This document shows, one piece after another, positions 1-64,000 of a DNA stretch of 64,000 bases. The position numbers and the translations under genes were made by a program. The stretch is from Mobula hypostoma (taxonomy: Eukaryota), in NCBI RefSeq assembly GCF_963921235.1, contig NC_086106.1, forward strand, positions 21,576,001 to 21,640,000. Reading direction: 5' to 3'. The notes under the pieces were generated by a model that did not search any database, had not been told where the DNA came from, and saw only the letters and a program-made list of their open reading frames with translations. Within the stretch, counting starts at the first letter, position 1. Every line of letters starts with the position of its first letter.

Positions 1-204
1 CGGGGCAACATTAGCAAAATATATTGCGGGTTCTTCTAAATTACAAATATTGCTGGTGGTCAGTAAACTACGTAATATAACAGCCGTTATTTATTCAGTG
101 TGTTTTAATAGTGTTGATTAAAATAGAATGCGTAGATAAATCTGATAATTTAGTTAAAGAAAGTCCCGCAGCGTAGTATCAAAATAAAGTGAAATAACCA
201 GCTT

Positions 205-1522
205 CATACATCAAAGTTGCTGGTGAACGCAGCAGACCAAGCAGCATCTATAGGAAGAGGCGCAGTCGACGTTTCAGGCCGAGACCCTTCGTCAGGACTA
301 ACTGAAGGAAGAGTGAGTAAGGGATTTGAAAGCTGGAGGGGGAGGGGGAGATGCAAAATGAGAGGAGAAGACAGGAGGGGGAGGGATAGAGCCGAGAGCT
401 GGACAGGTGATAGGCAGAAGGGGATACGAGAGGATCATGGGACAGGAGGCCTAGGGAGAAAGACGGGGGGGGGGGTGACCCAGAAGATGGGCAAGAGGTA
501 TATTCAGAGGGACAGAAGGAGAAAAAGGAGAGTGAGAGAAAGAATGTGTGCATAAAAGTGAGTAACAGCTGGGGTACGAGGGGGAGGTGGGGCCTAGCGG
601 AAGTTAGAGAAGTCAATGTTCATGCCATCAGGTTGGAGGCTACCCAGACGGAATATAAGGGGTTATTCCTCCAACCTGAGTGTGGCTTCATCTTTACAGT
701 AGAGGAGGCCGTGGATAGACATGTCAGAATGGGAATGGGATGTGGAATTAAAATGTGTGGCCACTGGGAGATCCTGCTTTCTCTGGCGGACAGAGCGTAG
801 ATGTTCAGCAAAGCGGTCTCCCAGTCTGCGTCGGGTCTCACCAATATATAAAAGGCCACATCGGGAGCACCGGACGCAGTATATCACCCCAGTCGACTCA
901 CAGGTGAAGTGATGCCTCACCTGGAAGGACTGTTTGGGGTCCTGAATGGTGGTAAGGGAGGAAGTGTAAGGGCATGTGTAGCACTTGTTCCGCTTACACG
1001 GATAAGTGCCGGGAGGGAGATCAGTGGGGAGGGATGGGGGGGACGAATGGACAAGGGAGTTGTGTAGGGAGCGATCCCTGCGGAATTCAGAAAGACGGGG
1101 GGGAGGGAAAGATGTGCTTAGTGGTGGGATTCTGTTGGAGGTGGCGGAAGTTACGGAGAATAATATGTTGGACCCGGAGGCTGGTGGGGTGGTAGGTGAG
1201 GACCAGGGGAACCCTATTCCTAGTGGGGTGGTGGGAGGATGGAGTGAGAGCAGATGTACGTGAAATGGAGGAGATGCGTTTAAGAGCAGAGTTGATAGTG
1301 GAGGAAGGGAAGCCCCTTTCTTTAAAAAATGAAGACATCTCCCTCGTCCTAGAATGACAAGCCTCATCCGGAGAGCAGATGCGGCGGAGACGGAGGAATT
1401 GCGAGAAGGGGATGGCGTTTTTGCAAGAGACAGGGTGAGAAGAGGAATAGTCCAGATAGCTGTGAGAGTCAGTAGGCTTATAGTAGATATCAGTGGATAA
1501 GCTGTCTCCAGAGACAGAGCTG
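205..1522 (-). mobile_element. 5'-truncated Penelope-like retroelement (RT C-terminus plus GIY-YIG endonuclease)
   Basis: ORF 663..1367(-) has the GIY-YIG motif (VIYCVRCSRCGLLYIGETRRRLGDRFAEH). ORF 1087..1554 has the RT tail (TDIYYKPTDSHSYLDY...IPFSQFLRLRRICS). The element is flanked by a 14-bp direct repeat GAAATAACCAGCTT at 191-204 and 1523-1536. Confidence 0.9.
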
Positions 1523-1988
1523 GAAATAACCAGCTTGTCTGTTTTCAGTGACATCTTTAAGCCAAGCTCATAATACCACTCTGACTTTCACTATCGCTCA
1601 CACTCTCAGTTCCACGCTCCCTATAAACCACACTCGTGTTTTGAGTCATGGAAATAGAATGAGTAACTGACAGCTTGAGGGTTGGGAGAGTACCACACCA
1701 TCAGACAGAAACCGTTTCTGTACGTGGCGTCATCGGGCATATTTTTTTTTTGTGATATGGATTTTGATGTTTTAGTGATACTTTCAATTTTACAATATAG
1801 AAATTCAAAAGTAATTTCATGTGCTCCTTGAACAGTGTTTCAATCCTGCTCAGTACCGCTATAAACAGCCTACCGGAACAACAAGTTTATCAACGAGTTT
1901 ACAATCCTAATTTTGGAAGGATTAATATCAATGTGGCAGAACAATTGTGCTTTCAATATAATGTGCGTCTGTGAGTAGATATATATGA

Positions 1989-2020
1989 GTGTGTGTGTGT
2001 GTGTGTCTGTTTGTGTGTGT
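1989..2020. repeat. (GT)n microsatellite
   Basis: Imperfect GT run visible in the sequence. Confidence 0.8.
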
Positions 2021-2289
2021 TTCTGAGTTAGTGTGTTTCTTTATTGGCAGCAGTCTCTGGATGTTCATTTACTGTAATATGTGCAGATAATATGGAAACA
2101 ATGAAATGTTAAGACAGTGCTTTTGGCTGAAAAAAATGTCACGCTAAGATTCTAAAGCAGGTCTGTTTTTGCTAGAATTATGCTAGTTACCAGATGTAGC
2201 TATTATTGTTAACCGTGTGAGAGGGAGGGGTAGAATAAACAGGTCACAGAATACATGGTCCTTATTTAGAAAAAGATAATAAGACTGTA

Positions 2290-4750
2290 AGTCATAGGAA
2301 CGGAAATTATGTCGTTTGCCCATCGAGTCTGCACTGCCATTCAGACACGGCCGATCATTGTTTTCTCCTCCTCAAACTCATTTTTAGGTCATCTCTCTGT
2401 ATAATTTTGATGTCATGTTTAATCAAGGACTTATCAATTTATGCATCATATAAACCCAACGACCTGGCCTCGACATCCACATGTGGCAACAGGTTCCACA
2501 CATTCATCACTCTCCGGCAAAATACATTTCTCCGCCTCTCCGTTTCGAATGGAAGCTCCTCTCTCCTGAAGCTTTGCCGTTTTGTCCTGGACTCTCCAAC
2601 AGTGGGAAACACCATTTCCATATCGAATCCCGTCTAGCCTTTTCAACATTTGAAAAATTTCAATTGGCAATCCAATCATCCTTCAAAACTCCAGCGAGTA
2701 CAGAGCCACAGCCAACAAACCGACTCGTTCGATAACCCTTTCATCTCTGAAACCATTCCTGTGAACATCCGCTGTACTCTATTCAAAGTCAGCATATGTT
2801 TGTTTTTAAGATGAGGAGCTGAAAGCTCTTCACTGTAGTAAAGGTGAGGCCTTATCAGTGCCTTATAAATCGTCAGAATTCCTGCTCTTGTATTCTAGAC
2901 CTTTTGAAATGAATGCAAAAATTGCATTTGCCTTCCTCACCAGCGACTGAATCTGCAAGTTTACCTTTGCGGTATTTTGCACAGGGGCTCTCAATGCACT
3001 TTGCATCTCAGATTTTGGGTTTTCTCCGCGTTTAGAAATAGTCTGCATATATAATTAAAGTTCCAAAGTGTATGGGCGTGGATTTTCCAGCATCCTGTTT
3101 CGTTTTCCATATGCTTGCCCTTTCTCCTAAACTTTCTAGGTCATTCTGCATCCTACTTTTTTTCCGCAACCCTGCGGCCCCTCTACCAATCTTTGTATCA
3201 TCTGCAACTTTGCAGCAAATTCATCTACTGCATCATCTAAATAATTTATATTCAAAATAAAAAAAAAATAAGTGATCCCAACACCGACCCCTGCGGAACA
3301 CGACTATCACTGGCAGCCAACCAGAAAAGGATACATTCATTATCACACTCTGCTTCCTTCCAATCATCCAATGCTTCAATATGTCAATAACTTTCCTGGA
3401 ATGCCACGGGCTCTTAACTTAGGAACTCCCCTCATGTGCTGCAACTGATCAAAGTTCGGCTTCTACCCTCCACCTCTCTTAAAGAGTGGAGTGATATTTG
3501 CAATTATACAGTCCTCTGGCCCGATCCAAGATTACAATAATGTTTGAAAGATCACTGTAGATGCCGGCAGAAGCTAAAATACTAACCCCTTCAGAAACTC
3601 AGGGTGCAGTACATCTGTTCCGGTAGAATTAGGGTCTTTAGCTTTATGACCTCCTTCTCCCTTGTAATAGTAACTGCACGCAATTATCTTCCTACACACA
3701 CTTCAACAATTGGCACAAGTCTCGTGTTTTCCACAGTGAAGACTGATGAAAAAATACTCATTTAGTTCATCTACCATCTCCTTGCCCACCGTTGTTATTT
3801 ATCCTGCCTGATTTTCTTACGATCCGATATCAACACTCATCTCTCTTTTATTTTTAACATAGTTCAGCAGGCGTTTACGATACAATTTGGCATTATTTGG
3901 TATATTGCGGTTATACTTCATCTTTTCCCTTCTACGAATTCTTTTAGTTGCTCTCTGTAGGTATTTTTTTAACTTCCCAACAGTTTATCTTCTCACCATT
4001 TTTTTTTTCTTTGCTGTACGTTCTCTCTTCTATTTTTGCATTAGCATTAAAGTCCCTTGTTAGCCACGGTTGCACTATTTTGCCATTTGATTATTATTAT
4101 TTTTTTTTTTGCGAATGGCCTACACCTTCCCCATTTTCCCCAGAAACGCACGCCATCTCTGTCAGCAACTACTTCCAATTTAGTTTGGCCAACTTATCTC
4201 TCATACCGCTGTAATTTCCATTACTCCACTGAATTACTGCTACGACAGACTTTAGATTTCCCCTTCAAATTAAAAGTTGATCTCTATCATATTGTAGTCA
4301 CTGGTTCCTAAGAGTTATTTTACCTTAGGCTCCCGAATCACCTCCAGTTCATTACACAAAAACAAATCCAGAAAAAAAAAAAGATTCGCAGGGAGGCTCA
4401 ACTAAAAACGGCTGTAAAAAGTCATATTTTAGGCATTCAACATATATCCTCTTTTCATATCCATTACCAATCTTATTTTCCAATTGACCTGCATGTAAAA
4501 TATCCCATGGCAATCATACCACTGCCCCTTTGAACAAGACTTTTCAATTTCCTATTGTAATCTGTTGTCCAACTCCGTGCCACTATTGGGAGGTTTGTAT
4601 ATAACTGCGATTTGCATTTTATTTACCCAATCCACAGGAATTCAACATATTCTGATGCTATGTCACACATTTCTACCGATTTATATTGATATACTCTTCT
4701 GATTTTCTTTCCATGCCGTCTGGACCATACCGTCAATTAAACAGCCGTGT
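2290..4750 (-). mobile_element. Decayed CR1-type LINE fragment(s)
   Basis: Minus-strand remnants such as RRNVFCRRVMNVWNLLP and VRKANAIFAFISKGLEYKS are typical CR1 ORF2 C-terminal motifs. Many stops. Confidence 0.75.
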
Positions 4751-5959
4751 ATGAAGTGGCCACTCACTTCTGTTTTATTTATTTATTTATTTATTCCCCC
4801 CCCCCCCCCCCGGCAAGCCATCCTAATTTCCGCACCATCCATCAAAGTGACCTATAATGGACATGGAAATTCTCATCAGCTTAATCACGTGGCCATCCCG
4901 TACAACTTAAAGTTTGTTGTTCTCGAAGTCAGCCGCTAACCTGCCATTGTCTTTGAAAAATTGCAATAGCTGGTCTCTGTTTTTCCTTTTTCAATCTTTC
5001 ATTAGTTTAATAAAATATAAACATGACATAATGATAGTACAAATTTATTGGGAACACATTGTTATGATTAACATTAAATTACATACTTTTGAATGCGTTG
5101 AACGATGAGGGTTCTGCAGTCATTAATCACGCTTCATTCCATATAGATATCATCTCAGCATCATTTAAAAACCCGATTCCGGTGTTTCTGGTAATATTTG
5201 CATAATTCTTTTCAGGAAAACGTACGAAACTTTCCTTGATATTTTCTTTCAAATAATCGGTCTACACAGAAGTTTCAACAGCGATAGATCCATGGATGCA
5301 TTGTCTCGCAGAGAAACAAAATAACGGAAATATTTGTTCTTTACATTCTTGATAAGCTGTTCTTGAAATGAAATTTGTTGGAATTGTTCTGAAAGAATGG
5401 TCCGTAATTAATTTATGTTGCTCATGGAGGGGTGTTCATGTTAATTTATTGTTACATTTTAGCTTGGGTTATACAGCTATTCGATTGTGCGTTCGTGGGG
5501 CACCGTGACTTTAACTGGCGTGTGTCATTTTCCCCTCCCTTATCTGTATGAGACTGAATAGGATATTTCCCCATTTCTCCATGGTCCGTTTTGTGTTTGT
5601 CCCAATGAGGACATAAGTTTAGATAGATGACGAAATCAAATTGTTTCTCGTCTGCCATTATGGACCGAATGCTCGCTACAACATATTTGCTCCAGTGGTG
5701 GCTGACGGAAGGCTCATTCCGAAGCGAAAGATCCCAAAAGTGTCACATGTAGTTAGCAGCGAGTTTCCGTATCGGCTAATGGCGAGTGTATTATCGGATT
5801 GACTTCAGCTGAGGACAGAATATTAGGATTTATCTTTGCGTCTTTTCGAAACTGTAAGTTCTTGCTGGATTCTTGGTCTCTTCTCTGAAGTACTGGCGCT
5901 CGCAAGTTTTTGTACAGCCCTTTTCGTCTTTTGAAACGCTGTGTAAGCCACCGCAATGA

Positions 5960-5998
5960 GGTTTTTGTGCATCTCACTTCCTCCAGTATATCACCGTG
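5960..5998 (-). other. 23-bp-spacer RSS of the supporting V-delta segment
   Basis: Minus strand: heptamer CACGGTG (5998-5992), 23-nt spacer, perfect nonamer ACAAAAACC (5968-5960). Confidence 0.95.
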
Positions 5999-6304
5999 CT
6001 CTTCCCCGACTGATGGCACATTGGTACACAGCGGAGTCGCTCACTTGCAGCTCCGAGATCTTTAACATGCTGATTTTCTTCTCACGATCGATAGAACCGA
6101 AGAAGTGTCCTTTAGCAGCACTTTCCTGACCTTGATCGTCAGAGGTATGCGTCTGGAGTAGAAGTTTTGGAGGTTCTGCTTGGAGCTGCTGGAACCAGTG
6201 TACCGTGTATGTACAAAACCCTAAATATTTGCATGTTAATGTGACGACGTCATCTGAATGAACAGTCTGTAGAGGTGGATTCTTCGACACAAGGGATAAT
6301 GGAT
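5999..6304 (-). CDS. TCR delta-type V exon with no leader found; NAR-TCR supporting V
   Basis: Acceptor ttccttcAG at 6305, phase 1. Open frame DPLSLVSKNPPLQTVHSDDVVTLTC-KYLGFCTYTVHWFQQ...LKISELQVSDSAVYQCAISRGR with canonical Cys/Trp/Cys and an extra CDR1 Cys. Followed by a 23-RSS. I found no leader exon between it and the J at 7734. Confidence 0.92.
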
Positions 6305-7733
6305 CTGAAGGAATTTAAAAGAGGCATCATTATTACTTTACTACTGGTATTGTATCCGCCACAAATAGGAATAGGTGAAGGATTGACACCTGCTGGTTTC
6401 GTTGACAATGTCTCCAAAATTCTTTTGTTGCCCTTGGAAATTCTCTCGGCGACTTGCTGAAGTAGAAAAATAATTGGCCGTTGGTGCAGCAGGTGAAACG
6501 AAATTATCAGCAGGAGAAATAGAATTACTGCAATTAAATGCTGGAAAATTTGAAACCACAGGGATTAATAATTAAAATATGGAACATTTCTGAAACAACC
6601 TCCTAGAGCCATCTGCCAAAGGGATGGAGTATTTACCTGTTCTATTGTGGAAAATTATATTTGTATTTATATTTTTGTTAGGGAAGGAAGAATGGGAAAA
6701 CAATTAAACAGTATATTGTTTACAACGACTGATGCACCATCTACAAATATGTTGCTCTTTGATTTAGTAGATTAAGATCCACGAGAGGGACATGATTTTC
6801 CTTGTTTGTGATGAGCAGCTGTGGGGTAAGAGTAGTCCTTGTTAAATTTAACACACTCCCCGGTAAAACTTCCTAACCATACGGTGTAACTCACCCCAAT
6901 GCTAAAGGAGCTCAGCAGGCCAGGCAGCATTAATGGAAAAGACTAGACAGGCGATGCTTCAATACAGTCACTTTATCAGTTTATTCGTAGATGCGACCTG
7001 GCTTGCCGAGATCATTGAGCATTTTGGGTGTGTTGACTGGGTTTCCAGAATCTGCAGATTTTCTCATTTTTTCCCCATTTTCCGTGCCAGGTAATCCTCC
7101 AATTTCCTTACAGATCAGTCAGCTTTCAGATGTTTTCTTTTTCCCCTTCACAGTTTTTCTTTTCTTTTTTTTTTTTTTTGCTGCATCTGCTATATCTGTT
7201 GTCAACTTAACATGTTTTCAGGCAATCTGCCAGATGTTGCTTGCATTGCAGTGTACAAGTGGGTGTCAGTTTCATTCGCAGCTGGGCCTTTACCCTGATT
7301 GATTGCATCTATAGCTTGTTCATAATCAAGAGTTACTTTCTCAATCTTGCAATATGAAGTTTCTGTGGACCTGCAGAATCACTCAGCACAGGACTTCGCT
7401 GAGATGTTTCGTTATCTTAATAGCGCTATGCGCTGACCAAAGATGAGCATGTCTTGTGCTGCACCCGAAACCGCCTGCTGTCACACAAATAGCCGTGTTG
7501 CATATGAGAATGAACAGTGGCCGCTCCTCTCGTACTGCATGGGCACAGAGATGCGTTGCCTTTTCTTAACTGCACTTTTCCTTAGACTCGTTCATGGTTA
7601 GTAATGTAAACGTGTTATTTTTCTTAAAGCCCAATCCCGTAAATCTCAATGAAACTTGATATATTCAAGAAAACTGTCCTTATAAACACATTGATAGAAC
7701 GGCTTAATAAATTTCGCTAGTTCAGATACTTAC

Positions 7734-7788
7734 CTATTGTGACTATAACAGTGGAACCAGTTCCATATAGATTTCCAGTGTAGTATCT
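7734..7788 (-). other. NAR-type J segment
   Basis: Translates RYYTGNLYGTGSTVIVTI+g, containing the YGxG-x-T-V motif of IgNAR-like J segments. Ends at donor GTAAGT (7733). Its phase 1 matches the V-delta acceptor. Confidence 0.92.
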
Positions 7789-7827
7789 CACCGTGTTCCG
7801 ACTCTCAGTGTCACTGGTACAAGAATC
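7789..7827 (-). other. 23-bp-spacer RSS of the J segment
   Basis: Plus-strand reading: CACCGTG (7789-7795), 23 nt, ACAAGAATC (7819-7827). Confidence 0.9.
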
Positions 7828-8132
7828 ATCTTCAGTTCATTCGAATCAGTGGCCGTCATTGGACAGTGTACACATAATCCAGACATTTAAAACATCACAA
7901 ACATTATTCAGTGTTCCACAAACACCAGTGAAGAATCTACTTTTGAAAAAGAAAACTCTATAAATGGCTGTACGATATTTTCCGAATGTCGGTTCTCGAA
8001 ACTGAGCCAATGACAAAGACGAACTCATGGAAGGGACAAAGCAGAATGGAGTTTCCCAGATCACAGCGTGAAAATAATCCAACATATGATTATTTTTCCC
8101 GACTCCAGAATATATAGTTTATCGGGACAGAA

Positions 8133-8203
8133 AGTTCTTGTTCGATTATCGTCCGTTGTGTATGTCCCAATATCCACAGTGTTTCGTGTAAGGTACAAAT
8201 CGC
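8133..8203 (-). other. D segment (8161-8174, GATATTGGGACATA) flanked by two 12-type RSSs
   Basis: 3' RSS (minus reading): CACAACG, 12 nt, ACAAGAACT. 5' RSS (plus reading): CACAGTG (8175-8181), 12 or 13 nt, then TACAAATCG or ACAAATCGC. All three frames are open (DIGT / ILGH / YWDI). Confidence 0.88.
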
Positions 8204-8554
8204 AGAACAGGATTGGAGTGGAATTAACAGCTTCCAAACTGCTATTACACCTTCCATGCTGTTGGAGCAGGGTCCCATGCGAAATAAGGTTTGGGTAGGA
8301 AGACAATCATTCTCAGTTGCTGTTCGTTGGAAATTATTTTGCGAAAAGTGATTTTGTGTATACAAATTCTGAACAGAAAAGAACTAGAGTAGAAACAGTA
8401 AACTTCCTGTACCATTACAAAAACAATACTGTATGGAACGCAGGCGAAGTGCCTCGATGAATTACGGACAGATTAACTCCACTCTTTAAACTGTTGATTG
8501 GATAAATTACAACCAGTATTTAAGAACGGCGGAAATCCTCTCCCGATTTCTGTG

Positions 8555-8839
8555 TATACTTATAGTGAACTTTACAGACATAGGTGGCGCTGTCCTTAAC
8601 TACAAGATTCATAATTTTCAGGGTAATTGTCATTTCTGCTTTATTTTCCATTATTAAATGTCTTCCTCCTGTGTTGATCCGCTCTCCCTGCGTTCCTGAC
8701 TGCGTGTGTTTGATGAAATATCCGGTTACAAAAGTATCGCTTGACGATTTTTTATGGAACCTGCATGTGATGGTGAGAGACTGGCATTCATTTTTCGTCA
8801 CCGTTGTCGGGCTCTGGGTCACGGACTGGCTGAAGAAGA
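8555..8839 (-). CDS. IgNAR-like (VNAR) V exon; NAR-TCR V
   Basis: Acceptor ttccAG at 8840, phase 1. Open frame FFSQSVTQSPTTVTKNECQSLTITC...ERINTGGRHLIMENK...LKIMNLVVKDSATYVCKV. There are 62 residues between the canonical Cys, versus 70-72 in the two TCR Vs here, matching the VNAR CDR2 deletion. It has an I-x-x-GGR motif and an extra FR1 Cys. The 3' end is 8568 or 8555 depending on which heptamer is used. Confidence 0.9.
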
Positions 8840-8986
8840 CTGGAAATTAAGAATATGGAGAAGCGAAGCGGCATTAGATGTGAAACGCGCAAGACGGCTA
8901 ATATAATAACTTCATGGAATTCTGAATCTACTTGTTCAATTTTATATCTATGTCACATATTGCGGACAGTTGTGAACAGTACTCAC

Positions 8987-9029
8987 GGCGAAAGCAGAGG
9001 CACAGCGTGACACCCAAGAGAAAGTTCAT
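8987..9029 (-). CDS. Leader (signal peptide) exon of NAR-TCR V
   Basis: ATG at 9029, MNFLLGVTLCLCFR+c, donor GTGAGT. A 147-nt phase-1 intron joins it in frame to the V exon. Confidence 0.9.
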
Positions 9030-9078
9030 TGTTTTGTCTCCGGGATTTGATGTTTCGTATTACGGACAGCGAGAGTGT

Positions 9079-9135
9079 TGTGGTAGTTTGTTCACCAGAA
9101 CTGGGCTGAGACACCTCGACCGGAAGCTGATGTAC
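9079..9135. promoter_or_regulatory. Candidate V promoter motifs (RUNX, ETS, CRE-like)
   Basis: TGTGGT at 9079-9084, CCGGAAG at 9120-9126 and TGATGTAC at 9128-9135, 50-105 bp upstream of the leader ATG. These are short motifs and could occur by chance. Confidence 0.3.
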
Positions 9136-12100
9136 ATTTATGCATTGCTGCGCTTTTTCCGAATTATATTTTGTGCGACAAAGGGGCAGGTTTAATGAGC
9201 AATAGGTATGGTTCTATTTCCTCCAAAGCTCTTTGAAGCTAATGAGAAAGGTCCTCCCTGATTGTTTTAACACCAATAGGAGTAATGTCTCGTCCTTTGA
9301 ATAAATACGAAAGGTCGGAGGAGATGGGAAAAGGATATGACATAATTTACAGGTGCCATGGTGAAAAGAAGTCTCGTCAACATTACTGCTACTGTTACTT
9401 TGTTTCAACATGTTTCAACAGCCACCTCCAGGTTTCTCAAGGAATGTCGTTAACTATACTGAAAACAGTAAGAAGGTGTCAGAAATGGAACACGTTTTTT
9501 TCTTGGGCATTGAGTAAATTGAGGGAAAGTTGAGGAAATTCAGAGCATCAGCAAGGGTACGAGGAACAATAACGCCGCTGTCCGTGTAACATCGAAAGAG
9601 TTGGAGAACTTTGGGGCGCTGCCAGTGTTCTGCGTAGGTGACGTAAGTTTAGGCACAGCAGGGAAGGGGTGGATGGGGGGAAGCATGTCAGTACCCATGT
9701 CTGCAACAAAGTGGGAGGAGCTGAAAGAAAGAAAATGGTGTTTGTCAGAATCAGCTGTTGAATATTACTAGATTTTCCTCCTCTTCATTTGCGAGATACT
9801 GTGTGCGAGAGACTCTGATTACGGTCTGACTAATTGCAACGAAATGTATTCCCCATACAGACAATACAATTGGTTGCATTATCAACATACCAGATTGTAG
9901 AAAACTCACCCAACTGTGCCTGCAGTGAATTGCAGATGAGCCGATGTACTTCTGTACTGGTACGAGTACGTTTTCGGTCCTCCGTAATTACGTATTGCAC
10001 TCATCACCTAACAGCTGCTCAGTTAATTTTCCTATCCTCAATCCCACCTTCTCCTTTGTCTTGTTTTCATATTCCTTTCCAAAGATGCTGCCGAGCCTGC
10101 TGAGTTCCACAAGGACTTTGCGTGCGTCCCTCTGGATTTCCAGTACATTAAAAAAAAAACGTTTTATGACCATTTGATAATAATTTTGACTTTGACATTA
10201 TTCGACGGGTATGACAGGTCAGACCACAGGGTGAGAGGAAGGATGTTACACGGGCGTTGTTCACAGGATTTACTTATGAGGGGAAGCGTGCACAGGGATT
10301 TGCTAAGTGACACCAAAGGGACCGATTTAGAATAAGCACATTGGACATTTAGTTGAGACAAAGATTAAGACATTCTACCAAACAGCAAACTCAGCATAAG
10401 TTGACATATTGTGACACTTAATGGTTACACTTCAAATCCAACAAGTACTTCATAAAGTCTTCCCGAATATATAAAGAAAAATCTAAACTTTCAGCGCACA
10501 CTTATCTAAGTGTGCAAATGGCCGCTCCTAAATCAGGAGCATAATTTCCCAGTGGTAATCTAGCACTGCTCGCGACCTAAGTGTGAAATGAGCCCGTGGA
10601 GAGTAAGGAAAACAAGCGTGTCTCTTGCAGGTGCTACTTACATACCCCCGCATCGCCATGAGCTGAGCACTACTGCCACAGATATCAGGGAAACCAAAGG
10701 GAATATTGATTATTGATTATTCCATCTAAATGATAATTCAGTGAATAGCCGGTACCCTAGAAGCGGCTTGAAACAAGTAAGTAATCTAAACTTTCACGTT
10801 ACAGTTCCTAATAAACTTGAAGTATCAACTAAAGTGATTATCTCATATGTGTAGCAATCGCATCTTACTCCACCTTGGTAGACCCGGGCTTTCTTACCTC
10901 GACTCTTTGGTCTAGCACGTTCTCGACTGATGCAATCGTGAGCATCATAATGATATTATTGGAATGGAGGAGCTGTATGTCGAACTCAGTATGAAAGCAT
11001 AAAAAATAGAATCATCTTCAAAATCGAAGTGGAAGCCAATTATCTCCTTAACTTCGACCGCATGCTGGAGATAGTAGTTGAGGATAATAAAATTTCCTCA
11101 TTAGACACGAAATTTCTCTTGTTAAAGCTTTCTCAATCTGGGTTAACCGACCCATTAATGGAGGATTTTGCTCCATGGCACAGAACCGGTTAGGTGCCCC
11201 TGTTTTAGATAGCGCAGGCTTAAATCTGGACGATTATGCGAAAATCGTGTATTATGAATGCTGGAAAAGATTAGAACAATAAGTGCCTTGAATCCACTTC
11301 TCTCGGTTCTAGCGTCATCTGACGCTCATGTCAAATCTCCATTCCCACCTCCTACGTTATATTCACCCATTATATTTCAGGATTATTTGTAACATTACTT
11401 CGAAACTATTCACATGACTATTGACCTGAGTTGCAAAAGAGACTTTTCGACAGATTAGCTACTACTGAGGTACACAAACTTGATACAAATGCAGTTACTT
11501 AGATTCAGGCTGAAATCTGGCGCTTGCACTCATTTCCGAAAGGAACGCATACAAATAAGTTTACTCTACACATGTCGATCCGATATCTCCACGTATTAAC
11601 ACAACAGCAATTTCGAAGCAGATTCAATAGTATTTTTGTTCACATCCCTTGCATCCATGTTCCATTGTTGGGCAGTGGACGATTGGCGGCGAAATGTTGG
11701 TATCCACTCTGTGACTTTTTTTTTTCCTTTGTATTAATCGTCTTGCAAATCCAACAGCAACCAGATCTTCATGCATGGATTTCAGAACTTGAACATTTCT
11801 ATCTCTCCACGACGAAATAATACGTAGCAGTCTTCTCGGATTATGTCACGCCAACTGACGATTTATCCCTGTGAAATCCCTCTCTTGCTTTATTTCTAAT
11901 GGCTTACGCTTTGTTCAGTCGTTTCAGCGTAAGAGAGCTTTGGTGACAGAGAGCATGTTTATGTATTTTGGACACAGTAAAACATATTAAGTGGCAGGTT
12001 CGTGCAAGGTATTGCGTACTAGTCCATAATGCTTCAGTGGGCTCACGCACATGTGTCCAATTTGTAAATTCCCGCCTGTCCGAAACATCCTGATGGAGCG

Positions 12101-12364
12101 GAGGTCCAGCGGTCACATTCGGTAACGAGAAGGTACTACATGAAGGCACACATCAGGGGCAACTTTTCACACTTGCTGATAGCTTCGTTCCGGAGAAGGC
12201 CATGAAAACCTTCAACTGGAGACCGACTGTGCTGCTGGAACTCTATTTGTCGATTTTGAGAGAAGAAGAGGTGTGAACGCTTCTCTCCATCCCCCCATCC
12301 TTTCTCTCTGTCTGTCAGGCTGTCTTTCTCGCTCTCTCTAACTCTGTCTCTTCGTCTATCAATG

Positions 12365-12365
<1 letters not shown>

Positions 12366-12424
<59 letters not shown>
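12366..12424. repeat. (TC)n microsatellite
   Basis: About 29 TC units. They produce the ERERER stretch in spurious ORF 12315..12608. Confidence 0.95.
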
Positions 12425-12428
<4 letters not shown>

Positions 12429-15400
12429 CTCCACCTTACTCACATTCTTCTCGGTTATATTTATGAATGTCTGTCTTGTGCTGCTATGCTCGTGTTTTGA
12501 AACGAATTGTGTCTGTAATCTCTCGCACTCAGGTCTTTGTACCGCTCTCCTGCTCTGTATCACCTTGTCTGTGTGGAGTAATTGCTGCATGTCATACACC
12601 ATTGTCATGGAATGGTTATGTAAATTCGTTAAACGACTGTTTTACTTTTTGTCATGATTGATAGAGCAGGAGAACCGTCATTCAGAAATGCTTACATTAT
12701 CTCTACAACACTTCTATAGATGTAGAGGGGAAAGTGTATTGACGGACTACATCATTGCGTAGTACGGAATCATCAACATTCTTGAACGGAAAATCCCACG
12801 ATTCGACACAGAACATCATTGGTAAATCCCTTCCAAGCATTGAGCACAGCGACCTGAAACGCTGCATTAGGTGTTTCTGGTGCAATCAGGTAGAATATAT
12901 AATAGCCTCAGGATTCGCACCCCCATGTTCAAGTACAGTTACTACCTCACAGCCATCAGGCACTTCAACTTAGGGGATGACAACAATCGCTGCCAGTTTA
13001 TTAAGATGTACCCACATTTAATGAACTTGCAATAAAGACACTTTAACTTGTTATCTCATGTTATCGTTATTTATTGTTATTTTTATATTTGCTTTTGAAC
13101 AGTCTGCTGTGTTCCAAACTCTCGATTTTCTTTCATTGACTCTGTTAGAGGTGGAATATTATAGATTTGTTGAGCATGCCCGCCCGTTCTATAGGGTTAT
13201 ATGTTATGCAATTTGATAATAAAGGTTTCTCTCAAATTTGAAATTGGACTAAATTAGATATTTCTCTGGAGACGGTATTTACAGTACAGCTGTTGGGAAC
13301 AACGCGTAACATTACACCTTGTATATTTCAATCTGAGAGTGACGATGACCATCATAAAAGGACTGATGAGGCGGATTGTCAGACACCAAGGAAATAGGAT
13401 CTTGAGAATGTTAAAGCGGAATTAACCAATACTTTAATGTTGATCAGCGTGTACATGACACCAAACAAGTAGCCAGCGCTATAACACCGTTTCCTTTGTT
13501 TGAAACTGTGGCAAATGTAAGCGATATTACTTGGAAGTAATTCTGGTGTATTCCTGCGTGAAAAATAAAGAACACTGGCAGATCCATAAAGAAGTGTGTT
13601 GAATAAGGGAAAATTGGTAAAAATGTGTTTATCCACGGGAATATTTATGAAAATGCAGCACTATTTTGAGTAACTTAAGAAGTGGGACACAGTAAAATGG
13701 AAGGATTACTTTAGTTATTCTGTTTTGCTTATTTTCTCGTTTATGTCTGCTGTGAAACACAGATATAGAAGAATATAACAGTATAATTCTCCTGCATGAA
13801 TGATCCACTTAGTAAAATGCAACGTTCTCTCTTTTGTTCTTATGCAAAGTGCAATTTATGACAAGCGAATGTAGACCGTTCGGCTTCTTATTATGTTAAC
13901 AGTTTTCAGCCTGCACGTCCTACTTTGTCTTCATTTCACTTTGTCTACGTATCCCACAATAGGTCAATCAGCATTTTTTTTTCAATTTTGCAGCAGGTTG
14001 TTAGACTTCACTTATTTTCGAAAATTCGGCATCTCGCATATCATTCTGAGGACCCTGTTATTTATAACGTTCTTGCGTCTCAGTGATTTTGAATGCATCG
14101 TTGTCACTAACACTCGCTCATGCCGATACTCAATCAGTTTGCAGCCACAAAAGCTGAGTCATCCCTCGCTCACATCCAAAGCCAATCGAACGACAGGCCA
14201 CTGGAATCTAAAATACTCAGTCGATGTCCGTGAATTAGTCACCGCTATTGTTATCTACTCTAAAATGGTACCAGCATATAGGCTTCAAAATTGTCTATCT
14301 TTCTGCTCACGGGGAATGTTGCAACAGCTGTCATTTCGACTTTGAGCTAAATGTGATTTGCTACGCAAATATATTCTGCGGGAAATATCAAGAAACCCAT
14401 TTAGAAATAACTTCTCTCTCATTTTGAAGGGCATGAAAATGAAGTGATACTGCAATATTTCCAGGGTCACGTTGAGACAAGTGAGATGTTGAGGTACATA
14501 CCTGTTATGTGATCATCTCTTTACACGTGCAGACTATGTTTTCATTCATGCAAAGACTATTGATCTCGCTGTTGCAAGAGCATTTCGATGACTACCTGAT
14601 AACGAGCCATCATCCTCCATTGCCAAATTACGTCAGGACGTTATAAACAAACTCGTGCTCCATTTCCCACTAACACAGGAAGGTCATTAAAATGTCCTTA
14701 ATAGATGGCACTATAGTTGTTTTACCAAAGTCGGGAACCATCGAGAATCATTCATTAAAGAAGCACAATTAAAATTCAATTTGCCCATATTAGACAGCCG
14801 AAAGTTACACAAATTATTCCGTTTCAGGCTGGCGATTATATATTAATGATGCCAAGAATTTTGCTTGACACGATTCCTCCCTGAATGTACCAATCAGCAG
14901 AAATATTTATTGTATGTAATTCTGGTATTCGAAGTGTATTTGTCTTTCAAAATGATAGAACTCAACAGTTCAACGAATGTGTATCTCCTTCCCGGCTGTA
15001 GAATAGGGTCCGATATAGAGTAATGAATTCGAAAGGGGAATTAATCTTTCCTGACAACCATTTCATAAAACCATTAGCTGGAAAGATGTCACGATCCTAA
15101 TACATTGAGCAGTGAGGAAATGAAACGTGTGAACTGTAATAATCTAGTCCTCACAGAATCAAGACCGTGGAGACACTAGTGCCGTGGACTTTTTTTTTTG
15201 CGATAATCTGCAGACAATGCTTTATTACGCCCAGAGTCCTAGCTTTAGAGTATGTACCTTCCCAACTGTAATCCGATTTACAGGAATGGGTGCGCTGACT
15301 CAGCTTTGATATTCAGAATTAATAGTGTACTTCTCGTTCAAGCTTGAAATTAAATCTTGAAAAAAAAACTAATCCACCCTGTTTGAATACGGTCGCATTC

Positions 15401-18400
15401 TGTCGGGCTCTTCTTACACTTGGTGATACATACAGTGCGATAATCATACCATCTCCAGAAACCAATCTGGAAATTGCAAATTGTGGTGTGAACTTGACGG
15501 TTATTCAATGTCACCGCAGTCAGGCACTGAATCACCGTTTGACTAAAAGATCCTGGAAATTAAAAAAAAAAAAGTGATAGATTAATGGAAATCAGGGCAA
15601 ACAAGTCAGCAGTGTTAACACCCGTTTTGTTTGAAATTGGAAATGGTTTTGTTAATTTGATATTAACCTGTAACCTCCAACTATGTACAAATCCCGTCAT
15701 GGTGTGAACAAGGGACAGGATGATGAAGAGAAGGATATCCTTAGGTTTCGATAAAAACTCATTTCCACAGATGGACATTCTTTCTCAAACTGCTTCCATT
15801 AATTTATAAGACAAATGTCTCCTTATACCCCCTGTCGTTATCAATCAACATTTTCAATTCTCTCTCCATGCCATCCCAATTCCGCAAGTGCAACACAATT
15901 TGTTTCATCGAGGTTACATATATTTTGAAACCATAACTTTTCCCCTTTAAATTGTACACTGATTCAATTTCCCGGATGCTGTCTGTCCCGCTGAATATTT
16001 TAAAACGAATTTCTACATAGAAATTGAGCATTTACTCCTATGCATTCATGTTTGTTTACATTCAGTTAACCTTTGGGTACCAACCTGTGCAACATTAATC
16101 TTGCTGTCATCTCAGTTGCTCTCTTAAAAGTATTGCTATTTTCCACATCAGATGACATTGTCTTGTCACAGTTCGGCTGTTCCTGATCAAACAGGAATTT
16201 GCATTTGCTTTTACTTTTCCTTTAGAATGTTGCCTTCTTTTCTTACCAATACTAAGTACCACTGGTGCTGCAGAAGGTATGAGGTTTCTTGCGCCTGTTC
16301 GTGTGTACAGATCTGAAAATATGACAGTAAGTTCCATTGAAATATTAGACTTTGGTTTTAATATGTGTTAAAGTTCCGTTAGTGTTTGTCTTCCTATTTT
16401 CAGTCTTTATTCCCTCTTTCACAACTGGCGTAATCTTCCAGAAACATTTCACAGTCAGCAGTCAGACAACCATTAGTATTCCATCTTATTGTACCGCTCT
16501 GCCTGCCTCGGTCTGACCCGACTGACATTCCTTAACAGGTAGTATTAATCAACATTTGTGTGCTTCAGTCAGTCCTCAAAACATTAATTTTGTTTATCTG
16601 GCGTCACTCTAGTAGAAGCTTTTCCACCACCTGTGTGAATTACTTTGTCCTACCGAAGGTACCAAAGCGTCAACTCATTCAAATGATGTGATCTAGTTTC
16701 AAAACCGTATTAATGTTGCAAGGTATTGGGGTTTATGAAAATTAACAAGCAGAATGCATAAAGTAGCGGTAACAATAAAAAAAAAGTCTGCAATTATCCC
16801 TTGTCTTTCGGTTTTTGTGTCTGTAACACGTTCGCATGTTTATTTAGTTGGTAAGCACTGCTTCTGTTTGAAAATACTTTGTAGGATATACTTTTTATTC
16901 GAATTGAGTAATTATCTATAATTCTGAAGACCTGTGTGAATTATAAATGTGCGATATTGAAATTTCCCCTGATCATTACAATAAAATAAACTGATCTTAA
17001 CATATGTTATTAGCTAAGATATTGTCCTGTTGGTGGGGTGTGGTTATTCACCACTCAAATAATGCGTATTGGCAGCTACACTTCCCTCATAGAGAGAAAA
17101 AAAGGAAGGTAGTCTTTGTAGACTACGTTATTGCAGTATTATCTCACTATAGGGATGTAAACTCATAACAAATGTATCCTAAAAATCTTTTTGAGTTGAA
17201 GGCGTTTCGGACAGTGCAAACAATGCCATCACATGTGATGAAATAGAAACCACGGTTTTAGCTTACGAGCTAACCAAATGCAGGTTTATAGTTGTTGTTG
17301 TTTTTTTGTTTTTTTTTTCTTTTTCACTAGTATTTCCTACACTGGGTCATGCTGGCCTCTCGCTCACTGATGCCAGAGGAAGCTGACTATGTGTGACGGT
17401 CTCTCTTTCTCTCAAAATCCGGTCCATTCACTGTTACCTGTGTCCAAACATTTTTTACTCAGTCTTTCTTCGTATTATACCGACCCATGCAATACTAAGC
17501 ACAATCCTTGTTCTTAATACATTCCACCATTTAATACCCAGACCACGGAGTGTTGGTGTTACATTAAGCTCCAAGCACCCAACGCCGTCACTGCCCATAC
17601 GACTCTGAACCTTAGGACACCAAACAGATTAACTATTCACAATAACACAACTACGAAACAAATTAAACACATATTTATAACGCTGAACGTGGTCATTGAT
17701 AATTGCATATGAGTCTTACATCACTAGGTGCAGAAATCCTTCTTGGTAAAATTGCTACACAAAGTCAGAGAACCAAAGTGTAGTAGAGCGCGAAAACTGT
17801 TTTAGCCTGAAATATCAACTTTGTGTTTATGTTCGTGGAAGCTGCCTGCCCTGCCGAGTTTCTCTAGCATTTGGTGTATCTTGCAACATTCCATTGAAAG
17901 CATTTTTTTCCATGTCAGCTGATCTATCATCATTTCCGACCTCACAGCTTTGGTATCATCATTTCTGACCTGACAGCTTTGGTACAGAATTCTCCCTCCA
18001 CTGTCCAGGAGGTATTTACCAAATGTCTCTTCAGTGTGGAATTGTACCTGTCTCCTTTGCTTTCTCTGGCATTTTATTCCCCGTATTCCTTACCATCTGT
18101 ACATTCAATGGCATGTTGCAAGATACAGCCTCATTTCGTGTATCAAACCTAATGTCTGGATACTACATCACTAACCATCCCCATCAAGGTCTGTCGTCAG
18201 AGGTTCAAGATGGGTTGCATGGACAACCGATGCATCCGGCTGAGCCTGATTTCAGATTTAGTGACGTTACTGAAGAGAGTTCTCAGAGGCAAGATATACC
18301 ATATCTTGGATACTCAAGGCCAAGTCTAGAATTGAATAGGGAAATAGAAGATCGGCGATTTAAGTATTATATAGTGGCACCAAAACAGGTCTGTCAATTA

Positions 18401-18439
18401 GTACGGTGAGCTGAATCTTCAAAGACGCCTTATCCGTCA

Positions 18440-20330
18440 GCGATCCACGTTCCATATAGCTAAACCGTCGAAACACCGGAAGCTGTCAAAGTAGGGGGCG
18501 TGTTATAACAGGATTTTCTCCCCCATAGCCAAATACGGACGTGTCCCACTGCAAAAAGTGACAATGATGGTAATCTTGAATGAAAACTGGATCCAATATG
18601 TGCCTTGCAGCAACTCAGTAGCGTTTCGCAGTCCCAATCCTTCCCATTCCATGAGTAACTGCCAAACACCTCGACCATTTCGTGAATTAGAATTTCTTTC
18701 CACCGTGAAAACCTGTTTTCCATCGATTAACCTGGGTGGCAGCGTAACTAATGGTGGTGGGGAATAGGGGCTGGTGTTCTCAGATTTTCATTTGGAAATT
18801 TGGAAAATGTTTTTGTCCATGAGGGTCTTGGGCAGATGCAACGTACAAGTAACCTGGATTACATTCTGGAGTACCATCAAGTGTCCAATGGATTCCGGCG
18901 CCAAATTCCTAGAATCCATCCAGAGTTCAAATTCTGCGTCGACAGTCAGACTTGATGCCCAGGTGCCAAACTGGCCCCGCTTTCTCGTGATGATGGCACT
19001 TATTCCAGCTCTCCGTGTGGAGGCTAACAAAACATCTCTGCCGTAGTCCATACCCACATTTCATGGTGGACGGGATCTTCTGTCACATGGACTTCGGTCT
19101 CCGACTCCTGCTCAGGGGACAATGGCGCAGAATACCAAAATTGGCACACGAAATAGGGCATCCACTGCCCCGAAAGACAAAGATTGATGCTACTATTTGA
19201 TGGGGACAAGTGTTGTGGCCTGCTCACGTAAAGTAGTCACACCAATTCTCCGTTTTGGAGTTTGTTCCAAATCTCTTCCATAGACTACATAGGAATGTAG
19301 TCGAAGTGAACCAAGGCGTACTTATAGAGAGCACCCCGAAGAAAATCATTTATATAGGCTAGGAAAATCGCAAGGCCGGGGGGCATTAGTCATAGTGCGC
19401 TGTCTGTTTGTTGAATGCCGTCTACCACTCGTCACACTCTTTTATGCGACCAAATTATAGGTACTCGCAAGTGCAACTTCGAGAATTTTATTGTCCCTTG
19501 GAGGATTACGAAAACAGTGTTCATGAGTAGAATGGAGTAACCATTCTTGACAGTTATGTGATTCAGCCCTTCATAATCAATGCAAATCCGCAGGCTCCCG
19601 TCTTTTTTGTTTGCAAGAAGAAGCCAGCTGGTGCCAAGGAGGTAAAGGGCCAAATGGATGCAAGGGCTGGAATATATTTTATAGGCTCCATAGCACCACT
19701 CATAGAATGAGGGAGCATATAATCGGAGTCGGTGGCGCCATAGGGTGACCAGGACCTCCCTCTTTCGGCGACTTTCCTGGACTAGAGTCCGAAACTTAAA
19801 AGTGTAGCTTGCTGCTGCCCAACAGCCCTGATGCAACTTCATCAGACGGTCCGGGATTCGGTTCCTTTTTTTTTTGCAGTGTAATGTAATACCTTCCTCA
19901 TGAAATCCACAAGTTCCTCCGATTCGCAGCAAATCTCCGATCTTCGCTCGAACTGCGTGGTGGCACACGCCAGTACTATGCCGATCAGGAGAGGAATCAT
20001 GAACTCCACCTTTCTGCCTTCCGAAGGGAACCGGGCCGGCTGGAGTTCGAACAGCAACGAACTTTGAGTACGATAGCCGCCCCAAGAACCTGGCTGATCT
20101 CCGCATCTGTCTGGGCACGTAAGATGGGTTGGCTTTGTAGAGAGACAGAAACTCATCCGATCAGCTCTTTCTTCCTCCCGGCGATAATTGGCACAGCACG
20201 ATCTGGAGTTCATGTACATGAAGCCTCTGTCTTGACATTTTTGGCAGTGACTCGCCACAGTTGACAAAATACTCTGGTATGCAGCAGTGTGCATGCTGGG
20301 TCGATCTTATTGTGATGAAGCAGCTTGACG
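18440..20330 (-). mobile_element. Decayed Ty3/Gypsy LTR retrotransposon (chromovirus-like)
   Basis: Gag-like LQPARFPSEGRKVEFMIPLLIG..LA.AT (19842..20294), RT KKDGSLRICIDYEGLNHITVKN...FSKLHLR (19432..20118), and an integrase/chromodomain-like tail (RNGRGVWQLLMEWEG, 18503..18703). Frameshifted and internally deleted. Confidence 0.85.
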
Positions 20331-23084
20331 AGAACGGTTAGGACCTAAGTGTTGGAGTATCGCAGACTAGGATCAAGAGACTGAATCAAGAAAAGAAGAC
20401 ATTGGTTGGTAATGGAAATTAGCTTACGATTGTGCACCAGACTTCACTTCAGGAGCTCTTTCAATATTAGTTCCTGGCGCCAAATCATGGCCACCAGTTA
20501 ACGGGACGGCATGTATTTTTAAAGCGGGAGCGATCAGTATCCATGTTCCAGAGAGTTAGGGAGTCTAAGGCCCAGAGGCTTGCACGGTTCGGTGCTTTTC
20601 CCAACAGCAAATTTCCACATTTTCTCGTATTGCACTCTAAATTTTTGCAAATAGTAAACTTAATATCACTCAAAACAATATTTGTGTTCACAATTTCTGC
20701 CAGATCTATTTGATACCCTCGTTTTGCGCAGAATATTTCATTTTATTAATGCAGGGCTTAAACATTTTCCTTATTTCGTCGAGGGAAGCATTTACATAGT
20801 TTCCATTCAATTCCTCCGTATACCTAAAGCTCGCTGAATTTGATGTTTTCTGTCGTCATATCTGGAACATGCTTTTACTCGGCTCTTAATATAACGCTTT
20901 TCAAAACATTGTCTCTGTTCAACCCGTCTTCACACTGAAATTGTAGTTCAGAGCTATATAGTGACGCAGGGTGATGGACGAAATTTTCGTCGAATCATCA
21001 TTAGAACTGTGCAATGTATGAAAATCGAACTTCATGGCTACCCAGCACCATTTTTCTCTTACCTTTATGCTTCTTCCAAAATGTTTTTTTACAAACACTA
21101 TAAACTCCAGGTAAATAACACTGTGTGTCCCTTCGATTCGAAAAAACGCCTTCGGCATAATAGTGAGCAGACAAAAAACAACAACAACAAAAAAAAAGCA
21201 ACAACAACAGCATCAACATCGAAACAAAAAAAAATCGAGACACTCGTTGCTGGGTCATTTCTCTACTCAGTTTTCTCAGCTGCATTTTCAAATTTATCAT
21301 AGCGACAAAATATGTCGTACGCGCTGTATTCTTCAGTCACTGTGGGCATGGCCTGTATCTGAATATAATAGTTCATATGAAGATGGAATGGTATCTCGCA
21401 ACATGTGGCAGTGCTTATATTTCAGTTCACATCTCTGAAGGTAAAGAAACGTTCAAAGCTCAAAGACATTATAAACGTTTCTCTCTCTCCGGATATCAGT
21501 GTTTATCTCTCTGGCCGCTGAATACTCGACAATGTACGCAGATTCTCCTGCGAACACAAATTGACCTTGTACCATGCCATAATGCAGTGAATTTAGCGAG
21601 AACAAAAAATTTCCTCCGAAACTACAGATGGAGCTTCACAAATCGTTCGTACGTTGTAAAACATGGAGTTAAGTGTCAGACGAATTCATGTAAACCTCTT
21701 TTTACCGGGCGTCTCCAGCAATGCGGCTCAATAGCCCTTCGCTACTGATCACAGCGGGAGGAAAAAAACACATTGCCACGTTCCGTTCGTCTAGGGTCGA
21801 TAAGACTTTGACCCCGAACACCGGGAAGTTCGAATATCTCGCTCCTCTAACACCGATCTGTGTGAAACTGCGTAAATACTGGAGCGTGTAATTGCCTGTC
21901 GGCAATACGTTACCGTTCGTACACTGCAAACAATTATCAAGAACAGCATTTATAAATGATAACTTAACCAAACAGTTTTTAAAGAAAAACACGAAAAAAA
22001 AAGAAGAACGAATTAAATAAGTCAAATGTGCACAGTCTGGATTTTACAACTTCCAAAAGATGACGTGCTGTTGTACGCACTGCGCCAACTCCTATTCACG
22101 GATACCCGGTAGGCCTTCTGATCTTGGCCTATCCTGATTGTACCACATTACATTCCTAAGCATGAGTATCACAATCCACTATCTTTAACTATAACCCAGA
22201 CACGATCAGCACAATACGCTGTTTCAAACGAAAACCATGAAATGAAAACCCTTAAAAAAGTGCAGTGCAATCTTAACCAACGCGTTAAGAACGTCTTCCC
22301 AATGCAGTGGTGAAAGTTGCTTCCCATGTAATGCAACCCTGTCTCAGAGAATTACATTTGTTCCCTTTACCTCTTTGTCCTTAAAATTCTTCCACAAAAA
22401 GACTCAACTCTATTTTCCACATCTACATGCCCTCAATAAACGGAAGTCATAGCTTCCAGCAGCAAATATGAAGCAATAATATGCTAATGAATGTGACAGA
22501 TATCCACAATCCAAGGTACAGAAGTCTTATTGTTGAACATCATTTTTTTTTTTCCTGAGGTCATAGTTGCTTGTGATGAAGTTCATCTTCCACCCATTTT
22601 TCCTTACTCTTGTTCTCGTTGCAAACAAGGGTCAGTCTTCATTTCGTAAGAGAAATTACAAGCAAAATGTATCTGGTTACAGGGATTGCTTTCTAACAAA
22701 TATCACTGCCGACAGCAAAGGCTGCTGGCCCACATGAGAGATTGACTGCACAAAATGAATGGTTTGTAATGTAAAGTGACCTAAAAACGTTCTTGTCTGG
22801 AGAAGCAAAGTCTAACAAAACGCGGAGATGTTAATTGGCCTACAGCAAACCAAGCAACCGATACATTTAATTAGTTCAAGGGAATATTGAAACCAGACTG
22901 ATATCTATCACTTAGCACATCAAACATGGCTAATCTACTTGTGTTCGCTCACGGGATTCAGTGTTGATAGATATTATTCCGGGTGTCCAGAGTCGTTGTG
23001 CCCAAAAGCATTTGGATCACATTTATTAATTATGTTGTTCCAATAAAAGAATCTAAAACGCATCACACGCAAATAATGTTAGTC

Positions 23085-23880
23085 ATGGTCATAGTTATAG
23101 TCATACTTTATTGATCCCGGGGGAAATTGGTTTTCGTTACAGTTGCACCATAAGTAATAAATAGTAATAGAGCCATAAATAGTTAAACAGTAATATGTAA
23201 ATTATGCCAGTAAATTATGAAAAAAAGTCCAGGACCAGCCTATTGGCTCAGGGTGTCTGACCCTCCAAGCGAGGAGTTGTAAAGTTTGATGGCCACAGGC
23301 AGGAAGGACTTCCTATGACGCTCTCTTGCTGCATCTCGGTGGAATGAGTCTCTGGCTGAATGTACTCCTGTGCCCACCCAGGACATTATGTAGTGGATAG
23401 GAGACATTGACCAAGATGACATGCAACTTAGACAGCATCCTCTTTTCAGACACCACCGTGAGAGCGTCCAGTTCCATCCCCACATCACCTGCCTTACGAA
23501 TGAGTTTGTTGATTGTGTTGGTGTCTGTTACCCTCAGCCTGCTGCCCCAGCACACAACAGCAAACATGATAGCACTGGCCACCACAGACTCGTAGAACAT
23601 TCTCAGAAATGGTCCGGCGGATGTTAAAGGACCTCAGTCTCCTCAGGAAATAGAGACTGTTCAGCCCCTTCTTGTAGAAGCCTCACTGTTCATTGACCAG
23701 TCCAGTTCAATTCGCATCCCCAGGTATTTGTAATCCTCCACCATGTCCACACTGACCCCCTGGATGGAAACAGGGTTCACCGGTACCTTAGCTCTCCTCA
23801 GGTCCACTACCAGCTCCTTAATTTTTTTTCACATTTAGCTGCAGATAATTCTGCTCACACCATGTGACAATGTTTCCTAC
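23085..23880 (-). mobile_element. Rex1/Babar-type LINE 3' fragment
   Basis: ORF 23313..23600 FYESVVASAIMFAVVCWGS...NKLIRKAG is typical of the Rex1 RT C-terminus. It ends in a (CTATGA)n-like tail at about 23085-23105. Confidence 0.8.
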
Positions 23881-26399
23881 CGTAGGTGGTAAAAGAATTT
23901 TATAACCTCTAGAAAGCATTGGGAGTTATTACCAATGTTTAGGACAATGACCGAAAGATAGTGTGACTGGAAGTAGAAAGAAAATGTATTCCACATACAT
24001 CATTTTCTACGATATACACCCCCTTCACTTCCAACTCGTTCCTAGTTTATTTTGCTTCGAAAATATTGTCACTATGTTTGGAAATCGTTTCTAGTGTACA
24101 CATATTATTTTGAAAATCAGAGATGATATACACAGGTAAAACAGTTAAATATGTCAAGAATAACCTGTCGATGTTTAAATACATGATTTAAATTAAAAGG
24201 AACTGTTCATAACCTACCTTGTTATTGCGATGTTTCGCATCATTGGGAGAGAGCGGTGACCCAAAACTCAAACAGTGGGCATTTGGAGGTAAACTTCCCG
24301 CAGAGACTAGAAAGGAACGTAAGCTATTATTTGAAGAGAAATTTATTACAGTATAACCGCGTTATTGTGCGAATAGCCGTAGATAGTCATAATGCGTAGG
24401 TCATAAAATTGTATTTAACGTTTAGAGATTTGCAGACAGTGAACTGAAGGCCATCACAGGAAATAAAATAGAAGCCCGTGTTTCAGCTCTGTGGGTCACT
24501 TGATGAATGCAAATGACCAATGTTGCTTTATGCATTTTCTCTGCGACTTTTAACATATTTCGAAAAATATTTCAACTGAGGCGTTACTATCGTTTGTCCC
24601 TCCACCAACGATTGTCTCTCGATCTCCTGACCTGCCTGACTAGATGCAGAACGTCAGAATCGACAACGAATACAATGGCGATCCTTGAATTATTGAAAGC
24701 TCATTCATCAGCATTTATTCGATATGTTCTTCGTCCTGTCGTCAAAAAAAAAATATATATATATCATATTTAGATCATTCAGCTGATCTTTGGGAGCAGC
24801 GTGGATTTTTTGTTTTGAGTTTTGTCTGATTGGTTAGTTCAGTAGAAAATAGCAGAACATGCTTTCGATTTAACATTTCTGAACAGCAAAACGCATTAAA
24901 CAATGCGACTTCAGTTATCCGCCCGTCATCTGCAGTGCAAAACCAGACGACACACATTAACATCAACTCCTCAGCACCTCTGCAAAGGGAGAACCAATCT
25001 CCACCCATTTTGCAATGTCACTCTTGTAATACTAAAAAAAAAGTATTCGCATGGACAGCGATAAATATACTTGCATTTCCACTCTCCACTCAGCTGTTAA
25101 TGAGCCGTCTGCGGGTGGGGGCAGCGCGGAGCTAATGTGGAACTGGTCTGTGTAGTTTTGGTCGAATTGAGAAGTCTGGATGCTCACCAACTTCGAATTG
25201 TGGCGACACGGGATGGAAACGAAACGGTGGGGAAAAAAATCCGTAATCCACTAGTTTTGTCGGTGTGAAACTGTAACGTAGTGTACAAAGTCACAATTGT
25301 TACCTAGTTCTTAAAATATGAGTAAAATTTCTGAAATTCCCAGCAGCTTTATTTGGCAATGGGGCATGACAGCAATGACGTGGCTGATTCAGCGCAATGC
25401 GCTGTGATGACTGTTTGTGTAGGCTGTGTCAGCAGCCGCTGTTGGTTGGAAAGCTTTCCTATTTCCAAGTATTGAAGGAAACTTGTGGATTGATCCTAAT
25501 TTTTGTATAGACTGAAACCGCTATGAAAATTGTGTAGTTTAAGCCCAAATAAAACCTGCTATATCATAGGGAATGTTAGCAGTCGGGACAATTATTAACG
25601 GCGGATAGAAATAAAGAACAAAGTGAAATGAATGTGGTACGCTGAGCTTATAAACTACAAAGAGGCTACTGTATTCCTCGCAGCTTCAATGATCTTCTCA
25701 CATTCTCAGGACATCTCAATCCTGCTCCCTTAATTGGCAACACCAAATGTCTTCCCTGTCTGATCTTCGCTCTGATCCTTGCCATGTCTTCCCCTCTCCC
25801 TGCAACCGTCCACACTCTGAGGCGGAATACTCTGTCCACAGTAAGAACATTACCATTGTGCCCATTTGTCTACACCCAAAGGAGTCAGGTACTGGCCACG
25901 ACACCGAGCTGTATTCCTGTCGTCCCCGCCTGATAGCCAGGTTTGCGCAAGAATACCAGACCTCTCACTGGCGATCCCTTCTACCGTCTCCAACCCTACT
26001 CATTTCCTTAGGAAAAAAAACGTTCTTGTGCTCTTCCTGGTTAGATCTTACCGCGTCAAATTGCATACAGGATGCAATTGCCTCGACGTAAACACTTCTC
26101 TCATTTCCTGTAAACTTTCCACTTCTGAACTAATTATCCAGCACTCTGTCTGCAGCAATGCCAACCTGACCATCGAATTCACAGAAATGTGTCTGCTGCT
26201 ACAGTCTGGCGGACTGACCTCTACATTCCGAAGCCAAGCGGCAAATCTTAGACTCCTTCACATACCTACGACTTCAAGAGGATCCTACTCCACACCATGA
26301 GAAAGTTCTCTATGACACCGAAGCTAACCTCATCATCTGTGCAAAGCTCCCCACCACTGCCATAGCTCATAGTTCACTTACCCAGCAATGTTCGCTTCT

Positions 26400-26800
26400 A
26401 TCAGCTACCGAAGATCATGAAATCTAAATGGCTGCGTTGCCCCATTGCCCACTGTCCGGTCCTGTCCTACTGTACTCGTCGCTGGTTATCCCCACTCCAT
26501 TATCTCCCTATTCGTTGCGTTCTTTGTCGTCCAGATCTGAAGCACTTCTCATGCTCTTGGTCTCCTAATTAAATTCCATTATCATGACTCTGACTATCTA
26601 ATTTACACCATAGATTTCCACAACTTATACTCTTGCATACCGTATTAAGAAGACGATATTCTTTTCTATCTCTTTCTCTATAAACTCGCCAACGAATTCC
26701 CCTCTCACTCCCGTCCGGCAGAACTGGACTTCAAACTCAACAGACTTTACCACGGCACCTCCATATTTCAAGCGTCGTGTGGTAGCCTTAAGAAGCCAAA
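26400..26800 (+). mobile_element. Decayed Penelope-like RT fragment
   Basis: Degenerate match to the Penelope RT region (IYTIDFHNLYSCIP, corresponding to FTMDVQSLYTSIP). Many stops. Confidence 0.55.
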
Positions 26801-26849
26801 TGTGTCAGCAGTACCATAACATCATCAGATGTTGAACAATCAGAATTCG

Positions 26850-27260
26850 GCCGGTGTGGCTCGTCGAGTCTGTACACCATTTCAACATGGCTGATACAAT
26901 TTTCTTCTCAGACATAATATCCTCTTTTCTACAAGTATTGCTTCATGCCAAGATCAATAAAGAAGCTATCAGCCTCTGCCTTAAATATATACATAAAGGC
27001 GGTTCTCCGCAGCTCCATGTTCGGAAAAAAATCCACTAAAACTCCACACGCTATCGAAGGAAGTTCCTCCTTATCTCCGTTCTAAAAGGACACGCTTTCT
27101 ATTCTGAGCCAGTGTACTCTGGTCTTCGACTATACCACGGTAGTGATCATCCTTTCAACATCCTCTCGAACAACGCCTGTCACCATTCATTAAGTTTCAA
27201 TCAGATTACCCGTGGAGGAAGATTTTGTGAGTTGATGGTTGTGATAAAAAAGGGGTAATT
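26850..27260 (-). mobile_element. CR1 LINE 3' fragment
   Basis: Resembles the other CR1 3' fragments in the window (for example 44580-44700 and 55200-55400). Confidence 0.6.
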
Positions 27261-28559
27261 ATTTGTTTTTTCTTCTTTTTGTTTAGCATGCGTACCATTT
27301 CGCAGCTTCGTTTGTTATAGATATGGCCTTCGCTTCTGGCGGAGACAAACATTAGAATCCTTACCTCATGTGCCCTGAGAATAAAGCAGCCGTCTAAGTC
27401 CAAAGATCCGGTCCCGATATTGAAATGGTTAAGAGAGCAAATTTAGGGAATCCTTCAGATTGGTCCCAATACCGTAGTGATAGTGACGAATTTCTATACC
27501 TTTAGACCGAAAAACCCATAGTCTTCTCCTCAGTATAACCCTGAACTTCAAATGAAGTAGTCGATCCATCCTTGTGGGTATTGCACAATATTGCTAGTCA
27601 CTAAACCTGCATGTTGGATCTATGAAGCTTTGTGCAAGATTTGCGGGCTGTCAAACAGACAATGCAGCTCATTTTCCCGGTGGGAAAGGACACACACGTC
27701 GCTTTGGCCACTGTAGCATCTAAATCACGCTGGTACCTGATGACTGATTACTGCGTCGCCTTCATTTTGATCCCTGTACACGATACGGTAACTTTAACCT
27801 TTATATACAATGGACAACAATATACCTGGACGCATTTGCCTCAGAACCATACTCAGTGCCAAGGTATAAGTAGCTGCTGTTAGAATCGACTTGTAGACAT
27901 TACTGGTGCCAGTCTCTAGTGTCATTTTGCAACTTGATTATGACACTGGCAGATTGCCAGAACGCAACTATAAGACTGCTAAATCACCTGGAAACCTATG
28001 GACCCCAGTTGTTATTTTCTAAGACAGAGTTTTGAGAAACAACTCTCATTTATTTGGGCAAGAACAATCCAGTTATTTAGTGACGTAAGGAGGGCTTTGG
28101 GAGCTCCGTACCAATTCAGGAAAACGGTGGCTTGAAAAGACTGATGGCATATACTCCACTCAATTAGCATTCGTGGTGCATGGTCTCTCAATGATGGCTG
28201 TAAATGCTGCGAGTTCACGGAATGACTACTCACGCTGCAATGCTGCTCCTCAGTTCAATGGCCACACTACTCTTTACAGCAGCAAGGCGAGCAAGGGATG
28301 AGGTGATGTTATTTACAAATCCAAATTTCAATTTAAAAGAGCACCCGCCCTTAAACCGGACGCCATTGTTTCCAATCACAATGACACAGAACGAAATAAT
28401 TATGTGTTAACTATTGAAGTCAAGACCACCCCTCGCACTGATTTCAGCTCTACCCTTTTAACTAACCCAGCTCTGATTTTTATCATTGAAGATTAATTCA
28501 GTAAGCCTGATGATATTGAGACTATTTCTACTTCCATCTATAGTATCTTTATTTTCAGT

Positions 28560-29195
28560 TTCAGGGTCCTTTTGAAGACTCTGACCTGGAGTTACACGCT
28601 GGCTTCGGTTCTTTTTTGGCAATTGGACTGGCCGTCGGGATTTGACGACTGGCTGTTATGTCAAGAAGGCGGTCTAAGAGCTTAGATCGCCTTCGAAGCT
28701 CCGAAATCTCGGGGCTCTGGAAATGGGCGGATCGAAGGTTGGTGTCCCGGCAGGAGATTGGAGAGTCCTGGGAGTCGGAAGAACTCTGCTGAATTGATTG
28801 TTATGACTCCCCTCTCGCTGTGAAACGAAGACATCTCTTTCTCCCTTATTGGAGAGAGATAAAAACCTATGATATGTCGAGTTCCGGTGGACGAGTGGTC
28901 CTTGTGGTGCTGCATGTCTCTGTCCTTGCCTTTGCTTTGCTGTACGATTGAGCGGTCGATGCTGGGTGCCGATGCTATTTTGCTTTGCCAGTGGAGGGAG
29001 CGGATGATCTTTGGTTCCTTCTACTTACGCTGGGGAGCGAAGCGAGCGGGATGGGGCGGACTTTGGGGTTCCAACAATTAACTGTCATTCATTCTTTATG
29101 GGCATTCCTCTGTTTTTGTTGATGGTTGCGAAGAAAATGTATTTCCGGATGTATATTGCATATATTTCTCAGATATTTAATGTATCTTTCGAACC
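28560..29195 (+). mobile_element. Non-LTR element 3' portion inserted within the ERV
   Basis: It interrupts the pol frame between RT and integrase and ends in an AT-rich LINE/SINE-like tail. Family not identified. Confidence 0.45.
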
Positions 29196-29316
29196 CCGAA
29201 ACCATTAAAATATGAGAGATTGGAAGTGGGTTCCGTCCCTTCAGGTATATCAGCCACTGAGCTACTTCTAATTTTTGCATCTGCAGATAGATTTTGTGCA
29301 TATACCAGAAAATGAG

Positions 29317-29318
29317 GT

Positions 29319-29360
<42 letters not shown>

Positions 29361-29380
29361 CGGGGGGGGGCGGGGGGGCG
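29317..29380. repeat. (GT)n plus G-rich microsatellite
   Basis: Visible repeat that splits the integrase remnant. Confidence 0.9.
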
Positions 29381-31189
29381 GGTGGTGAAGTCTGTATATA
29401 TAAATATTTGTTAGTAATAATAAACATTCTTTGTAAATACATAAACGCCTTTCCCTTACGAAAAATAAATGACACTAGTTCAGTAATTAAGATTATTCCC
29501 CGATTTTTGAATTCTTTGTAATTTTAATGGTGATGGAGGAATGCTCTTTGAGGGGAAATTGACTAGATCATTGAGAAAACCCTGGAATTCCCCTGGAGGG
29601 GTATGCGACCAAACAACTATAATAATCCGGATTAAAGCAAATGATAAACGGAGTTCTGATGGGCACTCTGACCGCAGAATGCCAACAATCGAACGAAAAT
29701 AGTTCTGCATACATTGGACATGTTACCCCGACAACAAATTAACACATTTTCAAATATTGATTAGAAGTCCTCCCAGGTGTTCTCGATCCTCTTTTGAAAT
29801 GGCCCAAACACGGCAGTTATCGGTGGATGAGAAACCCTACAAATAATAAAATATTTAGTTGCAGCTATTTGAATGAAGCATCTGAAAGTGATAACCGCTG
29901 TCCAAAAACGTGGGAAGGGAAATCTTCATCATTTAAACCAGGAGATTATGTGTATATTTACTAGCGGGAACGGCCCTATCAATTGCACTTCACGGCTGTC
30001 CAGGTACAAAGCAAAGCCGGATGGATCCACACAGCGAAGTGTAGGCTGTATCAGTCCTCTGATGCGTAGTCCCATAGTTTACTGGACTAGAAGGACAACT
30101 GAAAAAAAAAAAAACAAAATGAAGTGCCTAACGATATCTTGAGTTATTTGCATCATTGACGTTGCGTCTGGGTTTCTGGGCTTACCTGTGCTTGGAATAG
30201 TTATTTAGGCTTAACTGCTGAAGTAGTCGCCACTCAAACTGGGTCCTGCAAAAGAGGGTGGTCTCAGAGAGCAGGAAATTGTGCTGTTATAGGGCAGCAA
30301 TATTTCACCAATATTCCTGACGTATTTGAACATATAGCGCAACTGACGGATCATACACAAGAAAGTGTAAAACTAGATTTGTAAGATCGGAGGATAATTC
30401 CACTACGAATATTTTAAAGAATATTTTTGGCGGTTGGTGGAGAATGCTCGTACATTATAGAATTGTTATCACTGTGATAATAGTATGCTCTTTTTTGCAT
30501 ATTGTATTTCAAATGTGCAAATGTAATCCATAGGTTCCCTGGAGTTAATACTGATACTTAGTTCCCCAAATCTAATGAGGAGGAATATTTGTAAAAGAGT
30601 CACTTACCTCAGATCCCTACCTATTTGCTTCCTCTGATATTTATGGTTGATCTTGAAACGAAAAAAAAAGAGGGGACTATGGAAGAAAATATTGTGAGTT
30701 AATTAATTCGATATCCAAATAGGTAATCTTAGCTTTATGAATATGAAAAAAATCAGTTTTCAGCTTGATTTGTTACAGATATGGCCTTGGTTTTTAGCAG
30801 AGAGAAGTCTTAGAAAAAAAAACACTTCGGTTACTCATCTTATCAAAATTAGCCTGAGGATATGAGACAAACTGTTTATACAAAGTTGTCCACATGAATG
30901 TTTTGTTTTCGGTGTTGCTCTGGGTATAGCTTATCACGAGATAAATGTATGTGAACCTAGCTTATCGGTAATTTATTTGTCTCCCACTGAAGTATCTCAA
31001 GTATCGTTTTCTAGAAGTCTGATATACACTCTCGCCTCTCATTTCATTTTTTATCTATCAGAAGAAACTGATGGTATCCTCTTGATTATTATTGATTACA
31101 TTACCGTTGTATTTCAACTTTGCATGCTTAGTGAAGTTTACGTTTTCTTCTGTTAGTTTTCTCGTTAAAAGCTGCTAAATTAAAATTCT

Positions 31190-31980
31190 CATTATTGTTC
31201 CCTCGATTATATGCCCTCTCTTTGTCTTCCTCGTTAGCTTTGACTTCTCTTATTAGTCACAATTATGTCATCTTTCCTTCAAAATACTTCCTCTTTGTCA
31301 TGTATGTGTCCTGTGTCTTCCCACTTATATCCAGAAATGATAGCCAATGCCGTCCTGCCGTAAATCCTCCTTGTTTCTTTATCAATCAAATCTGGGCAAC
31401 TCCACTCTCTCATGCCCCTGTCATTAATTTTATTCCACTGTAGTATTGACAAATTAGACTTCAGTTTTTCGTTATCAGTTTTGAGGGTGAATTCGATCAT
31501 ATTGTAATTACATATCCCTAAGGGTTCTTTCACCTTCCCGATCATTGCATAACATCAATCCAGAATTTCTGATCCCCTAGTGGGCTCAACGACAAGCTGC
31601 ACTAAAATGCCATTTTGCACGCGCCTTAATCCTTTCTCTCCTCCTGGATTCCAGTGCAAACCTATTTTTTTTTTCCAATCTACTTGCATATTTAACTTCT
31701 CCATGACTATTGTAGTATTGCACTTTCGGCAACTATTTTCACTTCCGGTTATAATTTGCGGGCCAGATGCACATTACTGTTTGGGGTGTATATATAAATC
31801 CCATCAGGGTTTTTTTACTCTTGTAGATGTTAGCTCTATCCACAATGATTCAACATCTTCCGACGCTACTTCTCCTCATTCTAATGATTAGATTGCATTT
31901 CATACTAACACAGTAACACCGCCCCTCATCTCACTACAACGATGAGCATTTGACATTATGCTCCTAGCTATCATCTTCTG
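31190..31980 (-). mobile_element. Decayed CR1 LINE (endonuclease/RT linker region)
   Basis: ORF 31279..31545 VKEPLGICNYNMIEF...LQWNK corresponds to the CR1 motif V.EPLG.SDHNMIEF. Confidence 0.65.
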
Positions 31981-32739
31981 TCAACTATAACTTCGTGAAA
32001 TGTCCATCATCAAGTCTGCCAATTTGCAACTGCACTGCAAATCCATCTGCCTTATTGCATATACTGTGCACAATCAAACATAACACCATCAGTCCTCTAG
32101 TCAACATTTTTGATATTGTTCATCTTTACTTTGCAGCTCCTGCTTTTGTCTGCAATTTTGCCCTATCAACAACCTCCCTTTACTGCACATTGCATGCCTC
32201 TCGAAATCAATCTCCTCATCTTCAACACAGTTGTACAACTTTCCTACGATATTTCTTGCACAGCAATAAAGGCAGCTCTGGCCTCTAATCGCAGGTTGTT
32301 GAACCATGTGATAGCTAAATATATCTGAAGTCCTCCCGGCATCTGTCTCCACAGCCTCTCCAGTAACTGTTCTGGCACTCAGATACCCAACCCCCTGCAA
32401 CTATTGTTTATACCACGTCGTGGCTAGGATATTAGTACCTCCTCCCGTTCAAGTGCATACTGTCCCTTGTGAACATATCCCACCTTACCTGGAAGAGATA
32501 ATTGTCTTTTCGTTAGATACTGAGGTCAGTTTATTTTCTAAGCCTGCCACAGTGTTGCTAGTAACTCCTCCTCCGCTACGTTGCCGACGGTGTTAATGCT
32601 ACTTCATGCAACCATATTGATCGCACAACATCACTAATCTTGTCTCGAAGCGCCATATTTTCTTTAAATTAAATTGGTCCATTTCTGATATCACCCACCG
32701 CAATTCCGATCTTTCTGTCTCTATTTCTGCAGACTAACC

Positions 32740-33950
32740 GTCATCAGACCACTTCTACAACCTAACGATTCCCACGGTTATCTTGACTTTCTCTCTTGTC
32801 AACTTTCATTTTATAGAAACGCTATTCACTTTTCTGAGTTCCTTCATCTCTGTCGCATCTGTTCCCAGGATGTGGTTTTCCATCCCAGGATGTGGTTTTC
32901 CATCCCAGGACTTATGATAGGTCATCCTACTTTAAAGCACGGCGTTTCCCTTCCTGTACGAGTGAGGCAGATCTCATCTGCATCTTCTCATTTTCCAAAC
33001 ATCCACTTTCACTCCATCATCCCGGTGCCTTAACAGTAATACAGTTCCTCTTGTCCTTATCAACAATTCCGTGATACTGCACATCCGACAGGTCTTTCAC
33101 AGCAAATGTTGTTATCTCTAAAGGAATTCTACTACCAAATAAACTTTACCCCCACCCTTGTCTATGCTTTTCGCAGGGATTCCTCCTTCCCTGAATCACT
33201 TCTACACTGGTCCCTCGCTATTATTTTCCCTCTTGGTACTTATCCACGCAAGCGGAAAAAGTACTACACCTGTCCATTCACTCATTCCATTGAGAGCCCC
33301 AAACCATCCTACCAGGTCTATGTACCTTCGTGTAATTTCAGGTCTATATACCTTGGTGTAACTTCAGGTCTGTATACCTTGGTGTAACTTGCGGTTAAAT
33401 TGGGGTACTGCTATGTGAAACAACTTCGCTGAATGAGCTAAAAGTGGGAGTTCCCGGTTGCTGACAATTTGCATTCTGATTCCTATTCTCGTCCTGACAT
33501 GTCAGTCCATTGCCTTGTCTTCGCTACGACGAGGCCACCATGAGGGTGGCCGTGTAATACGTTATCTTCCGTCTGGTTAGACTCTAACTTACTGGCAGGA
33601 GTGTCAATTCCTCCTTCCACTATTTCTTTCCTCCATCACCCTTTTCTTCTGTTCCGCACTCTGGCTTCTTTCCTTTTCTTACGCACTTATCTCCTCTCAT
33701 TGGGTCCCCTTCTCTTACCTCCCCTACATTCGTACACATTCCTCTCCTAACAGATTTGTTCTCTCCAGCTCATTACCTTTCCTAGAGACCTGGCTTCACC
33801 TATCGTCTTCTAGCTATTCTCCTTCCATTCCCCAACTTCCTTTATATCATGGTGTTTTCCTTCTTATTTTCCAGTCATGAAGAAGGATCTCTACCTGAAA
33901 CATCAAGTATTTATTGATTCCTATATATATATCGATTAATATAGTTATTC
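32740..33950 (+). mobile_element. Decayed Penelope-like element
   Basis: Homologous to the reverse complement of 205-1522 (FLHLCRICSQD, RKRKKYYTCPFTHS, and the 3' end). Contains small internal tandem duplications at about 32865-32910 and 33335-33390. Confidence 0.75.
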
Positions 33951-36769
33951 ATTTCTCATTGCTCTTAAATTAATTTATCATTATAACTAATTATACGCTA
34001 TGTTTTGCATTTTACTGCTGACACAGTACAAGTTGCCGACATATATCAGTGATAAAAAAAAAATCCTTACTGTAATTTTACCACTGGAAAAAAAAACAGT
34101 ACAGTATGCGAAAATTGTATATTGTGAAAGCTTCGGATATGAAAACCACCATCAGAACCGTTAAGGGAGGAATTTAGATTTTTAAAAAAAACATAATTGC
34201 AGGAATAGATAGTTTAAGGCGAATAGAACTGATAGGGTAATTTCAGCTTTCTCACGGAGAACAGACCTGAAAGTGTTCATGCACTTAACGACTTATAGTC
34301 ACCGCCATAGACAGGATTCTGACTGGGATGCTTACCGGCATCCAAATATTTCGGATTAACATAGAAGCTGCAACAAAAATAGGACCCCTTAAGCAACCCA
34401 GGCAAACGTTAGTCCATGAGAATTATTAATGTCTTCCAATAACACTATTCTCTGCATTTCTGGTCAGAGACTAAACGCATTTCATTGGCTTGAATCTGTA
34501 CTCGGCACAATGACAATGAAGTTGAATCTAAATCTAATCTAATTATTCAGTTCAGCTAGTTGATGCGGCACAACGTCCCGCATCCTATTTGATAAGAGGT
34601 GGCTGATGGAACATTTCTCTTCAGTAGTTTGAGTGTGGCCAATGAGCAACTGAACAACAGAAACACGGTAAGTGCTAGTTTAGTGAAGTAGAACGAAATC
34701 ACAAAGTGGAGCAGGAGTTGTTTCGGTGCTACAATGATGTTGCGGAAAACACCAGTGGAGAACCACAGCCTGAAATCACTAAGGAACCCTTTGAGGACAC
34801 GGTGTAGTGAAACCAGCTGTCTCCTTCAATGCTGATATGCGTTGGGTTTGCATAGGTTTGATAAATGCCGTTTACCATGTGCATGAGCCGCTCAGTAGGT
34901 TTTAATTACCAGGGCTTCGGAGTTTTGCGTTCATTCCCTGCGCCCGCTGTAAGGTGTTTCTCTACTTCCTTAACGTGGAATGCATCCGGTTTAGCTGTGT
35001 GCTTCTGCTTCCTAAAACAGTCGAAAGAGGTATTGGTTAGGTAGGTTGAAAAATGTTCCGTGATTGGATTAGAGATATAAAAAAGAAATGTTGGAGGCTG
35101 CTGAGAAGCATGGTTCGTAGGGGCGAAGTGCATATTCCGTATTGCATTTCAAATATAAACATAACAACATTCCCATCACTGCACACAGTACTGAAGTCAT
35201 ATAACAACAAAGGCACTAGGTTTCCTAATACTGTGGACATTCCAGTGCTTTGCAAGTGCTGTTGTCACTTGTGGTCCGTTCCACCAGAGTCAGACACGGA
35301 TTTCGCTGTGTAATTTTCAATATATCATCTATGTTATTTTCATCTATGTTAAACACCATATATAGCCAATTTTCTCTTTCAGTGTCCAAAGCAAAGAGAT
35401 CATTCATCCATGTCCATACACCAAGCCGAACATTCGTTCATATTACTATGGGTCTAATGATACTGGGTTCGGTCACTTCATATACTGACCAAGCCTCAAT
35501 GCACTTGGAGCAATCGGTATTAATGATAATCAGGATAAAATATGCTCTTGCACATGAATAGTATTGTGATACATGGCCGCAAACAGCTAATCCTGTCACT
35601 CCTAATTCTGCACTAACTCTTGTGAAAACCGGAGCAGCATCGTGCACGTGGTCTCACAGGAATGCACTAGGCAAAGCCATATACAAATAGAGAAATATTT
35701 AAACATTAAGTCACAAACTACTGCAGAACCAGTTACTTCGGTCTAGTTGCTCATGCTGAAGTGTTGTTTGCATTTGTCCCACCGTTCCGTATCTGCAGAA
35801 TTCCTCTTAACAGCTCTCACATCAACGTATTAATTTAAAACTGTCTTGTATGTTCCCATGGAGCATGCATCCAGGACTTCCGCAGGCGGCTTGTTCCATT
35901 TTTGCCCTAAGCTCCGAGAGATGTACCCTCATCAACTCTCCCTTGAATACGTCCTGGGAATAAAATACATTAAGTCAAACTGCACATGATACTCGATGTA
36001 TCTGCACATAATACTTCAAAGTATGTAGGTTGTAAGGTCTATGCGAGACGTATGTCTTTCACTCGGTGCAGAAATTATTACCAAGATATACAGATCAGAA
36101 ATTAGTTCAGATTTTTCAGGTGCAAGAAACTCAGAACGTTGAGGTTGTTATCACTGAGGGAACCCAAGTTTCAACGTCCAGTTCTGTGATTGCAAATAAT
36201 TGTAAAAAAAAACAATTCTAAACCTCTATCGCTTTGCTACACGAAACTAATTCGAGTTCACACTGTAATTTATTGTCTTTCAACCGTACACATGATTACC
36301 ACCAAAAGATAGAACGTTCCTCCGAAATAAGGTGTAGAACACAGTATATAAAACTCATATACGTTACACATAAAGTTCAATGTTCGAACTATAAAGAATA
36401 TTTCATTATTATGCTGCATAAATGTTACCATTTACGGCCCTGAGAATCATCTTCATGCGCGCATTCTAATTGTATCTATAGAATAATAACAGTAACATAA
36501 TCAATGAAAGACCGCCGAAATTGAGTGTTCAACCACAGTGCAGACGAAAGTAAACATAAAATTGGAAAGAAAAAAAAAAGGATATTTAATAATTATGCAA
36601 TACGTATCAAGTAAATGAGATGATGATTCCTTGAAAGTGAGTGCCTTCGTTCTGGAAACGTTTTAACGATGTGGAAAGTGAAGTTTGTTTGTTTTTTTTT
36701 GCATTGTTTCAAAACCTGATAGCTGAAGGTTAGTAATTCGGTGGTGTGAGTTCTGATTATAGCTTCTTC

Positions 36770-37345
36770 GCGATACCAGCAGTGAAAAAACATGTAGGGA
36801 TGACCGGTATTGGTTTTCTTCGTGAGCGTTTCATGTTGATATGCCCAGTGGTAAGGAGGGCTTTACCCATGATGGATTGAACCATATCTACAACTGTTTG
36901 CAGCATTTATTGCTCCAGGACATTGACATCTCCATACAAGACGGAGGTACAGACAGTCCTAATATTCATGACACATCCATGGACATATATAAAACATTAA
37001 GATGCCAAAAATATGTGGAGGCGCCACCTGCTTTCCTCGTAATAGTACATATGTGCTGTATCCAAGGCAGGTGCTCTGAAATATTAACAACTTGGAAGTT
37101 AAATTTGCCTAACCTCTCTAATTCTGATTTTTCGATGGGGATTTGCTAATGGACCTTCAGTTTCCTTCTGCTGAACATGATGTTCTTACTGGCGTTGCGT
37201 AATAGTAATTCTTATCACATCACTCAGACAGACTTTTAATCCCATTCATATGTACTGAGTCGTCAGCAACTTGGATTACACCCACGATAGCAGCATCATC
37301 AGCAAACGTGAAAATGGCATTGAGTTCTGCTTAACCACAGGGTCT
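36770..37345 (-). mobile_element. Decayed non-LTR (Rex1/L2-like) RT fragment
   Basis: FSRLLMMLLSWV / ADDAAIVG-type RT motif near 37290-37320. Many stops. Confidence 0.55.
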
Positions 37346-38860
37346 CTGCCATGGTCCGGTCCGTGAAGTCCGTATTCCGGTTCACAATCCAGTTCATAAT
37401 TCCTTATTCCAGGGTTTCTGGTTTTCGCCAGTTTCTGTTGCAGGCACATGATTCTCGCTTTGCTGCTGAGACATAAATACCTCTGTAAACCAGGGATTCC
37501 CTGCTGGACTGTTCTGTTCCCCTCCCTTTCTTTGCCCCTCACCTGACTCTCTGCCTGGATTCCTCGTCTGACGCTCTGCCTGGATTCCTCACCTGACTCT
37601 CTGGCTGGATACCTCGCCTGACTCTCTGCCTGGATACCTCGCATGACTCTCTGCCTGGATTCGTCGCCTGACTCTCTGTTTGCTCAACTAGCCCGGATAC
37701 CACGCCTGTATCACTGAAGTTCCCAAACCATGTCCAGTTCTGTAGCCTCGTCTCTTCCTCGCCTAGTTCTGGACTCCGACCCCGAGTCAAGTCCCAGGTT
37801 TTGTGTCCTTGCCCAGTCTCTGGCTCGGAGTCCACACCCAAGCCTCGAAGTATCTTAGAACCAAGTCCAAAATCCCCAAGCCTGTCTCCAACCCCCAAGA
37901 CCCCAAGCCTCTCTCCAAGTCTCAAACTTCAAGTCCCCAAACCTGTCTCCAGCCCTTAGGCCTCAAGACCCTAGGCTATCTCCAAGCCTCAAGCCTCAAT
38001 AGTTCAAGCCTGTTTCCAAGCCTCAAGGATCGACCCCAACCATGTCTCCAAACCTCAAGCGACAAGATTCCAAGCCCGTCACCAAGCCACAAGCCTCAAG
38101 ACACCAAACCTGTCTCCAAGCCTCTAGCCTCAAGACCCCAAATCTGGCTGCAAGCTTCTAAACTCTAGACCCCAGTCTCCAGTCCTGCAGTCATGTCATG
38201 TCCTTGCCTAGGTCTGGCGCTCGAGTCCGAGGGCAACCCAGGTTGTGAGTCGTTGTCGAGTCTCTGGCTCGAGGATAAACCCCAGGCTCCTAGTTCATAG
38301 TTCCTTGTCCTGCTTCCCTCTTTCTTGTTCATGTCGAAGCCCAGGTCCTGCATCCTTGTCTAGCCCTAATACCTCAGTGTCTGTGTCTCGCATTTGAGCC
38401 CGTTTCCGAACGCCCCCCATTGTGACAGAACAGCCCAGCCAGACTTAGACCCAGCGACGCAGACACTTTCGGTTTACTCTCGCCTTCCAGGTTCTCTCTT
38501 GTCCAAGGACCCCGCCCCCACCTGCCCGTGTCGACCATATCTGGGAAAGTTTTTGTATCTCCAGGTGACTCCCATAGAGGAGTGGGGTGGGGGTACTGTC
38601 ATTGTCTTGTCTGTAAAGTCAGTATTCCCGTTCACGGTGCGGTCCATAGTTCCTTATTCCAGGGTTTCAGTTTCATTTGTAGGCACATATTGTCCTTTTG
38701 GGGCTGAGACATATATACCTCTGCAAACCAGGGATTCCATGCTGGACTGTTCTGTTCCCCTACTTGCCTTCCCCCCACTCGCCTGACTCTCTGCCTGGAC
38801 TCCTCGGCAAACTCTCTGCATGCCCACCTAGCCTGGATACCCCGCCCGTATACACAGCCT
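37345..38860. repeat. Direct-repeat pair (about 37350-37710 and 38610-38855), LTR-like, with an internal 25-bp minisatellite
   Basis: Shared blocks such as ttccttattccagggtttc...ctgagacat..atacctctg.aaaccagggattcc.tgctggactgttctgttcccct. The 25-bp unit CCTGACTCTCTGCCTGGATTCCTCG occurs about 5.5 times at 37542-37679. The middle is CCAAGCCTC-rich. Confidence 0.8.
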
Positions 38861-39179
38861 GTATGGCTGAGGTTTTACAACCGGAGGAAGACCAGAGGCT
38901 TGTTAGGTCAAGATAAGGAACTGCCTTTCGTGGTGTGGAATTGTGTCGTTCTGTCCACGCCTTCGGTAGGTAGGTCCGCCCGTTTACCGCTACCTAGTGT
39001 TGGGAACTGTCTCCGTGTCCTCGCCTTCGCAACGTGGGTCTGGCCTTTTGCCACCACCTCGTGTTAGATCAGACTCTTCATGTTCAGCATTATGTGTATG
39101 AATCCCGGCACTACGTCCTGTTCCTAAGCAGGGGTCACGGCGCTGTGTTCCGTGCTCCCGTCACTTCTAGTCGAAAGCT

Positions 39180-39400
39180 CCGTGCCAATCAGGTCCTGTC
39201 TTTGCAAAATCAATTCTGCTCAGCATGTTGGATCCATTTCTTTCTAGATGCTTCGGTATTTCTTCAGGCATTTTCTTATCTACAGACGATAGTTAGATTC
39301 CTTTTCGCTAGATCTTTTGTTTTAAACAGTGGCGTGACATTCGCCTTCTTCGAATCCGTCGGAACCAGCCCGGAGTGCAGAGAATTGTTGTTAGTTATCA
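39180..39400 (-). mobile_element. CR1 RT fragment
   Basis: Minus strand VPTDSKKANVTPLFK corresponds to the CR1 motif VP.DWK.ANVTPLFK. Confidence 0.6.
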
Positions 39401-42400
39401 CTAAAGCCTCAACTGCAACTTTTGCCACCACTATATCAATTGCAACTCCCCGAGGGAAACCAGGGCAGGCCGTGGCACTGCGTCCACATCAACAACGCAA
39501 GTCGCCATAGATTCAGGCGTCCGAGGATATTGTTTGTGCTCACACCAGCATCCACCTTAAAAGTCTGTACTTGTACTCAACACACCACGGCACCAACGCT
39601 CTGCTGGTGGGGAAATTGCGTTTCAAGTCGCACCTTCGGATTATACGCTTGGCATGCACGGAACACTATTCCTTAAAGCATTCAGTCCACCTCTATCCAT
39701 CAGATCCTTTCTTGCATTTACCATATGCTGGTTCGCAGTTGACGTGAACAGAGTATACCATCCTATCAAACCCGGAAACGGAATGCCATAATCGGAGCAG
39801 CGAGGTAACTTCCCCTCACATTACTTTCTTTGTCATCAGAGGGATCGACCTTAGTAGCAGCGCATCAATGGTCCAGAAATGATTCATCATAGACATTCAG
39901 TGACATGTCCCGTCAGTCCAGATCGCACATTCAAAACCCTTACCCAGGAATGTTTCAGTGGATCTCACACCACAAGTCATTAGAAACGCAATTGAAAAGT
40001 GCCTCTGTGATACCGGTTTCTCTATGAAAGCGAATTAAACATAGAAATGCAAGGAATTCGACATCAACGATAGATGCCAGATCGAAAATCATTCATTTCA
40101 AAAAATCGCAGAGTAAAAGTTCTGCTGTCGCGAAAGCTGAATAAACAGGAACATCGAAGATATTTCCCATGACAGGACAGAACATAAACAATTGACCCCA
40201 AAATCCCTTCATGGACGATGCTAATAGACCACCTGTTAAACGGACTGGAACATTCGATTAGCTCCTGAAATCGATCCATCAAATCTCGAAGGAGATCGGA
40301 TACATGCAGCTTCAGTTTAACCGATCATCTTCTGCTGTCCGGTTTGTCTAATTATTGACTTCAGAATGGGAGATATTTAGTATATAAACCGTTTCTCTTT
40401 CGAGACAGAAGTGCAAGGCAATGCATTACCGTGTGTTTTCAATTGGTACAGACTATGAGGTGAAAATCTAATGGAGAGACTTACTTAGTCTCCTCTCGGT
40501 GCCCATATTGCACAGAAACGAAGTGCTGTTCATTATCCATCAGTATCTCCAATACGTGGTATGAATGATGATGTTACACAGAATATCGCAGACTGAAATG
40601 GGAGACACGAGGCTTTGACGAAGTAAGCATTTGAACATGGCAATGCTTATTTGATGTTTGATACCCAGATCTCCTCAACTGGCCGGCAGTACTGAGTGTT
40701 ATCTGCACAGAAGTGTCTCTGTGTATAGAGGTGCTGCATGTTATACTGTTCGTTTGATTTTCGGACGTTCTCTGTTAAAGCTGGCGTTAATGCAGCTGAT
40801 AACAGTGACCAATATGTACGAAAGGGTTATGAAGACTACGTCCTGATCCAGAGCGAAATCTGCAACAATCTGTTAAAAGACAATGCAGTGGAATGGAGAG
40901 GCAGAGGTCTGCACAGCGGCTCACATTTCTTTACTGGCTACTAAACAGTTTTCTATCACCGGCAGTGTCTTTGCGCTTAAAGGCGGCATTGAGTCATTCA
41001 GCAACAGCGATATGATGGCCCAGCTGGCAAATTTCGAAGAACTGTGTTGTATCATAGTTTAACAATCCCTTGCAACGTTGGGTTCTTATATGAAGCTCTG
41101 GGATAGTTCAAAAACATCTGCGCATTTACAGTATATTTGGCTCCGAGCAAAGCAGATGTCACAGCTGGAGTTTAGAGTTGGCTTTTCTCTTTCTGTCTCA
41201 TAGTCATAGTCGTAGTCATACTTTATTGAACCCGGGGCAACTCCAGTATTGAGGACTGTGATTGAGTGGCAGTGCATAACTACACGAACCTGTAAAATTC
41301 ATCAGGCTAGTAAGTACGTTCGACGGACAGAAATACACTAGCTTCAACGGAAGTAAAAAAAAAAAACACTCACAAGGTATGCGATTTGTCCGGGCAACAG
41401 CAGATTTTGCTTCGAAGGAAGAGGCGGTAGAATACACACTGATCATAAAATAGAATGGCAAGGAATAACGCAGGGAGCCATTGTATTATGCTCCTGTATC
41501 CGTCATTACTCTGTCGCTGAAGTGCAAGGTGGGAGCAGAAATATGCATTAGGTCACCCAGTACAGTGCTATGCAAGCAATGAGTGGCCAAAGTCGGAGGC
41601 CTGGTATTGCTCGAACAGAACCTGAAATACAAGGCCTTACATTCTACTACATCTTGAAATAGAGGGCAGAGAGGATAGTTACGCAATAGAGAATTTTTTG
41701 TGGTCAAAATGTGATAGCTGAACAAGATTTTTTAGACGAAATTAAAGCAAAGCCTGAGCTCACGATAACGCACTGATTATTTCATTAAACTACATTTCGT
41801 TGCATACGTACCACATATTCGAAATGACATAAACTCAACATATCCTCAGTTTTTGTGTGCTGTTAAACTAATCTGGTTGGTGTGAGAGTTGCTGAACGCC
41901 AAGCTCTAAACTACAACGAAGACATTAAACCCTATCAGATGTAAATAACCCCGAATATTCTCACTAAAAGGAAATGGCACTGTAACTACCCAATCTGGGA
42001 AGAGCAGTTAACTTTCCTGTGTAGACTCCACGACGCGTTCACCTGCCAATACGACCTATTCGAGCGCTATGTTCCTTTTCGTTACCACGGGGTAGATACT
42101 TCCAGCTAACACAGGAGATTAAAGCAGTTTATTTACATTTAGTGATGCATCCTTTAATGCAAACAACATGCTTAAAACACATTTAAAACTCACTAAGGCA
42201 CCTCCATCTTAAACAGCCATACATATTGAAGTTTGCAAAGCACAAATCATATTAAAATCACAAAGGACTTCCAAAGCACGGCTTCACTTTCTATAAACTA
42301 AAATGACGTAACGATGATGCAGAAGAAAATAAATTCCCATCGCAGAAATGGAAGCAGGCGAATACATTCTGGTTCAGTTCGTGTTTCTTCAATACTTCGT

Positions 42401-43420
42401 GATGTCTGTCAGCATTCCTAACGAGCTTTAAATGCTCCCTATATTGATGCAGTTCCTCTGCCACTTGGTTGTCTGCATACCCATATTAATTTATCTCAGA
42501 CACCATTTTGCCAGAGATAAAAAAAAACATGCATAGAAACAGTTCTCAACGACCTGTCAATATTTGTAAATCTAACTGAACTGCTTACGTATTCCTTCAA
42601 ACTTTAAACAAGTCATTTACTAATATGCTAAATGATATGTTAAATATTATTCGTGGGAACCTTACAAACGTTTGTTTCATCTTACCAATTGCAGCTGTTA
42701 TGTTTATAAAACGTTCTTGCCAAATCATGAGATCCAGCGGCCAAGAAAGCATATATGGATCCTAGAACACCCTTGCTAGGTCAAGATTTCTAACCCAGCT
42801 TCTTCCTACGTATATCAGCTTCGAGATCAAGACTCCTGCCAAGAATAACGTGGGCACTAACAATAACATTAATTCTATATTAGCCCAAAAAAAATTCAGT
42901 CCATAGGGATTAGTCCTGTGCATCTGATGGGTGGAAACTCCCATTAGTGTACTGCAATTTATCGTCCTGACACGAAGTCTGCCATCTGCATATGTTTCTT
43001 CCTATTCTGATGATTCTGGTCACTGGGTAGAACGGTATTTGACGTCCTGTTTGAAACTTCCTATTGAAAACCATAGGGCCGAAATGAAATGAAATGAAAC
43101 ATGCTTCCGACTTTTGAGTTTCCTCAGAAAACCTGAACTGAGCACGGGCGACTCATTGGGTTCTGTCAAACCATGGGATTTTATCAACCAAATATACAAA
43201 TATAAAACTTGTAATGCTAATGTCAAATATAACACAGTGGTCGTTGTCCAGTATATCCGACGATGACAATAATCCTGTGAGCAACATCTCGGACAGGTGA
43301 AACTACTTTGCACTGGGGCAGTTCACACATTCTATCCCAGAATTCTGAGTCCAGTGGCAAGAACAGCGTCACGAACTGGGGTCCTCATTGGTTGTACCGG
43401 ATAAACATTACATCTTCTGT

Positions 43421-43565
43421 ACCTCGCCCTGCCCTTTGCTTTCCACGAAGTTTTGCAGAATCGTGTCCTTACTGTTCGATCTCACTGTAGCTTTCATCCG
43501 CCCAAACCGCCGGAACTGACTTAGCATTCTAGAGCAAGCATGTCCCTGCCACACTGTTGTACGAA
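43421..43565 (-). mobile_element. RTE-type LINE fragment
   Basis: SKDTILQNFVESKGQG corresponds to the RTE C-terminal motif KTILQG.VEG.RRRGR. An inverted copy lies at 44435-44568. Confidence 0.6.
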
Positions 43566-44099
43566 GCCGCCAGCTTCTTTCACCTAGTTTAGTCTGCTCA
43601 TCGAAACCGCTTACCATGTTGTATCCGCTGTCACATTCAAATAGACTTGCAGCCACATGTAAGTGCTATATTTCCGGTGGGGACTAAATGTGAGCGAGTT
43701 ATCCCAGAATGAACAAGAAAAGTCCGTTTTAAAGCTGCTACAACTAAATGTACACACCGTGCACAATATCAGATATAACACAAATAGCAATACTAATAGG
43801 AATATTTGTTTCAGTATGGGAGTACTAAATTGACAATATATGCCTACAATCAAATATTAGGTGAAATATATTAAAATCCTTCTACAGCGTGACAATCACC
43901 AGAAAACCTGCAAATGTTGGGAATCAGAACAGCATCCACAAAGTGGTGGAGGAAATTAGCAGGCCAGGCAGGACTCAGGAGTCCGGCTGAACTGTTTCGG
44001 CTCGAAATGTCGACTGTATATATATATTTTTTCATATTTGCTGCCTATCCTGCTATATTAGAATTACAGAAAATGTATAGCATATTCCAAGCCCACAAT

Positions 44100-45560
44100 A
44101 TTGTGCCAAACATGCAAAATGCTCTAAAAGATGTCTCATAGCCCTTCATTTATTCTAAGATCCATGTATCCATCTAACAGTCCAATAAAAGATGCTATTG
44201 TATCCGCCACTATTGCTTTCACTGGAAGTGCATTCCAATCACCCACGACTCAATGTGTGAAAAGCTTACTTGTGACATCACGTTTGTACCTATTTCCAGG
44301 CACCATAAAACTATGCCTGCTCGTGTTCGACACTTCATCCCTGGGAATGAATGAATGAATGAATAAATTAATGAATCAATAAATCAGTCCGTCAATCAGT
44401 CAATCAATCAATAAATAAATACATAAAACGGCCCCGTACAACTGTGTGGCAGGGACATGCCTGTTCTGGAATGCGAAGTCCATTACAACAGTTCTATAGT
44501 GAGATTGAACTGTAAGGAAGACGATTCTTCAAAATTTCGTGGAAAGCAAAGGCCAAGGCCAGGCAAGGAGACGTTATGCTTTTCCACTATCCACACGATC
44601 AATGTCCCTCATCGTCTTATACATCTCTATCAGGTCACCCCTCATCCTCCATCGCTCCAAGGAGAAAAAAAATCCTGTTCACTCAACCTATTCTCATAAG
44701 AGTTGTTCTCAAATCAGGCAGTATCCTTGTAAATTTCTTCTGCACTCTTTTATAGCATCCACATCTTCCTGCAATGAGGTGACCTGAAATGAACATACTA
44801 CTCCGTGGTTCTAAGATCTTACATATCTGTATTATTACTTCACGGCTTCAGAACTCCGTCCGATGTTTGATGAAGGCCAAAGTACCATACAGCTTCTTAA
44901 AAAAACACTGTCAACTTGGGCAGCAGCTTTGAGTGTCTTATGAGCAGGGACTCCAAGATCTCGCTGATCCCCCATACAGTTAAGAGTCTTACCATCAATA
45001 TTATATTCTGTTTTCACATCTGACCTACCGTAATGAACTATTGCATACTTAACTGATTGCAACTCTACATGTCACTACTCAGTCCAGTTCTGCAACTTCT
45101 CGTTGTCTATTATAATCTCTAACTACCCACGCTTCTGATCTCTCGTCCAGTTCATTTATAAAAATCACAAAGATGAAAGATCCCAGAACAGATCCCTCCA
45201 GAACACCATAGGTCAACTTCCGCTATGCAGATCAAGATCCATCCGGAAAAAAACTTTGCCTTCTTTGCCTTCTGTGGTCAAGCCAATTCTCGATCATCAA
45301 ACCATGGTCTCTTTGGAACCCATGCCTCATTATTTTCTGTATAAGTCTCGCACGGATAACCTTATCAAATGTCTTACTGAATTTAATATACACTACATAC
45401 ATTGCTCTACCTTCATCAATGTGTTTTGTTCCGTCCTCAAACAATCCCATCAGTTTGACCTGCTCTACACAAAAAATATGCTGACTATCCCTAATCATAT
45501 TATGTCTCTTCTCCAGCAAATGCCCACCTCTGAACTAAGTCTCACTGTCCATATTTTTCA
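44100..45560 (-). mobile_element. CR1 LINE fragments interrupted by a (TGAA/TCAA)n microsatellite and an RTE fragment
   Basis: ORFs 44835..45062 (QRDLGV..HKTLK) and 45232..45519 (VYIKFSKTFDKV..WLDHRRQR) are CR1 RT motifs. Confidence 0.75.
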
Positions 45561-45601
45561 GGGTTATATCAGTCTGTCTGAAAATAAGCCGTTATAGTTT
45601 C

Positions 45602-46420
45602 ATCAACACACATCAAAGTTGCTGGTGAACGCAGCAGGTCAGGCAGCATCTCTAGGAAGTGGTACAGTCGACCTTTCAGGCCGGGACCCTTCGTCAGGGC
45701 TAACTGAAGGAAGCGCTAGTAAGAGATTTGAAAGAGGGAGGGGGAGGGACAGATCCAAAATGATAGGAGAAGACGGGGAGGCGGGGAGGGAGGGATGGAG
45801 CTTAGAGCTGGACAGGTGTTTGGCGAAAGGGATATGAGAGGATCATGGGGCAGAAGGTCCAGGGAGAAGGAAAAGAGCGGAAGGTGGGGAACCCAGAGCA
45901 TGGACAAGGGGTATAGTGAGAGGGACAGAGGGAGAAAAAAGGAGAGAGATTAAAAACAAAAAGAACGTGTGTATATAAATAAATATATAACGGATGGGGA
46001 CCCACCTCCCCCTCGTACCCCATCCGTTATGTATATACACACATTCTTTCTCTCACTCTCTTTTTTTTCCCTCTGTCCCTCTGACTATACCCCTTGCCCA
46101 TCCTCTGGGTTCCCCCCTCCCCCTTTTTCCTTCTCCACGAACCTCCCGTCCCATGATCCTCTCATATCCTTTTTGCCAATCACCTGTCCTGCTCTTGGCT
46201 CCATCCCTCTCCGTCCTGTCTTCTCCTATCATTTTGGATCTCCCCCCCCCCCCTCCTATTTTCAAATCTCTTACTAACTCTTCTTTCAGTTAGTCCTGTC
46301 GAAGGGTCCCGGCCTGAAACGTCGACTGTACCTCTTCCTAGAGATGCTGCCTGGCCTGCTGCGTTCACCAGTAACCTTGATGTGTGTTGCTTGAATTTCC
46401 AGCATCTGCAGAATCCTCAT
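45602..46420. mobile_element. Palindromic Penelope-like insertion with an 11-bp TSD
   Basis: Two diverged arms of about 390 bp in inverted orientation around a loop near 46000-46017. Flanked by GTTATAGTTTC at 45591-45601 and 46421-46431. Confidence 0.85.
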
Positions 46421-48777
46421 GTTATAGTTTCGGCAATAGTTTGTCTGTAGCAGGGCGTCATGCATGTCTTCAGTAATCCCCTGGCACCTTTATCTCGTCA
46501 CGCTGAAGTGTTCCAGCCTTGTTCTGAGCGACTGATAGTTGAATGATACCGAAACGTGGATAATAGTTTTGCTTACAACCTGTCTGTCGTTCTCATTCTC
46601 CCAATTCAACACTTCTCGCCTGCCTAGCTCGAACTGTTCATCATCACGTCACTCCATCCCTCGGTTTAACAACGATCTACGACCCTGTCTCTAATATGTT
46701 TGTTGTTGTGTTTATTTTTTTCCCCGTCATTTCTATACTTCATATCGAAACTAATCGGTACATTATTTTACTCAGTGGCAGATGCTGCTCAACTGGTCGA
46801 TGGTCTTGAGCGGCATTTTCCTATGTAGATGCTTGTTGAGGCAATGGCGCATTTATAATACAGAATTTAAATACAAAAAAAACCAAACAAACAAACATGT
46901 GCAGATTTTGCATTAGTAGCCGATGTCCGTCAAACTTACAATTTGCGTTATTATTTTAACACTACTGGGCACACTGACTGACGTGTTTTACATGCTCGCC
47001 ATACTAATCATTTGATCATATAATTACATGACGTAGAACTTTGAAGAATCAATAATAAAACAAAAACTAACAATGTTAGATTTGGAAATCGAAGAGCAAT
47101 GAGATACTAACCGGCGAAACCATAAGGTGGTGGACAGTGAGGTCAAGTAATAAACTAATCGTGTAAAGCGTATCATTAAACTAGCTGGACACTATCAGTC
47201 TCTCAGCCTAGTGCTAAGTGCTTTAAGGCTTATATATTTTATAACAGATAGGAAGCGGGGCGAGTGTAGTGAGAACGTTTCGATGCTAGCTGTCCTTGAT
47301 TAATCTTCCCTGCTCTCCGATGTTGCGAGAACTGTAGACCGAATCTATGAAGGGAAGGCTAGTTCTTGTGTTTCTGCCGGGCGTGGATACTGCAGTTGAT
47401 ATACCAAACATCAAACCATCCAGATACAATGTTTTCCTTGCTGCATCATTAGAGATTAACTGGCATCAATGAGTACCTGCCGATTTTTTTTTTTTGTTTT
47501 AAATCCTCCTTGTGCAACAGGAGCACTGCTTCTTTTTCTCCGCATAGCGTCAACAAATATGAAAACAATCAGGACATAGATTAAACTTACGTCCAGGAAA
47601 TTGGAACTCTCAATCCTGTCAATCGTCACGACAGTTGGGATAATCATAAACATATACAAAATGGCCGAACTATATTCCTGAAGTCAATGGCCGGCTGCAT
47701 TGTTATGTTAACATTAAGATAAAGGCTTTTAAAATGTTAACATATCTTTAGTCTCTCAAACTCATTTAAGCAATCCTACTCCTTGTTATTTGTGTTGTGG
47801 CTGGCTACGCAGGGGCCGTCTACAAGTATTTGTAAATGATACAGCAGGGTATGGCCATGGAATCGTGGGTCTAGGGTAATTAAGTTGGGAGGGGTGATCT
47901 GAGGACGTAGCGTTCTGGCGCACTAATCGTGAAAGACTTGTTCCTGCTTGTTAGATCGCCATCCGTTTTTCAGAAAATAAATGATCAAACTGCAAATGAT
48001 AATATTGAGTTCCTTGTCCAAGAGTGTTTAACTGGAATCTTGGGATTGAATGCGTAGTTGTGGTTAATAACCTATAGTTTAACGCAGGGGGATTTTTTTT
48101 TATGTGGAATGCTCCAGAGAGATGGCGTCTGTCATGCATCTGTTGCAGAGCTAGGTAGGTATACAGTCTCCCACAATAATCTGGATGAGGATCTGTTCCC
48201 TGCTCAGTGACACCCATTTACATTAACTAGGAAATTTCTGAACTAATTCAGTCGTGGAAACGATATATCATTCCTGTATTTAACTTGTTTTAATTTTCCA
48301 GGTTTTTAATCCAGGAAACGACACTTGAAATTCAAATGTCCTGTGGATTTCTCTGATTAAATGAAGAACCACATCTCTAATGTCTGATAATTTAAACCCC
48401 TGTTAATGTTATCAGTGTTCCTTTTGTATTTACTCGACCTGCTGGCGTCGTTTGGAGCTGGAAACTGTTCACTTCCATTTACGGCACTCTCCGCTGTCAC
48501 TCTCGAAATTCACCAGTTAACTACTGCCTTCACTTTTGAATCAATCCCTTCTTGCGCTGGTGTTGTTTTGCGGGTCAAGGATGGTGCATGTCTTGTCAGA
48601 GCAGTCAAAATTTGAATTTACTTCACTTCTCTTTTGCTTCGTGAAGCAGGTACTGATCGGAAGTTCATATGGTTTCTCTTTCACCTGCCTGTGAAAGGCT
48701 ACAAAAGTTCTACCTGCCGATTTAACACCGGGATCTGCGATGCCCTACGAGCACACACGGAATAGGATAATAAAGAC

Positions 48778-48816
48778 AGTTTTTGTGCTAGTATTCAATT
48801 GTTTTAATTCGCCGTG
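48778..48816 (-). other. 23-bp-spacer RSS of the conventional TCR V
   Basis: Minus strand: CACGGCG (48816-48810), 23 nt, ACAAAAACT (48786-48778). Confidence 0.92.
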
Positions 48817-49126
48817 AGGCTCAGGGCGCAATAATACACCGCAGTGTCTTTAATCTGGAGACCCCAGATAGTTAAGCTGAAGAGTGAAGTATCTGTCTGG
48901 AGATCTGCAGAGAAACGTTTTTGCAACAGCTCTCCTCTCATTTCTTGTGAGTTCCAAGAACGTCTCCACACAATAAACTGCAGTTTGCCCTGTGCTGATC
49001 GTCTGTACCAATGCAAATCATAGTTGAGGCTTGTGGTACTGTAGACACAGTTTATTTTCACCATTTCACCAGATCCTTTTTTCTCTAAAGTCTGTTTTTG
49101 AGTTACAGAAACGGCGGATATCTGAC
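48817..49126 (-). CDS. Conventional TCR alpha/delta V exon
   Basis: Acceptor cactttcAG at 49127, phase 1. Open frame QISAVSVTQKQTLEKKGSGEMVKINC-VYSTTSLNYDLHWYRR...RFSADLQTDTSLFSLTIWGLQIKDTAVYYCALS, followed by a 23-RSS. No extra Cys. Confidence 0.93.
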
Positions 49127-49414
49127 CTGAAAGTGGTTCAGGGTAAAAAGAAAAGCATAGCCGTTATTAGACGATGCCAGCGAACAACTATTAAGTTTTT
49201 AATATATTTTTTTTACCATAAAATCTGATATATCTAACCATGTTGAAGAACCTTGTGAACTACGTGACACTTTGTATGGAAAAGAACAACAGCTTACATT
49301 AAAAATTGCAAATCATTTATTCTTGCAGGGTTTCCTGAAATGCCTTCGTGATCAAACGTTTCTGTGAAGCAAGTCGAGAGAGCGACAGCCCCAAAACAAC
49401 TGTTTTATTTATTT

Positions 49415-49450
49415 ATGTATTTATTTATTTATTTATTTATTTATTTATTT
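49415..49450. repeat. (TTTA)n microsatellite
   Basis: Visible repeat. Confidence 0.85.
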
Positions 49451-50446
49451 TCAGGAATAAGGGATTCGAAGCCAGTGTATGGAGCTTTATTTATTTTAGT
49501 TTATTGACATACAACGGAGATTAGGCCCTTCCGCCCTTCGAGGCACGCAGCCGAGCAATGGCCAAATTTATCCCGCCAAATCTCAGGAAAATATACTCAA
49601 CGACCAGTTAACCTACTAACCGGTATTTGGGGATAAACCGCGGCTACTGGACAAAACACACACTATCACGGTGAGAGCGTAGCAATCCTTAAGGCAGCTG
49701 ACGGAATTCAGCCCTTGTCGTCTGTACTGTAAAGTGTAGTGTGAACCATTACTTTGCCGTGGCACCCTAACTAAACTGGTGTATGTATGTGTTTTGAACA
49801 TATTTACTGATGTTGCCAATTTTAACAGCACTATACTGTAAAGGAAGATAGGGCTCGTCAGCCGTGTTCGGCTACTCATCGAAACAATAGTGAAACTCTG
49901 ATTTTGCACAGCCACTGCTTTGCGGCTATACCGACTCACGTGGATTTTTTTTCCCCAGTAAACTCAGACGGAAAATGGGTACTTCGAGTTCTAACACAGT
50001 ATGATGTTGAGTTGAGTGCTGACTGCCAGCTACTGCGACGCCACTTCTGCCTAAATCATCTGTCTCTGCTGTTCCTCTGGATTGATTATCCGCGTGAAGA
50101 GGCGGTATCACCTGCATGAGCAAAAGGGTGCTCCTGATATTGTGCCATATTGGCTTGCGTAGCCACTTGGACTGATAGGATACAACATTCATGTGCGACT
50201 CTGGCAAACGGAGGGCCTGAACAGCGTACATGTGTGGAGAACTTACAGCAAAGAAAAATAAAACTTCAAAAACAAGGCTCAAGACTTCCTGGTCTCGCTT
50301 CTGAGTTGCCCGGTAAAACAGTTTAAGGACAACAACAGTGCATTAATCCAAGATTTAACAAGAATTAAGAATTGTTACACTTATGCACCGAACTAAATTG
50401 AATGATGTTAATTTCAGTTATCATATGAATGTGCAAAGATACTCAC

Positions 50447-50489
50447 GGAGCCAACATGCACAAAAGATGAAAATGAAGAGAAAGTCCAT
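50447..50489 (-). CDS. Leader exon, probably of the V at 48817-49126
   Basis: ATG at 50489, MDFLFIFIFCACWL+c, donor GTGAGT. Splices in frame to the 49126 acceptor (MDFLFIFIFCACWLRQISA-VSVTQ) through a 1320-nt intron. Confidence 0.75.
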
Positions 50490-53400
50490 GTTTTTTTTCA
50501 GTGGTCAGATAGTTTAAGTTACCGGAGTCTGAAGGCTGGTATATTTTGATAGTCTGTTTCTTAAAGGTTCGCTGATTCGATTTTAGAAGAGTGACTAAGT
50601 TCCATCGCAACTATCTTCCAGATGCCCTCAATAGTTGGCAGGGGCCCTAAGCATTAGTGTTGATGCGAGCTACTGGAGGGAGCGATAGTTCAATTATATG
50701 CTTTACTATTGGCTCATCGGAATCAATAATAAAGCCCCTCCTGCAGGGATATATGATACTTGTCATGTGCGGATGCAAGCAGTAGTTAAATGCTGGGAGC
50801 CGTTCATTCGTCAATGCTTACACTCCCATTTGCTCCACGTTCGGTAGGGGTCGGTAGATGTTTTTCTTTCTTTTATGTATTAATGGAAGTGGATTGGAGC
50901 GGAATCACCTTTTATATACGACTTAAAGGATTGGAAAACCACGATGAGATTTCTTCCGAAGAAGAGCTCCACTGTGCCTGTCTCTCTTCCTGCTGCATGA
51001 GGTCTGAGCGTTTGTCTAAAAATGAGACAGTACAAGGAATAACAGAAAATGTATATTTCAGAGGAAAAATGTTTTCCTATGTCACACTTGGAGAGAAATA
51101 AAACAGCAATTTATTTTCCTAAGCCCAGGAACAGCAAGGATTTGCAATTAATAAGTCGCCACACGAGTTAATGAAGCACGGACACATTTCAATGGAAGAA
51201 CAGATGTGATGATAGCATGGATATTTATTTCATATTCCGGACATTATTTTAAGTCGTTAACCTGTTCTGTCTAGCAATAGGACTCTTAAAAACACTTGCG
51301 TTGATTATTCATGAAATTTGCTTAGTGTAAAATTTTGAAATTAGTCTGCTTACAACTCAGTGTCGGTGTTACTGAAATGCAAACTTAGCATGAGATTCGA
51401 CGTGAGTCCCAAGTATAAAATTTGAATGAATTGTTTATCACCAGATCTTAGGTACTTCCATCTGTTCAAACTGATATTGTCATTATAGTTTTGTTGATGT
51501 CACTTAATATCATAAATATTTAATTGGAATCACATAAAGCCATTTTCAAGGGAGCTGGAATGTGAAGTTAACTAGTGATTGTCTCCTTCATATCATGGTC
51601 GGGATGCCGACGTATTGCCAGCTGAGAAGCACAGCTGGACGGCACATGTCCATCGATGAGGTCCGTGGCCTCAATTCTTCCGCACTGTGATCGGTATAGG
51701 GCAATTCAGGGCACATTCCAAATCGATGGAGTGCATTCAGTAGAATCTCCATTAGTACTGCGATGTTGACACTTATGGCAACTGAATCTGACGGACATTG
51801 TAGTAGTACTCTTGGTGCAGCGAATGCGGTCTTAAATCAAAACAGCATCTGATATCGGTCTACATAAGACTTTCAGCCTTCCTGCTATCGAAAAAAAATT
51901 ACCTCTGCTTCACCCAATCCCACACACACCTCTTAAACAAACGATGTAGAAAATCACAAGGAACACGGGCCACCAAAGTGCTCCCTTCAGAACACCATTT
52001 GTCGTTGACTTCTAGTAAGACACTAATTCCTGATAGATCTATGATATCTAAAACCCTCCTCTGTCGTCTGAGGACAAGGCAAGTAATTTTCAAAGCAGAA
52101 CATTCTGAATGCAATGCATGCCTCCTAACGTGCAGTCAAAGCGGAATTCACAAACGAGGATGTAAAATATGCATATATCACATTTACCTCGCTCTTTTTC
52201 AGTTCGCTTTGTCACCTTCCTCACAAAAATAATTGGGCACGTAATACACGACCTTCTGCTGAGAAAATCCTGTTGAAAAGTCCCACAATGCGAAACTTTT
52301 CCAGATGCTCTTAAATCCTATCCCTACGAAACCTCTTCATAGATTGTCCACTATTGACGATATAGTCATTGGACTATAAGTCCTATGATTACTCCTATTT
52401 ATTATTTTGAACATTGGAACAACATTTCATAGCCAAAATCCTCTGTTATGATTTTTGTAGCCAGGAAGGACAAAACTATGATCATTAAAGTCGAAGATTT
52501 ATTTTCCTTGATTTCCACAATATGATACGGGATATACTCTATCTTACAGTCGCTGCGACTTATCGATGCTAATATTTCCAAGAAGCGCCATCACTACAAA
52601 TTTGATAACGATGATACCTTCTAACACACTACACATATCGGCACCATCCTCATATTCTTCAAATCCACTTTCTTTACTCAATACTGAAACCAACATATTC
52701 ATCGAAGTGATAACCTCATCTCTCTTCAGACGTACGGTTTCTCTTTATACGTAAAAGTTTCCACATTCACTCTAGCCATCCTCTTTTTTCTTCACCGTCA
52801 TGTACAATGCCTTGTGGTTCCTTTGATCTTACTCTCCGTCTTTCTCGTGTGACTTTCTACCTCCCCTAGTTCCCACGTGGCTTCCTGTTATTTCTCAAGA
52901 GCCCTGTCGTACTCTTGTTGCCTGAAATTTAACGGTCGTCCTTCTTTCCAGTCATCTGTGGTTTCTTCCCCCACCATCGATTTTCCCTCTCGGTAGTCAA
53001 AATCTAAGCTGAATGCATCCGTAAACACATCCACATTTCCGTTAAGTTGTTCTCACAATTTATCTGTCTAACTTTATGTATATAGACATCTAATTTTGCA
53101 CTTCTAGGTTTATACACTTCCCTACACTCCGTCTTTATCTGTTTCGATCCCTAGACTACAGTTTAAGAGTCGTGATCGTTATATTTGAAATGCGCTCTCA
53201 AGAATTGGAGTGCCATATCATAGGGTTAATTGCCTAGGCGTGATCCAGTAGTGCTTCTGTAGTCGTCCCATGAACTGAGATGATAGTGGGTTTATTGACT
53301 CAGAAGTTCAAAGCTCAAGCGAGGGCGTTGACCCTTGTCAGATAGAAATAGCCGCAAATACACTCACTAAAGGGAGATTGCCCAGTCAGTTAACAATTAT

Positions 53401-53599
53401 TAAAGACTTGTTTCGCTCCTCTTTATTCCTCACGACGAGTTTAGATGCCAATACCCAGGATTTCAGCGCTAGTCTCACTCCCCCTCCCAAGGAGAAGATG
53501 ATATTAACTACCACGTAGTTTAAAACACGAACACAAAATGCAGTTTGGACTCAGTAGGACAGGAAGTAACTATGAAAATCAGTACAGAGGACGTTGCGG

Positions 53600-54930
53600 A
53601 CTGACTCTATTCAGCATTACTGGAGAGAAAGAAAAAAGATGAGAGGTAGAGTTCAAGTCTGGAGGGACCGTAAGGAGAAACGCAAGGTGATAGTTGAAAC
53701 CGGAAGGGTGACAGAGTGTTTAGTAAAGAAATGAGATAAAAAGAGCTTAGATGAGAGAGGGAAAAGGGGATGGGGAATAGTGAAGGTGGGGGCAGGTGGC
53801 CCACTACCGGAAGTGCGAGACCATGGATAGACATATTGGAATGGGAATGGGAAAAGTAATTATAATGCACAGCCATTGGGAGATCCTGTTTTTTTCCAGC
53901 GACAAAGCATAGGTGCTTGGCGAAGCGGTGCTCCAATCTATATTGGGTCTCACCGATAAACAGAAAGCCGTTCGAGAAAGGCACTGGACACAGTATATGA
54001 CCCAGTAGACTAGCAAATATGTGTCGCCTCACCACAAGCACTGTTTATGGGCCAAGAATGGTAGTGAGGAATCAGATATATGCGCAGGGTTAGCTATTGT
54101 TCCGCTTGCAAGGATAAGTCTCAAGAGGGAGATTTGTGGGGGGCCGAATGGACAATGAAGTCGCGTAGGGAGCGATCCCTGTGGAAAACAGAGCGTGGAG
54201 GTGAAGAACATATAAGCTTTGTAGAGGGATCCTACACTATACCGATGACTGCATTGGTCGTCTTCATCCACTTTGCCTCCAACTTCCACCCTGCCCTGAA
54301 AATCACCTGATCTATTTCTGACACGCACTCCTCTTTCTCAGTGTCTCTCTTCTGGAGAGAGCTTTTCTACTGAAGTATATAAGAAACCCACAGACTCCCA
54401 TAGTTACCTGGACTATAACACCTCCCGCCCAGTTACTTATAAAAAGCGTGATCCCCTTCTGTCAGTTCCTCCTTCTCCACCTCGTCTGCTCTCAGGATGA
54501 GGCTTTGCATTCCAGGACTGAGGAGATGTCCACCTTCTTCAAGGAAAGGGGCATCACTTCCTCCATCAACAACGCTTCCCTAAACTGCATGTCTTCCGGT
54601 TCATATATTTATTCCTTCACCCAAATCTTCCTGCATACTTCTGCCATCTTAGCATGGATAGAGCTTCTCGTCATCACCTACCAGATTCATAATTCTCCTC
54701 ATAGTCCGCCATTTGCAATGTGATGCAGCCAGCAAACACATCTTTCCCCAACTCCTGCATTTGGCTTGGCGAATGGATCGCTCCCGATGGAATTCCATTG
54801 TCCATTCATCCCTCTCCACAAATCTCTCTCCTGCTTATGCTTGCGAATGTACCAACTGCTACACCTACCCATACACCTCCTCCCTCACTGTCAGTTTGGG
54901 CTTAAACTGTCTTTGCAGGTGAGGATACAC
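53600..54930. mobile_element. Decayed Penelope-like fragments in opposite orientations
   Basis: 53607..54041(-) FIGETQYRLEHRFAKHL (GIY-YIG). 54448..54723(+) IPFCQFLLLHLVCSQDEALHSRT. Confidence 0.75.
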
Positions 54931-54959
54931 AAAGCCAGCAAAGCTGCTGGGTTCATATA

Positions 54960-55970
54960 GCCATATAACCATATGAACATATAACAATTACAGCACGGAA
55001 ACAGGACATCTCGGCCATTCTAGTCCGTGCCGATCTCTTACGCTCATCTAGTCCCACCGACCTGCACTCAGACCATAAGCCTCCATTCCTTTCCTGTCCA
55101 TATTGCTGTCCAATTTAACTTTAAACGACAATATCGATCCTGTCTCAACCACTTCTGCTGGCAGCTCGTTCCACACAGTACCACTCTCTGAGTAAAGAAG
55201 TCCCCACCCCCCATGTTACCCCTAAAATTTTGCTCTTTAACTCTCACCTCATGTCCTCTTGTTTGAACCTATCCCACTCACAATGGGAAATGTCTATTAA
55301 CGTCAACTCTATCTGACCCATTTATAATTTGAAATACCTCTATCCAGTTCTCCCTCAACCTTCTACGTTCAAAAGAATAAAGACCCAATTTGTTCAACCT
55401 TTCTCTGTAACTTAGGTGATAAAATCCAGGTAATAATCTATGAAATCTTCTCTGTACTCTCTCTATTTTGTTGACAACTTTCCTATAATTCGTTGACCAA
55501 AACTGTACACATTAGTCCAAATCTGGCTTCACCAATGCCTTGAACAACTTCAACATTACAACCCAACTCCTATACTTAATGGTCTGATTTCTAAAGGCCA
55601 GCATGCTAAAAGCTTTCTTCACCACCTTATCCACATGAAATGTCACCTTCAGGGAACGATGCACCATTATTCCTAGATCCCTCTGTTCTTCTGCATTCTT
55701 CAATATCCTACCATTTACCACTTAGGTCCTATTTTGATTAGTCCTATAAAAATATAGCACCACACATTTATCAGCATTAAACTCCATCTGCCATCTTTCA
55801 GCGCACTCTTCTAACTGGCCCAAATCTTTCTGCAAGCTTTGAAAACTTACTTCATTATTCACAACTCCACCTATCTTAGTATCATCTGCATACTTACTCA
55901 TCCAATTTACTACCCCATCATCCAGATCATTAATGTATATGACAAATACATTGGACCCAGTACAGATCCC
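54960..55970 (-). mobile_element. CR1 LINE 3' fragment
   Basis: ORFs 55512..55721 (EQRDLGIMVHRSLKV) and 55722..56120 (FVIYINDLDDGVVNWMSKYADDTKIGG; RT YADD motif). Confidence 0.85.
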
Positions 55971-56420
55971 TGAGATAATATACAGTGTGTAGTCCTCTCT
56001 CGGTGGCCTTCCGTATATCGGTGAGACCGAACGGTAGACTGGGAAACCGCTTCGTCGACCATCTACACACTGTCTGCCATAAAAAGGGGAATCTCCCAGT
56101 GGCCATCCATTTAATTCCACTTCCCATTCATGTTTCGATTTTTCTATCTATAGCTTCCTCTAAGGCTGTCTTGAGGCCGCACTCAGGTTTTAGGAATAAC
56201 TCTTATTTGCAGCCAGCAACTTGATGGCATGAACAGAGATTTGTCGAAATTCTGGTTATGTACTCTGCCTCTCTTTGAACATTCCCCATTCCTTTTGACC
56301 CTCACATTACCATCTTGCTATTCCTCCTCATCTTTTCTTGAGTTCTTGGGCTTCTGTCCTCTACAACAGAATTCGTTTTATTTTCCAGCCCTGTGTCTCC
56401 TTCAGCAAACACCTTCCAAG
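55970..56420 (+). mobile_element. Penelope-like GIY-YIG/3' fragment
   Basis: YIGETERRLGNRFVDHL-type remnant homologous to 663-900. Confidence 0.65.
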
Positions 56421-56560
56421 CATCTTAACCCCGTGTTTAACGGTTTCACTGATCAACTTTTTTTTTCCCCGGACCTGTTATCCCGCCTTTCAACTCAACA
56501 CCTCATCTTTTCATTTTCTCCAATCCCGCGGAGGGATCTCGACCAGTATGTCGACTATAC

Positions 56561-57610
56561 CAGTGGTCCCCAACCACCGGTCCGCAGACCATGTGCTACT
56601 GGGCCGAGAGGAAGCGATATGATTTGGCGATATAAGTCAGCTGCACCTTACCGCATTCCCTGCCACGGTCACTGATCAGCCATTACGCATGCGAGGTCAT
56701 GAGCCGCGCGTCATCCGTGTCAGGGCGGGAAGGTGATCAACTCCTCGAGCTTGCAAATGACAACGGGCTGAAAAGTATGTTTGACATAACATCTCTGTCG
56801 GCATTTTGGAGCAAAGTCAAGGCTAAATATCTGAGATAGCCACGAAAGCACTGAACACGTTGCTTCCATTTTCAACATTTTTCCGCGAAGCGGAGTTTTC
56901 TGCAATGAATGCAACGAAAACTAAACTGCGGAATAGACTGGACATCAGGAACCCCGTTCGAGTATCGATGTCTCCCATCACGCCTCGATAAGACGGTGTT
57001 GTTGCAGGGAATCAAGCCCAGGGCTCCCACTGATTCAGCGATATTGGTGTGTTGCAATGATTTTATATATTCATACTGGGAAAATATGTGCCGTGCGATT
57101 AATATCCAAATATTACTTAAAATGTTATGATGCTATTGACTTGTAAGTGACCTATATAACCATATAACAATTACAGCACGGTAACAGGCCATCTCGGCCC
57201 TTCTAGTACGTGCCGAACGCTACTCTCACCTAGCCCTGCCGACCTGCACTCAGCCCATACCCTTCCATTCCTTTTCTGTTCATATACCTATCCAATTTTT
57301 CCATAAATGATCATATCGAACCTGCTTCTGCCACTTCTATTGGAAGTTCGTTCAATGCTCACTTCAAGCTCCCCTGATAATTGACTTATCATTATATCCA
57401 TGCGAGGAAAATGTGCGCTCTGTGTTTAATATTAAATTCGTTAGATAAACCCTCTTAGAAACAAAATTGAGTGTATTACCCACTTATCACCTATATTCTG
57501 ATAGTGATTAACACCCATCCCCACAAGCAGAATCGCCAAAAAGGAGTTGCTTGGGGGGCTTGGGGTGCAAGGGGGCGGCGGGGTGGAAATCGCACATCAC
57601 GACGCGCATG
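56561..57610 (+). mobile_element. Non-autonomous hAT DNA transposon relic, interrupted by a CR1 3' end at about 57158-57360
   Basis: TIR-like start CAGTGGTCCCCAACC at 56561. hAT dimerisation-domain remnant LLPFST..REAEFSAMNATKTKLRNRLDIR at about 56860-56950. Confidence 0.75.
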
Positions 57611-60600
57611 CTCATTGTTGCCCCCGCAGGACTTCATGGTCATTGTAGTGTTTTGGGTAAACAACGCATTTGACTGCTGCTCTTGTCCGTTGGCACCCCT
57701 ACCCAATCAGTCTATCAGTCTATTTCTGATTCAGCCAATTGTGTTGCATGTACTTTCCCCACAGCCACATTCTACTTAGGCAGAATTATCACCTGTCATA
57801 TGTTTTTACTTTTTCAACCTGTAACTCAGATCCGTTCTAGCATCCATGGTTTGAATACCAGCAGCGGCAAATAGAAACGTGAAATCTGTCATCTTCAGAT
57901 CGATCAATCACTATTTCGCAGCCAGCCATTTCAAAGTGATGGCTTCATTCAGAATAAAGCGTTATTTAATTGGAGAATACATCAGGAGTGGTATTTGCCT
58001 CTCCCACAGTTGCGTGTTTGGATCTACAAAACTAGATATTTTTGGAAATATTGAAAACAGGTGAGTGCAATTCCATGGTAATTTCTGCCGTACCATCAGA
58101 AGCAGGGACATGCTGCAGCTTTAACGTTCAAAGCACAATGAAATTAGAGGGTGGTAGGCTATATCGTTGACTATTAACGTATGCTTGATGTGACAATGTG
58201 ACAATATGATTTTACTGTATAATATTTACCTTTCAAAGAATGATTGCTCTGCACGTGAAATTTACCGTGTTTCATTTTATCTTCTAAAGAAACAAAATGG
58301 ATTGATACACGTTGCTTACTTCAAATCAGAATATAATTATTACATGCAGATTGGATTAATCAATAGCACCATATTGTCACAACCATCGATTCGGCAGCGC
58401 AGCATATACGGCAACTGCACTCGTGAATATGCACGTGTTAGCTAATTATTATGTCATTATCACAATATTTAACTCCATTCATTCCGTCGTAGTGTTTGTC
58501 GAGACGTGGAAAGGGCAACGCTTCGCTGCATGCTTGCATTCCGCCTTGCCTGCTATATTGGACTCTCGAATCAACTGACTCTGAAGACTAACGTCTATGA
58601 GCTAACGACCTGCTTCAGTGTCTGTCACTCCGCACATGGGCCATATCCGAACCTTGTGCAGCATGTCTCGGCACCAGAAAGATGGAGCCAGCAGAGATAG
58701 GGCAGCTGACCTTGGCCATGAGATTCATTAGTCAGAGTGATTCATCGAGGCAACAAATGTTCCGTTGAAATAACTATGCATAAACTCATGTTTCTGTCTC
58801 AATCGTGACAGAAGGACCTTGCCAGGTAATGGACCAGGTGAAATTTGAACAGTGACGTATTGACCTTGTCGGTTTGAGGAGAGAATGCGTTTATTCTCAG
58901 TGCATGTACTGTCTCTACATTCCGAGAAACCAGAGTCTACATACTGAGTTTCTCTACACTATATCGAGTTTCTCCAGACTACATTGAGTTTCTTCGGTAT
59001 CCATTCCAAGTCTTTCAATTTACAAGTACCCATGTTCCCTGCTTTGGGGTCCTGTGACTCAGGTCTGCATAACAAATGAGCGTTTCAAGCAAGCTTATCA
59101 AATTATTTAACAAAACATCATTCAAGACATCATGTAAATTCTGGAACAGCTCGACGCCAAAAGCTGATTCTAAGCCTATAAGGAGTATTTTTAGCCTCTT
59201 GATTAAAGTCATGGTACAAACGGAGAATATTGAACATTCATGTAGCAAATTAAGTAGATCTACAGAGAGACAGCTGGCTTAGAGATGAAAGAAACTAGTC
59301 TATGCCGTTTTGATCTCTAAAACTGAGAGAATATCGTAATTGTCTCTGGAAAAATTAGTAAAAGTTAAAACAATGTGAGCAATATTTGAAAAGGTTCCTT
59401 CTCTGGACAGGAGGAGGAGGGATGGAGCCAAGAGCTGGACAGTTGATTGGCAAAAGGGAATTGAGAGGATCATGGGTCGACCCATGATTCACCAGCAACT
59501 TCTATGTGTGTTGCTTGAAATTCCATCATCTGCAGATTTCCTCGTGTTTGTGTTATCATGGCTTCTGGAGTGTGCTCTTCTAGACCACAATATAACTAAT
59601 GTCCCCACAGTTTCTACCCTAATTTCGCTGCTGCTCATCTAGTTTTTTTTTAATGCATTTCAGAGTAAGCCATTAACCTATCAATTAACCTATCTCTCTT
59701 TACATCCTATACAGTGACTCAGGCATCGCTTTATATCACACTCTACAAATACTCTCTAATTTTAATGATATCAGAATGCTGCACCTGATATCGATAATAC
59801 ATATGGAGATAGACACTATCTCCAATAATGTGTATAGAAGAAGTTGGATCAGGCACAGATATTTTTGTTGCGGCTGCATACATCTGCAACTACTTCAGGT
59901 TAACGTTGCCTTTCCCCAATGTTTGAATAATCGGTCTTAAGTGCAGTGAAACACGGAATCACAGCTATCATTTGTGAGGAACATAACGAAAAGGAGAAAA
60001 GGAAGAAATCCCAAGAAACTTTTATTGTTGGTCAACATGAAGAAACAATATAAAACACTGCCTAGCAACAGGTCTCACATTTGCCAGCCCAAGTCCTTAT
60101 TGTGTACTTGATGCATCATTCAGGTTGAATTCAAATTTGGCTTTTCACTAATATAGATGTACCAGCAAGCTGAGGCACTAGAAAGACCGGCATTCAAACA
60201 AAGCACATGCGCTTACCTTTCTGCTTAACAAAAGTTTCAAGTGTCCAATATAGCCTGCCCCACACACCAAAAAAGGCAAAATAATTTCGGTGAACGTTAC
60301 TGGCTGAATGCTGTCAGTGATACGTCAAATTGTCAGTAAATCTAGAAAGAAAGTTACCTGCAACCCATGTTGATCAACAGGAGGACGTGGGGATTATAAA
60401 GATTAAGCAATATTGCGTTCAGGGTTCTGCAATGCAATGTCTCAAACTATTCATCTCTCCCCCATTCCAGACAGAGCATATGAAGAGGAATATTCCCATT
60501 GCACACATGCTGTGTTACAACCACGATTAACGATTAGATAAAGCAAAATTGATTTATTATGCATAATGTGTGTCCATTTGGTCATTTGGTTGTCATCCTC

Positions 60601-61199
60601 GAAATATCCCATCCATTCAGACGGATGACAGTGACATTACTCATGGAATATAAAGGAAACTTCTTCAATACTGCGCCTTCAAATTCACCAGAGGAATCAG
60701 AGCCATTGGTTATAAACATGAACACTTAACAACTTCATCCCTTTGAATGCATCAGATATGGTTAGCATGAATACACTGTCAAAGTGATTTGGAGTTTTCA
60801 CAGTAAATACTGCGGGCCAGGATTAGCGTGTTCTCTCAAATGTGTCACGTAAATTCCACAAAACTGTATTAGATACAACCGACCAATGGAGAGCACTATC
60901 ATTTCAGACGATATTATTGCAAATGGATTAGAGTAGACGATATGCAAATTTAGAATATATGGGATACAATAACCCATATCTTCCACCATGTCTCAACCAT
61001 CTTTTTAACGGAACGGCTCGGCAACAACACACCATCTTGTGTGCCCCGAAATAGTTTCCTATGTTAGAGACAACTATCATCTATACAGTTTCATCTAACA
61101 GTACCAGAGTAATTACAACAAAAAACATGACAGAGATTTTTTTATTTATTATTCCATGTGATGAAGGAGAAGGAGGAGGAAGATGGGGAGATCGGTGCC

Positions 61200-62400
61200 G
61201 AGAATAATAATAGACATTTTGAAGTAATGGATGAGATCTTCATGAGGAATAAGGCGTATTTACCGAAGGCTTGAAGGCCTATACAGCAGGTTATGGAAAG
61301 AGACAAATGAAACAGTTCCTGGGGTCTTAACTACTATATTCCTGCGCTCAGTCGTCAGAAGTATGAGAAGTAACTAATATTGTTCTATTGTTTAGATATT
61401 ACCATGGAAACCATAGACCGGTCTCACATCAAGAATAGGGAATATGCTGGAGTGAATTCTTATGGAGATGATCAATGAGCAATACCATTTCCTAATTAGT
61501 GCGAGTCAGCATCGCTTTGTGCTGTGTAAGTCATGTCTTACTAAGTATATAGATATTGTTTTTTTTTAAAATATACGGAAATATGAAGACTGTGATCGAT
61601 GAGCAAAAGCTGGTGGTGTTGTGATAGCGTAAAATACTGGGAAAGGAAAGAACGGAATACAGATCATTGGCAGATATGAGCAGAACAATGGAGAATTGCA
61701 CTAAACTCTGCAGTTTGTTAGAGGAAATCTAAAGAGACAACACACTCTTCATGACAGGGCAATCGGGAGCGTTGATGAGCACAGGCGTCTTGGGCAGAAG
61801 TTCATAGCTCCATGAACGGGCCTACAGAATTTGATAGGTTGTTTGAAAAGATATATGGCAGCTTGCCTTTATTCTTCGAGGCATTGTATTCAGACGTCAC
61901 GAAGTCACGTTGCAGCTTTATGAAATTCCATATAGGACGCACATGAATTATTCATTCAGTTCTGGTTACCCCTTTAAAGGAAAGACGTCGCGGCTTTGAG
62001 GACGTTGTGGAAAGTACTTGCAAAGATATTGTTTCGATTAGAGGGCATTTGGTAGTGCAAGAGATTGGATAAAGGTTGGTTGTTTTATCTGGAGTGACAG
62101 AGGCTGAAGGGAGATGAATAGACATGTATAAGTTTATGAAAAGCTTAGATAAGTAGGAAAACCACATATTTTTCCCTGGTTTGAATTGTCGAATACCCCT
62201 GGGCATTCATTTAACGTGGGACAGGATAATTTTCAAGGAAATGTGAGAGGCGAGTATTATCTGTTAACAGATTTTGATTATGTTTGAAATACACTGACGG
62301 GTGTAGTGATAGACGCAGATGCAGGAGGGACTTCTAAGAGACGTTTAGGTTAGAACATAAATGTTAGGAAAAAAGACGGATATGGACATCGTGCCGGCAT
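61200..62400 (+). mobile_element. Decayed CR1 LINE
   Basis: Degenerate CR1 RT and 3' motifs running to a 3'-UTR-like end. Many stops. Confidence 0.6.
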
Positions 62401-62559
62401 AACGGAATACTTTAGTTGTCCATTTGATTACTAATTAATTGTTTGAATAAAATATTTCGGGTAGAAGTACCTATTCCTCAAATGCACTGTTCTATGCTGA
62501 AGTAAAAATTTGAAGTTCAATAGTTATTTAACCAGACATTGATTCCCATGACACAACCT

Positions 62560-63010
62560 TGGGTCCAAGGTGTAAAACACAGTACCAACATTGTTGCTTT
62601 TTGTTGCCTTACCTTAGTTTTCAAAAACCTCTAATCCTCTAAATTTCTAAATATTTCCTCATCTTATGCACGCTATTTATTTTTGTTTTGCCATTCTCTT
62701 CCTTTATCAGACGCTCTCTATATTTCTTTTGTGTCTTTCTCTTCCTTTATCAGCTACGATTACTTAATTGATCTATGATCAAACAGAATATGCTCAACAA
62801 AACAGTCGCGTATGCATTCTATAACTTCTACTTCTTGGGATGCAGTTCCAACCTGGTTTTGGCAATCTATCTGCATATTGAAATACCCCATGACTATCGT
62901 AACACTGCCGATTTTACATGCCATTAATATATCCCGTTCTCATTTGCCCACCATCGTGGCTACTTTTCGGAGGCTATACTGCCATCAGGGTATTTTTACC
63001 CTTGCAATTT
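62560..63010 (-). mobile_element. CR1 endonuclease-region fragment
   Basis: Minus-strand GNVTIVMGYFNMQIDCQNQVG corresponds to the CR1 EN motif ..IMGDFN..IDW..Q.G. Confidence 0.6.
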
Positions 63011-64000
63011 CTTAACCAGATCCATAAGGATTCTTGATCCTATGACAACTCGTCAGAAGGATTTCATGCTGAAAGTTATACCTGCCCTTAACAATGTACA
63101 ATCATTGTTGTCAAACACAATGCTGTCTCTGCGTAGGCAACTGTACAATTGGAACCACTTTCCAATATCGATATTCGGCGGTTTTTTACTTCTCAGATTA
63201 TGTAGTGGAGTGGTTGTGGAGACATGGTGTTAAGATCTCAGACAAAATCATGAATCAAAAAGTTGAGTATAGTGCGACAGGTGTCCTGAGATGCGTAAAC
63301 GTCATTGCACACAATATCGTTGGAACGCCTTCGATTATAGTATTCAAGTTATTAGTGAGACTTGATTGAAGAAGGGCATAACTGGCAGCTCCCTGGACGG
63401 GGAGGGGAATTAAAGGAGGACGGGTGGTTACTATATAGGGAAAATGACAGGAAGGACTGGATAACTTGTCAGGTGAGGCGTTATGGGTGGGATTGAGTAA
63501 TAATAAACATATAAACACGTTAACGTGGTAAATTACAAACAACCCAACAGTCCGAAGAGTTTAGAGTAACACGTTTGCTAGGAGAACGCGGACAGTTGCA
63601 AGACAATAAAATAAACAATCCTGTTATAGAAAGTGACTTTATTTTTAGTGCATGCTGGCTGCAATTCCGATAATTTAAATGTATTATATGGGATATAATT
63701 TGTCAAATATGTTCAGAAAAAAAATGTTTATTTAATCAGTACTTTCAAGTGCCAACGAGAAAGGGTGCGATACTTTATCTGACATGGAATGTGATAGGAA
63801 GGTGACGGAAGTAACTTTAGAGGATCACTTTGTACGTAGTGTTCACAATCCCGTTAGCTTCAAAATAAACGTGCAAGCCGATAGTTCTGGTCACCTCACT
63901 ATAGGAAGGATGTGGAAGCATTGGAAAGGGTACAGAGGAGATTTACCAGGATGCTGCCTGGTTTAGAAAGTATGCATTATGATCAGAGATTAAGGGAGCT

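What the first reader, a model, noticed from the sequence alone, without database searches (positions are those of the whole stretch)
5960..9029. Apparently complete NAR-TCR (doubly rearranging, two-V-domain TCR delta) cassette
Seen in sequence: on the minus strand a leader, a VNAR-like V, a D and a J lie within 1.3 kb. The J donor is in phase with the acceptor of a TCR V-delta exon 1.43 kb downstream, for which I found no leader and which has its own perfect 23-RSS. All exons are open. Established: this is the architecture of shark NAR-TCR, where one VDJ event builds an IgNAR-like distal domain and a second VDJ event joins the supporting V-delta to D-J-C-delta. Inference: the repeat content points to a ray genome, where I am not aware of NAR-TCR being well characterised, so this may be an undescribed batoid NAR-TCR family with divergent domains.
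Basis: partly seen in the sequence, partly recalled or inferred. Interest (0 to 1): 0.9.

Follow-up and report, generated by a model that had tools for sequence, protein, structure and literature searches.

The report
Ray two-V-domain T-cell receptor gene cassette
This is a genuine germline NAR-TCR cassette, the shark-type T-cell receptor delta unit that stacks an antibody-like V domain on a normal V domain, found here in a ray; the kind is already known, but RNA data confirm its predicted splicing and show two side features I could not find described.

Summary
On the minus strand lie a split leader, a NAR-type V exon, one D, one J with a phase-1 donor, and 1,430 nt further a leaderless V-delta exon with a 23-RSS.

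All the published NAR-TCR hallmarks that could be tested are present:
- a Cys in the a-b loop and no FR2 Trp in the distal V;
- no leader, and a CDR1 Cys, in the supporting V-delta.

The distal V groups with NAR-TCR V genes of sharks and the sawfish, not with IgNAR V.

RNA contigs from a close relative show the J-to-V-delta splice at exactly the predicted bases. They also show a D-J coding joint with 9 inserted letters. RNA of the same species shows the leader-to-V splice and the V-delta exon.

It is a new member of a known kind. The literature states that NAR-TCR occurs in all cartilaginous fish, and RefSeq already holds unnamed models, including sawfish ones. This scan noted at least eight more such cassettes elsewhere in this genome.

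Caveat: the distal V's own RSS has lost its nonamer (9/16 matches, against 14-15/16 in three orthologues). Full assembly of the distal domain from this copy is therefore unproven.

Two extras:
- The leader also splices directly to the "leaderless" V-delta.
- Supporting V-deltas in six species carry tandem RSS units.

The parts
9030..9094 (-). 5' untranslated region. A TATA-like CATAAAT lies upstream at 9142-9136.
   Evidence: An RNA contig of the relative (X9 record 32) covers 8987-9094. Sequence. The TATA reading is inference.
8987..9029 (-). Leader exon (MNFLLGVTLCLCFR plus 1 base), donor GTGAGT, phase 1
   Evidence: The splice joint 8839|8987 is seen in RNA of the same species (X11) and of the relative (X9).
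8555..8839 (-). NAR-TCR-type distal V exon, with Cys in the a-b loop (TKNECQSLTITC) and no FR2 Trp (GYFIKH)
   Evidence: V-set E 3e-8. The best 31 PDB matches are all shark VNAR. It scores 58-91 bits to NAR-TCR V against 37-48 bits to IgNAR V. Tree and AU test.
8516..8554 (-). Degenerate RSS of the distal V: CACAGAA-23-CTTAAATAC (9/16)
   Evidence: Orthologues have 14-15/16 with a 22-nt spacer. 17% of random CAC sites reach 9/16.
8175..8203 (-). 5' RSS of D: GCGATTTGT-13-CACTGTG
8161..8174 (-). Single D segment GATATTGGGACATA; its core is conserved in shark cassettes
   Evidence: The D-J coding joint in RNA retains 8174-8166.
8133..8160 (-). 3' RSS of D: CACAACG-12-ACAAGAACT
7789..7827 (-). 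J RSS: GATTCTTGT-23-CACGGTG
7734..7788 (-). J segment (..LYGTGSTVIVTI), donor G|GTAAGT, phase 1
   Evidence: RNA joints 7785|8166 (D-J coding joint with 9 inserted letters) and 6304|7734 (splice to V-delta).
6305..7733 (-). Intron between J and the supporting V-delta. It holds an abundant interspersed repeat at about 6789-7151 and no credible leader exon.
   Evidence: Leader scan. Depth peak and joints.
5999..6304 (-). Leaderless supporting V-delta exon, with Cys in CDR1 (KYLGFCTYTVHW)
   Evidence: V-set E 8.5e-13. It scores 81-108 bits and 50-56% identity to supporting V-deltas of sharks and the sawfish. An RNA contig of the same species covers 6073-6254 with 0 mismatches.
5960..5998 (-). V-delta 23-RSS, unit 1: CACGGTG-23-ACAAAAACC (15/16)
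5905..5943 (-). Second, tandem RSS-like unit: CACAGCG-23-ACAAAAACT (14/16), 16 nt after unit 1
   Evidence: The same tandem arrangement follows supporting V-deltas in five other species.

Best explanation
This is a germline NAR-TCR cassette in the TCR alpha/delta locus of a ray.

How it works. Transcription starts about 70-110 nt upstream of the leader. In developing T cells, RAG joins the cassette's own D and J, and in a working copy the distal NAR-type V as well. This forms an exon for an unpaired, antibody-like distal V domain. The J donor then splices in frame onto the leaderless supporting V-delta exon. That exon rearranges separately, through its 23-RSS, to D-delta, J-delta and C-delta far downstream on the same strand. 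The product is a three-domain TCR-delta chain. The Cys in the a-b loop of the distal V and the Cys in CDR1 of the supporting V are expected to form an interdomain disulfide.

What is shown here: the exon structure, the splice sites used in RNA (leader to V, J to V-delta), D-J joining, the hallmark residues and family membership.

What is inferred: V-to-DJ joining for this copy, V-delta joining to D-delta/J-delta, the disulfide, and surface expression with TCR-gamma.

In this copy the distal V's RSS has lost its nonamer, so the cassette may assemble its distal domain rarely or never. The leader also splices directly to the V-delta exon, which would give an ordinary one-V TCR-delta chain.
For: Anatomy and reading frames.

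Hallmarks as defined in PMC1845163, all present in the sequence: leader, a-b loop Cys and no WYRK Trp in the NAR-TcR V; no leader and a CDR1 Cys in the supporting V-delta.

No leader-like exon with a good donor lies between J and V-delta. The only RNA joints listed into 6304 come from the J donor and from the NAR leader (two joints were not shown).

Homology:
- The best PDB matches are all VNAR.
- A search of 1.84 billion proteins returns two-V RefSeq models from seven shark species and the sawfish with the same order of parts.
- Local scores separate NAR-TCR V (58-91 bits) from IgNAR V (37-48 bits).
- In the tree the window's V is sister to the sawfish NAR-TCR V, and holding it with IgNAR V is rejected (p-AU 0.035).

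Orthologous cassettes in sawfish, epaulette shark and catshark share the single D with a conserved core, the same V-D and D-J spacing (about 375-407 nt) and the same RSS types.

RNA:
- Joint 6304|7734 has GT..AG ends, in the relative.
- Joint 7785|8166 has 9 inserted letters and removes both RSSs, in the relative.
- Joint 8839|8987 is seen in the same species and in the relative.
- A contig of the same species covers the V-delta exon with no mismatch.

No C-domain exon lies in the 64 kb.
Against: - The distal V's RSS scores 9/16, no better than 17% of random CAC sites. Orthologues score 14-15/16. The differences listed for the relative do not repair it.
- No transcript with V joined to DJ was seen. 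The one long contig has a germline V next to a joined DJ.
- The J-to-V-delta and D-J joints come from one RNA run of a related species (contigs, depth about 16), possibly from a paralogous cassette.
- RNA evidence in the same species is thin (depths 2-20, some contigs 2-10% different).
- D-delta, J-delta and C-delta are not in the window.
Confidence: 0.9

Rival explanations
1. The cassette is a decaying NAR-TCR copy. Its distal V can no longer rearrange because its RSS nonamer is lost. Its working output would then be a conventional one-V TCR-delta chain, made by splicing the NAR leader directly onto the supporting V-delta. Transcripts that contain the V exon would be sterile.
For: The V RSS scores 9/16 against 14-15/16 in three orthologues. 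The joint 6304|8987 (leader donor to V-delta acceptor, GT..AG, in frame, depth 21.9) is seen in RNA of the relative, at a depth similar to the J-to-V-delta joint. The only long contig shows a germline V with a joined DJ, which runs into a stop after the V exon. A fully decayed cassette lies 6 kb away.
Against: The distal V exon is fully open and keeps every hallmark residue. Its branch length is similar to the sawfish's. D and J still recombine. RAG can use poor RSSs at low rates. Contigs break at diverse junctions, so missing V-DJ joins prove nothing. The leader-to-V-delta joint may simply be a by-product of transcribing unrearranged alleles.
Confidence: 0.4
2. It is an IgNAR (secreted heavy-chain-only antibody) cluster, or a fragment of one, lying next to an unrelated TCR V segment.
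For: The distal V's best solved-structure matches are IgNAR V domains. [quoted passage not shown]
Against: - It has one D, whereas IgNAR clusters have three (PMC4279169).
- It has no FR2 Trp and has the a-b loop Cys.
- It scores 37-48 bits to IgNAR V but 58-91 bits to NAR-TCR V.
- The AU test rejects a clade with IgNAR V.
- The J donor is seen spliced to the V-delta exon.
- No C-domain exon lies in the window.
Confidence: 0.02
3. The supporting V is an ordinary V-alpha/delta segment with its own undetected leader, and its position downstream of the NAR unit is coincidental.
For: Phase-1 acceptors are universal for V exons, so being in phase is weak evidence on its own.
Against: No leader candidate has a good donor. 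The only joints listed into 6304 come from the J and from the NAR leader. The V has the CDR1 Cys and the SLVSKNPPLQ start specific to supporting V-deltas. It is 50-56% identical to those of sharks and the sawfish, but only 23% to the conventional V in the same window.
Confidence: 0.03

Closest known systems
Nurse shark / elephant shark NAR-TCR (Criscitiello et al. 2006; hallmarks as summarised in Venkatesh et al. 2007, PMC1845163)
   Same: Leader, NAR-type V, D, J, then a leaderless supporting V-delta with its own RSS. The distal V has the a-b loop Cys and lacks the WYRK Trp. The supporting V has the CDR1 Cys. Two independent rearrangements are needed.
   Different: The host is a ray. Domains are 43-57% identical to shark ones. 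The J motif is YGTGS rather than DGSGT. The distal V's RSS nonamer is lost in this copy.
Sawfish (Pristis pectinata) cassette behind RefSeq model XP_051882926, named 'immunoglobulin kappa light chain-like' (locus L001)
   Same: It is the nearest relative in the tree. It has the same order of parts, a similar geometry (V-D about 380-390 nt, D-J about 390-410 nt), a YG.G-type J, a supporting V-delta beginning S/PLSL..KNPPLQ, and a tandem second RSS unit after the V-delta.
   Different: The sawfish distal V has a near-consensus RSS (CACAGCG-22-ACAAAAACC). Its J-to-V-delta intron is about 1.9 kb, against 1.43 kb here. Domain identity is about 50%.
IgNAR V(DDD)J-C clusters
   Same: The distal V is of the same single-domain V lineage, and its best PDB matches are VNARs.
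   Different: IgNAR has three D segments, keeps the FR2 Trp, lacks the a-b loop Cys, and its J splices to constant exons. Identity here is 33-37%, and the tree test rejects a grouping.
TCR-mu of marsupials and monotremes
   Same: It is a three-domain TCR chain in which an unpaired distal V sits on a supporting V. This is a convergent architecture (PMC3457774, PMC7615758).
   Different: It has an independent origin from VH-like genes. The marsupial supporting V is germline-joined. It is not homologous to this cassette.

Membership tests
NAR-TCR | Distal NAR-type V with its own split leader | tested here: met
   Leader 9029-8987 with a GTGAGT donor. The splice 8839|8987 is seen in RNA of the same species and of the relative.
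NAR-TCR | Cys in the a-b loop of the distal V (PMC1845163) | tested here: met
   TKNECQSLTITC. The same ECQ(S/T)L motif is present in the shark and sawfish models shown.
NAR-TCR | Distal V lacks the canonical Trp of the WYRK motif (PMC1845163) | tested here: met
   GYFIKHTQ, against FF(R/K)QTQ in NAR-TCR V and WY(R/F) in IgNAR V.
NAR-TCR | Distal V closer to NAR-TCR V than to IgNAR V | tested here: met
   58-91 bits against 37-48 bits. It is sister to the sawfish NAR-TCR V, in a clade with 87/95 support. The AU test gives p 0.035 against an IgNAR grouping.
NAR-TCR | Own D and J with RSSs that allow V-D-J assembly of the distal domain | tested here: inconclusive
   The D (13/12-nt spacers) and J (23-nt spacer) RSSs are good, and a D-J coding joint is seen in RNA. 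The V RSS scores only 9/16, and no V-DJ join was observed.
NAR-TCR | J of the distal unit splices in frame to a supporting V-delta exon that has no leader | tested here: met
   Phase-1 donor and acceptor. The joint 6304|7734 with GT..AG ends is seen in RNA of the relative. There is no leader candidate and no other listed joint into 6304.
NAR-TCR | Supporting V-delta has a conserved Cys in CDR1 (PMC1845163) | tested here: met
   KYLGFCTYTVHW, against GFCQYTVHWY in sharks and GFCPYTVHWY in the sawfish. The conventional V at 48.8 kb lacks it.
NAR-TCR | Supporting V-delta rearranges to D-delta/J-delta/C-delta (second rearrangement) | tested here: inconclusive
   A 15/16 23-RSS is present. RNA contigs end at the RSS border (5998) or continue from 6007 into letters that do not fit the stretch, but no D-delta/J-delta sequence was identified. 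C-delta is not in the window.
NAR-TCR | Three-domain chain expressed on T cells with TCR-gamma | not testable with these tools
   This needs protein or single-cell data.
IgNAR cluster | Three D segments and IgNAR constant exons after J | tested here: not met
   There is one D, no C-domain exon in 64 kb, and the J splices to a V exon.

The most novel reading that the evidence does not exclude
NAR-TCR cassettes may have two outputs, and their second rearrangement may be specially equipped.

(1) The NAR leader can skip the distal V, D and J and splice directly, in frame, onto the supposedly dedicated, leaderless supporting V-delta. A cell that fails to assemble the distal domain, or a copy that cannot, could then still make a conventional TCR-delta chain.

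(2) Supporting V-deltas in six elasmobranch species are followed by 2 to about 9 tandem 61-nt units, each made of a 23-RSS plus a conserved linker. The distal V segments and two conventional V segments have a single RSS. This suggests a conserved RSS array that affects how, or how often, the supporting V rearranges.

I found neither feature in the papers I could read. The 2006 primary paper is not held, so either may already be described.
Probability: 0.3. Interest if true: 0.65.

Novelty: new member of a known kind. Interest (0 to 1): 0.42.

Why it matters
NAR-TCR is one of two known cases in which a T-cell receptor carries an unpaired, antibody-like antigen-binding domain. Almost all molecular detail comes from a few sharks.

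A checked ray cassette, with transcript evidence for the unusual J-to-V splice and for D-J joining, extends that detail to batoids. It also gives exact coordinates for annotating the many copies in this genome, which automatic pipelines leave unnamed or misname in related species.

The side observations are testable leads on how the two rearrangements are coordinated and on how such cassettes decay or are re-used. They are a copy whose distal V has lost its RSS, a leader-to-V-delta bypass splice, and the tandem RSS units behind supporting V-deltas.

Tried and rejected
- Word-based protein searches with each V exon alone found nothing. The exhaustive HMMER search was needed.
- The third word-based search, with the V-delta plus C part of a Mustelus model, looked for RefSeq models that put a leader directly on a supporting V-delta. 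None was convincing: P0069 starts with a non-leader extension.
- The primary NAR-TCR papers (PMC1458790, PMC3222143, PMC7909615 and the 2019 J Immunol paper) are not held. The defining features were therefore taken from PMC1845163.
- The supplement of PMC12227049 is not held.
- Rfam found nothing in 5-17 kb.
- DNA-level repeat and blastn searches found no clear second copy of the cassette. The decayed copy is visible only at the protein level.
- The chimaera model P0017 is not in the contig index.
- I considered a Mobula hypostoma hit (P0019) as a way to confirm the species. It is an unrelated multi-V receptor.
- I did not fold a spliced two-V protein.
- The species name (lesser devil ray) comes from earlier notes of this scan and was not verified here.
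Full report
**1. What is in the sequence**

Read on the minus strand, the region holds the following parts in order.
- Leader exon: 9029-8987, MNFLLGVTLCLCFR plus one base, donor GTGAGT.
- Intron of 147 nt.
- V exon: 8839-8555, acceptor ttaatttccag.
- D: 14 nt at 8174-8161, between GCGATTTGT-13-CACTGTG and CACAACG-12-ACAAGAACT.
- J: 7788-7734, preceded by GATTCTTGT-23-CACGGTG and ending G|GTAAGT.
- Intron of 1,429 nt.
- Second V exon: 6304-5999, acceptor cttcag, followed by CACGGTG-23-ACAAAAACC.

Both V exons are open and match Pfam V-set (E 3e-8 and 8.5e-13).

Of 1,848 CAC sites in the window, five reach an RSS score of 13/16 or more. Three are in this cassette and one follows the only other intact V exon. 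The arrangement is not chance.

**2. Is the second V really leaderless?**

I scanned the J-to-V-delta intron for ATG-started, phase-1 exons of 10-30 codons. It gives only weak-donor candidates, and the most hydrophobic one lies inside an interspersed repeat. The same scan recovers the true leader upstream of the first V. In RNA, the only joints listed into 6304 come from the J donor and from the first V's leader (two joints were not shown).

**3. Family membership**

PMC1845163 states the hallmarks.
- The NAR-TcR V has a typical leader, a Cys in the a-b loop, and no Trp in the WYRK motif.
- The associated TcR-delta V lacks a leader and has a conserved CDR1 Cys.

All are present here: TKNECQSLTITC, GYFIKHTQ, and KYLGFCTYTVHW. 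The missing Trp is therefore a family mark, not damage.

Sequence searches agree.
- Against all PDB sequences, the first V's best 31 matches are shark VNARs (E 1e-13 to 1e-5), ahead of any other V type.
- An exhaustive HMMER search of 1.84 billion representatives gave 51 hits.
- The best hits are RefSeq models from Heterodontus, Mustelus, Cetorhinus, Chiloscyllium, Hemiscyllium, Rhincodon and Scyliorhinus, and from the sawfish Pristis pectinata. They carry names such as "uncharacterized", "T cell receptor alpha chain-like" and "immunoglobulin kappa light chain-like".
- Nearly all of these read NAR-V, J (..DGSGTVVTVTADS), then a V beginning SLVSKNPPLQTS with GFCQYTVHWY.
- One Mustelus model (P0068, 404 aa) runs on through a J-delta-like FGNGS motif, a constant domain and a membrane anchor.

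Local scoring separates two classes.

| Class | Score against the window's domains |
|---|---|
| NAR-TCR V | 58-91 bits |
| Supporting V-delta downstream of it | 81-108 bits |
| IgNAR V (Triakis IgNAR, bamboo-shark VNAR) | 37-48 bits |

Identities are 43-57% to NAR-TCR V and 33-37% to IgNAR V. The second V is 50-56% identical to supporting V-deltas, but only 23% to the conventional V in the same window.

In a maximum-likelihood tree the window's V is sister to the sawfish NAR-TCR V, inside the NAR-TCR clade (87/95 support), with IgNAR V apart. Forcing it together with IgNAR V costs 21 log-likelihood units (p-AU 0.035). No C-domain exon lies anywhere in the 64 kb.

**4. Orthologous cassettes**

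I fetched the DNA behind five models: sawfish L001, Hemiscyllium L002, Scyliorhinus L003, Heterodontus L004 and Rhincodon L005. The comparison of parts and spacing used the first three. The architecture is conserved.
- One D with a shared core: GATATTGGGACATA here, TGATATTGGCAACAGA in Hemiscyllium, TTATATTGGGTTAGT in Scyliorhinus.
- V-end to D is 375-390 nt.
- D to J is 385-407 nt.
- The J RSS is of the type GGTTCTTGT-23-CACTGTG.
- The J is followed by a V-delta exon without a leader.

**5. Transcript evidence (assembled contigs of public RNA runs)**

In the run of a closely related species (X9, roughly 4-6% divergent):
- Joint 6304|7734 skips 1,429 nt with GT..AG ends. This is the predicted J-to-V-delta splice, at the predicted bases.
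- Joint 7785|8166 removes 380 nt, including both RSSs, trims 5 nt of D and 3 nt of J, and has 9 other letters in between. This is a V(D)J coding joint.
- One 952-nt contig strings together part of the V exon, the germline V-D spacer and the joined DJ. By length its remaining 91 letters fit the J and the first 30 nt of V-delta. The leader and V-exon joints at the same depth (16.1) probably belong to it too. This is a transcript of a DJ-joined allele.

In runs of the window's own species:
- The leader-to-V splice (8839|8987) is seen.
- V-exon contigs are seen.
- A 182-nt contig of the V-delta exon has no mismatch.

A contig of the relative covers exactly 5998-6304. It breaks at the acceptor and at the RSS border, as expected where splice partners and junctions vary.

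Limits. These are contigs, at low depth. The key joints come from the relative and could stem from a paralogous cassette. The tissues are unknown.

**6. Caveat on "complete"**

The first V's own RSS is CACAGAA-23-CTTAAATAC, 9/16 matches, a score reached by 17% of random CAC sites in the window. The three orthologues compared have CACAGCG-22-ACAAAAACC, CACAGTG-22-TCAAAAACT and CACAGTG-22-ACAAATATC, 14-15/16. The differences listed for the relative do not restore it.

D-J joining works, but V-to-DJ joining from this copy is unproven and may be inefficient. The exon itself shows no decay.

**7. Two side observations**

(a) RNA of the relative also holds joint 6304|8987, with GT..AG ends and depth 21.9. 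Here the leader donor is spliced directly to the V-delta acceptor. The product is in frame (...CFR-H-PLSLVS...). The "leaderless" V can therefore borrow the NAR leader when the distal unit is skipped. This may be a by-product of transcribing unrearranged alleles, or a route to an ordinary one-V delta chain.

(b) Sixteen nt after the V-delta RSS lies a second one, CACAGCG-23-ACAAAAACT at 5943-5905. The same holds in all five other species. Supporting V-deltas are followed by tandem units of about 61 nt, each made of a 23-RSS plus a linker close to TGAACATGGTGGGGATTACAGA.

| Species | Tandem RSS units after the supporting V-delta |
|---|---|
| This window | 2 |
| Sawfish | 2 (second decayed) |
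| Hemiscyllium | 4 |
| Catshark | about 9 |
| Heterodontus | 3 |
| Rhincodon | 3 |

The distal V segments and two conventional V segments have at most one RSS each. I found no description of either feature in the held library, but the primary 2006 paper is not held.

**8. Known or new**

[quoted passage not shown] - PMC12227049 colour-codes NARTCR V in genome maps of four species that include a stingray.
- RefSeq holds sawfish models of the same build.
- Earlier notes of this scan list at least eight further NAR-TCR cassettes in this genome, from 382 kb before to 5.2 Mb beyond this window.
- They also list a TCR-delta D-D-J-J block 1.12 Mb before the window's start. That is downstream for this minus-strand cassette.
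- They name the genome as the lesser devil ray. I did not verify those notes.

The finding is a correct identification of a new member of a known kind, not a new family.

**9. Context in the window**

- A decayed second cassette lies at about 15.55-13.3 kb on the same strand. A NAR-V-like start follows a ttccag acceptor, and a PISLVSDNPP V-delta start lies 2.15 kb further.
- A conventional V with a 23-RSS lies at 49.13-48.82 kb. It has only an 8-codon, non-hydrophobic leader candidate.
- A V-delta fragment with stops lies at about 61.4 kb.

Noticed in passing
window 5905-5998 (-); L001 11502-11620; L002 7080-7300; L003 18817-19380; L004 11131-11320; L005 20532-20720: Supporting V-deltas in six elasmobranch species are followed by tandem units of about 61 nt. 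Each unit is a 23-RSS plus a conserved linker (close to TGAACATGGTGGGGATTACAGA). There are 2 copies here and about 9 in the catshark. The distal NAR V segments and two conventional V segments have at most one RSS. The function is unknown, and I found no description in the held papers.
   Followed up: partly
window joint 8987|6304 (-): RNA of a related species contains the NAR leader spliced directly and in frame to the supporting V-delta exon, skipping the distal V, D and J. It is one contig at depth 21.9 with canonical GT..AG ends.
   Followed up: partly
window 8516-8554 (-): The distal V's RSS has lost its nonamer (9/16). The sawfish, epaulette shark and catshark orthologues keep 14-15/16 with a 22-nt spacer.
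   Followed up: yes
window about 13300-15560 (-): Probable decayed NAR-TCR cassette. A NAR-V-like exon start (FSQTVIQCLTAVTLNN...) follows a ttccag acceptor. A supporting-V-delta-like start (PISLVSDNPPHQ) lies 2.15 kb downstream. Both are truncated, and DNA similarity to the intact cassette is almost gone.
   Followed up: partly
window 48819-49127 (-), RSS at 48816: An intact conventional TCR V exon (..DTAVYYCALS) with CACGGCG-23-ACAAAAACT. The only phase-1 leader candidate upstream is 8 non-hydrophobic codons (MVRYIRFY), so it may be a pseudogene or have a distant leader.
   Followed up: partly
window about 61330-61413 (-): Short V-delta-like fragment with stop codons (WFPW*YLNNRTILVTSHTSDD*), probably another decayed supporting V-delta.
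   Followed up: no
window about 6789-7151: An interspersed repeat inside the J-to-V-delta intron is hugely represented in all four RNA runs (summed depth up to about 26,000). Many variant copies are present. Rfam has no match.
   Followed up: no
window 8679-8752 (-): The CDR1 to FR2 part of the distal V exon is replaced by unalignable sequence in RNA contigs of both species. Expressed paralogous cassettes therefore differ mainly there.
   Followed up: no
window 12308-12439: A (CT)n-rich microsatellite lies between the intact and the decayed cassette.
   Followed up: no
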